Assembly: GCA_021613535.1 (NCBI GenBank)
Contig: CP075492.1
Location: forward strand, 8,556,001-8,620,000
DNA: 64,000 nt
Source of the DNA: Adineta vaga
Lineage: Eukaryota > Animalia > Rotifera
Reading direction: 5' to 3'
Below the pieces are notes generated by a model, which did not search any database, was not told the DNA's origin, and saw only the letters and a program-made list of their open reading frames with translations. Each line of letters begins with the position of its first letter. Within the stretch, counting starts at the first letter, position 1. This document shows positions 1 through 64,000 of this stretch, one piece after another. The translations under genes and the position numbers were made by a program.

Positions 1-1216
1 CGGCAAAAACGAATTTTCTCTCAACGTTTGCATTGCTTGCATTTTATACATTTATATATATATTTTGTTTTTTTCTTAATTTTTCTGTTTGCATACTCTT
101 TTCGTCAATAGCGAACAGAAAGTATCAGAACAAAAATTCGCTTGAAAAGAAGAAGAAGAGAGAAAGATTAACATAATAGAAAGGAGAACCGATTTAGTGC
201 GCAAGAATATTTGACACTATATGTCAGCAATAAAACGTATATGTACAAATTTGTTTTTCATTTCTAGAGTTAAATTATTTGCTTGATTACATATGTAAAC
301 GATGAAAAGTGTACTTTTCTTCCAACAACATGTCTTCATTGTATTAATTATCAAACGATTAAAAAAAACGACTAGTTCTTTTTAGTTATTGTAAGAATTT
401 TAACGACCAGTTATGTTCTTACTGTGTACAGAAAATACTGATTAAACTATTAATAATCATAGATTTGTTTGCCTGAAGAATACAAATGCCATTTTTCGAA
501 ACGTACAAGTACTTCAATCGAAATGGTTTTGAAAGCCTTAGAAAAGCTTGCTAAGCAATTACATACAATAAAAACAAAAACGTACAAAATGAAATAGAAG
601 ACTTGATTTTAACAAAAGAAAAACATCGATGAAAAGTGTCAAACGAACATCGACATATCTTGCTAAAATTTGCTTTCCTCGAATCATGTTTATAAGCTTG
701 ATTATAACTCTATACACTCGCAACTCTTACCAGACGACTTTAAAATGTTTATTTTATTTAAAAAAAAAGAACTCTTTACAATGTCATACATCTGTCAAAA
801 CTGTCTATTTAACTTTGACATTGAAATTATGTTTAGCAGTACTTGAGAGATATAACTGATATACTTTCTAAGAATTGAATTGATTAAAATATACGCTTTG
901 TTATTCTCTATATTGAAGTTTATATCATCAAAAATGAAAGAAAGTATGACGGTCAATTATCATTTTTTAATTTTTTACACGGATATTTTGCCACGTTTTA
1001 TATTACATTTACTCTCTCTTTCCACATCATCGACGATATGTTTCCAAAGTTTATTACTTGTCATTTTCTTTCTGTTCTCTAGCTGTAACCAACGTCACGA
1101 AAATATCTTGTATCTACAGGTGGTATTTTTCTTTAGAAAGAAACAAAAAAATCCAAAACTTTCTTGACAACAACATATCTTTTTAACAAGAAAAATAAGA
1201 ACATTCTGTTATCATT

Positions 1217-2368
1217 ATGGCTCAAGTAGAAACAATCAACTATGAGACGACTATATTCACACTTAAACCAGATAATTTTGGTCCCAATAAAGCTACTTTA
1301 TTACATGCTCGAACGACGAATAATAATCAAGATCATTTCTATAAAGCCATTCTTTATTTACACGGATATAATGACTATTATTTTCAGTGAGTAATTCTCA
1401 TGTATCATTTTGAATTTCTTTTGAAAATTTAGTGATCATGTTTGTCAACAATTTCTTAATCATGGTTATGATTTTTATGCTCTTGATATGCATAAATGTG
1501 GACGATCAATTATTTCACCTGAACACGATGAATACAAACATTATTGTACTAATCTTCGAGAATATGATGAAGAAATTACGCTTGCTATTGAACATATGAT
1601 CAAACAAGCAGGAAATAAAGAAAGAAAATTATTACTTTTAGGACATTCAACAGGTTTACAACATCAAAAGTCAAATATTATTCGTTTTTCTTTTTGAATT
1701 TATTTATAGGAGGTTTAATTACTTCTTTATATGCATCAACAGGTGCTCGACGTGCTGATATCGATGCAGTGATATTAAATAGTCCTTATCTTAGTGCATT
1801 AAAGACAACATATCTTGAATCAATACTTACAGGTATTCTGATGAAATTAGGTCGATCACATACGATAGAAGACAATGGGTATGGACGATCAATCCATAAA
1901 TCTAGTCGAGGTGAATGGGATTTTGATTTAACGAAGAAACCAATTGATTATATAAGAATACATGGAACATTTCTATCTGCTGTACGAATCGTTCAAGATG
2001 ATATAATCAAACGGCGAATTACAATTCAATGTCCAATCTTATTTATGTGTTCACATCGATCGATTAAACCCGATAAAATATGGAGAAATGAATATGCGGA
2101 AGGTATAATTGACGATTAATATCGTTGTTGTCTTATTTTTGATAGACTATAAAATAATTATGTAATTTTAGCTGATCTTATACTTGATGTGCAAACAATG
2201 AAAAATGCTGCTAGTATGCTTGGTCCACAAGTAACAATTTATGAAATTGAAAATGCTAAACATGATATTTTCCTATCGAAACAATCAGTTCGTGAGAAAG
2301 CATTTGATTTAATGTTTCAATGGATTCAACAATTAGAAGATAATTGGTTAATAAAAACAACAATGTGA
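1217..2368 (+). CDS. Alpha/beta hydrolase (lysophospholipase/Hydrolase_4-like), bacterial-type, 4 exons
   Basis: Spliced translation MAQVETINYETT...AILYLHGYNDYYFH...GYDFYALDMHKCGRS...GHSTGGL (nucleophile elbow)...LNSP...ADLILDV...AKHDIFLS gives a Ser-Asp-His triad. Three GT-AG introns. Confidence 0.85.
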
Positions 2369-2644
2369 TTCGTTTTTCAATTGACAACTGATTTCTTCGA
2401 AACCATCTTTAGACTCAAAAATCATTTCTATCTATATCAATAAATGACAAAAAAATTTATTTTTTTTCCAAACAATCATTATCTATTTGTTTCTTGGTCA
2501 AAGCTTGCAGAAAACAAAAAAAAATTGTATACACATAGTTTTTGTTGAAAGTCAATAGGATGATTATACAAACTAATTCACTTATCTGTGAATATACATA
2601 ACAAGAAAAGAGAAAGAAAAATGTTATTTGTTTTTGATAAATGT

Positions 2645-4405
2645 TTAATTTTGATCATGACTATCATCATTGTTTGAATGATCTGATTCATGTCCATTTT
2701 TATCATCATCCATATCTTCATCTGCTGAATTACGACCAGTTGCTTTCTTAGTATCTTTATCACTTCCATCACTATCATTAGATTTACGACGTGATGGTTT
2801 CTAGAAGAAAGACGAGTAGAAGTTTAGGAAACAAAATCTTTGAAAAATTATCTTTTACTTGTCGATCACTTGCATTATTATCATCATTCGTTGGTTGTTC
2901 ACGTTTTGGTGAAGATGAATCTTCTTTGGAACGATTTGATGCATGATCATCATCATCTTTATCTTTCGATTCTGATCGAGATGAACGACGTTTTGAACGA
3001 TTACTTTTTTTATTACTTGGTGATTTTGATTTACTTCGACGACGTTTTGAACGTTTCTTTTCATGATCACTACCTGAATCATCTGAATCGCTTTGATCAC
3101 GTGAACCACTTCTGAAAAGAAAAGAAAACATCAATCATTCAGAGTAAAATTTATTATTTATCAACAGTACTTATGTTTACGTCTGGAACTACGATCTCGA
3201 CTACTTTCGCGACTGGAATCTCGACTAGTACGTCGTCGATGAGATGATCTAAAGATACATACATATCATCAGATCAGGCATTCTAGGCCATTCGTTTCTT
3301 ACTTCTTCTTTGAACGACCATGACTGCTACTACGAGAACGTGATCGACTAGAATATTATATACAAAAAAAATCACTAGTTTCGAAGAAAAAAACAATAAT
3401 TTCAATCTTACCGATCACGTGAACGACGACGTGGACGTCTAAAAGCATCGCTTGATTACGAAATCTTTCTAGTAGTAAAGAATATATCTTACCTGCGATC
3501 ATCATCTCGATCACCATCACTAGAAAATTTAATCAATTGCTCGAGATACTAAAAAATCGCTATTTTACTTACTCTCCACCACGAGCACCACCATGCGATG
3601 GTGCACCTCGATAATTTCCTGAACGTGCTTTCGCATGTTCAACTCGTACACGTTGTCCACATACCATACTAAATAGAAATCATCTACGTACAATTGTATC
3701 ATCGTTCCACTCTACATACCGTCCATCCATATCTGAAATGAAAGAAAAATCGATTTGATTTTAGTATAGTTGAAACAAACAAACAAAACAAATGTTAATG
3801 AAAACTTACTTCTCACAGCTGAATCGGCATCTTCACCATATTTATAAAGTACAAATGCAAATCCTGGAGGATTGCTAGAATAGATGAAAAGTGATTCAGA
3901 CGTTATCTTTCGGAAGGATGTTGATTTCAAATTAAGTGTATGTGTGTGTGTGTATGTTATTTTTTGCCGACGGAAAGAAAGAATATTAGAAGAGAAGATC
4001 ATGACGATTTCGTTAACTTGTTCCGATGGATAGAAGAGAACGAAAAAACGTAGCAGAAGTGTAGAATAATGCTGCTGATGATTTTTTTTGTCGACCAGCA
4101 CAACTGAAAGATCGGAACTTGAAATAAACACACGTGTCTCATTCTCTTTGGGAAATATATATATACATATATATAATATTAAATAGAGGTACAGTCAATG
4201 AATTGTACTTACCGTGCAACCCAACAATCCACTAAAGGTCCATATCGTTCACATTCATGTTGAAGATCAGATATATTTGTGCGTGCACCTAAATTTCCAA
4301 TAAATATACGGAATCCACCTAGATCAAATGAATAACATTTATGAAAATTTTTCATTGAAATTTTCTTTGCAAACCTTGTCGAGAATCATAGATCGGTTGA
4401 CTCAT
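2645..4405 (-). CDS. SR splicing factor, SRSF3/SRSF7 (Rbp1/9G8)-like: one RRM, RS domain and acidic tail
   Basis: RRM RIFIGNLG...DCWVAR|NPPGFAFV...GQRVRVEHAK, followed by RGG and SRSR repeats spread over many small exons. Confidence 0.88.
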
Positions 4406-4592
4406 TTTCTTTTATTATTTCAATCAAATCTGAAAGCACAATTTCGTTATATTTATATGTGATAAATAATTTTCATCCATTAATTTATTTCAATTAAACA
4501 AAAACCTCTTTGCGATTATTATAAATAAAACTGAAAAAAAACACGATTGGGTACGTTTATTTTTAGAAAGATAGATGCCGCTAAATTCTTGT

Positions 4593-6275
4593 CTACTCGT
4601 CTTTCAATACTAATAAATTCACTTTGCCTGAACCACCTCCATTTAAATATGTATCAACATCAGACGTTGGGATTTGTTTTGTTGTAACAACTTCAACTTT
4701 TGTTCCTGGTGAAACATAACGTTTCCACATTATTCCAAGAAGTTCACCTAATAAAAAAAAAAGTTGCTCATAATGATTCATGTCGAAGTATAATTTAATC
4801 TTTTTCATCTTACCAGCAACAACAGGATTGGTATTTTTAGAAATTAATCTTAAGAAAAGTATACCATCACCGCCAAGATGTCGATCAACAAATCCGTTAA
4901 ATAAATGTCTATCAGCATCAGTTAGTTCAAGTTCTAAATTGGTACGTAAATGTCGTTTTAAAAAACTACGACGGCCACGATAACTCATATTTCCAAACCA
5001 AATAATAATTCCATAGAAAGTAGCAACTGTTAAAAATATTAACCAAAACCAATAAAAAGCAAAGATTCGTTCATTATAAAGATTAACAGGTAAAGCACAT
5101 TGAATCTAAACATAATATTTTATTCTAAAAGTTCTATATCTCAACTTTCTGTACTTACTGTATAATTCAAATTATTATCACCCAAATATCGTATTGTAAA
5201 ATCACAATAAACAATTCGTGGAAAAATAAACTTATTTTCTAACCAATCTCGTCCATTAACTATTGTATAGATCACTTTTTGTCCATACGACCAATAATCA
5301 ATTTGTAGATAGTAATTGATCAAAAAGAACTGACCAATTGCATTGATTAAGTAAAGTACTTTAGTCAAGAAATAGATTCCTGTAAATTGAAAAAAAGCAA
5401 GAAACAGTTTTCCTTGATGAATTACAATAGTAAATGAATATTTCTTTCTTACCTGTTAAGGCACCTCCACCAGCAAAGAACATGCACGCAGATAGGAATC
5501 GTTTGAATAAATTGTCTGTACTGTGAACTTTTGACTTTGAATATCGGTGAGCTTTTTCGTAGTGTTTTGCTAATATTGTTAACGTTTTTTCACGCTCTTC
5601 AGTATCATTTAGATTTGTTTTTGCTACTTGATTTATCATAGCTGGAATATCAAATGTTGCGCGATGACCAACAATATGCCATAACCATGCTGGTAAATAT
5701 GTACATAAAGCAGCTATAGTTAATATATATGGAACCCAAATATAATAAGGTGTAGTACGTGAATTTCCTCCACCACGAACAAAATTACGAGTTAATGCTG
5801 TATTTTCATCAACTACAAACGAAATAATCAATATTATTCTTTTAAGAAAATTCTAAATTTGCATCTTACTGGAGTATGTATAATGAATCCAGCAATAATT
5901 ATCGACATAAGTTTGATGTGGCCCACCAAAATCAGCTGGTGGAATGCATTCAATCGGGTTACCTTAAAAGAAAATATTAAATCAACGATTACACTGATAC
6001 ACGTGAACATACCAACAAATTGCTTAGTACTGAGAACAATTGCAAAAAATCCAAGTAAAATCACAGTCCATCGATGACTATATCGGTCGAAAACATCATC
6101 ATCCTATATATGATATGAAATTGAGATACAGAAGTTATATTTTCATAATTAACTCACATTTCGACCACTTTGACCAACTTTTCCATAGATACTAAGCTAG
6201 AAACAAAGTTCATAAAGAAAATGTTCTTCGAATATGCTAATATTTGTTATTATGACTTACTAGTTCATATAACAT
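4593..6275 (-). CDS. Innexin gap-junction protein
   Basis: DDDVFDRYSHRWTV...KQFVGNPIEC...NYCW, YYIWVPYIL, FPRIVYCDF, QCALPVNLYNERIF and FVDRHLGGDGILFLRLI are innexin signature motifs. First exon is MLYEL. Confidence 0.93.
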
Positions 6276-7249
6276 GTTCTTTGTATATTCTCAAAGACCA
6301 ATGATAAATAGAACGAATGAATGGACAAATGAAATGTTAGATGTTTCTGTTTATTTTTCAAGTGAACTGATAAAGAAAAGAATAAGATAAATTGGACGAC
6401 GTGATTATATACAAATGTATATCTATTAAAAATAAACTTCATATCAGGAATACGTGCCGTAAAAATATGAATGGTATGTGAAATGGGCGAGAGAGAAAAA
6501 TGATTTGAATAGACAAAAATAAAGATCATGAAAATTGATGTAGATATTGATATCAAATAGTTTGATGAAAAGATGTCTTCAATTCTGGTGATCTTATTTG
6601 TAATTTTCGTAAACTTGAGAATTTTATATTCTTTATTTTATATTCTTTATTTTATATTAATATTTGTTTCACTTGGATAAAGAGAATCTTTTTTTTCCCC
6701 GTTATGATGGAATGTTAGATATTTAAAGATAGGTTTGACTGATAGATCAATGTATATGTGAATCTATTTCAAAATTGTTGATATGCAAAGGCTAATTGTT
6801 TTCTTTTACGATGTATTATTGAAGATAATAAAAATTCATAGAGTCTCATCATCACATATATTCGTATACATTTGTTCTTGACAATCAATATTAATCATTG
6901 TCGACTTATAACATGCTATTTCAAATCATAGAAACTGTTATAAAAGAAAGTGCAGATTTATATTAAAAATAATTCAATTTGAATCATTTAGCTCTTTCAT
7001 TAAGTGAACATAATCAATCTATATGAGAAGTGTTTTTTTTTTCGTGTAGATAGACTCAAGGCAAATCGTCATCTGATGTCTTCTCTCATGATGCATATGT
7101 TTACTTTCTCAGCATCATCATCATTGATAACTCAATCTATTCTCATCTAACATGCATAGTGCTGATTAACAATGACAATGCAACGAATCAAGGATAAAAG
7201 CGTGTTCGTTTTGATTTTGTTTTCATTAATATCATCAAAAACTTGAGAA

Positions 7250-9152
7250 ATGATTTTACAACAACGCATTCTTTTAATTGCAAGTATTACGCTTCTTGTT
7301 ACTGTTGGAAGTTTGACAGCAGCTGGACAAAATTGGGCAGTACTTGTCGCTGGTTCCAATGGTTGGTATAACTATAGACATCAATCTGATGTATGCCATG
7401 CATATCAAATTTTACATAAAAATGGTATCCCAGATTCAAATATCATTGTTATGATGTATGATGATTTAGCTAAAAACAAAGAGTAAGTGTCTTCGAAATA
7501 TTTCTCTCTCGATCTAAATAAATATTCTAATTTAAAGAAATCCAACTCCAGGTGTCATCATCAATCATCCCAATGGAAAAGATGTCTACAAAGGTGTACC
7601 ACATGATTATACTGGCAAAGTAAGACTATTCAAATGATTTCAGTCATAGAATTAATTGGTGTTTGTTTTCAGACTGTTACACCCAAAAACTTTATCAATG
7701 TTTTACTTGGCAAAAAAGATGCTATGAAAGGTGTTGGTAGCGGCAAAGTTCTTGAAAGGTATTCAATTTTTGTTTTCTTAGAGTTTTCCTTTCACATCTT
7801 TATTTACTAATTAGTGGTCCAGATGATAATGTTTTCATTTATTTCACTGATCATGGTGCTACTGGTTAGTTTTGATAATGTAACAATAGAAATATTTATT
7901 AAATTTTTCATTTAGGTCTCGTCGCTTTTCCAACTGGTGTTGTATGTATTGCTTTTAAATGTTCTTTTTTTCATAGATCGAATCGTTTTCTTTATTTTTT
8001 TCTTAGCTTTATGCAAAAGATTTAAATACAACCATTGCTCAAATGCATAGCGAAAATAAATACAAAGAAGTATGTTATTTCGTTTTGTCTTTGTTAAATA
8101 TTCATAGATCCTCGTATTATAGATGGTTATCTATATCGAAGCTTGTGAATCAGGTTCCATGCTTGAAGGTTTATTACCTGATAACATCAACATCTATGCA
8201 ACAACAGCATCCAATGCTGAAGAATCATCCTATGCCTGCTATTATGATGCAAAACGTCAAACCTACTTAGGTGACTTATATTCAGTCAATTGGATGGAAG
8301 ATTCTGATGCTGAAGATGTTACCAAAGAATCATTATTCAAACAATTTCAAGTTACAAAACAAAAAACAACTGAAAGTCATGTTATGCAATATGGTGATCT
8401 TGTATGTATCATAGTACATATTCTCTGCAACAATTTTATTATTTCTCTCTGATTTTTAAGAATCTCGGTGCAAAACATAATGTAAGTGAATTTCAAGGTG
8501 CAACCAAAAACAATAAACAATCAGTTAGCCCAGTTGTTGATCGTATGAATAGTTTACTCAAAGTAAGAATGAAAAAGAAGATAGGAAATTGTATGCAAAT
8601 GTTTTTTTTGTCATTAGCGTGATACTGTTGCTACCGTCGATGTTCGTACTTCAATTTTATCAAAACGTTTAGCTAGTTTAGCCGTTAATTCAGCTGAACG
8701 AGTTACCGTTGAACGTGAACTTAGTAATGCCATTCAAGTAAGTTTTTGTTTCCTATCGAAATATAATGAGTAGTTATGTTTTCCAATCTTTTAGCAACGT
8801 AATGTCATTTCTGCTACTATTGACAATATTGCCAAAAAAGCTTTCGAAGTTAATCGTGGTGATTATTATGAATTAGTTACTAAACAACGTATGACACTTA
8901 CTGAACATGATTGTTACAAAGATGCCACCCAACGTATCCATGAAAAATGCTTCGATATTCAAGTTTGTCCATGTTTTAATATATATTACATCTTATACGA
9001 TCGATTTTTTTTTCTATTTCTAGAATGAATATGTTTTGAATAAATTATGGATTGTTGCTAATTTATGTCAAATTGGTTTACATAGTTTTACAATCAACCA
9101 TGCAGTTGATGACGTTTGTGGTGTTCTTGGTCGACAAAAATTCGAATATTAA
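7250..9152 (+). CDS. LGMN: Legumain (asparaginyl endopeptidase, peptidase C13)
   Basis: Signal peptide; [25 protein letters not shown]; catalytic His in DHG and Cys in IEACESGS; C-terminal prodomain; about 10 short introns. Confidence 0.95.
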
Positions 9153-9843
9153 ACTGAATTTAATGTAGTTTTTGTCTTTTTATTGTAATAAAATCATACA
9201 TATAAAAAGGAGGAAAATAGTTATTTCTATAAACTTATCGTAATGATACCTAAATCATATACGAACTCCATAATCACCGATTTAGGAATTTCTAAATTTG
9301 ATCAAATCAAATCTAATTCAAATGATCTTCCTTCACTTTGATAAAGATACCAATCACACATATGAAAAAATATATATCATAGTAGTTAAATAATCTCATT
9401 GATGTATATGTACATGTGTATTCATATTAATTTATCTTATTTGATCGATTATACTAATTAAAATACAATAAATTCTTGACAAAATCACAAATTGGAATAA
9501 TTTTCATAATTGACATCATCATTCTCAAATATTCTTGGATGATAAAAGATTTCATGTAGTTTTTTTCTTATTATAAAGACTTCACTCGAATGTTAGAGTT
9601 CAATAAAGTAATGAGCCGCATGGTTATACTGACAAATTATTTTCGGACCATTAAAATTATCCATCGATTGTGTGAACAGTATTGTTTTCAAAAAGTGACA
9701 TAGTAAATATTCTTATAGTACGGATTGCTTAGTATAGTAATTATTAAAATGCTGAAAACGGACGTAGTCAAATGTTAGTTTAATCTGTTCCTCCTCTTTT
9801 TTTCTTCATAATCGTTGTTAATAAAGTAAATCTGATCAAATTT

Positions 9844-10635
9844 CTATTTAAACTGAAAAGATAAACACAATGTTAATATGAATAAATAGATTTTCAATGA
9901 CATTTGTGATGTCTTTCCTAGTAATCGACCAGATATCGTTGTAATATTATGCCGATATAAGACTTTTTTCACTGCTTCGATTGTTAATGGACCATTACAA
10001 AGCATTCGGTTGCATTTAACAGTCATCATTGCAAAACTTCCCGAATCATATATATTGACACTAGCTGATGCATGAAAACTGCGTTGACAAGAACGTCGAT
10101 GAAGTTTATACTTCACAAGATCATCAATAATTTGACATGAACCAATCATACCAGAAAGAGCACATTGACGAACAGCATCATTCGTATCAAAACATGCTAA
10201 ATCTTGTGATAAATTCGATTTATAGTGAAGTATTCTTTCAAGTTCCAAATAAATATTTGAAATATCAAATAATCGTTGTTTCATTTCGAGAATTTTCATT
10301 TCAACAAAATGACGATCACAATCATTTTCATCTTTACATACATGATTAATATCATATGAAAAAAATTTCTTTCCTGCAATTTCAATCATAATAAATTGTC
10401 TATTATCACCAAGATTTTGATCATTATTTAGATCATCGGGAAATGTAACAATGTAATTACCACGATCAAACCAAAATATAAGATTTACTGAACATCGTAT
10501 ACTTGAAATAGAAGTACAATTGGATGGTAAGACGAATGGTTGGTTCATTGAGTAAATCACCGAACAATTATTCGTACATTGTAATAGATAAACGACATGG
10601 AAAATTGAGACAAATAATAGTAATAGAAGAAACAT
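9844..10635 (-). CDS. Secreted or GPI-anchored Cys-rich protein with two LU/three-finger-like modules, intronless
   Basis: 263-aa ORF with a hydrophobic N-terminal signal, Cys modules ending CKDENDCD and CNRMLCN, and a hydrophobic C-terminal tail. Confidence 0.6.
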   Translation of the reverse strand: MFLLLLLFVSIFHVVYLLQCTNNCSVIYSMNQPFVLPSNCTSISSIRCSVNLIFWFDRGNYIVTFPDDLNNDQNLGDNRQFIMIEIAGKKFFSYDINHVCKDENDCDRHFVEMKILEMKQRLFDISNIYLELERILHYKSNLSQDLACFDTNDAVRQCALSGMIGSCQIIDDLVKYKLHRRSCQRSFHASASVNIYDSGSFAMMTVKCNRMLCNGPLTIEAVKKVLYRHNITTISGRLLGKTSQMSLKIYLFILTLCLSFQFK

Positions 10636-11269
10636 CTTTTATTCTGTTTCTATCCAAAATGGATATGACAGTATGTTCGCAATGTAAGTAAACAAAAAGA
10701 AGTTTATATATATATACATATATCTTATTATTGCAGAAAAATATCGAGCTACTTAGCAAAATGCCAGTATATCATTGTTTATCTTGTCAACCTCAATGCC
10801 ATTGTCATGATATTCAGACATTAACGGTTATATGAAGAAAGCATTGGAGAAAGTTCTTTTTCATCATCAAAGAAAAAGAAAGTTTCTTCTTTTTTGTTTT
10901 GTTTATCGAACAATTCCCATTCTCCTTATATTAAAGGAACTTTCGAACAAGAAACGTTTTTATGTCTAATGATGTGACATACTTTTACCGAATAGAACTA
11001 TTCTTAATGTTCAAATCAATTATTACATTAAAAAAAATAATGCATCAAAGATTTGTTTTCTTTCTCATCGTAATAGAACATTAATAAAATTGTCCTTCTT
11101 TAAAGAATCTTGTTATTTGATCTCTTCAAATTAAATATTGAAATGATTTTAGTTATTCTATGATGATCAATGTACGCCTGATGTTTGTTCATGAACCTTG
11201 AATCAGCACAATGATTGCAGCGACGAAGAGAATGAAAGCATTAGGTACTTGTAATGTGATGCAATAATG

Positions 11270-11515
11270 AAAGGCTGAGTGTGAGCGAACAAGAGAGAGA
11301 GAGAGCGAGAGAGCGAGAGAAAAGAAAAAAGAGCGAGTAAAAAGAAAAAGCTCGAGCTCACCGCATTCGATTAATCTTTCATCATCAAGGAGCTGTCCTT
11401 CTTCAAACTTATTTTCTGTTTGTTGTTCATCTTGAGTCTTAACAACGGTAAACATAACATAGTTTTTATTTTGAGAATCATATTGAAAAACAGATCAGCA
11501 TTCATATTATTTGGT
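11270..11515 (+). promoter_or_regulatory. Probable distal promoter and non-coding first exon of the SPOP-like gene
   Basis: GA-rich tract at about 11292-11345, then a GTATGT donor near 11514. The SPOP ATG is preceded directly by an acceptor (tatttag|tATG). Confidence 0.35.
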
Positions 11516-13250
11516 ATGTGTTAAATTTCTTTCGTTTTCACATTTCTATTCGCATAAATCAAAAGCAAAAGAAATGAACTTGAACATATGCATCAATGAA
11601 ATGACAAGAATAGAATAATAGAAAAACTGATAAAGAAAAGAGTTTGTTTTGTTCTCTACGAATAAGTCAGATTAGTTGTGTATGGTTATGTAATCAATCA
11701 ATGTTTATAATCATTTCTTGTATAAAAAAGAAGGGCAGATGTATATATAGTAATACAATAGAATGAGTCTGACAGATGCTGTGTAAACTTTTCATTTAGA
11801 TCGACATTGAGATCTAATAAGGATCATATCATTGTATGAAAACCTCGTTACCGTCTAGTATTCAGATGTTTATTAAATTAGCGAATAGATATATTTTGAC
11901 ATGAATGAATACGAATCACAATATTAGTTTAAAAAACCTTTTAACTTGTGAAGTTTGAGAATTATTTTATCAGAACACGTTTATATATTGTTCAGTTGTT
12001 AAGAATACAAATAATTTCCTGTTCGTGTTAGTTTTAATTGCATGACAAAGTTAGGTTTTTTTTTCTCTTCAGAATCTGTTAGTAAATAATTAATGTATTT
12101 CGACAACTGTTATCTATAAAACTTATTTATTCGAAAAGTAATTGATATATTAACTGAATAAAACCTTTGTAGTATCGACAAATTATGATTATCTTTGTTT
12201 TTCGATGATAATAACAACGATAATACAAGTTATTATTCTTATTCATGAAATTCACAAAAAAGAAATTGAATATTCAATCAATTTAATAGCAAAAGAAGAA
12301 GACATGATAAATTACATTAGTATATTTCTCGTGCCTCTAAGTAATCTGTAGTATCGATATTATTAATGAGAGAAGAATGTAATGCTAACAGAGTATTATG
12401 ACATCCTATAAAGAACGAGAATAGTGAATGATAGAATAATAATCATAATCATAATCATAATAATATCGTCGACGACGAGACTATAGTATAAGCATCATTT
12501 GTCTAAATAGTTGATAACGAGATTCTATTCTACGTATCCTACTGGTAGTTGACAATAGTTCTATATATTGGCAGCATGAGATCGATAGATAACAGATTTT
12601 GTACATTTGATTGAATATCATCGTCATTATTTTTCCACTAATCATGACAACTGAGATTAATCTCGTCCTCGACAATGCTACAGATGTGCTTTTAGATTTG
12701 CCTGAATTCGTGGACAAGACTAATCAACGCATGTAAACGTGTCTAGCCCTTCATTCCGTATTTATTTGACAAGTACACATCTATCGAACTAATTATGTAT
12801 ACACATATATATATGTATATCTAAACTTGTCTGCTCATAACTTACAATCTCAGTGTCATCTAATGTCTATCGTTCTCATTTTATATGTTCAAAAAACGAA
12901 TGAGGTATAATATCAGTTTGTGAAGAAAAAAGAGAGGAAGAGAATGAGAAGCGTAAGCAATAATCAGTGAAGCGTTCGATTGACGCATCCTATGTATCGG
13001 CGATACTTACAGAAGAAAGAATGGCTTGCTCATTATTCTGTCTGTGACCCTCAGCTTTTTTCCACAAGCATGGGCAAAAACGAAGAAAAAAAAAGAAGAA
13101 GAAGAAGAAAGAGTAATGCGAACTGCCTAAGCAACTAGATAGATATATATATATATATATACATATATACATACTTCCATTTATTCTCTTGATTCATTCA
13201 TCTATTAAAAACCATTTAATATTGACTATTTCTTCTTTTATCTATTTAGT

Positions 13251-14468
13251 ATGTATAATTCTGTTTTAAAATCTTCTTCAAATATTTCTTTGGTCTCCGA
13301 TGAATCCATGTCACCTGGAATAACAAACAACAGTCTCCTACCAGTTATACGCAATGATTATAGTCTTGATAGCGTCTGTTGTACAAAACGAACGTTACAT
13401 ACATTTTCACATATGTGGATTGTAGAAAATTTTTCATCGTATTTGGAAGATCCTGAACCGATTATATGTTTATCATCATCACCATTTAGTCCCGTATCAG
13501 GCTGTAGTGTCGCTACTCAATGGCGTCTAGTTTGTTATCCTAAAGGCAATTATGGTGCATCGTCAAATTATATGTCAATTTTTCTTGAATATATTAAAGG
13601 TGAACGTGACATCAAAGCTAAAGCTGAATATTCACTTGTTAATCGTAAGTGTGAATTAACAGAAATGCGTAAAGATGCACAATTTTCAATTTATAAATGT
13701 GGAAATTCACGTGGATTTATCAATTATGTTAAATTTGATACATTAACATTAGTCGAGAATGAAACACTCGATGAAGATAAATTGAAAATCTATGTTCGAA
13801 TAACAATTATGGATGATGCCATTACAGAAGAAACAAAATATCAAGAATTTGATGATGGTGAAAATATTAATTTTACAACACGTGGTTTCGAAAGTCTTGT
13901 CAAAGATTTTACACAACTTTTAATTCAATCAACAACAAAAATGAGTGATATTACCATAAGAGTTACTGTACCATTTAATGATGATATTGATGAATCCATA
14001 GAATCACCGGTTATTTTTCATGCACATAAATTAATTCTTGCTGCTCGTTCACCTGTCTTTGCAGCCATGTTTTCTAATCGTACTTTGGAAAATACGACTA
14101 ATACAATTGATATTAATGATTTACATCCAAATACAATTCAATCAATGCTTGAATATATTTATACAGGCAAAGTAACTGATATTAAAAAATCCACAGTTGA
14201 ATTGTATCGTTGTGCTGATAAATATCAATTAGAAGATTTACGTTTACAAGCTGAAATGGCTTTAATGAATTCTTTATCCATTGATACAAGTGCAGAAATC
14301 TTATTACTTGCTGATCAACATCATTCAGAAGATTTGAAATCACGTGTTATTCAATTTATTGTCAGTGGTAATCTCAAGGCTATCACTCAAACAGATGGCT
14401 GGCATAGATATGTTGCTTGTACTCCTGATCTAGTTACTGAAGTAATCCAAGCAACAGCTATCGAATAA
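13251..14468 (+). CDS. Speckle-type POZ (MATH-BTB) Cullin-3 adaptor, intronless CDS
   Basis: MATH domain (WIVENFS...WRLVCYPKG...YMSIFL), BTB domain (HAHKLILAARSPVFAAMF...YIYTG) and BACK-like end. Confidence 0.92.
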   Translation: MYNSVLKSSSNISLVSDESMSPGITNNSLLPVIRNDYSLDSVCCTKRTLHTFSHMWIVENFSSYLEDPEPIICLSSSPFSPVSGCSVATQWRLVCYPKGNYGASSNYMSIFLEYIKGERDIKAKAEYSLVNRKCELTEMRKDAQFSIYKCGNSRGFINYVKFDTLTLVENETLDEDKLKIYVRITIMDDAITEETKYQEFDDGENINFTTRGFESLVKDFTQLLIQSTTKMSDITIRVTVPFNDDIDESIESPVIFHAHKLILAARSPVFAAMFSNRTLENTTNTIDINDLHPNTIQSMLEYIYTGKVTDIKKSTVELYRCADKYQLEDLRLQAEMALMNSLSIDTSAEILLLADQHHSEDLKSRVIQFIVSGNLKAITQTDGWHRYVACTPDLVTEVIQATAIE

Positions 14469-14788
14469 ATGATGACTCGATCAAATTTTTCTTTTCTTTT
14501 TTTTATAACAACACCTAGTCACCTGATTTTATACTCATCAAGGACAGACTATCGATGTAAAGATTTCAAGTTTTTTTTTGCTTCTTTTTTATACTATAAA
14601 TTTCTGTTTTTTTATTTTGTTTCTCCTTCAGTTTTAATTATTTGAACATATGTCGAGAGAAATGAAGCGATAAAGGACATTTTTTTTGTTTGTCATTTCT
14701 TATATTAATGATGTCCCCTGTAAGAAGGTGACTAGTACATTAATCGAACTTCACACTATCATGATTGAATAAATAAGAAAGAAGATAT

Positions 14789-17033
14789 TCAACAAGTCAG
14801 ATTGGTAACAGCTGTCGAATTTGAAGATTGTCGAGTTTTCTTGAGAAGATCTTGAGTAGGATGAGAATCAGAATCTTATTAGAATAAGAAATGATAAGAT
14901 TGAAGTAACAGATTTTTAAAAAAAGAAGTATACCTGACGTTGAAGATGGAAGTAGATCTTGTTCTTCAAGATAAGCAATTGGTGAAGTTAACAAAGAAGG
15001 TGATTGTGATGGATCTTCCATTTCTAGATCGGTATTGTCTGAATGATTTCTTATTTTTGTTGATTGATGATATTCAAGTGTATTTTTTGTTGCAGTTGTT
15101 GAATATTGTATCGTGTTAGGTTTCGTAGCCGTAATATCCATGCTAGATGTTCTAGTTATCGAAGGCGATGGCGAAGATGGCCAAGTCGTTGGAAATTTAA
15201 AGACTTGACTGGAAGATAATTGTTGTAAATGATCAGTACTATTAACAAATTGGGATGTCTTGGCATCAGGACTCGGTGTTCGATCAAGCAAATCGATAAG
15301 TGAACTGGCTTGTTCTAATTCAAAAGAAAAATGAACTCCATTGTTTTCAATGATTTTATATTCGACAAAAATAATAGACTTACCAGATTTTGGAGTCATT
15401 TTACATTGCACAAGTCGTTTTTCTAGTTCTGCTATACGATTTGCCAATATTCTTGAAAAAAAAACATTATACAAATGAAAAAAACATCTTTATGGTATTT
15501 GTTTTTGTAACATACTTATTAATCTTTCTTTGATGAACAATAGTCACATTTTTATCTTTAAGATTTTCAAATAAAGCTTCGGCAATTGCTCGTAAATCGT
15601 TCTCAATTTCTGGCGTGTTTGGAAGAATATAACTTTGGTTGATCAAACTTCGCACTAAGTTAGGTGAATACTATCAATTTAAAAACGAATTCTTTTATAA
15701 CCTTTTACCTTGTTTATAAGTCAATATACTTCCTGAAGATTGTATTTTTTCTGATTGATGTGATTGTAAAAGTTCCTAAATTAGATTTCTTTTGAAATCT
15801 AGTTTAAATCATGCAAATTACCTTATATTTTGTTGCATTAGCAATGGCAAGATCTTTCTCTCGAGTTATTTCATTCAATTTCTCTTTGAAATATCTACAA
15901 GAGAAGCAAATGAAGGATTTGTTTTCGTATGAAAAACTTCTTACTGATTTTCAGATAGAATAAGTTCAATATCAACCAATGAATTTTCATTACCACTAAA
16001 CATTTTGTTTAGTTTATTAGATTTATTTTTGAAAGAATCACGTTCAATTTCAAGTTCTTCTTTTTGGCAAACGAGTAATTTTAGATCATTTTCAAGTTGA
16101 AGAATCTATACATTCAAATAAACAAAAGAAAACAAGAATTAAATATTCACAAACTCGTTCATTTGCTTGTTCTAAACGTTCTAATAAAGTCGTTTCATTA
16201 TCATTCTCAACCTGATGATTATCATTCCAACTACAATATCTTTTTTGACGAAAAATCTACAAACAAGTCAAGAAAAGAATATCTCCAATTCAATTAAATA
16301 TAAATCTCTTCTTACCGATAAATCACCTTTAACATCATCAAGTTCACGTGTAAGTTCATCGACTTTTGTTTGTAAAACTTCTTTTTCATCTTGAACAGTT
16401 TTTAAAGCTGTTTTCAACAATAAATTGTGGACTAGATTGAGAAATAATTATTGAGTAAAAGTAATAGATACAAAAAAAAAAACAACAACTAACATTTGAT
16501 TAGTAAAAACGAAAACATGCATCTAGCATGCTTTATTAACCTGAACAAACCTCCTTTTCTTTCAATGAAATAGGATCAATCTAACTAGGTTGGATGAAGA
16601 TAATTCTTTTTTTGTTTTGTTTTATGAATCATTGAGATATACTTACATCATTCGGATGCTCATAGATAGTTTGAGTTGGATACACTGCATTTAGAGGTTC
16701 AATCTAAATGAAAGTTGTTCACATGTTACATAAAGATATGATCTGATAAGATGATTTTTTTTCTATTGAAAAATATACTACCTTCTTTGTCGTTTGTTTC
16801 TTTAGTTGTACATATTTTTCTTGTAAACTATCAGCAAGTGATTTAAATTGATTTCGTTCATATTTTAACGTATCCAGTTCATTAATTAATATGGCAAATG
16901 CTTTTGATTTACTCTCTAATCTCTTTTGTAAAACTTGTATCTAAATCGAAGGAGAGTAACATTGATTATGAGAAATTTTAATTTCATTTACTTCATTGTT
17001 CAATGAGTCAATCTGTTGTTGATTATCAGTCAT
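14789..17033 (-). CDS. CCDC149: Coiled-coil domain-containing protein 149-like
   Basis: LQKRLESKSKAFAILINELDTLKYERNQFKSLADSL and ENLKDKNVTIVHQRKINKILANRIAELEKRL match CCDC149 conserved blocks. Multi-exon; ends NLTC*. Confidence 0.8.
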
Positions 17034-17166
17034 ATCATTTATACTGAAAAATAAGAGATTGTTTTAATAACTGTTGAAAAAAAAAGAACATTACGTTAGA
17101 AAGAAATTCTTTATAGCAAGGAGAATAATATTATCACAGAAATGAAAAAAGAAATTGTTCATTTAT

Positions 17167-18573
17167 TTAAAATTCGTTCTTTGTCTTCTCTCGTTTCACT
17201 CGAATACGTTCCAAAATGAAATCCAATTTTTGTTGAACTTTTTTACATCCTGATACGGAATAAAGTAAAGTTTCTGGTGGTGCGAATTCAATTAAATCCA
17301 GTACATTATTAACAATATCATTATCAGATTTATTGTAATCGTATTCTTCACTTTCGCGAGCTAAATCAAGTTGTCGTTGAATACAAGTACGAACATGAGA
17401 ATGTTCAAGTGGAAGAAAGGGCACAAAGAATGTTACTAAATGACGATTAATTAAAGAAGCATGCCATAATCCACCTGAAAAATGAAGAAAAATATTACAA
17501 ATTTCGATACGTAAATTTGAAAATAGACCTGCTTCACTAAATGCAGCATTTGCAAGTGCTCGTTGAAATTCTGTTATATTATAATCACGTCGTTCAATAG
17601 ATGAAAAATGATTGTTTTGAGCAATAATATTAATATCTTTACCACCGGTATTACTACAGAAGATAAATATAAAATTAATTCAATAGAAAACTTTTCATTT
17701 GATACCTCAAAAAGATAAATATTGTTTTGCGAAAATCGATTGGCTGTGCGTATGTGGGTGTATGAAAATCAATGTAATATAAAATAGTTTCTAATAATTG
17801 AACAGGCATTTTATCGACTTCATCAAAAACAAAAGTTGCATGTTGACAAGCACTTGTTGCTTTTTCAATATCTTTTTTAATTCGATCCTATTTATAAAAA
17901 AGCAAAAAGTTGAATAGTTAAAAATCAATCGTAAGTAAATGATATTCATCTACTTATACCATCAACATACCTTATATTCTTGAAGATGCTCCTTTGTCAT
18001 TATGCATAAAATCACGTGATGCAACATACAATCGAGCGTAACTACTCTTATAACCTTTTCTGTACAGACTTTCAACAATATGTTTTGCAACGAAATTCTT
18101 TCCTAAGTGAAATTAAAAAAAACACAATCATATTTAAATACACGCACGTAAGTTCAACTAATCATATATTATTCATCAGAAAAACTAAGAAACAGATACA
18201 AACTATACTCTCTTAACTGTAGAACTTCCTTTCATCATATATGAGCACATCCTGAAGATTGATTGGATCATTTTCGATACACTTACCTGTGCCAGTACTT
18301 CCATGTAACGACAATACCAGTGCTTTGGATGGATTTTCAGTGTTTATATGTGAACTGATCGAATTGAGTATAAGATCATGTGCAAGTGGTTGACCCATCA
18401 AATGATCTTTTAATCGTAGATCAAGTTCTTCAGGAAAAAAAAAGAAGCAAATATATAGTGTGTCATTGCATTATTTCCTATTAAAATTCACCTGTCATAT
18501 TTTTCGGTACCCACTGTTTCGAACAACATTCCCATATACAAAATATATGAAAGAGACTAGCTAGATCTACCAT
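17167..18573 (-). CDS. Torsin-family AAA+ ATPase
   Basis: WECC...LMGQPLAH, Walker A LHGSTGTGKNF, Walker B FVFDEVDKM, IFLSNTGG, FVPFLPLE and sensor-II SGCKKV. Confidence 0.92.
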
Positions 18574-18708
18574 ACTCTGTTCTGTTTTAAATCTTAAATA
18601 AAAGACAGACAATGAATTTTTTTATAGACATATAAAAAAAATTGGGATAATTAATTAGAAACAAAACAAAAACACATGAAAGAGAATGAATATGAATAAA
18701 AATAATCA

Positions 18709-20705
18709 TTATTGAGAAGTATTGGTAAGATCATGTTCAGCATTATTAGCATCGGTAATAAATTGCATCAAACAACCCACTGCACTAAAATAACCCTAGA
18801 ACAAATAGTATGGAAGAAATAAGAATATAGAGAAGAATTCAGGTTTATTTTCATACTTCATGCTCAAGAAATATTGCTTTTATTTTACTATCAGACCAGT
18901 AATCCATAGCATAAGCCAATATCCTCATAGATAAATCATTAATACGTAAGAAACTACCACTGAATAATACACGATCGACATTCTACAAAGAAAATGAAAA
19001 TCAGTACAGTAGTGGAGTGTGAATAGATTTCTTTTTACCTCAGTACGAGCGCACATCATTGAAATCGAACCAATATTGTTGAGAACAGTAACTAAAGTTG
19101 CCCGAGCTAAATCAGCTTTTGATGCTTGTTCGCGTTTTTCGAGTAAATTCATATGACCAAAACTAAATGGAATAAAATAAAATTATAGACGAGTTTGATT
19201 TTAGTTATTGCAAGTTCACGATCAGAACGATGCAAATCATGTTTATCTTGAATCCTATACATCTGTAATATGAGAGTCTTTTATGAACTAGTTCATATCA
19301 ATACAATATTAGATTGACAACCCAAGTTATTTATGAAGTTGGAGAAGCCGTCAAGCAAAATCTGATACAACTATCGTCATGCAATGCAAGTTTGCCACGA
19401 TCGTGTTTGATCATATAGTATTCTATGCGGTAATCATTCAACTTTTCTTTTAAGAATTATAGCAATAAGCATATTTAAGATGAATAAATTTACAAGTATT
19501 CGTATTTAGCCAGCTCTTTTTCTACGTAATATAACTTGCCTATATTCAACAGGTATTTGTTTGCAAAGCTCACCATTATCACTAGAGAGATTTCAATAGG
19601 GGATAGAGCACACTTTCGAAATTCTAACATTCATTCATGTGTACAGCTGTATTCAATTTACCTGCTTGCTACAATATGACCGGGCAAACCAAATCTTTCA
19701 TAATCACCGCCATATATGTCCTTAACTAATTTATCAACCTATGAAAAGCATTAACAAAATATCTGCTGTCTAAATTTTCAATATTACCTTTGTACTATCT
19801 CCTTCCGAAGCTAGTTGAATAGCTTCATCATAAGTAGAACATCCTGTTAGTAAACAACATAGCCCTAAAAATGTACCACCACCTATGCTGCAATCCAAAA
19901 CAAAAACAACAAGTCAATATTCATCGTAAAATATTCTTTTCATTCTTACCTTGTACCAGTTATACGTCGATAACTACTTTCTGATTCAACATATAAAATA
20001 CTGATACCACTTCCAATATTAACAAGAAGAAATGGATGTTTCATATCAAATGTAAATGGATTTTTATTTGGATTCGCATCATTCTGTGGTTCTTCGTAAT
20101 AAAAACATTCATTTGAATTTAATTTACTTATATAACATAAACCTTTCATTAATGTATCAAGTTCATCACATTTACTCCAACTAATTTTTAATTTCTAAAA
20201 CAAATAACTCATTCGTTTTTGTTTCATATTCTCAAAGTAATATTTACTTCAACAATATCTTTTTCAAATTTATAAGCACCACCACCTGTGGCAAAGATTT
20301 TAAATGTTAACGTATGTAAATTTCTCGTTACACATGAGTCAATAAAATTCGTCATTTTCGATGTTGGAAAACGAATAAAATGAAGATTTCCTTGTCGACC
20401 ACCTAACTCAATTTTTTTCAATTCCAATGCATCATCACGTACACCTTCCTGTCCATAGGCACGATTCGATGTTAAGTAACGACGAATATTCATTAAAATT
20501 TCACCTTCACTTCGAATTTCATCAGCCGTTAAGTCAAGGGGTTCAAAATAGACAAGTTTAACAAGTGTTCCACCAATATCAATACCAAACCAAGGAAAAA
20601 CTAATTAAAAAAAGAAATGCATTCATATGATGCATCCGATCATCATATTCTATAATTACCTGGAAATGCTATTTCTTCACTACCTGATGTAACACTGGTT
20701 GCCAT
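18709..20705 (-). CDS. PANK: Type II pantothenate kinase (fumble/PANK)
   Basis: [52 protein letters not shown] and KHEGYFSAVG. Confidence 0.95.
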
Positions 20706-21019
20706 CTTTAATTGAGGAATTTTCGCAGATTTGGAATGTTCAATACTGCTTGACCTAAAATGAGAAAAGGTCATTAAGTTAAACATCTATCTGCCATAGA
20801 GAGTTTCGTAAAGAATTCACTATATTGTAGAACGTATCTATGAAAAATTTCAACAGTCGGACATATATCTTATATGATATATACTAGAAAAAAAGAAGTC
20901 ATTTCTCATTGGTAACCTCGATAAATATTCTCTGTGAAGCTTTCATTTCAAGATATGTCATAGAAAAGCAACGTTGATCCAATGACGGAGCATCGGCCCA
21001 TTTGTGAAATAATACCGGC

Positions 21020-21027
21020 TGACGTCA
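21020..21027. promoter_or_regulatory. Perfect CRE palindrome TGACGTCA in the putative PANK promoter
   Basis: TGACGTCA lies in a relatively GC-richer patch about 315 nt upstream of the PANK ATG. Confidence 0.3.
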
Positions 21028-21330
21028 ACGTTTTATTTCTAACGATAAGGATATTGTATGCTTTTTAAATCGACAAAAAAAGACGCATAAAAAGAAACGA
21101 ATGCCTGTTTTTAGTTTTTTTAACTTAAAAATATTCGAAATGTACCTTTTCCTGTCCATTTTAGTCCCACATGTTCCAAGTCATTCATTTATCGAACAAC
21201 ATCTGAAATAAGCGTATAGATAAAGAATATGTTTTTATAATAAATTTTTTTGTTTGTTTTTTTTTGAATATACAATATATTAAGACAAGAAAAAAAATCG
21301 TATTTCATAACTATCTGACACAATTATCTT

Positions 21331-21904
21331 TTATTCAACTACAGATCCATTATTTTCATCTTCTTCATCATTATCATTATCATTATCGTTATTTTCTGAT
21401 GATGCTTCAGGTTGATTTTGTTGTTTCTTAGCTGTTTCCTCTTTCTTTTTACGTGTTTGTTCTTGATAATCTATACAAGATGGAGATATATTTATTCAAA
21501 TTAATTTAATCGTATATTATTATCGTACCTTTCAATGCTTCTTGTAAAGGTTCAACAAGCATGTCGAATTGATTCGATTGTAAAGCTTTGAACATATCTT
21601 GAACTGTCACTGTTTTACGTTTTGCATTTGCAGCATATTGATTAGCACTAAAGATAAGAACTTAGAGGTTTGATTTGTAATAATTAAAAAATTATCTACG
21701 TCGAACTAATGTAAAGAATAAATGTTAGTGCAGCACGTGACATCGCTATTCGAGCTTCTTTGGAAATTGTTGGTGATTCTCCCAACTAAAATGAAAAAAA
21801 TAAATTAAATGAAAATCTATATAAAAAAAAATACTTACAGCTTCATTCATCAATCGAGTAATAACTGCATTAGGAAATGTTAGATCATCAACTTCATCTG
21901 ACAT
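21331..21904 (-). CDS. POLE3: DNA polymerase epsilon subunit 3 / CHRAC17 histone-fold protein
   Basis: MSDEVDDLTFPNAVITRLMNEA...ISKEARIAMSRAA...AKRKTVTVQDMFKAL followed by an acidic tail; 4 exons. Confidence 0.88.
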
Positions 21905-21987
21905 GATTATCTACAAAAAAAAGTAAGACACATTTGTCAGTACAAAAATCAATCTTGAAATTAAGATCGATATCAAAACAGAATAGA

Positions 21988-23250
21988 TTAATTAGTTTCA
22001 ATTTTATTTTTATCAACATTCAAATCTAAAAATGAATAGAATTCGAATTAGTATATGATATTGTTTTCAATTCAATAATTTACCTTCTTCTGTCTCTTTT
22101 TTGATAACCCAACCTTTACGTTCAGGAATATGTGTTTTCAATGTTTGTTTCCAATCATTCGTTATCATATACGAAAGTAGAATATCAAATACTAGATGAA
22201 ACAGATTTATAAATAGTCATTTTATATGAACTAATAGTACCTTGATTTATTGAAAGAATTTGATTGAATGTTCCACCATCAATAGAATGTTCCATGTGCG
22301 TTTCAATTGGCAATCTATAACATGTGATATTCTTATCCTGACATACTTGAAATGTCATATTCTGAAATGTATTTGAATTATTAAGATGAATTTTATTCAC
22401 CAAATAGATCTTACTTTTCGAACACTTTCATCGACAAGACCACCAATAACAAATACATTTTGTTCGGTAATTTCAGTTAATACTTTATCTCCATTTGGAC
22501 TTAAATAAATCAAACGTTCAGATGGATAATATTCATGAATTTCTTTATCGCTGAGAATGATCTATAATACGATTTTGTAATAGAATATGAGAAAGAAAAA
22601 GAATAAACTATTACTGGATAATTATCGAAACCACTATTAACACGGCGACATTCCTGTGCTAATAAACTCTCATTTGACCAATTGGTTAAAGTAAGTCGAA
22701 CGGGCTTAGTTGCTCGACGATTTGAACTATAACATCGTCCAATTTGTCGAGCAAGACTAGCGATTTCCTAGACATATCAAAAAGAATTATTGCTTTCATT
22801 AATTCATTTTTCAAGCAATCGCATGAACACTAACCTTACCCGACATAGATTGATTGTATGCACAATCAATACATATCACAGGTGCTGTTTCTTGTTGATT
22901 AATTTCTGCTAAACGTTCATTCGCAGCACGTTTGAACATTTTTCCAGTTGTTGATATCACTTGTTCAGTTAAAACTATTTCAAAGAAAAAGACTTATGAA
23001 CATGAAAAGACAAAGAGAAGAATAAAGAATAATTACTTTCCGAAGAGTCGGATGGTAGTATTATTGATGAAGGATGTTTGGAAGATGCATGAGATTTTTT
23101 CTTCTTACGTGTTTGCTTGCGTTGTTGACAAATACGTTCATAACGTAATCGTTTTTTAGCACTGCGTGGTAAACGTTTTGGTTTTGTTGATTCAACAGTA
23201 GTCGATTCGTTTTCATTGTTCAGAACAAGAGAAGTTAACTCAGATGACAT
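21988..23250 (-). CDS. TRMT10: tRNA m1G9 methyltransferase TRMT10 (B-like)
   Basis: ICIDCAYNQSM...IASLARQIGRCYSSNRR, IYLSPNG, VFVIGGLVDES, RLPI, ILSINQ and HIPERKGW. Confidence 0.88.
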
Positions 23251-24859
23251 AGTTTGACAATAAATCTAGAAAAAAAGTCATAAATATAAATATAAAATTG
23301 TATTTATTTGAAAAGCGAACAAAAGTAAAGTATTAGTATTAATAGTATTAATATTAACTAACTACTAACACCCAGACTCTTTTGGATTGGACATAGTGTG
23401 ACGAAAGTTTTTATAGAAGAGATGTCGCCCATATTAAGACACTTCTTCTTATAGATGGAGGGCACAATTGTATTAGTATTGCAGATATCGAACGAGTCAT
23501 CACTCGCAAAGTTGATAATGTTGTTTAGGTAGTATAACTTAAGTTATTTAACGAAAAACAAATTTTCTTCATTCTTTAAATAGATTAGGAATCATACAAT
23601 TGAATTGCGTCATTCATTAGTAACTTTTATCCTAGTTGAATAATAGATTGTAATAGAACAGTTTTTTAATAGGTTTTTCTACTTAAATATTCACATGATT
23701 ACGAACGAAATCTGTGCATGTCATTATTCTAGCATGAAACGGCATGAATTTCCTCATCTTACTCAACTTTTTCTCGCAACTGTGCATATTGACTATGTGG
23801 AACTATTTCTTTCTTGCTTGAATATTCGTCTATCTAGCCTTAATGTACTTCCGATTGAATATGAACAACTACTGACTGTTACAAAACACTTGAAAAGAGA
23901 TAAAATACGTATAAATTGTGCAAAAATTAAGGACATTTTTTTTCTACGATGAAATGCATCTAGTACAATCAAAAAACTGTTATCTCTATTTTCTTTCTTT
24001 CAAGAAAAATGTGTTATTTGTGCATAATTATTTGTTGAGTATATTAATTAAAGGAAAGAATAGTATTTGTTTGAAAATGATCACATTCTCTGAAGAATAT
24101 TTGATGTTTTACGTATTATTCACATGGTCTGCGAGATCAATGATTTTAATTTTCAAATAGCCGAGAGAAGAGAGAAATTGATTCGTTTGAATGTTTGTGA
24201 AGAAGTAGAATCGCATCTACTGTTATGAATATCAGGCTTATCGATTTAGAGTATGCGTGTATTATCTTATTCCTCATCCTCAAGATGGTTTACATTCTAT
24301 ATATATATATATACTATTTTATTCGAAAAATATTGATATATGCACGACAAAATACATCGAAGTTAAAATAATAATTGTTGGATGAATTGTTTCTCATTTC
24401 CTATTCAGTTGTGCGTGCGCATTTCTACTACAATGAATAATTTATATCATGGATGTTTCTGATTTCATGTCTTCTTTCTACGGATCATAACATAAAACAT
24501 ATTATGCTACAGCAGATCATTAAACTTTGAAAAGCATCTTCTTCTTTTATTGTTCAGCTTTATCTTAACGTAGGTAGAAAATATCTCGTGACAGTATATT
24601 CAACAGGATTATTTCTATGTAAAACATGCATAGTCGATCATCCACTGAACTAAACATAGTTTACATCAGACTATGTCGATAATAACATATTTTATAAATA
24701 CAAAATTCAACAAAAAAAATCACTATACATATTTTTATAGAATATAGATTACTTGATTTGTTATAAATTGATGTGTTATTGAAAATACAGTATGATTCAG
24801 ATTCTATTCATAATTGAATCACAAACACGTAGATCGATGTAATCAATTTAAGAACATGT

Positions 24860-25585
24860 TTATTTCTTCGAATTGTATGCTGCAAAATTTCCTGCACTTT
24901 TACTTGTTGATATACCCAATGCTTGTCTTAAACGAGTAAATGGTCGTGCATGTTGTTTCCGGGCTTGTTCCATATATACCATTGCTTTGAATGCTCGTAC
25001 ATCATTATCATCAACATCACATGCAAAACGTCGAGAATCTAATCGTCCTTTATCATTATTAAGCATTGTACTTGATGGAATATCATTTGCAGAACGTGCC
25101 CATGGTCGATGTATATTAGGCGGAGATAAATAATCACTATTTGATGTAAAGATTATTTGATCTTTTGTACCAAGAGGTGTTGTTAATGATAAAAACCATT
25201 TTCGTTTCTCATTATCACTCGATAAATCAGCATTCGATAGACATGAACGAGCATTTATATCTTCTTCTATAAAATTTAAATCGTCCAGAGTTTGAAGATC
25301 AGCTGTTGCTGATGTACTACGTCGAAGAGTTGTTGGTAGTGTCAATCGATCAGTTATTATAATTTCGGGAGGAGGACGTTTATCTGTTAATGGAACTGTT
25401 GATGTGGATGATGATGATGATTTGAGTGATAATTGACTAATTGTTTGTTCAAGAAAACGAATACGATCAATTAGAAGTGAGTTAAAATTAGTCAATAATT
25501 CTTCGCGAAGTCGAGCTAAACGTAATTGTGTCTCTTTGTTTACACATGAATCATTTTTACAACAATTATTTATAATATTTTCCAT
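24860..25585 (-). CDS. Hypothetical 241-aa intronless protein with N-terminal coiled-coil
   Basis: Long ORF with codon usage like neighbouring genes; no family recognised. Confidence 0.6.
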   Translation of the reverse strand: MENIINNCCKNDSCVNKETQLRLARLREELLTNFNSLLIDRIRFLEQTISQLSLKSSSSSTSTVPLTDKRPPPEIIITDRLTLPTTLRRSTSATADLQTLDDLNFIEEDINARSCLSNADLSSDNEKRKWFLSLTTPLGTKDQIIFTSNSDYLSPPNIHRPWARSANDIPSSTMLNNDKGRLDSRRFACDVDDNDVRAFKAMVYMEQARKQHARPFTRLRQALGISTSKSAGNFAAYNSKK

Positions 25586-26249
25586 TTGACGAGCCCAAAC
25601 AATAGAAATTGTTGTTCACCAATAAAATTGATTGAGCGTAGTATGACTAGATCGATTGCTGCTTCTTCATATGTGTCTAATGACAAATTTCGATAATAAA
25701 TGAGTACGAGATAAGAATAATTAAGAATGATCCGAAGTAAAACGCTATATAGTAGAAAAGATGAAGGAAAAGAGACAGAGATAGCTAATGGTTTAGATTG
25801 AATCAATCGTTATGTTAGTGTGCTTTCTCGTTTCTTGCCACTCACCGCGTATGTTTCATTGAAGTACATGGTATTTGTGTTGCTCGCTCGCAAACAAGCA
25901 TTTTCTAACGGCTGCAAATAACGTTATTCTTTTTCTTTCTCTCGATCTATTTTTCCTCTTCACATCTTTCGTCATTGAAGAAATGAAAACTCACAATAAC
26001 TCTAAATCCTGTTCTTCATCTCTCCGATCATAAAAAAGTGAAATGTATGTTGATCCGTCGGTTTCATGATTAGTGTTGACTTTTATTTCAGTAAGAAACA
26101 AAATAATGACTAAAGAATCTCTTCAACATGCATTCAGAAATTGGAGATTAGATGTAATAATGCCAAATGAATTATGTTTTTATTCTCTAATGAAAACTAT
26201 ACAGAGAGAGTGAGATACACACACATAATAAAGAAAGAGAATAGAAGTT

Positions 26250-29200
26250 TTAGTCTTGTTGCATTTCATTAGGATTCTGTGTGGAGATTGAACATTGATG
26301 AAATTCAAGTTCATTAACAATAGTTTGATAAAATTTTAGTTGTATGTCATAACCGTCTACTATTGACTTTTGTTTCGTTGTTGAGTTAGTTGAGTCAAGT
26401 ATTTTAAGTACATTTTCATCGGGAATACGATTGTCAGTTGCTACTACGTTCTTTTTACTTTTTTCAAATTCATCAATACTAGCTCGTAATGGAATACATT
26501 GTGATTTGACTCGTACTGGTAAAGAATCATCATTGCCATTAGATATGTATGCCAAAAAGACTCGCTGAAAAGAAAAAGAAAGTTATCATATAATTAAAGA
26601 AAAGTATTGGAAAAGTCCTTCTTATTCTTTCCTCTAAACTAAATAGTATAATCATTGAAGTGAAAAAATATTTGTCATAGTAGTTGAATCGTACATTCTT
26701 TTTTTTCTCTCAACGTAATGGTATGATTTTGCCGCATGTATGCATCCGGAAGACAATCGGATACAATTATCATTGATAATTAGATATATATCTTTTTTTA
26801 GATCTTCTAGAATCCTTAATCATCGAGGTAATCTACAAATCTTTTGTATGAACATCTACACGCAAATTCGCACCATGTATTCTAATTAATTTTCTCACTT
26901 AGTTAAAAAAAAAAGATTACGAAGGATGACGCCAACTGTTTCGTTCTGATGATTATAACTAATAACTCATTAAACTAATCAATACAAAAAAAGCGATTGG
27001 ACTTTGAGACTAATGTGCATTTTTAACGTTTCTTATCATAATTACTTCTTCTCTGTCTCTCTCTCTCTTACTGATGACGTTATGTGTAAGTTTTTCAAAT
27101 TGATAGTATTATGAATCAAAATGATGTGACTTACATCAGATCGTAAGAAAATTCAAGAGATTTATACGTTACGATTACAATTGAATAACTCAAACTAACC
27201 ATTAGATGTGCTTTGAGTATGTTACTACATTGATGCTCATTTCCATATCGAACGATCAATTGAATAATGAGATCTGTTATGTTAACACTACGTGATTGTC
27301 TTTGTCGTAAAGAATCGACGACATCTAGACATCCAAGATGAAATGTAATTGAATTTGGATTTGATTCAATTGTTGTTGTTAAGATAAAATCAAGTAATCT
27401 TCCAAGATCATTATCATCAAGACTATTCGAATGTACAGTAAAAACACGTAATAATTCTAAACGAATATCATTTGCTGTTTGTTCATCAAGTATAATAAAA
27501 ATTTGTGTTAATTGACCAAGTAAACATTTAAAATTTTCATTCATATTCGTATTCGATAGAAATGTCAAAAGACGTAAAGTAAGAAGAAAATTCTTACAAG
27601 TTAATTCAGTTATAATCGGTAAAGAAAGAAATTGTTGAATAGAATAAATACATGTATCAATTGTATGTTGAATTTGATTAGAATTTAATTCTGTATTAAA
27701 TAAACGTATAAATGGATATAATTGTTCAATTGTTGATGGAAATCGTAAGGATAGATTCGTTGAATTTGTAATGGATTCTTTTGAATAATTATTTAAATAA
27801 AAATCATACATTCGATGAAATGTATTCGATGAATTTAAGGTATCATAAGCATGAAATTTAACTAAACCTATATTTGGCATTGTTAATAATTGATTGATTA
27901 AACTTGAATGTATATCAAGTCGAAGAAGTTCAGCAAGAAATAAACCACATAGATATTGTAGTTGTATCGATGGATGATATATAAACCAAGATTGAATAAT
28001 TAATTCACTGGATAATTGAACAGATGTTGATGTCACTGATAAATTATCATCAGTCATTTGAAGAAGTTTGTCCATTGAAGAGAGAATTGTTTGCATTGGT
28101 TCATGTTGAAAAAGTCTCATAAGAAGAGAATATGTTATATCATAAAGACTACCATATTCGACTTGAGTTTTACTAAATGATATTGGAAGAATCGCAGGTA
28201 AGATAAGTTGCATTCGACATTGATCAATGAAATGAAATATGTGAGAAATTAAAAGATTAATAAGATGAATGGCGAGATCAGTTGATTGTTTAATTAATAT
28301 TGTATCAAGTGCTTCAATAATACGAAAAAGAAAGATTAATGATGCATATCTATGTTTAGTCGATGATAATTCAAGAGATAAGTCATCGAAGAATAACTTC
28401 GATGAATTTGATATAGAATAAAGGATAAAATTTTGAAGAATTTCTTGTAACAATATAGTATTATTGAAAAAGTCAACTTGAAAACGATTTTGTTGACAAG
28501 TTGATTCAAGACATTGATGTAGTTGGAACATTGTACGAAAAAAATCAGTAAAATTTTCGATTTGAGATATAGTATTATTTTGTTGAATTAATCTATGTAA
28601 CATTTGAAGATATAAACCAAACATCTAGGAAATTGTAAAAAAAAGAACAATTAATTTCTAGTCAGTTCAATAATTTTTGAAAAGAAATCGACTTACTTTG
28701 ATAGTTGGTGATTCTCGATTGTTATCTGATTTATCTCGAAAACTTTTTATAGAAATAATAGTCATCTGTTGTAATACACTTCCATAAACCGCTACTATTA
28801 AACCATCATTAACATCATCGATTTTTATTTGCGATAATTGTTGAGATTGTTGTTGATCATCACCACCTGTTAGTATTTTAACAATAAGTTTCTGACAAAT
28901 TAAAGTTGTTAAAACATCGGAATTAGCAATCGAATCAGCGACCAGACGTAATTGTGCACAAAAATTTCGCTGTTCAGGTGAATTACTTATTAATATAGGA
29001 AATTTAGGTGATTTAATAAGTTCTTTAATTTGATTATATAATTTTTTTGTATTGGTTATCAATAATGTCATATGATCTTGTGATAAATATGGACCAGATA
29101 TAATCATATCGGATTTTTCAGTGCATATTTTTGATAAAGAAACGATCGTTTGAAGAAGACATGGAACAAGTAGTGCAACTAATGTCGAATCAGATGACGA

Positions 29201-29353
29201 GCTAAGACGACTTAATTGATTAGAACATTCGTTAATAAGAGATTCAAGATCATTTAGTGTTTGTTCATCGTGAACACGTGAGGAATGAAGATTTCTAAGA
29301 CGTTGTTCTAGATTTGTAATTATAATCGAAACTGTTCGAGGACTTGAATCCAT
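26250..29353 (-). CDS. FIRRM/C1orf112 (FLIP)-like helical-repeat protein, 3 exons
   Basis: Exons 29353-28697, about 28625-27200 and about 26565-26250 splice in frame. The block VPCLLQTIVSLSKICTEKSDMI...LLITNTKKLYNQIKELI...VADSIANSDVLTTLICQKLIVKI resembles FIRRM as recalled. Confidence 0.5.
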
Positions 29354-30228
29354 CTAGAATTTCAAAAAGGAATAAATCAAAAGATACGATACGATCGTTT
29401 TCTTTTTTTTCCTTATATTGTCATTGTATATACCACGTGCATTTACTATTCGTAACTATGGTAGACAAATAGTATTACGACGAGAAGAATCATGAATCAA
29501 TACAAAGATACATCGATTATTGAGGGATTTTAATATTTGTAAGAGATCTCATTAGAAATAAAATAGAAGTACAAAAAACAACCTACAATCATGAATATCA
29601 TTATAATTTTCATTTTTAACAACAAAAAACGGTCATGGGAGTGACTAATGGGGGTGTTTCTAGTGAAGATAACCATTAGCCTTCGGACCGCATTTTATAA
29701 TCAATTATAAAAGTTATATATATTGAAACTCATTTGAAGTTATGCAATGACATTCAATAGACAGAAACAGCAAAGATATGAATTTCGCAATACTGGCAGG
29801 TAAACCTCATGGTAGGTAACGACGATAAAATTCTCCAATAGAATTTCATCTGAATAGTGGATAAAATGACAACAAATCGTAATTTTGTCAAGAATATGTT
29901 ACTGTGACTAAACAGCGTTTTTCCAAAAACAAATCACAAGTTTATTCTACAATTATTTTAATAAATCCCTTGAACTTATTTTAATCAATAAAAAAAAACT
30001 TTCGAAAAAAAGAAGAGTTTTCATAGCAAAGCAAACACAGATGGTCATCATTGAGAATATTTGTATATAGTACCACAAGTAGACACATATAAATTATCAT
30101 CGAATTAAAACGAAGAAAAGATAAAGATAAAAAAACACAAACAAAAAAGTCAAATTAAAGACACATACGCTAAGAAGCAACAACAAAAATATATATATAT
30201 GTTAGTCTAAAAAACAAAAAGAGCACAT

Positions 30229-33200
30229 TTATTGTTGTAAAGAAGATGCATTTGTTGTTTGACGATGCATAGTTTGTACCATCAAACTGATATAGGATGT
30301 CAATAGATCATCCATTTTATAACCCTAGATAAGATAATTAATATTTCATTAAATATGTAAGATGAAATTAAACTTACCAATGGTGATTCACATAATAGAC
30401 GAGTACCTCGAACAATATCGCCCACAGTCTAGAAAAACGCATCATGTTAAGAAATTGTTGTGTTAGTTTTACGAGAAAAGATATTTTACCATATTGAAAT
30501 AAGTATTTCCACTTGACCAATTTGAAATACTTGTAAATGAATATGTAATAAGTAAATCTTTACTTTTTGGATGTATTAAATTGACTCCATTTTTATTTAT
30601 AGCAATTAATAACTGTTCAGGAAATGTTGGATCCGATGTTTGCTAAACAAGAAAGGAGTCAATAGAAGTTTATTATTGATCAAAAATTAGTTCATCTACT
30701 TTAACTTCGAAAAATGCTGAACCAAATGTTGACCATTGATAGGTTATTTGAAGAAACATAATTTTTGCATCTTCAGGTGATACATTACGAGATTGGGCAT
30801 GAGCAGCCATAATTTTCTAAGATATCGAAAATCAGACTTTAAAAAAGAAGAAACTTTGAAAGAAGAGATATACTTTTCGCCAATCAGCATAAGGAACTTT
30901 ATCAACAAGATCAGCTGGAACAAAATCTTTGAGTCTATAAAGAAAGAAAAGTTTATTGTTGAATAGTACAATTGAATGCAAAAATGTTCTCAATCTCTTC
31001 TACATAATTTGCCTGATGAATATTACTACAAACGTGAGAAAAGTTTGCTTCTTACTGAATATTTTCGAACTGAGTTGTATTATCACCGAATCGAACACGA
31101 TATATACAAGCAGCTAATTTTATAGCATCTTCAACTGAACATTTATGGTAACCACGAATTAGTTTTGGAAGTTCCTAATAGAAAAAGAACAAATCGAGTT
31201 AGAGTACTTTTTCCATTTCATATATCATACTTGATGATAATGAAAAATAATATCAGCCATTTTATCTTTTCCTGGAACAGCATTTGTCCATAGTTTTCTC
31301 ATGAAAAATATTTGATAAGTATATTTTGGTGGATCTTCACGTTGTTTTGTTTTCTTTATCCATTCCTAAACATTATGATAGAATAGTATGTGAGTAACTG
31401 AAAGTATAACAAAGACTTACGGTTAAATGTCGAACAAAATCAAAGAAGAAATCTCCTTCTGGCACACTAATGACTTTATCAAGAATTTTAACAAATAAAC
31501 TAAAACCTTCACTAGATTGTAATTTAAGTCGATCAGCAATATTTCGACAGAAATCTTTTGCACGTGTTGATGAATCAACTTCGAATGCTTCCGATGTATC
31601 ATCGGGAAAATAAACTTTATGATAAATCTGTGTGGTCATATGTTGTATCGCTTCTACTTCTACTTGATGTGGAGGATGTTTACGTTGACCATTCCTACAA
31701 ATGAAAAAGAATGAAAAGATTCAATTTGGAAAGAATAAAATTTACTTTAATGTGCGTTGTAATCGAGCGAAACAATCAGCTGCTAATTGATGTTTACGTG
31801 ATCGTAAGAATAGATTTACTTCTCGTAGTAAAACAGCACTCGGTGCAAAACATCCACTTGCCAACCACATTAATTCCCAACCACGTGATTCACTTGATCG
31901 ATTGCCATTATCAGTTAATTGTTTTATTATTTGACAGTACAATTCATCTTTCAAGATTTCCTAGAAAAGAAATGAAATTTATTATTGTTCTATGATCTAA
32001 AAAAGTTTAAATTATACTGACATATTTCAATGCAGGATCAAAAACAGCATCTGTCAATTCATTGGTTGCTCGACGTCGATAACCAGTTTGATAATCACCC
32101 ATATATTTCAATATATTCATAAAACAAGCACAAGCTTCTTCACTTAATTCAAGTTTTTCTTGTAATTTTTTCAATAACGGTTGTCTTATGGGTTCTTTTG
32201 AAAAGTCCATAGACGATCACCGTTATTATTTGCTCCTCCACGTCGTGTAAATGTATTTGACCATGTACGTTTAGGTGCTGAACGAAAATTCGTTTCAGCA
32301 TATTTTTCTAATGTATAACCTTGTTCAGGTAAAAATTCACTATTACTATTTTCACCGACAGATAAGCCAGAGAAGAGATGATCATTTTGTGTTTGTTGTT
32401 GATTGGCATCAGCCCATCGTAATGCAAATATTTGTAAAATATCTTGTGGTGGTTTTGTTAATGTTGGTAAAATGTAAACACATTCACTTGGAAATTCACC
32501 CGTTGCACCTGTTCGTTCATTAAATCCGAAGAGAGAACCTGAGGAATTTGAACGTACATCTTCTTCTAATGTTAGTAAATCACCACGATGTATTGCTAAA
32601 CCAGGTCCAACTGGTTCAAAATCTTGTATAACAACAACAAATTTTGATTTTCGTTTTAGACCTTCTAAGAAATTAATAACTAAATCACGTATATCATCAG
32701 CATTATTCGATGTAAATGTATATTCTTCATTTTTGATTGTAATAATTGTAAAACTATTACTTTGTTGTCGTCCAGATGATTTACTACTAAGTATTTGAGT
32801 GATTTCAGGAAACGATAATTCAAGTAAAACTTGTTCCTGATCATCAATAACATAAACACCTGTCCAATTGACAGCAATAATGACTTCATTTTTCGGCAAA
32901 GTTGGTCCAGAAAATTTATATGCTTCATAGAAACGTGAAAATAAAAGTGGCCATTTAAATCGAGCATAATTGACGACATCTTCTTTGACACGAACAACTG
33001 ATATGGATTCTTTTGAATTACTGAAATGACGTTTATGAGCATGCATAATAATTTGTAACCAACGTTCAGTTGCTTTATTCTGTACAAGTTGACTGTCAGG
33101 AATATAATGAGGTAACAATTCACGTAAACGATCCGTGTGTAATTCTTGTCCATATTCGATAAAATATTGTTGTGCAGCGATCATTGCTAAGTCATCATCT

Positions 33201-36200
33201 AAGAAATATGAGGTTAGTTACAAGAATTTGAAAACTATGATTATTTTACCTTTTTCACAACGATATTCTCCAAATTTGATGCCTCGAACAACCTGTTGAT
33301 AGATTAGATTTGTTGCTACTGAATCATCTCGTGGATTATGCCATGGTGCAAAGATTTCTTTACGAAAGAATAATCGCCATGGTGCTATTTTTTCTAAAGT
33401 TCCTTGTTCTTTTGCATATTGTTCACATTGTGATATAGCATCCATAACATGATCCATTCCTGAACCAAGGGATGAAACTTTATCAAATAATGCAATATAT
33501 AATGAAAAACCAAATTTATCCGTTAGATTAATTTTTTCAGCTAATAAATCACACAATTCACGTGCCGTTGTAGCCGAATCAGCTTTTAATGCTTTGGAAC
33601 TACCGTCCATAAATGTTATTTGAAGTAATAATGGTTCTTTATGTTTAGTTGCCTAAAACCAAAAATATGTCTAAAACATTTGCTTATAAATTTTCTTACC
33701 TGTAATTCAAGCCACGATGGTGGTTGTGTACGTGAACCATTCATCATTGTTCTTGCTAAACGTTCGTAACAATATCGTGGAAAACCACTTGGACCATTTA
33801 AAATGAAATTTTGTAAGTATTTTATTAATTTTTGTGATGGTGCAAAACAGCCGACACATAATGAAAGTAAAACCCATCCACGTGCTATTGATTGTGATGA
33901 TGGATTTCCTGTTAATTGTTTACATATTTGAGAATAAATTTCATCACGTAATTCAGCAACATGAATACCGATACCAATAATAAAATGTAATTTTTCTAGA
34001 TTTGATGTTGGTCGATCTTCAAGAAATGGATTCATACCCGACATTTTGATTTGTTGTGTAGAACTTAGCGCATCTAAATCTTTCAATCGTGTGATTGCTA
34101 CATCAGTGGATAGTTTTGATTTTCTTTTCAATGTCATATTAACTAATTTTTGTTTGACAGATCGTGATGTTGGTTTATTTGATACTGATGATGAACCATT
34201 ATTTGTATATGTCGTCGACGAAGTATCTGGAGGTGGTTGATTATCAATTGATTCATTTAATTTTTGTGCTTCTTCTAAATCTTTTTTATTAAATTTTCTA
34301 CCAAGAGTTGAATGAATTTTGTTCATCACAGATTGTTTTTGATGAATCACATTTGCTGTACGTACATCAGGTAGATCACACATAAATCGAAGAATGGTTA
34401 TCCAAATAGCCAGAGCAGCCTAATCAAAGAGGAAAATATTATAAAAAGAATACTACTCCCATATCTGTTTTGCTGAATATAAGTGAGGCAACTATGACTA
34501 TATTTCTAAACTCTATGATCAGATCATTTATTCTGTCACTGTATTGAAGATAGAATCTAGAGGTTTTCTTTCTGTATAATATTGTCTGTTCATGACATCT
34601 CTTTTCATTCTCAAAAGAATAAGAATTTACCAATTGATCTCGTTCAGATTTGATTGCAAGTAATGGTTGTTTGAGTGTCTTCTTAGTAAAATGTGGTGTT
34701 GCATTTCCTTGAAAATAAGTCGAAGCAAATTTTGCAAATGTATATTCTCTTAAATCTTCATCTTGATATGGTAAAGGTAATGGTTTATCAATTCGTTCGA
34801 TATTATCCGTTGATTGTGGCATATTCCCTAGTGTTGTATGCATTCCACCAGCTGTCGTCGCTGTTGGACGATATACAGGTGTTGTGCGTTCATCACTACT
34901 TGACGGAAACATATTATTAAATAGATCATTTTCATCTGTATACGTTTTTGTTTCCATTAGTAAACGTTTTTCTTTGGCACGTTGTTGATCAAGTCGTTCT
35001 TGTTCATGAATTTCGCGTTGAAACAATTTTAATCGTTCCTGATATTTTCTTTCAGCTTCTTCTTTGGCACGTTTAGCACCTAATGTTGGAATCAAGCGTT
35101 TTTCTTCTTCGTATCGTTCTTGTTCAGCTTCACGATACATCTTCTCTTCTAGACGATATCGACGCATTTGTTTCTGTGCAATATGACGACGGACCTCGGA
35201 TTGTAGGATAACAATTGCATTTAATTTTCGACTACAATTTTGACGAGCTTACAAAAAGAAAAGAAAACACATAAATAGGAGAATAAAATAGTTTTTCTTC
35301 TTACCAAGATAACCTCGACAAAATCGTTGTAGATTCAATATACGTGAGCGTAAAACGGAATAGCGAAGTGTTAACATACGTGTATGAAATAGTGTTTGTA
35401 AACGTGTAAAACCATTGGTAATAGTTTGATAGCGTTTTACTTCACGATAACTTTTGCAATAACGTTGGATGAGCAAAACACCTTGACGAAGAGCAAGAAA
35501 TTGCCGTCGAGCAATCCATTGACGAATTGTATTTTGTAATACAAGAATTTTTCGTGCCATAACTTGTTCACGAGCTTGCTCAAGAAAAACATCTTGTGCA
35601 TCCTAGTAATTCAAAGAATTATTTATCAATAGTGAATGTTTTTTTGTTTTGTTTTGTTTATACTTTGAGAAAGACTTTTGTTTTACCAATTTGATAATCT
35701 TGATTAGGTAAAGCAGCTTTACAAATTTTATCCGATGCTGCTCGACAATCTCCTTCACGATGAGATGGTCCAATGCTTGCTGCCAGTAATCGATATCGAT
35801 CAACAAAATCATGGAATAAATGTCGAATGGGATAACCTTTTCGTCGAATGCTAATTGTTTCCATCATACCAGAATAACGTAATTGTCGACAGACTAATGC
35901 ACGATCGAAATTCTAATAAAAAAAAAACTTTCGATCAACAATCATTAATCAAGATAAAATCTATTTACATCAGGTGCTTTATATTCATTTGGTTTAATGC
36001 AACGAACAAAGAATGGTTGACATGCAGCTAGAATTGTCATTAGTGAATCAAGTGATTTTTTAAATTGTGTACCAAGTGATGGAGCACGCTTTCTCGTTTC
36101 CGTACCAACTTGAAATTCATTTAGAAATAAATTTCGTAAAAATTTACTCTTCGTTTCCTGTAATAGTTTCATTAGATCTTGACTGAATGTATCACGATTT

Positions 36201-39200
36201 TTTTCAAGAAAATCTATAAAAAAAATATCATGAAAAGTTTTTCTTTCAATTTAAAATTAGACATACTTTCACAATCATAGTAAACATTTCCAGCAAAATG
36301 TCGAATACCGAAACTGAAAATGTTATCAGTTTTTCTTGGAATGAAATTTTCATTTTTCGAATGATTGACATGAAGTTTATCGCATAAAGAACGATCCGTA
36401 CCTTTAGGAAAACGACTTTCTTCATCGATTAAGGCAATTATATTCATTGATTTGCTGGCAATTAAATCAAGTATACGTTGATTATCTTCGAAAGAAATAT
36501 GTTGCCAATTGATATTTTCATTGTCATATTCTTCTTGTTCCAATTTGAAGATATGATGAACAAAGAATTGTTGTAAATTTTCGTTGGCATAATTGATACA
36601 TAGCTGTTCAAAACTATTTCGCTGAAAATTCTCAAATCCAAAGATATCTAAGATTCCGAGACTATAAAAAAAATATAACGAATCTTAGCATCATCTTTCG
36701 ACATAAAATATTTATGATACGATTTTCAAATCATAAATTTCTGGATTTTAATAAAAATTCTTCGATTTCTTATCTTTATATGATTGTTAATGAAACTAAA
36801 TATTTTGCATTCTTAAACACTATGAACTCTTATCTAAATTAGTCTAATAAAGAATTTCTTTGTAAAATTCATATCTAAAACGTCATCTTCTCATATTATT
36901 TCGTAAATAAATATTCATATTTCTATCCATTATTAAGTGGTAGTGTGAAGAATGTATTGCAAATACTCGGCATCAATTTATTGACAAGTTCTATTCCTCC
37001 GATTTTTTTTTCAAGATTAATGTATTAGTATGGTTTCATCTTTCAAAAAATGTTGACTTTATACAATCGATTACCTTCTTCGATATGCTACACGATCTTT
37101 TGGTTTAAATATCGCCGAATTAATTTTGTCAACAATCCAAATAAACATCTTTCCATAGATTCCCTTCACGAATGCATCTCTAGAGAAGACAAATATTGTT
37201 TTCAATGATTAATATGATCTTCATTCATTACCGAACATCAAAAGCTTGTTCTTGAGTAAGAGGTGTAACTACTGCTTCTCCATGAGCAAATATTGTACGC
37301 TTTAATAAACCATCACAGAGACCATTTTCATCAATCTTAAAGAAAAATAAACATTCAATTCATAATCGGTTTGAGGTATCATTCTACTTTAAGTAATTTC
37401 GAAATAATTCGAAGAACATTAGTATTCGCTACAACACATGTATCCATATTTTGAGTTGTTGTTGCTAAAGAAGAAAACTTTTCGTCAAACTTTGATTGTC
37501 ATATTCCATAGATTTTACCTTGAAATCTTAAGTTTCCAAGATGTAAAACAGCTGATAGTAATCTTAGAATATCATTTAATTCTTCATCACTAAACATCAA
37601 CACTTTGCAAGCACTTTTTATTGACGCCCATTCTTTTGCATCATCTCTACTATCACAATAAATCGTTCCATCAAGCTAATTAAAGAAGAAATTTTCGATG
37701 AAAACATAATAAATAAATCTTTTTTTCGTAACAAACTTGATTAAGATAAATATAATCACTCGCAGCTGTTAAATCTAATTGTTGTTTTTCTTCTTTCGAC
37801 ATTCCAGCTAGCATACAGTAGAAAACATGATAGTTTCGTTCATCACGAGCCTTAAAAAGAAAAGATATTTCTATGATGTATAATTATAATCAGTAAAATT
37901 TGAATCAACAAACTTGAGATACAATACGAGATTTTTCTAATAAATATTGTTCTATTTTTGCTCCTTCAATTGCTCCTCGTTTATCAAAATGAATATCAAT
38001 ATATTTTCCAAAACGTGATGAATTATCATTTCGAACAGTTTTAGCATTGCCAAATGCTAAAACAGAAAATCTTCGATTTTAACTCTTTTTTTCTCTATCT
38101 TCAAATGAACCTTCAAGAATTGGATTTGCATCAAGAATTTGCTGTTCAATCCATGAATGTTGACCACTTGTTGCTGCCAAAAATTGTAAAATTAATTTTG
38201 TTGATTCAGTTTTACCACTTCCACTTTCACCACTGATTATAATACATTGATCATGTTGATATCGTTGCATACTCCAATATGCATTATCACCTGTAGCAAA
38301 TATATGAGGAGGTAATTCACCAATTTTTTTATTAGAATATCGTCGCATATATTCAATGTTATAGATATTTATGGATTTATATGGATTTACAGCAACTAAG
38401 ATGGATCCAGTAAATGTCTAAAAAAAAGAATGATAGTGCACAGATGAAACTTTCGATCTTCATTCGAAAATAAGACATGATTACATAGATTTTATCATTT
38501 TTGTATCGAATATGAAGATTGTGTAGTATTGCAGATTCTTTCAGATCGCCTAGGGATATCATATCATCTACACCATCAATAGAACTTTTATGCATTGGCC
38601 GAAATTTGGTTTGGATAGGGAATTGAAGTTCCTAAATGAAAGGATGGTAAAATACCATATCAGAGAGTAGAAATGAGAATAGATATACTTTTCCATTGTC
38701 ATCAATTAAAAGAATTTGTCCGGCTTGCGTACCGACCACACGAGCACCAATTTCGACATTGAACTCATTGCCAGTACGCTGATCGACCCAGACATGATCA
38801 CCCTAAAGACAGAAAAGAAAACGAAACATTTTTTTTCTCTCTTAAACTTCGAAAAAAACGAATAAATTCAGCATAATCAACCTGTAGAAAGTAATGATTA
38901 ATTGTTAGCGATGGCATAGCTTTAATTCAATCTACATTTAATTGTTTTTGTCTTTTTATTTGAAATAATTAAGCGCATGCGTATGCACTGATTGAAATCA
39001 TTTGTCTTGTCCTCTATACACACATTTAATGAACATCATTCAAGTACGATTATACTGGATATGTATATTCATCTGTTGACATTCTCTCTCGTTTTATACA
39101 TATTTTAATAATTGCTCATGAGTAATTGACAAATGCATAGATTCGTACATAACAAAATTAGTAAATGTAATATAATTGATGTCTCTTTTAACTAGTTATC

Positions 39201-39695
39201 ATCAAGTATATATTAGTAGGCAATTTTCTCTTCCTCTCTGTTTTTAGAGACATTTCAATCTAACCACTGATTGTCTATATGTGTGTGAATAAACCTCGAT
39301 CAACAATGAGTACTGATAGACATGGAGAAGAATTAAGAAATTTAGAGAATAAGTACACGTCAATAAACGAACATCGATTTTGTCGACAACGACACATAGT
39401 TTACTAAGAGATCAATTTTTGTGATAGACAATTACAAGCGTGATGTAACATAGAACTATGAATGAAAGAGAGAATCATTTATGAATCAAGGATAAAACAC
39501 GTATAGCGGCATTTTCGATAGAAAATAGTCATTCGATCGAAATTACATGGACAGCAATTTAACGAAATAATAAAATACCCGAGAATATTGCATGATGTGA
39601 CTATATATCGATGATTAAAGTAAACTGAATAGGAATTACTCATATAAAATTTGAAGAATATAAATGATTCAACTTACTTTTGCAACGCTCACCAT
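30229..39695 (-). CDS. MYO7A: Unconventional myosin VIIa (crinkled-like): motor, IQ, MyTH4-FERM, SH3, MyTH4-FERM
   Basis: P-loop [29 protein letters not shown] motifs, two MyTH4 ([14 protein letters not shown]; [12 protein letters not shown]), FERM, SH3 and C-terminal [13 protein letters not shown]. Confidence 0.96.
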
Positions 39696-40905
39696 TCAGT
39701 ATGAACCTGAAAGAAGATCATAAACGAATATACATTATATTCTGACATAATGAAAAGCACAAACTTTTTATACAAAAAAGATTTGAAAGACAGATTCGTT
39801 AAATATAATAGCAGCAAACACACATACACAATCAGAGATTATGCATCACATTTTCTTCGTCTTTTTTTCCTTCTTTTCAGGTGAGTATATACTTGTATGC
39901 CCGCCCGGTAAAGGTAGTCGACTGCAGAGAATGGTTCTCTTCTTCTTCTTCTACTTCGTCTTCTTCTTCTTCTTTTCTCCTTGCCTTTGCTTTATAACAT
40001 TTTTTTTATTTGAACAAAATCTTCCCTCCTGTCGTGCACGCGTATGTGTATGTGTATGCAGTGTGTGTGTGTGTTCGTTTTGCGTTCTTTGTCTCGCCTT
40101 TGTAATGACTGACCAAATGCAATCGTTTGTAAAGAGTCGCCTTTCTGCTGTCTCCTTCTACTCGTATTTTTCTTTTTATTCTTATTCTGATATTGAGCTG
40201 AAGTAAAACGAAAGAAGAAGAAGATGAAGAACGAACTGTTCTTTCTTTTTTTCTCCTTCTTAGTCAGACAAATAGTGCAGACAGTGTCTCAGTCACGAAC
40301 ATATTTCAACATCAGACCTGTCAACTATAGTATGTGCCACAGAATTTGTCCTGATGTCTGTAAAGAAAATGTTTACGAATATGTCCAAATGAAGATATAA
40401 CAGGAAAAGAAAAATGCGACAATCACTTTACAGTCTAAATTGACACATCAACATTAGATCAATAATCAATGTCGACCTTCTTTCTTAAACTAACGATACT
40501 CAATTTACGTTCTTTTTACGAACGTGTTAAAAGAAGACAGCTGAAGTATACTATACTATCAACAAAAAGAAAATAAAGGCACTATCTCGATTGAAACATA
40601 AGAATAGTGGAAAAAGATTTCTAAAGTAAAACTTTAATGATTCATATATACAAGAAAATAGAGAATGATATGAATAGTAAATATGGAAGATATTGATTTG
40701 TTTCAATGTAAAACAAGTTTGCTGACATATGATTTTCAGAACTTGAAAAGAAAACAGATGTCGTTAAATATGTACTTTTCATTGGTTTAGCAAAATTCTT
40801 TTTAAAAACCAACAGAATGAGAGAAGCTCTTTTTCCTCTGTATTTCTCAATTCTCATTTCATTTCGTTGTAGTTTTATTTTGAAATAAATTAATTATCAC
40901 TAAAA

Positions 40906-42714
40906 ATGATTCAAATTCATATTGACATGCTTCAAAATCTTCAACAAGCAATATTTGTCTTCAATATTCCAACTACAGCGTATGTTGATTTTCATTTGAA
41001 AAGTTTTCAAAACTACACGAAAGATCTCATATCTAAATGTAATATCTCTGAATGAAGAATAGAAATTTTATTCAAATGAAATCATTCATATATGAATGAT
41101 TTATGACGAAATCATGTATACGGTGTGAAGTGTTTTGTTGTTCGATATTCACTTCAAAAATGGATGATAAAATATACAAATCATATATATCGTGTCATCA
41201 TAGACTTGTCACATGTCATTGATATATTCTTAAGTGCGGAAAGAAAAACAGTGTCCGATTAACAATCTAGATAGATAATTATTCAATAATTTTATTTCTT
41301 TATTATTATTGAAATCTTTCTTTGAGATATGCATTCATTGCATAGTGTATGTTTCTTGATTTATCTGACTATTGAAAAATAAAAAAAATAGATTACATCA
41401 TCACGATTCGATATTTTATCGCGATTAAATCTGTTCACTTTCATTTAAAACAGTACCATATTAACAATGAATAAACATTCGATTATACTTAATGTATTTT
41501 TGATTTCTATAGCGAATGTAGTATTCAAACTGATCAAGTTATTATTGATAATAAATCTCAGCACGAACAAACAGTTATTCATTTTAATGGTTTAATAATC
41601 GATGTAAACAAAACTACTGAAACTACACCACCTGAAATGATTACAAATACAACTAATGAAGGACAGATTCGCCGAACATTCAAGTAATAAATTCATATCA
41701 GTTTGAAAACGAATTTTCTTTTCTTTTTCATCTCTTCAGATTTCCATTTCTTCGATTACCAACTATCATGAACAACATTCAGCATGATTTGATTAATGTT
41801 CAATGTGTTAAATGTCAAGCATTATTAAAAATCATTTCACATAAGTATGATTAATTTTGTTTTGAAGAAAAATTCTTCATCTGAATTTGATTATATATAC
41901 TAGTCAAACTTTCAAGATTGTGCAACAACAAAGTGCCAATGCAGATGAGATCAATGAAGTCATTTATTGTCATCGATTTTGTGAATCTCATCAACATGAA
42001 CATAAACATGCAGATACACAACAATTACATGTTCCTCTTGATCTTCATTCTGAACCAACTGTACTAGAGACAGTCGAAAGTTTCATCATTGCAAAAGAAT
42101 ATATATCTGTGGATTTAATTAATAACGAACTTGTTCAATGTCATCGTTGTTCTTCACAACTTGGCTCATTCGGTATGTTAAGTTTATTATTTATCTTGAA
42201 TTCAGATCAATAATCGAAAATGGAGAAAAACTTCCTTTCTACAATAAACAATAAGATAATTTAAAATTGTTGTCATTTCTATTTAGATATTCAAAAGAAT
42301 CTCATCTCATTCGATAAATATGCATTATTACCATTTTCGAACGATTACATATCGTCATGTTTTCGTCATCAAGAACCAGGTCGATATATAGTCAAAGTAC
42401 CAAAAGTCAATGATTCAGTATTTCTTGTATGGATATTACCCAATCAAATAATTTCTGCTAATGTATCAGTCAAATCAATCAATTCATCTACTCAACTTGA
42501 TTTTCAACGAAAACGAAAAATTCTCTTCAGTCATATTACATCAGCAGATGATAAAACATTTGTTGATTGGAAAAGAGATTTTTCAGTAACAACTCTTTTG
42601 ATTAATCGATTGTGTCTTAATCATTTATCAACAACATTCAAACAAGAACTAGAAAAATTTCCTAATATTTTCAATCCTAAAGAAACATTTCAATCATTGA
42701 CTATTTCTATTTAA
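40906..42714 (+). CDS. UBE3D: E3 ubiquitin-protein ligase E3D (UBE3D/Ipa1-like)
   Basis: Spliced protein has CVKC, YCH, CHRCSSQLG, FLVWIL and KILF...WKRDFSVTTLL...CL, the pattern of HECT_2/UBE3D; 5 exons. Confidence 0.7.
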
Positions 42715-43143
42715 TATATTTTTGTACTACTTGAGTAAAAATGCATACAATACAAGAAACACATGTCCAAGGACTCTCTTTCTCTTAAGAATCATGTTTT
42801 TGAACTATAGTACTAGATTCGAATTCACCATTCTCGATTACCATTCGATCAAGTTCTGTGGGAATTATTTCTAAGCATTTTTGTTTTTCCTAATCTCATT
42901 CTCGATGATGTACTAGCTTGAATCTATTCCTTTTATTTCTGTTCGATATGTAAATTTGCTAAAATTACATTTGCAACAGTTCTCTCTTTCTTATCTAACG
43001 TATAAAGACGTTCACTGTCGTCACATAACAAAGCAAATAAATGATAATATTCATATTACATCTATTTCTGCTACGAATAATCGGGAGACAATATATTCTG
43101 TATTGGTATGTTTCTATGCTAAAATTAACATTATATTTAACTA

Positions 43144-43600
43144 GGTTATTGTGAATCTTAACAATTCAATTGTCGATGCATTAGTACGAATACCAATATG
43201 CAATTCAAGAGATCGACCTTGACAATAAGTTTTACTTACGACACTTAATGCATAGACACAGATTGCTCGTGAACATAATATACAATGTTGGGTCGCCTAT
43301 GGACCACCTGTGGGTCATATGCAACGTGGTAGTTTATTACCTTATGATGGAGATACAGACCTATTAATGTAAGCACATGATACAAATTTCTCATCCATCA
43401 ATGAATTAAAAGTTCATCCAGAATGGTTTTATGTTGAATATGCAAACCGTTCATATTATCGAAAACATTGACTCAATATTTCAGTCTAGTGTCTTGCAAA
43501 ACCTGAAAATATAGTGACTAGATTATATGGAAAACGATCTGTAACAGAAACAAGTAAAAAATGTATTAATCATATTTGGTTTTTAGCATTGAATTTTCAA
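43144..43600 (+). pseudogene. LicD/fukutin-family nucleotidyltransferase pseudogene
   Basis: ...IAREHNIQCWVAYGPPVGHMQRGSLLPYDGDTDLLM* matches the LicD WxxxGTLLG..R...iPwDxDxD motif. In-frame stops flank it and the GTL motif has decayed to GPP. Confidence 0.7.
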
Positions 43601-44177
43601 TATCATATCTAATATGATAATAGAAAGGTTATAACCAACTTTTATAAATTAAATTCTTTTTCCCTTTCTTTTTTTATTATTAATATCATTTGGATATTCA
43701 ATTAGTTCCTCATGTTCTTCTTAAAATATAATATTGTAATAAGAGAGAATTTTATCATTTGGGTGTCGAGATAGATTCACATCCTTCAGTGTGTCTCGAT
43801 CATTTATCACTCAACAGTATCGAAACATGAGCTAAGGATATTTCCAAATGTTTTTAATAAAAACTAGTTTTGTCGTTGTGATACTTGTATTTAAATAAAA
43901 ATATAACGAAGGAGAAGAATAAATTCACTGTATGTTTTAGATGTGTGTTTATGTGTATGTATCGAGCGAAAAAGTCAGACAGCATGTTGTCTTCAACGAC
44001 TAATCCTTTGTTTGTAATAAGCAGTAGTAATAGTAAGGAACGAAAAAATGTTAATAAGATCAAATAGCAATTAGCTGACGAGCGAAACAATGAACTGAAG
44101 AAAGAAGAAAAGAGTTGTACCTCACTTATTCACTCGTCAATAAAGTGACGAGAACGAATGTTTTAAGACACATAACT

Positions 44178-46753
44178 ATGGAATCCAACGATTACATCAC
44201 AAAAGATTGTACTACTATCTATCGTTTCCAATTTGCAAGTATCGCTTTTCTATGTAGTCTTTATCTTCCATATACATTTCATTCCAATATATGGTCACTT
44301 TATACACAATCATTTACTCCAGTTAACTGTTCAGTGATCAATACACCGTTGATATCTGGGTCAACGTTACAAACGCAAACAAAATCTTTACTATCGGTTT
44401 TAATAAAAAACTTCAATCAATCAGAATGTTGTCCATGTCATGAAATTCTTAATGGTAATATCAAAGATAAACGTTTATTCAATCTGTGTCAAGAATGGGT
44501 AGCAAATGTAAAGGAATTGAAATCACGGAAAGCGACTATTACCGATGAAGTAAGTCTAAATGTGTCCTTAGTCGAATAAAAAGAAAACTTTATTTCATTT
44601 TCAGTGGCATATGACATGTGGTCAAGAAAGTCGTCGAAATCTCATGACAGGTTCGATTTCATTTTTAATTGCAGAAATCATTGGTGTCATAATAATTGGT
44701 ATATTGGCTGATCATTATGGAAGGAAACTAATGTTGCTGATGTGTCTTTATATTCCGGTGGTATGTAATCACTCAAAAAAGCTCTCTGATCTCTCATATT
44801 CTTATTCTTTTTCCAAGCTGTTTGGTTCGTTAGCTGCATTTACAACTACTTATTCTCTATTTATTATTCTTCGTTGGCCTGTCGGGTTTTTAAATAAGGT
44901 ACATTTATGTAGAAATCTATTTGATTGCTCAATATTTTGCGAATTCTAGGGTCTTCTCTTACTTGTTTATATAATGGTTATTGAATCATGTGAATACAAA
45001 CATCGAGCACAAATTGGTTGTCTTCTTCTTGCTTCTATACCTGTATTTGGCATTATCATAGGTGTTACTTATTTTTTTCTATTAGACTGGCGTCATATGC
45101 AACTACTTGGTATCTTTCTTCAATAATTGTTTATTTTACTAGTACTTATTCTTCTAATCTAGGAACATTGATCACTACATTGACTCTTTGTTATCCATGG
45201 TATAGAACTAATTGTTCTTGTAATTTATTTATTTTTATCTGTACAAAGTTTAGGTTAATACCAGAATCTCGTCGTTGGTATGTGAATAGTCATCGTGTTT
45301 CACGTGTGAATAAACTTCTCCAATTATGTTCGAACAAACAACCATCAACATTAGGCTTGAATAAAGTTGGTTCATCAGCACCATCAACAACGATGGGTTA
45401 TGATAAACCAATCCTATCACAGGATGCTTTTCGTGTTCAAAAAGGTTCTATTACATGTTTATTTCTTGATCAACAAATTCGTACAATCATTGGTTGTTTA
45501 TCTATACTATGGTTTGATCCGTTTACTTCTATTATCCATTGTGAAGATAATCTTTGTTTGAATTTAAGGTTTCTCTCATCGTTCTGTTACCGTTGTACAT
45601 TTTTTCCAACAATCTTTCCACACCCAACAATGAATTATGTTTTAATGAATGCAATAGAATTTCTTTCATTTATCATTGCCTTTCTCGTTGCTTACAAGTA
45701 CGTTGATAATACATGGAAAAAGAATAATAATAATAATAATAAAACTACGTCAATTATTTTCTAGAATTGGTCGTCGAGCACCAGTAGCTGTACTTATTTT
45801 AATAAGTGGTTTATCATCAGTTTCATTAGCAATTACATTACTTGGAACAGGTTTAATGAAAGAAACAGATTCAAGTTTTCCTATATACCTATATTTATTT
45901 CATAGGACATATATGGCTGGAAATAACGTTTTCACTCGTAGCTCGTGGATGTCTTCGAATTTGTTATTGTCTTTTAGTTTTATTTACTTCTGAACTATAT
46001 CCAACATCAGTTCGGTAAAATCTATTTTCTACATGTCTGAAGTTATCATATGAATGAACGTAACATTCTTTTTATACAGAGCAACTGGTTTGGCATTTGG
46101 ATTATCTGCTGAAATTATAGCACGAATTTTAGTTGAACTACTTCTCTATGTAAGTGAAAAAATCAGAAATTTCATCAGAAATTTCTTTCTGTTTATAGTT
46201 TGCTATAGATCGAATATTACTTTTATTTATTTCTGGTGGCATGTTATGTCTTAGTTGCTGTTTAATATTTCCTTTACCGGAAACAATACTATATGATTTA
46301 CCTGATTCACTTACGGATCTTCAATCAATGAGACGTTCTGTAGTTAATGAAAATAATGGTGAGATGGCACCACCTAGTTCACATTATCATATGATCGATG
46401 CTAATACATTGGCATTTCCACGTCTCTCACAATCTAATACAACACATTCTAATGCGAATGACTTATCTTCGTTAACTCCAACAACATTACTTAGATCACA
46501 ACGACAAGAAAGGAATGCAATAGATAACAGTATCACTATTCATTCTCAATCGGAAATCATACAAATAAATTCAGATGGATCACCATTAAATGCTTTATCT
46601 AATCCATGTTATTTTGCTACGTTGAATAATACAACAAGTCAATATGATTTCGAACAACAAATCGATAATCGTTTGATGTTTAGTATTCAAGGTTTACAAA
46701 ATAATAATAACAATAATAATAGTGTAGAAGAAAGAGAAGATACAAGATTTTAA
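44178..46753 (+). CDS. SLC22-like organic cation/anion transporter (MFS)
   Basis: Cys-rich first loop, EWHMTC, GILADHYGRK, DWRH, LIPESRRW, IGRR, SELYPTSVRATG and LPET. Confidence 0.88.
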
Positions 46754-48344
46754 ATGTAGATGCATGTGTTCATTAGTTGAAAATGTTTTTATTGTATCAT
46801 TGAATTTTGTTTTGTATTTATTAGTAAAATATAAAAAGTTATCTAATTCTATGTGCATACAATTTTTTTTGAAGTCTTTGAAAAGTTCGCAAAGGTGAAT
46901 GAATATATATGTAGTTAAAATATTGACCTGTGATATCTGAAATAATTCCACCCAAGTACGATCGACCAATTGTCCGTTGATATAGCATCAGTTCGTTAGG
47001 ATATACAAATAAAATTCGATACTAACAAGTACATCATGCGAAGAAATTATCTTTAAACTAGGTTAGGACGGAATATGCGCGCATCAATCAGATATTTTCT
47101 CATTGTATACTTTTTCATTCATTGGTCATAAGCACGAAAAACATTGACCTATATCTATGTTTTAACTTCCGTCAGTAGATCATCTTAAAATCAGAACATT
47201 CTTCTTTTCTCTTTTCTAGCTGAATTACCTATGAACAAAATATTAACAGATCGAATATATTCTATGTATGTCCAATATCTAGATCTATCGATATTTAGTA
47301 TAACATCAAGAAGTTCAAATTCTTTTTCTCTCTCTCTTTCTCTCTCTCGATAGAACAAATAAATACTACAGTCATTTCTCATTCGATTGTTATGATACAC
47401 ATCTAAGTAACAACAGATCGAAATGAATGAAGTATACGTGAATTGATACGTCTTATTCGTAAGTAGTTCTCGGAAAAGTTGATTAGTACCTGTAAACAAT
47501 ATGTAAATATTTGGCTCTTGTAAATCACCTCTGCTTTCGAGTTCATTCGTACTATCAAATATAAACTCGAACTCACGGGTGGATATACAGCCAGATTAAC
47601 GACATTTTTTCATAGTAATTTTCAATTCTCAATGCGATATGTATAGTTGTTTAAAATCATTGCTGAGTGCATGAATCAATAGTTCATTTAATATTTTGAG
47701 AATTCAAGTTTCTTGCGGCAGAAGTTGACGTGAATATCAAACTATATACATATTTACAACACTGTAAAATCAATGTCATTTCGTAGATCTGTTTATTTGC
47801 ATAAAAATTCTTTATACGTGGAGTTTTTCTACGATAGGAATAATCCTCAGTGGAAATCGATATATACAATGATATCAGTATGACATGTCAGGACGACTTT
47901 TGTATACTACAATACTGTTTGGAAATAGACTTGTTCTGTAAGCTTCAACGTACAATATGATAATTGTAAAGAAAATATATGTATGAAAAAAAATCATATA
48001 GACCTAAATGAACTTGCAAATCAATGATGATTATGTGCCATGAGTTAGTTGATGCGTACTTCTACTAAAAATAAAACAGTGCTTTGCTTTTTAAAACAAA
48101 AGAAGATAACGAACAAAGTAAAATTCGTTTTCACACTGAATATATGGCAAAGAAAACCAAAATAAGGTTTATTATGATTTGTTTTTCTGACAACAATTTC
48201 GCATTATTTAATGCATGTGAGATCAGTATATATGAAAACGATTACATATGTATAAGAAAGGAAAAAAAACAACTCTTATAATTTTCATTCAAATGCAAAG
48301 AAAAAAAGAAGAAACAAATAACTAATTCATATGTATATATATTT

Positions 48345-50132
48345 CTACAATTTTCGAAAATCGCATCGAAGTAAACGTGTATAAGTTTTCTTAAATTGTC
48401 GATTAGCAAGTGCATAACAAAATGGATTAATTGGACTGTTTAAGTAGCAAAGAAAATAACAAGCATGAAAGAGATATGTATTAAACACAATACTTTCACG
48501 ACATGTTTTGCAAAACGTTTGAATTATTGTATGTATATGCCACTAAAAGAAGAAAAATGAATTCAAAGATTTATCATTGATTTTATTGAATATGTCAGAC
48601 GCTCATCTTTCATTTTGTCGAGACAAGAACGATTATAAGATATGATACTAAATATGTCCTTCTCTAGATTCATTCTTAAACACTCTCGATTATAAGTATG
48701 CTTTTATATCAAATGTAAATCTACTCACTGGTGTCCAACATAGAACGAATGCGCCCATAATAACAGTTATAGTACGTAATGCTTTTCTTGCTTTATTGCT
48801 ACTTCCATTTCTACCACATGGTTTTTGTTTTGTTGTAGTTGATTTAAAACTATTATTGGGAACATTAGGTAGAAGTAAACGATTTTCTTCCGATTTTTTA
48901 TTCGTTTCACCATCAATACGAGTAATTGGTAATATTGTGGATACATTGGGAGATATAGCAGCAACAGATGGATGTTCACCACTCGTTTCATTCGATGATG
49001 AACGATTGATAACGTCAAGTCCATTTGATAATCTATTTTGATTATCATGTTGATTATGATTGATCAATGAACTCCCAACATCATCATCGATACTTGTATT
49101 ACGTCGTGATAGTGATGACAGACTTGGTTGTTTCTTTTTCTTTGATCGTGCAGATGATGATGCGCATTGAGTTGTTTGAGTAACTTGATGACTTTTTGAC
49201 ATACTTGTTGCAAGATCTGTCACTGTTGTTGGTGGAGCACCTATAAGAGTTGAAACTTTTTTTGCATTTGCATTTGAACGTTTTTCCAATGCACTTGCAA
49301 CTTGATAGATAAAGAAGTATAATGTAAACATAACTAATAATGTTACCCAAAAATAACCAATAGTTAAACCTAAAAGAACAAAATGACATGACAAGAAATG
49401 AATTTCATTCAGCAAACCTAGATTAAAATAAGGATTCTTATTCCATTGTACGCTAGAAATAGAATGAAAGAAAAAGAAATGTCATGATATTTTCTGTTCT
49501 TACAAAATTTCTTGAGGCAATTTTTGTCCTTACTCGCATTGAAGATCAAACACACTTAAATTTGGCTTTTTGCTGAATAAGGGATAACCCATGGTTGAAG
49601 CAAAAAATATCAATGCAGGTACAAACCATGTCAAAAGCACCAAGAAAATAATACGTTTTTTCGTTCTCCAATTCCGATATTTTGTCGGAATTTTCACTGA
49701 ACAAAAACGATCAACGGTAATTAAAAGCACCGTATAAATAGATGCTAAACAGACAGTATAATCTAAGGATAACCATATATCGCATAAAAATGATCCGAGC
49801 ACCCATCGATTTTGATATATAGCTAATGTTAAAAAAGGCATTGAGACACAGCCAATTAGAAAATCACTAATAGCTAATGATAATATAAAATAATTTGTTG
49901 GTTGACGAATTTGTCGATCAACAAAGAATGAAACAAGTACAAGTATATTTCCAAAAATGGTTAATAGAGAAGAAAATATTCCGATAATGGCAATGACAAT
50001 ATTTACTTGTGGAGGATACGGATGTGATGATGAAATAAAAATTGTTGATGATGAATCTTGAATATCATCATTTGATAAATTATAGAATATAAACGATTCG
50101 TTAAAAAATAATAACGGAAGTTGTTCTACCAT
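48345..50132 (-). CDS. Muscarinic acetylcholine receptor, B-type (mAChR-B/GAR-like) GPCR
   Basis: [67 protein letters not shown]|WHI and [22 protein letters not shown]. Confidence 0.9.
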
Positions 50133-51751
50133 ACATGTAATCGTAACGAATATTAACCAAACAAAACGAATGATTTATCTGAAATAAATGAATCAAATCG
50201 AGACATTATTTACTTATTTAATGGATAACGATTTGTCTAAATTACCTGATGGTATTGTATGTAATCGTCACTTATCTGAAATATATAAGACAGAGATAGA
50301 TATTGTCAGACAGACGATGAGAAAGAGAAGGAGAGATAGGGAAACATTTCTCTTATTTTGAAGAGACACATCAATGTATATTGATGATATTCATCATTAT
50401 TACTCTCTCATACTAGCACTAAAATAAGATAGGTTTTATGTCTATCTTTTTATTGAGCTAGAGGCAGTATGCATATTTCCCTTTTCTTTCTCTCACTCTT
50501 GTTCGAGCCTCTAGCAATATTCGATTTTTTCTAATTGAAGGCGGTCAATTATTGTTAGATCGGAAAAGCGAAGACAAATTCATTGTTTCTTTTTCTCAAC
50601 TTATGTGCTTGTAATGATAATCATCTATCAAGAGACAGTTGTCGTACACAGCGTTACTCTATGCTTCTCTTCTTCTCTTTCATCAAACACTATTCTTTCT
50701 TTTTTTTTGCTAACAGTCATGAATTTTCCTCACAAAAACGCGTGCGTCGTGCGATGGAAAGAGAGAGAGAGAGAGTTACAGTAGCGGACGAAACGTTTAG
50801 AGCAATAATCTATCCATCGTTTCCTTGTTTTCCTTCTTTTCTGTCTTTAGCTTTATTATTTAGAAAGGAAATTTTATTATTTGGTTAATGCTACAACTGA
50901 TTTTTTTTCCTTCTTGACAGAACATTCGCACCTACCTCTAGAGATTTGATAAATCTAAAGAATTAGTTTCGGAATCAAAAATGAACAAACATCAATAATC
51001 TTCTTGTTAAACATATATCCAAAGAATCTTTACGTAATTTATCATGAAAAATTACAATCGTCTCGAGTTGTTATCAGTTCGTCTATCTTAGCTGACTTGT
51101 TTCCTTATTTAGTTATCGTTTAAGAAAAAGATGCTGTGCTGACTTTCTCTCTCTCTCTCTCCTAGCGACAGTTATTACCTTCTTGTGTCGTCACTTAGCC
51201 TAAAGGCGGTGAAAAGTAAACGAGCTAGTGTGCACCAGACTTCGATGATGATAAATGAGCGTGTGTTGTAAGATAGAGATGATGGCTTCGACGCTTCCTG
51301 AATGAACTAAAATAGGATGTTTATGGTTGTCGAACACAAACATACGAAGCGGAACAATTGAATAATAAGAAACGACAAAAGAAATAGAACACATTTTGAA
51401 CAGATAGACTGAATATATCTACGAATTTACTGAAAAAAATCCGAACAATGACAAATTGATACAGCTGGTTGTAGTAGACTCAACCGAACTATCGAATTAA
51501 TGTCTATGTGTGGAAAGAAATTCACTAATCAACACCTAATAATTGAGTAAAAACAAGAGATTGGCATATTCAATAGACATGTATTCTTAAAACGTCAAAT
51601 GAAATAGAAAGAAAGTATCACTACTTCGTTATAATTAGTAATCAATTATAAATCTCAAACTTTCAAGTGTTCTCACTCACTTCGCGAAAACAACTATTGT
51701 CAATTCCATTGATTTCGAATAACAAAAATAACTACATTATCTAACAATTCT

Positions 51752-53230
51752 ATTGGGAAATTATTCAGTCTTTTCTTTATTATTACAATCATTAAGAGAA
51801 TCCATCACATAGAAAACTAGTTTCTCAAAATATTATAAGTGAAGTCACAATAAAAAACCAAACAAATCCATTGACGAAAGTATTATTACAACTTTTAAAA
51901 TCAACATTCAAATAAATTCATTGTATACCAGCAAATACATTATATCTGACAAGAATTCATATTGCGAACACAATGACATTTTTATTTGATTTAATTCAAC
52001 TTGAATATTATCACAATCAGTTGGCATCAATCATAGCTTGACATCATGATTAAGATCACGATATTTTCGAAAGATGCTTCTTTCAATCATCACCCATTCA
52101 GATTCAATGCTATTATTATTTTATTTGCTATCTCACATATCACTAATGAACTCTTCGAGAGAGATAAATCCATCACCATTCTTATCAATATCTTCGATTG
52201 TTTCAGTTATAACAAGATCTTTCATGCGAAGACTTTGTTCGGGATGAATAAAATCAGCAAATTCACGCTTATTTAAACTTCCATTACTATCTTCATCATT
52301 TTTTTTATAGATCTAATTCGTAAAAAGAAAGAGAAATAAGAAAAAACTCGTTACTAACATCATATATCAAAATGATTGTAATAATGATTTATGATTAATC
52401 ATATTTGTTTTTCATATCTAATCATACTTGGAATCAAATATATCTTTCACTCTTATTTGAACTTTACTACTTACATCAGAAATTATAATATTAAAAATTT
52501 ATTTCTATTTCATCTAATTGCGCGAAAGAAAATGAAGTGTATATAATGTAAAAAGTACTTTATATTTATTGTCAACGAAGGCAAGTCACTTGTGGCAAAA
52601 ATATTTTTACAATTTCTAGGAACATGTAGCTTTTTCGTTTACCCATAGATATGTTCGTTTTGACTAGAAATAATAAGGAAAATACCTGATGCGTTTTGAT
52701 TGTATATCTGATTTCAGTAAATATCAAATACAAAATATCGTTTTCTTACCTCACTTGATCCTTCATTTAGTATTTTAATTTGCTGTAAGAGAAAATACGT
52801 CATCAATACTCATGTCTATTGATTGTTCTTATATCAGAGTGAAATACTACAGAGATGAATTTCTATTTCTGTCATTAATATATAAGTGTGACTTGTAAAA
52901 CACAATATTAATCAATATTTTCTACCTCCAACGAATGTCATTCTGTAGTAGAACTTCCAGAACGTTTTCTCGTGATGTTTTCGAGTTCAGGAACACCATC
53001 AACTCTCTTACATATCAAGTATTCATCCGAAGTCACGTACATAAAGATTATCTACAGAGTAAAATACGTTATTTTATCATATTCATCCCATGAGATTCTC
53101 TTATGCGAATCATTGTTCATCAGTAATTTGATGTGTTTGAACAGATTTGATTCAATCTTTGAATTTTTTGTTTTGATCATAGAAAATGATTGGATTTTTC
53201 TTGCAAATAAACTGGCTATATCATATTCAA
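51752..53230 (-). pseudogene. Degenerate tandem duplicate of the calumenin/reticulocalbin gene
   Basis: About 51995-52300 is highly similar to about 53770-54085, with deletions and a W-to-stop change. About 53065-53160 resembles 54375-54490, and the 3' flank at 51760-51840 resembles 53385-53460. Confidence 0.85.
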
Positions 53231-53570
53231 AATATGTTTGATATTTTCGTCCAATAATTCATTATTAAAATGTTCAAGATCAATCATATGCTATGTTATA
53301 GAACGTCTATAGAAAGTATTCAAAAGCATAATCAATTCATTAATTGCTAAGATGTGTTTAAAATGCACGGATTTTATTACGAAATTATTCATTCGTTTCT
53401 GAATTATTACAATCATTAGAAAAATCATCACACAGCAAACTATTTTCTCTAAATTATCTTAACAAAACGTAGAAAAAAACAGCAATAGAGATTAAAAAAG
53501 ATTTGACTTGATTAAATAAAGAAAACAAAATGCACTAATTTTCGGATTAGTTTCATAACATATACATCAT

Positions 53571-54909
53571 TTAAAGATCATTATGAACTCTTAATTCAGC
53601 ACCCCAATCCGTTGCTTGGCTACCAACAAAAACATCATGTTTATCAAGAATTTCTTGTTTAGTTAATTGATCATCCTACAAAAAAAAGAAAGAAGAGAAT
53701 ACTCCAAGATAGATTTCATTTATTTTACTTGATCTACATCAGCTTCATGAAAGAGATGTGCTGTTTCAGCTTGAATATTATCATAATCAATTGGCATCAA
53801 CCATAGTTCAACTTCTTTTCGATCCATCTTTCCATCATGATCAAGATCACGATATTTTCGAAAATTGCTTCTTTCAACCTTCACCCATTCAGGTTCAGCA
53901 CTATTATTATTTTGTTTGCTATCCCACATATCACTAATGAACTCTTCGAGAGAAATAGATCCATCACCATTCTTATCAATATCTTCGATTGTTTCAGTTA
54001 TAACAAGATCTTTCATGCGAAGACTTTGTTCGGGATGAATAAAATCAGCAAATTCACGCTTATTTAAACTTCCATTACCATCCTCGTCAGCTTTGTTAAA
54101 TCTATTATATATAAAAACACAAATTCAAGTACATCTACAGAAGATGATCATCTATGTCTAATCATTCATAAGGAAAAACAAAGTAAAAAATGAATTATTG
54201 TTGATTTCACTTCTCAAGATCATTGTATTTACCTTCTTCGATCTTTCTTTTGCAATCGAATGTATTGATCTGTGACTGGTTTTGGTTCAGGTATATCATC
54301 ATCTATATCAAACCATCAATACTTAATCCAATTTACTTTTCTAATAATCTTACATAGAGCGTAGTAGGTTGTTTTATCATATTCATCCCATGAGATTTCA
54401 TTATTTGAATCATTGTTCATTTGTAACCATTGACGTTCAACGTCATCAGTAATATAACGTGTTTGAACAGATTTGATCCAATCTTTTAATTCTTGTTTTG
54501 TGACTGTACCATTATGATCTTTATCAATACGATCAAACAACGCACTAAATGAAATGAAATTTTCATTAGTAAACTGAGAAATATTTGTCACTTACCCAAG
54601 ACGTTTTTTACTTTCTTCAACAGGTAGTTTATCAAATTTTTTAGCTTCTTCGGCACCTAAAAATGCTTCATGATCATATTCAGTATTATGTTCAATTTTT
54701 TTATCATTATTTATATCAGCAAAATGTTCTTGTTGACTAAGTGGCTAGATTGAAAAAATTAAAGAGTAGCACGAAAGATCAAAAGAAAATGATCTACATA
54801 CTAAATCTAATACGCGAGATTTATGATCATTTTGTGTTACAGTTGGAAGAATACCACCATAACATGAGATAATAGATAGAGAAGCAATTATCAATAGAAA
54901 AGATGACAT
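53571..54909 (-). CDS. CALU: Calumenin/reticulocalbin (CREC) EF-hand ER protein
   Basis: Signal peptide, [19 protein letters not shown], several EF-hands (DKDHNG, DEDGNG, DKNGDG, DLDHDG), [10 protein letters not shown] and C-terminal HNDL*. Confidence 0.92.
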
Positions 54910-55237
54910 CTGAAATAAAATAAAAATATAGAATGATCGTTGAAAAACTTTTAAAAGAAAGTTTTTCACTTTATGACAAATTCAACTTACAAAATTATTA
55001 GTTCTATTTGTATCCAGTATTGTCTATCAATTATAGGTACAACCAACAGAATCAAAAATATTCTTTCCTGTAATTTAGTATTGCTCTATCGCAATGTCGA
55101 ATCAGAAAATAACACATGATAAAACGTGCGGTTGTCTCGATCTTCTGTTCTGTACAATCTGTCAGATGAGTAATAATAAGTAGAAACAGTTTTCATTCTT
55201 ATCAGATTGACAAAATTTAGAGAACATCACTTTTTAA

Positions 55238-55320
55238 CTGTGTTTCTGTTCCCATTCCTTTGCTCATGGGAATGGGATTGGGAAACTGAAGGAGAAAAAT
55301 CAATCCCACAGAACACTAAT
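55238..55320. repeat. Short GC-richer inverted-repeat element, possible MITE remnant
   Basis: CCCATTCC...GGAATGGG hairpin followed by ATCCCACAGAACACTAA; a partial reverse complement GTTCTGTGGGA occurs near 42853. Confidence 0.35.
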
Positions 55321-55460
55321 CATTAGTCATCGACTTATCTTTATCAAAGGAAAAGATGTATGTTGATAAGTCATAGGATTTTCTACTTACACTGAATAGA
55401 ATATTAAATATTGTTGATTTTTAATGATCAATATTTTTTAGATATTATCTAGAAAATAAA

Positions 55461-56479
55461 TTAATCAAGTAAATCCAAAAGAATATCACTAAGTATAGTT
55501 GTATTTATTGTAATAGCTTGTTTCAGTATTAAACGTTGTTCATTTGTTATAATCTGATTATTTTCTGTACATTTAATTAAAACTTTATGAAGAACTTTTG
55601 CAAATGGTAAACTATCTGAAAAAATCTTTGCTGAAATGGCAACTTTTTCAGGCAAAAGATTTAATAAATCATTGGAAAAATAAAATTCTTTACTATCAAA
55701 CCATTTACTTATAAGAGATAATTCATTACTATTGAATGGACATGTACTATTTTGACATAAATAACTACATAATTTACAACGATCAGCTATATTAGTTAAT
55801 TGTGTAAATAAGTTGCTGAAGAATAGATTAATCTTATCTGTCGTAATATTTCGAAGCCATGGAACGAAACAATGAAGAAAAAATTCATCAGGATATTTGT
55901 TCAATAATTCGACTAAGATAGAAAAGAAATCATTGGATATATTGAATGATAAATCACTAAGCCATGGATAGATTAATGTTTGAAAACGTTTGGCAATTAT
56001 ATTAGAATCAGATTCATTGAGAATAGATGCTAAATTTTCTAAGGTACGATCTAAAATTTAATAATTGAAAACTATTCGAAAGATGATGATTTCTTACCTT
56101 CAACTTTTGTATCACTTATTATTGTAATCATTTCTTCTTCTTCTTCTTCTTCGTGTTCAAAATTTTCAATAACTTCAATATTTACAGTAAATCGTATTCG
56201 ATTAGTATCAATATTTGTCAAAATATTTTTTGCCGATCGTCGTCGTTTCGGTGATGTTTTCTCTTCTATTGTTTTTATAAGTTTTCTTGATTTGGTTTCT
56301 TGAATATAGCCGTGAATAATCTTAAAAAGTTTCTTTTCTTCATTCTTTTCCGAAATAAATTCGAGAAGATTGTGCACAACTGATGAATCCGAAAATGATA
56401 TAAATTCATAGTTACCAGATGGTGGAAATGCACTAAGCCAAAATTGTGCGAGAGTTTCTTTTGAAATCGTTGCCATCAA
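55461..56479 (-). CDS. FANCE: Fanconi anemia group E-like protein, compact, 2 exons
   Basis: C-terminus PFNSNELSLISKWF...LLPEKV...SLPFAKVLHKVLIK...ITNEQRLILKQAITINTTIL resembles the FANCE C-terminal domain. Basic SPKRRR NLS-like patch in the linker. Confidence 0.65.
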
Positions 56480-56702
56480 TTATCTATATCATATCAAAGT
56501 CAAGGATAAGGATATATCCTTTTCAACATCTCCTCCTTTTCATCCAATACAATCATGTGATCAATAGTGATATCTATCGAAAATTTCCTAACATTAACCA
56601 ATCATAGTTTCATCACAAACATACATACATAGATTGATTTTTTTTTACTGTACTCTACTCTGATCGATCTTACATAATCATCGAATGAATGATTGATTCT
56701 AA

Positions 56703-57707
56703 ATGAATAAAAAATTTATTTTCTCACCGATTATAACTCGTTCACTTTTTCGAAAAAGTCCAAGAAAAACCTTTGATATAATTACAACTGGAGCTTATAA
56801 AACAAATAATCTTCCACGAGTTGTTCCAAAAGAAATTCCTCGACCCAATAATCTTTATAATTTAGTTGGTGGATCATATCAATCATCGACTATTATTAAA
56901 AATCAATGGCAATTAGAAGGTATACGTACAGCATGTCGTCGTGCTCGTACTATTATTGATACTGTTTCGGAATCTATTCAAGTTGGTATAACAACGGATG
57001 CAATTGATAAATTAGTTCATGATTTATGTATTTCACTTGGATGTTATCCAGCACCACTTCATTATGAAGAATTTCCCCGTTCATGTTGTACAAGTGTGAA
57101 TAATATTGCTCTACATGGTATACCTGATGGACGACCATTAAAAGTCAATGATATACTTAAACTAGATGTTTCCGTATATTATAATGGATTTTTTGGTGAT
57201 GTATCCGAAACATATCTTGTCACTGATAAAGAAAAAGCTCCAATGGATAACGATGCACTATATCTAATTAAACATGCTCGACGATGTCGTGATCGTGCTA
57301 TAGCTGCATGTCGACCTGGAATTGAATTTTCTACGATTGGTCGTGTTTGTGAAGAATATATTAAACAATGTACAGGATTAAAATTAGTTAAAAGTGCATG
57401 TGGACATGGTCTTGGTGAACAATTACATGAGCCACCACAAGTTTTACATTATTATGATCCCAATGAAAAACAAATGCAATGGATTATGCAAGAAGGAATG
57501 GTATTTGCAGTTGAACCTGTTATAACAGAAGGTAATGGTCGTGTCAAAATGTGTGATGATGATATTCAAGTATGTACAGTGGATAATTCACGTTGTGCAC
57601 AATTTGAACATACGATTGCAATAACAGCAACTGGACATGAAATATTGACTGAAGGGAAAACTGATATGCGACCGAATGTATTAGAAAGAAAGGCAGTTTT
57701 TGTGTAA
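56703..57707 (+). CDS. METAP1D: Methionine aminopeptidase 1D (mitochondrial type), intronless
   Basis: Basic presequence-like N-terminus; CTSVNN..LHGIPD, LDVS, GDVSET, GHGLG, VEP and QFEHT metal-ligand motifs. Confidence 0.9.
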   Translation: MNKKFIFSPIITRSLFRKSPRKTFDIITTGAYKTNNLPRVVPKEIPRPNNLYNLVGGSYQSSTIIKNQWQLEGIRTACRRARTIIDTVSESIQVGITTDAIDKLVHDLCISLGCYPAPLHYEEFPRSCCTSVNNIALHGIPDGRPLKVNDILKLDVSVYYNGFFGDVSETYLVTDKEKAPMDNDALYLIKHARRCRDRAIAACRPGIEFSTIGRVCEEYIKQCTGLKLVKSACGHGLGEQLHEPPQVLHYYDPNEKQMQWIMQEGMVFAVEPVITEGNGRVKMCDDDIQVCTVDNSRCAQFEHTIAITATGHEILTEGKTDMRPNVLERKAVFV

Positions 57708-58823
57708 ATTTATGTCATTTTCGATATGTATCGAATATAATTTTTTTTACAAGAAAAACAATATCTTCGTCTATCTTTTCTTTTTCATACATCAATACGC
57801 AAATTATAACAAAGTCCATTGAGCGAAAAGATTGCATCTGTTATCTATGGGTAATATGTCTAGTCAAGATTGTTGTTTTTTTTGTATATCTAACAATCAT
57901 TTAAATTTCTTATCAGTTGAAAACGACGATTTATCATGTAATGCTGATAGAACGATATTTGTTAACGATTTGTTTGATGAATTTTCAAACTAACATCAAG
58001 TACAAAAGCTATTGTTCAATACTATTGTAATTCTCAGTAGTTAAACTTCTTTTTCATTAGCATATTTCAAAAGTTCTATGTATAAGCAAAATTATGTCAT
58101 CTATGAATACTTTTTAATAACATGTGAGAATCTTATCATTTTTAATTTAATGTTACACACTTCCGTAAATCATCATGCATTATTGCTACAACTATCGATC
58201 TAAATAAAAAAAAATTTCATCGAATAGTTTAGATTGTTTGTTGTTGACATGTTAACATGAAATATCTATTCTACAAGCTGCTGCTGAGGATGACGATGAC
58301 GATGACGATGATGAACACGAATAAAGAGAGAGAAAAAAATAAATAGACGAGTACTTTTAAACAAATAAAAAAAAACAAAATTTCACACATATAAGACAAA
58401 AAACGAAACAAATGAAGAGAAAAAAAAGAAAGAAATTTTTTTATTAAAGACAATAAAAAGGAAAGAAAATTACCTAAAAAACAACAAACTGAGAAGGATA
58501 AAAATCAGATCTTTTGTTTCTCTCTGGGTTTTTTTTATTAATGTTTTTTTTTTGTACGAAGGGATTCGTGAACAATAAGATTTGTCTTATGATACATTAT
58601 TGCTAATAGAGCAAGACAACACATGCATACAGATTGTGACTATGAGAATAAGGAATCAAAACAGAGACGGTAGAAAAAAAAGAGAAGAAAAAACAGTAAC
58701 TGTTCGAAGCGATGATGAGCGGTGAGGAGTAAAGAATTGTTCAATGAATAAGAATAGCAGCACCAATACATCGTAGGAGAGGAATCGTGACCAACTGCTT
58801 GTGTAAAGAAATCAAAAGTAAAT

Positions 58824-61800
58824 TTATCGTTGTACAGAAACAACACGAAGCATTAGTAACTGTCTTTCACCATCTTTGTCACCGATGGCAACTATTGTTC
58901 GATTATGTGCAGCCATATGTATATCCACTGGCGTCATACCGACGGGCATTGTCGATGCTATTTGACCAGTTTGTAAACGCCATAAACATATATTTTGATC
59001 TTTCGAACCAGTTGCAACTAATTGATTCGTTGAAATACATGAACAAGTAATCTAAAGAAAAATAGAATAAATGTTTTAAAGAAAAAGGATTCTTCATTGA
59101 ATTAATAATTACTTCTCGTTTATGTCCAACTAATTTTGAGATTAATTCTTTGGTATTTGAATCCCAAACTTTGCCCGTACCATCGGCACTCGTTGAAACA
59201 AAACATGAACGATCGGGTGATATTTTTAAATCGGTAATACGATCACGGTGTGCATTTTGTCCATTGTCGCTTAATGTGTGAAGTCGTTGACATGAGGCAA
59301 CATCCCAAAGAACTAATTGTCCGCTCTTTGTTCCAGTTAAGACTTGTTCATTATTTAAAACAATTGAACATTTTGGATCAGAATCTAAAGTTATTGTCGG
59401 TGGTTGAACTAATTCTTGTTGTGTAGTTAAGTCGAAAACAACAAAAGTTGTTGAACTTGGACCCGATGGACAACCAACAACTGCATGACGTTCATCAGGC
59501 GTTAAACTTACAAATGATGGTGTACCACCATACGATTGATTTGTATCTGATTTGATTTCTTTTGTTAACTCAGAATTATTTAAATCAAGGATACCAACTG
59601 ATATTCCACGTCCATATTTTTGATTACCAGCCATAATGAGATTGTTTGAATTATTACTTAATGTAAATGTTGCACATTTAATTTGATGTGTTAATTGAAC
59701 CGATTTACCGGTATTGACATCCCAAATCTACGAATGAGTTAAATTTCTTTGAAAAAGAATTCAACTAGAAAAAGTAGAACTCACTTGAAGTACACATGGT
59801 TGAGCATCAACACCATCACTGGCTAATCCAACCAAGAGTGTACCACTACATGCCAAGGCAACTTTACTACAATTGACACTTGTACCTTGCATACTTGAAA
59901 CAAGTTGACCATTCTAGTAGAAGTAAAAACAAAATTGTTTTCTCTTCAATTTAACAGTACTAAAATAATCGTTTTTTCTTACAACAGCATCCCAAATTTG
60001 TGGTGGTCCTTGACTTTGTCCAACGATAGCATATTTTCCATTTGGTGTCATGCTAACTGAATTAATATTACTTAATTCGTAATCTGTTTGTAGACCACCA
60101 TCAGCAAACATGGCATTCATTGAATAACCACCACCTTCACCTGCCCATGAGTCAAAGGTATCACGATATCCTTCCATACCCATACCACGACCATAACCAA
60201 AATCTCCAACTGGTGGTGCATGATAATCTGTTTCAATCACATGTTCTAAATAGTAGGAAGAAAAAAAAAGGAATGTTATTATCATGATATTTCATAATAG
60301 GTAACATGCAATAGATAAAATGACAGAACAACAATCATATGCGTGCATATTCCTACGTTGAGAATAAGCGGATGATGATTGTTGATGATGTGCATCACGT
60401 GCAAAGTCACCATAACGAGATGAAAGTGTTGGATATGTAGTGAAAATACCACCAGCGGTATCCATACCGCCATATTCTCTAACGATTTCTGTAAGGTGAT
60501 AGTCATGACTTTCTATTCTAATTAAATCTAGAGTATATTTTTGCAAACTTACCACGTGTTTGTTCAATACGTGTTGTTTCCATTCCACCGGATGATCCAG
60601 CAGCTGCTGATGCAGCTAAATTGTCAGCACGATTATCAATCACTGGTAGCGCACGTGCTGTACGACTTGCTGGACCAGTATAAAGTGCTAGAAAAGAAAA
60701 ACGAAAACAACATTAAAAAGACATGCAAATCATACGTCGAATCTCACCATTTTCAGTCTGTGTTATACCTGATGTTCCTGTTGTGACAGGTACATAACCT
60801 GCTCGACTACTACCTGGTAAACAAGCGCCATGTGTACATTTACGTGCAGCAAAAGCTAATGCAAGTGGAATTAATAGTAATGCAGAAACGAGAGCTAATA
60901 TCCATCCGATGGGACCAGCACGAGCTCCTAATACGCGACCATAATCAATTAATTGCCCTTTTTTAGGACCAATCACAGGAGCAGTTAATGGCACTCGAGC
61001 TGAAGTTGAAGCTATATAAGGGACTGGTGGAGGAGTAGCAACTAACAATAGAAGAAACAAAGAAACAATTTTCTATTCATTATAAAAAAAAGTAATTCTT
61101 TTCATACGTGGAGTTTCACAATAATATCCTGTATAGCCGTCCGGACATAAACATCGACCTTCATGGCATGTTCCATGATTACAATTAATACCAGCACAAA
61201 GATCAGCTAGATTAAAATACAATCATATATAAATTTTCTTTTTCTGATTCTATTTTCTTTTATTTAATAAAAACTTACCAGGAGGAATATCACAACGTGA
61301 TCCTGTGTAACCTGAATGACATTCACAAATACCTTCTCGACATTGACCATAAGCACAATAAACATTATCGCATGGATTGGGTCGATGAACTAAATAATTG
61401 AAATTATAAAATATTGTTTTCTTTTCATTTTATTTCATCATTACCATCTCGACAATCATCACCGTAATAGGGTGGTGAACAGATGCATCGTCGACTATTT
61501 GCTTCCGGAACACATTGTCCATTATTTGCACATGGATACACTGCACAAACATCCTCTTAAAAATGTAAAGTACATAAAATTAGTTAACGTTCAATCAGTT
61601 TTAAATAAACAACCTTGACAATGACTTCCTACACGACCCGTTGGACATATACATCGAGGGACACCTCGATCATTCGTACAAGTTCCACCAGAACAATCGT
61701 AGCGTAAACATGGATCAACTAGAAATGTGAAGAAGAAAAAAACGATAATTGTGATTAAATTTTGAAAACGAAAAGAATAATTTGATAAATCAATGTTTTA

Positions 61801-62941
61801 ACCGAATGTAGCCAAACAAGCGCAAGCATACTCTCATGCATTAAAACCAGTAAAATATGTAAGGAAAGAAAAAGATGAAAACAACATTCCGTTAAATAAA
61901 AATCGAAACAGCGCATTCTTCCTAAAATTATTATGTTTATCCTTGATGAGTAGAAGTAGTAGTGAATGAAAATGAAGAAATAAAAGAGAAGCCTGTTGAT
62001 TCATATCGCCTTAATAAAGCCTTGCAAAAGAATAATTTCGTTTATTTGATTATATTGGACGGGATGAGCGTATAGACACTAGTTACTCATTACCGTTATC
62101 GACATTCGCTTCGTCCAAGCATACGACACCTGTATAACCAGGTATACAATTACAGTAAGGTGCACCATCATGCTGACTAATAATACATCTTCCATAATTG
62201 CAATTGACATTTTCACAGGAGTCTGTAGAAATGATCAAGGTGATTCAAAGTCAAACAAAAAAGAAATAGATTTTTTTCTCAAAAGAACATGCATTTTTTG
62301 CTTTCTTTTCAAATAACATCATTCTTCTCATTTCCTTTGAAAAAATATGACAAAACATCCCAAAGAAATACAAGCCACGCGTGCCTAACTATACCCACAC
62401 ATACCATCGGATTCATAACAATTCGGTCCTCGAAAACCTGGTGCGCATTGACACGCAGGTTGATTATCCTGTTGAACCGAACATACACCTCCATTGTAAC
62501 AAACAAAATTTGCACATGGATCGATTTGTCGATCGCATGCTGCTCCTTCATAACCTCGATGACATTCACATCTGTATGATGTGCCTTCGTTGATACAAGT
62601 ACCATAATTGCATGACACTCTAGCACAAGCGTCTTTGCAGATTAAGAGAAAGAAGAACAAGAAAAAAATTAAATTAAATATACGATATCTAAATCTAATT
62701 ATCGAGTTCTCGGGGCAATACTAGAAAATACTAATGTACTACAACTAAACAGATATAAGATAATAACAGCAATTCGAACTAGTAACAAATTTTTCTCTTT
62801 ATTTTTCGTCTTTTTTATTTTATTGCTTACCTGTTGGTGTAAGACAATCATGACCTGTATAACCTTGATAACATCGGCAAACAGCTGAACCACGTTCAAT
62901 TTCACATCGGCCCTGATTACAATTAACCCGTGCACATGGAT
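58824..62941 (-). CDS. Multi-EGF single-pass transmembrane protein with cytoplasmic WD40 propeller (5' end not found in window)
   Basis: Eight EGF repeats in phase-1 exons, a Pro/Thr stalk, TM segment GWILALVSALLLIPLALAFAA-RK, a Gly/Tyr linker and about 7 WD40 repeats (QIWD, IWD, LVLWD, KVWD, ICLW). All exons join in frame to TAA at 58824. Confidence 0.8.
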
Positions 62942-63493
62942 CTAGACAAAGTAAATAAGTGTCAAATTTAATCGGATTTTTTCTAGCCAAAATTTTCGAT
63001 ACAAGCTGATTAGAGAAAGAACTATTCTTCGTTCGTTACATGAGATACTCTCCAAGGTAAGTCATCATATTTTTAAAAATTGACATTTCTATTTTATTTT
63101 CATATGCATTTATATTTATGTATCAATGATCACGCATCTTTCCCATTATGCAAATTGAAGGGTGGTGACCAATGTAATTTGAAACAGAGAGAATGCAAGC
63201 ACACACGCACACATTTGACCACATAAGCATGTGTGCGTGAGGACTCTTTCTACCTTTCGATATACATCTGTTCATGTTCAATCAAAAAAAATTTGCATAA
63301 TGTATGTGACCTCTTTCTACGAATATCTATATTCACAAGATGATGCATAATGGTTAGAGACAATAGTAATTTATCACTTGGAATAAGATACTAAATGTAT
63401 TTGAGAAGAAGAGAAAAAGAACGAAGGAGTGACGAGCGCTGCGTAGAGATAAACAATTTTCCTTTCAGATAATAATAACAATGGAATGAAAGC

Positions 63494-63517
63494 ATCATCA
63501 TCATCATCATCATCATC
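63494..63517. repeat. (ATC)n microsatellite
   Basis: About 8 ATC units; this explains the poly-D and poly-M spurious ORFs. Confidence 0.8.
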
Positions 63518-64000
63518 AGCGTTCTCATGCTCATCCATGATAGAATTATGCAAGACTTGCACAATATATATATATATATTCTGTTTTGGTGTTGATCATA
63601 CTCATTTTCTTGATCCACTCATGAAAGCATATGCGTTTGTCTTCTCTACTATACAATAGGCAATTATAACATCTTAACAGTTCAGACACCAAGCATATGT
63701 CTGCCTTTGTTTGCATTCCATCATAATGATCGATGCTGTTACCGGTCTATTCTATCATTCTTCATTCATTCACTCATCCGGTTGTTGTTTTTTTCGAAAT
63801 TCTTTCTTCTATGGGATTGTCGACCTATATGTCTAACAGAAGAGGATAGAATCGGATTGACCGGCAGTTTTACACTGAATGTGATTGATGTCTATCCCAG
63901 AGCGTTTAGATGTTGACGCGTACATTGATAAATAAGTCTCAATTTTCTTGTCTTCTTTTTTTTGTTCTCTTGTCCTTTCTTTTTTTCTATACTTCACTCT

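Follow-up and report, generated by a model that had tools for sequence, protein, structure and literature searches.

In the 64,000-nt stretch of the Adineta vaga genome analysed here (the window), a run of closely packed, co-oriented genes raises the question of whether neighbouring genes in a bdelloid rotifer may be transcribed together and resolved into separate mRNAs by spliced leader (SL) trans-splicing. SL trans-splicing in bdelloids has been known since 2005. A first-pass annotation of this DNA had proposed such an operon for three genes, PANK, torsin and CCDC149, and no operons in Rotifera were reported in the literature that we searched (PMC7986045).

A run of five genes on one strand

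The run consists of five unrelated minus-strand genes of A. vaga in the order TRMT10 > POLE3-like > PANK > torsin > CCDC149. There are five genes and not three because PANK exon 1 begins at an AG that follows the POLE3-like stop by 127 nt. The features of the run, together with the convergent gene that closes it, are as follows.

21988-23267, minus strand: TRMT10-like gene; acceptor AG 23267-23266, ATG 23250, stop 21990-21988
21331-21904, minus strand: POLE3-like histone-fold gene (CBFD_NFYB_HMF); ATG 21904, stop 21333-21331
21146-21202, minus strand: PANK non-coding exon 1, defined by an RNA joint
20755-21145, minus strand: PANK intron 1, 391 nt, GT-AG; contains the TGACGTCA 'CRE' at 21027-21020
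18709-20754, minus strand: PANK (Fumble) exons 2-9; ATG 20705, stop 18711-18709
17167-18573, minus strand: torsin gene, six exons; ATG 18573, stop 17169-17167
14789-17043, minus strand: CCDC149 gene; ATG 17033, stop 14791-14789, SL joined at 17043
13251-14468, plus strand: convergent SPOP-like MATH-BTB gene; Pfam MATH_2, BTB and BACK

The TRMT10-like gene stands first in the run, preceded by approximately 1.6 kb of free space, and both this gene and the POLE3-like gene are collinear with Rotaria socialis genes (annotated PF27710 TRM10 and PF00808, respectively). RNA contigs of the POLE3-like gene extend to at least 21298 in X1 and at least 21271 in X2, as computed from depth bins. PANK/Fumble, torsin and CCDC149 are real, spliced and expressed, as indicated by Pfam matches (Fumble on three PANK exons, E 2e-10 to 5e-15; Torsin, 7e-13, and TOR1A_C, 2e-10, on the torsin exons; CC149, E 7e-9) and by contigs from four RNA assemblies or runs (X1, X2, X5 and X6). 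RNA contigs show every one of the eight PANK introns (intron 1 plus the seven separating exons 2-9) as a joint. Of the five torsin introns, four are among the joints listed, and intron 1 (18491-18428) is deduced from a pair of loose ends whose letters match the adjoining exons. At about position 17992 in torsin the reference has one extra G relative to all RNA contigs. CCDC149 carries a two-codon uORF (17038-17030) that overlaps its ATG, and RNA joints and loose ends mark a 30-nt cassette exon at 16580-16551.

PANK had been taken as the first cistron, with about 600 nt of promoter space and a CRE upstream of it. Contigs of X1, X2 and X6 contradict this by splicing 21146 to 20754 (joint 20752/21144, 391 nt skipped), as does the conservation of the upstream exon, which has a counterpart in copy B of A. 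vaga, in R. socialis and in the environmental contig L029. RNA depth at 20800-20999 is zero in all four runs. Because of this splice, the TGACGTCA 'CRE' is intronic, and a CRE promoter for PANK is not supported.

Spacers and their splice acceptors

Each of the five genes has its 5' end at a 3' splice site, and the four downstream genes follow the previous stop by approximately 80-135 nt. The four spacers are as follows.

21905-21987, minus strand: TRMT10 to POLE3-like, 83 nt; ends in a polypyrimidine tract with AG 21912-21911, the ATG following 7 nt later
21203-21330, minus strand: POLE3-like stop to PANK exon 1, 127 nt (21330-21204); ends in AG 21204-21203
18574-18708, minus strand: PANK to torsin, 135 nt; AATTAA 18656-18651, TATAAAA 18626-18620, acceptor AG 18594-18593
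17034-17166, minus strand: torsin to CCDC149, 133 nt; AATAAA 17167-17162 overlapping the torsin stop, acceptor AG 17045-17044

Recomputation of the coordinates and the Pfam identities upheld the original description of three unrelated, co-oriented genes separated by 135 nt (18708-18574) and 133 nt (17166-17034). The description of these two spacers as U-rich and ending in a good 3' splice site likewise stood: the coding-strand T fraction is 0.52 from PANK to torsin and 0.48 from torsin to CCDC149 and, on a 3' splice-site matrix built from 16 RNA-confirmed introns of these genes, AG 18594-18593 and AG 17045-17044 rank at the 97th and 90th percentiles among all 2955 AGs on the minus strand of the window, and their scores fall in the range of those true introns. 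The TRMT10 acceptor reaches the 99th percentile and is retained in R. socialis, in which the AG/ATAATCATG junction of the TRMT10 to POLE3-like spacer is also identical, and the PANK exon 1 acceptor and its CATATTCTTTAT block are kept in R. socialis, L029 and the duplicate copy of A. vaga. A CTATAAA..AATT motif does occur in both of the spacers in which it was noticed; as a shared signal, however, it is not supported, being absent from the A. vaga duplicate copy, Rotaria and other copies, and the full motif has three further matches in the window, all at unrelated places.

The gaps within the run (83, 127 to PANK exon 1, 135 and 133 nt) are all under the 250 bp operon cut-off. A working definition of an operon used for chaetognaths combines gaps of <250 bp with at least one SL-bearing gene (PMC12460157), and the TRMT10-CCDC149 cluster falls within it.

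Spliced leader addition and RNA 3' ends

The rotifer SL is a 23-nt leader ending in ...ACTTACCAAGAG (PMC3795323, Table 1). At 17045 an X2 contig has a loose end whose RNA-strand letters are CTTACCAAG; together with the genomic AG they make up the last 11 nt of this leader. Thus the SL is joined to CCDC149 exactly at the predicted acceptor, with the exon starting at 17043 (one contig from run X2, 9 unaligned letters); an X1 contig also ends at 17045. No SL-like sequence lies on the strand of CCDC149 within the window, and the genome holds 42 intact SL RNA genes that share one 22-nt exon, each followed by a GTAAAT donor and a conserved body of approximately 85 nt. The locus and the genome therefore show both marks of rotifer SL trans-splicing as described by Pouchkina-Stantcheva and Tunnacliffe (2005): addition of the leader at a 3' splice site, and SL RNA genes that carry a donor.

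The claim that both originally noticed acceptors receive the SL is borne out at CCDC149 and has indirect support at torsin. Use of the torsin acceptor is indirectly backed by an X2 contig (record 9) that spans exactly 18492-18594, ending on the predicted AG, and by conservation of TTGAAG/AT in nine loci that include both duplicate copies and several genera. PANK exon 1 and POLE3 have conserved, high-scoring acceptors, and we infer that the SL is added at torsin, PANK and POLE3 as well. SL letters are absent from the torsin and PANK contigs, which stop at or near the exon starts at 22-59x depth.

An ordinary cis-spliced 5' UTR intron at such acceptors, running for example from GTAATG at 17094 to 17044, or using a donor inside the upstream gene, appears extremely unlikely. 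At 51 nt the candidate is of ordinary size, most introns here measuring 46-64 nt, and it could represent a minor isoform, as it is absent only among the joints listed. However, the X2 contig shows SL letters rather than those of an upstream exon at 17045, depth arithmetic leaves X1 and X5 without coverage at 17046-17139, and neither R. socialis nor the environmental contig L037 conserves the GTAATG donor. The other three spacers (TRMT10 to POLE3-like, POLE3-like to PANK and PANK to torsin) contain no cis donor at all. The RNA does not bear out the cis intron that the first-pass annotation feared for CCDC149.

Contig ends, on which no poly(A) tails were seen, served as proxies for RNA 3' ends. 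Torsin contigs (192-nt contig 17140-17331) end at 17140 in X1, X2 and X5, 22 nt after AATAAA, immediately 5' of a conserved CTGTGAT and approximately 94 nt from the CCDC149 acceptor, and the PANK contig ends at 18632 (X1) or earlier, 38 nt 5' of the torsin AG. By contig ends, then, the upstream 3' end lies just before the downstream trans-splice site for torsin (94 nt) and PANK (38 nt). No contig in the four RNA assemblies bridges a spacer, a result that is uninformative rather than negative because the same assemblies leave introns equally uncovered (e.g., zero depth across the 184-nt torsin intron).

Conservation of the run in other rotifers

The SPOP-like gene, which is free of introns, provided an anchor for finding the locus in other rotifers, and its orthologues were found. 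The order PANK > torsin > CCDC149 with short spacing is present in both A. vaga duplicates, R. socialis, A. steineri and the environmental contigs L028, L031 and L037, while R. magnacalcarata and L029 retain PANK > torsin and L034 retains torsin > CCDC149. Gaps in these orthologous and duplicate loci range from 82 to 153 nt between torsin and CCDC149 and from 135 to 330 nt between PANK and torsin. On contig C6, which carries the duplicate copy, and in relatives of that copy, torsin and CCDC149 are separated by a spacer of 82-100 nt in all, with the acceptor 6 nt before the ATG; 3' end signals, a promoter, an outron and a splice site would not fit into such a length. The duplicate copy and most other species keep the polypyrimidine tract and AG but not the TATA-like boxes.

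The synteny check suggested earlier thus found the order kept in Adineta, Rotaria and environmental bdelloids, but not in Didymodactylos carnosus, in which PANK is not adjacent to torsin and torsin > CCDC149 is kept with a gap of 731 nt. Some environmental lineages have also lost CCDC149 from the run. Moreover, conservation of gene order is not specific to the run, because A. vaga and R. socialis share collinearity across the whole 21 kb, opposite-strand neighbours included. These observations are what would be expected if the genes were packed by chance, shared no regulation and stayed adjacent because bdelloid microsynteny is high. We consider this improbable: four consecutive gaps of approximately 0.1 kb contrast with the promoter-bearing (divergent) gaps of the same syntenic block, which in R. 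socialis span 1.2-2.9 kb and in A. vaga approximately 2.6 kb, and with the 1.6 kb in front of TRMT10, sizes ten times those within the run, and the short gaps persist in both old duplicates and across genera although the spacer sequence diverges.

Discussion

Our favoured working model, which we hold to be evenly balanced between acceptance and doubt, is a one-leader SL operon, of the kind known in Ciona, Oikopleura and chaetognaths, over the TRMT10-CCDC149 run. RNA polymerase II would initiate 5' of TRMT10 or, at the least, 5' of torsin. Each upstream mRNA would be cleaved and polyadenylated 20-80 nt past its stop, and the 23-nt rotifer SL would be trans-spliced to the next acceptor a few tens of bases on, yielding capped monocistronic mRNAs. 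The SL by itself neither proves an operon nor marks operon-internal genes, because more than 50% of bdelloid mRNAs carry it, as stated where PMC1925144 cites Pouchkina-Stantcheva and Tunnacliffe (2005). Co-transcription of the run is accordingly plausible rather than established, as the SL is common in bdelloids, the unbridged spacers are uninformative and TATA-like boxes lie near exon starts; we would place it at an even chance.

The TATA-like boxes also suit a reading to which we give serious weight, at a probability somewhat below even, namely that the genes are separate, compact transcription units, each with its own small promoter in or just before the spacer, perhaps overlapping the 3' end of the preceding gene. 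Either the SL would take the place of a short outron (the case of CCDC149), or transcription would begin directly at the CAG or AAG, acting as an initiator, and the packing would reflect genome compaction. One TATAAAA (18626-18620) precedes the end of the torsin contig at 18594 by 32 nt; another (21239-21233) precedes the AG of PANK exon 1 by 35 nt, and R. socialis has TATTAAAAAAA 30 nt ahead of that AG; and TATAAAG (17115-17109) stands 70 nt before the CCDC149 acceptor, with TATTAAA at a similar distance in R. socialis. The lack of SL letters on torsin and PANK contigs and the wide use of the SL fit this reading too, as do acceptors at the 5' ends of genes with no near neighbour upstream (PANK in the duplicate copy, torsin in D. 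carnosus and, in this run, TRMT10). However, TATAAA is common in DNA of 30% GC (0.13 expected per spacer, with one in both spacers in 4.4% of shuffles), the boxes are not kept as the polypyrimidine tract and AG are, the spacers of the duplicate lineage leave no space for a promoter and an outron, and an SL acceptor 38-94 nt past a cleavage site would be offered by read-through polymerase anyway.

In the single-leader operons of Ciona, Oikopleura, chaetognaths and flatworms, as here, unrelated housekeeping-type genes lie on one strand with gaps well below 250 bp, one SL family serves every trans-spliced gene and the downstream gene (here CCDC149) receives the SL just before its ATG. Near-zero gaps are typical of Ciona, whereas here 38-94 nt separate the 3' end from the acceptor, and those operons are co-transcribed, whereas the rotifer run is known from gene layout and RNA contigs. 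SL2-type operons of C. elegans share with this locus a U-rich spacer of approximately 100 nt from poly(A) site to trans-splice site and upstream 3' end formation with SL addition close behind it. C. elegans, in contrast, has a second, operon-specific leader (SL2), while CCDC149 carries the common rotifer SL as the only leader observed; no SL2-like second leader is known, and none occurs among the 42 SL genes, all of one exon sequence, in a genome searched for the known rotifer SL, and no conserved block resembling the Ur element was seen in the spacers. SL1-type outron trans-splicing, the mode of nematode monocistronic genes and of the SL-bearing majority of bdelloid mRNAs, also presents an orphan acceptor 6-31 nt before the ATG and an SL that replaces the 5' end, here likewise at genes without a close upstream neighbour. 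It requires a promoter and outron of its own, however, for which spacers of 82-135 nt that hold upstream 3' signals leave little or no room.

By itself, this locus is one more operon candidate and not yet proof. Tentatively, and with a little less than even confidence, we would propose that bdelloids possess true SL-resolved operons, that this one comprises five genes, and that its PANK > torsin > CCDC149 core predates the C3/C6 duplication and has persisted in Adinetidae and Philodinidae. Were such clusters single transcription units, Rotifera would join nematodes, tunicates, chaetognaths and flatworms as operon-bearing animals. To our knowledge, monogononts seem to lack the SL, so that the two groups would offer a close lineage pair for studying operon origin. 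Gene predictions that fuse neighbours, such as those of A. steineri and D. carnosus, in which torsin and CCDC149 form a single annotated protein, would need SL-aware correction, and ideas that link operons to recovery from dormancy would become testable in an animal famed for surviving drying.

Results

Organization of the gene run

The window, C3 8556001-8620000 within a six-contig, 100.8-Mb assembly, carries on its minus strand the five-gene run TRMT10 > POLE3-like > PANK > torsin > CCDC149, which ends at a convergent SPOP-like gene. The coordinates given to PANK, torsin and CCDC149 in the first-pass annotation all proved correct on a check of the sequence, and Pfam searches made one exon at a time returned Fumble, Torsin with TOR1A_C, and CC149, in agreement with the identities proposed. 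The two U-rich spacers are likewise real, at 135 nt (52% T) and 133 nt (48% T) on the coding strand. PANK, by contrast, does not head the run as had been supposed. Its exon 1 is non-coding (57 nt, 21202-21146) and is followed by a 391-nt intron, because RNA contigs of X1, X2 and X6, three of the four assembled cDNA runs from three studies aligned with the window (the fourth being X5), splice 21146 to 20754. This exon sits close behind the POLE3-like histone-fold gene, its AG (21204-21203) lying 127 nt past that gene's stop; the POLE3-like gene itself begins at an AG 83 nt past the TRMT10-like stop; and TRMT10, further upstream, begins at an AG 15 nt upstream of its ATG, with ~1.6 kb of free space before it. 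The CRE TGACGTCA, once proposed as part of a PANK promoter, was discarded, as the motif falls within the 391-nt intron removed in RNA contigs and RNA coverage is nil over the 200 nt downstream of it.

Candidate acceptors were scored with a 3' splice-site matrix trained on 16 RNA-confirmed introns, percentiles being taken against the 2955 AGs that the window has on its minus strand. RNA contigs give GT-AG joints for all 16 introns except torsin intron 1, where two loose contig ends read into the neighbouring exons instead.

Candidate acceptors of the five-gene run (position of G, strand, feature, percentile)
23266, minus strand, TRMT10 acceptor, 99th percentile
21911, minus strand, POLE3-like acceptor, 99th percentile
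21203, minus strand, PANK exon 1 acceptor, 94th percentile
18593, minus strand, torsin acceptor, 97th percentile
17044, minus strand, CCDC149 acceptor, 90th percentile

All five scores fall inside the true-intron range. A usable cis donor is absent from three of the four run spacers, and the fourth has GTAATG at 17094. The 51-nt cis 5' intron that this GTAATG could have made for CCDC149 is very improbable: it is unseen in the RNA contigs, and its donor is not conserved. CTATAAA..AATT does occur in each of the two spacers, but it was rejected as a shared signal: it is specific to this copy, being absent from the duplicate copy, Rotaria socialis, the Logan contig L037 and others, and its distances to the acceptor are unequal (33 vs 71 nt). 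A scan for bacterial-type promoters and terminators stayed at chance level, such signals being irrelevant to this organism, and an Rfam scan of 14000-24600 returned zero matches.

Transcript ends and the spliced leader

Forty-two copies of the rotifer spliced leader (SL; query from PMC3795323, Table 1) are present in the A. vaga genome, and downstream of every copy come a GTAAAT donor and a conserved ~85-nt body. These SL RNA genes are mostly arranged as head-to-head pairs ~155 bp apart, with large clusters on contig C5 (e.g., C5:9884356-9925969) and none inside the 64-kb window.

SL addition had been predicted at the acceptors of both torsin and CCDC149, and the CCDC149 half of that prediction is now observed. 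The CCDC149 contig in X2 continues beyond 17045 with nine letters, CTTACCAAG (RNA strand), which together with AG form the 3'-terminal 11 nt of the SL, placing the exon start at 17043, exactly the predicted site. The probability of a nine-letter SL match by chance is ~4e-6, and elsewhere in the window the 9-mer has one copy, on the opposite strand and 18 kb distant. The X1 CCDC149 contig terminates exactly on the predicted AG. For torsin, the X2 contig (record 9, fully accounted for) spans exactly 18492-18594, its final base being the A of the predicted AG, where SL-joined RNA and genome would diverge, and this end carries no SL letters.

At the 3' side, an identical 192-nt contig (17140-17331) stops at 17140 in X1, X2 and X5, 22 nt past the stop-overlapping AATAAA of torsin and directly before CTGTGAT, a motif also present in R. 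socialis and L037. The likely torsin 3' end at 17140 therefore leaves ~94 nt to the SL acceptor. No PANK contig reaches beyond 18632, the end seen in X1; this position is 19 nt past AATTAA and leaves 38 nt to the torsin AG. In the deepest run, by depth-bin arithmetic, no contigs bridge the spacers over 17046-17139 or 18595-18631, and introns are equally uncovered. Since the same assemblies miss introns such as the 184-nt torsin intron, the absent precursors carry no weight. Contig-depth ratios among PANK, torsin and CCDC149 stay within about 2-4 fold over the four runs, though depth is an unreliable measure and is given no weight for co-expression. When a torsin exon profile was run against metagenomes, no transcripts carrying the SL or bridging two genes were recovered, the matches being only intron-bearing genomic contigs of bdelloids plus two torsins that lack introns and are unrelated; every contig retrieved in a word search for RNA-derived contigs with the last torsin exon was likewise genomic.

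Conservation among bdelloids

Other loci were sought by exon-by-exon protein searches anchored on the intron-free SPOP gene and on single exons. On contig C6, PANK > torsin > CCDC149 recur in unchanged order as an old duplicate (amino-acid identity of C3 to C6: PANK exon 80%, torsin exon 52%, CCDC149 exon 65%), with spacers of 249 and 84 nt. In R. socialis all five genes keep their order and strand; the gaps measure 94, 360, 201 and 144 nt, the 360-nt gap being counted CDS to CDS across PANK exon 1. The core also recurs, complete or in part, in A. steineri and R. magnacalcarata, in one ENA bdelloid assembly, in a Logan contig and in three environmental contigs from JGI; PANK > torsin only was found in R. 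magnacalcarata and environmental locus L029, and torsin > CCDC149 only in locus L034. The Logan contig (L037, SRR10663368, 2847 nt) has 53% GC, compared with ~30% in A. vaga, and its run shows 83-88% protein identity.

Across the A. vaga copies and the other bdelloid loci with the pair, Didymodactylos carnosus apart, the torsin > CCDC149 spacer measures 82-153 nt. Among duplicate-copy loci retaining CCDC149 it is 82-100 nt in four of five and ~120 nt in A. steineri, and the duplicate-copy CCDC149 acceptor lies 6 nt upstream of the ATG. Spacer sequence is poorly conserved between loci, acceptors excepted: TTGAAG/AT precedes torsin at nine loci, and the PANK exon 1 AG and the POLE3 AG/ATAATCATG are likewise conserved.

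Synteny in other rotifers had been suggested earlier as a check. Order is kept in the duplicate and in several bdelloids; however, A. vaga and R. socialis match in gene order over the entire 21 kb, opposite-strand neighbours included, and conserved order alone therefore fails to set the run apart. The early-branching D. carnosus differs, with SPOP elsewhere, PANK not within 10 kb of torsin, and torsin and CCDC149 adjacent across a gap of 731 nt; its torsin has an AG start 5 nt upstream of the ATG. CCDC149 has been lost from the run in some environmental Adineta-like lineages (L029 3770-4040, L039 660-760), where its coding region is gone and torsin directly meets the SPOP 3' region. At a duplicate-type locus of the ENA assembly (L028 13900-16420), torsin is present twice in tandem, flanked by PANK and CCDC149.

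Additional features of the locus

Public annotation merges torsin and CCDC149 into proteins of 852 aa in A. steineri (L025 11690-18187) and 625 aa in D. carnosus (L035 323-5068), fusions that probably arose in gene prediction because the gap is so short. Relative to the RNA contigs of all four runs, the reference sequence of torsin exon 3 contains a single surplus G at 17991-17992 (AAAGGAGCAT). The contigs represent two alleles, AAAGAGCAT and AAAGAACAT, both in frame; the reference frame hits TAA at 17974-17972, and the extra G reflects an indel in the assembly or else a null allele. A two-codon uORF, ATGnnATGA, overlaps the CCDC149 start (window 17030-17038; locus L021 5332-5340) and is retained in A. 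vaga copy B, A. steineri B, L028, L034 and the GC-rich L037, while R. socialis has an in-frame ATG instead. Runs X2 and X6 include an in-frame 30-nt cassette exon of CCDC149 (16551-16580) that X1 skips. The 499-nt PANK intron holds low-depth RNA contigs (19192-19569; depth 3-8 vs ~50 in exons), with none in other introns. As Rfam gave no matches, no known small RNA explains them, and they may represent intron retention or a transcript missing from the annotation. Two X1 contigs that run off into unrelated sequence from 18454 (inside torsin intron 1) and from 16115, and a depth-2.6 contig linking 16132 to 18434, are probably assembly chimeras. Finally, the CCDC149 and SPOP stops are separated by 320 nt (14469-14788), an interval with long blocks conserved in both Adineta and Rotaria; because these blocks survive where CCDC149 is deleted, the interval most likely serves as SPOP 3' UTR under strong constraint.

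Discussion

We give even chances to the run being a true polycistronic unit. Four consecutive gaps of ~0.1 kb contrast with the 1.2-2.9 kb of promoter-bearing gaps in the same block, orphan acceptors occur without cis donors, an SL junction is observed at one acceptor (CCDC149), and only 38-94 nt separate 3' ends from acceptors. Spacers of 82-100 nt in the duplicate lineage cannot accommodate a promoter plus an outron. Somewhat below an even chance we place the rival reading, in which each gene has its own compact promoter, whether or not the SL is added. Acceptors also stand in front of genes lacking close upstream neighbours, and in this copy TATA-like boxes precede the torsin exon start by 32 nt and the PANK exon start by 35 nt. 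More than half of bdelloid mRNAs bear the SL (PMC1925144), which likewise counts against the operon reading.

Rotifer operons were entered as "not determined" in a 2008 table (PMC2481426), and our full-text literature searches found no later report of them. The working definition applied to chaetognath operons (PMC12460157) fits the A. vaga locus, which favors the polycistronic reading. The five-gene run is a further operon candidate.
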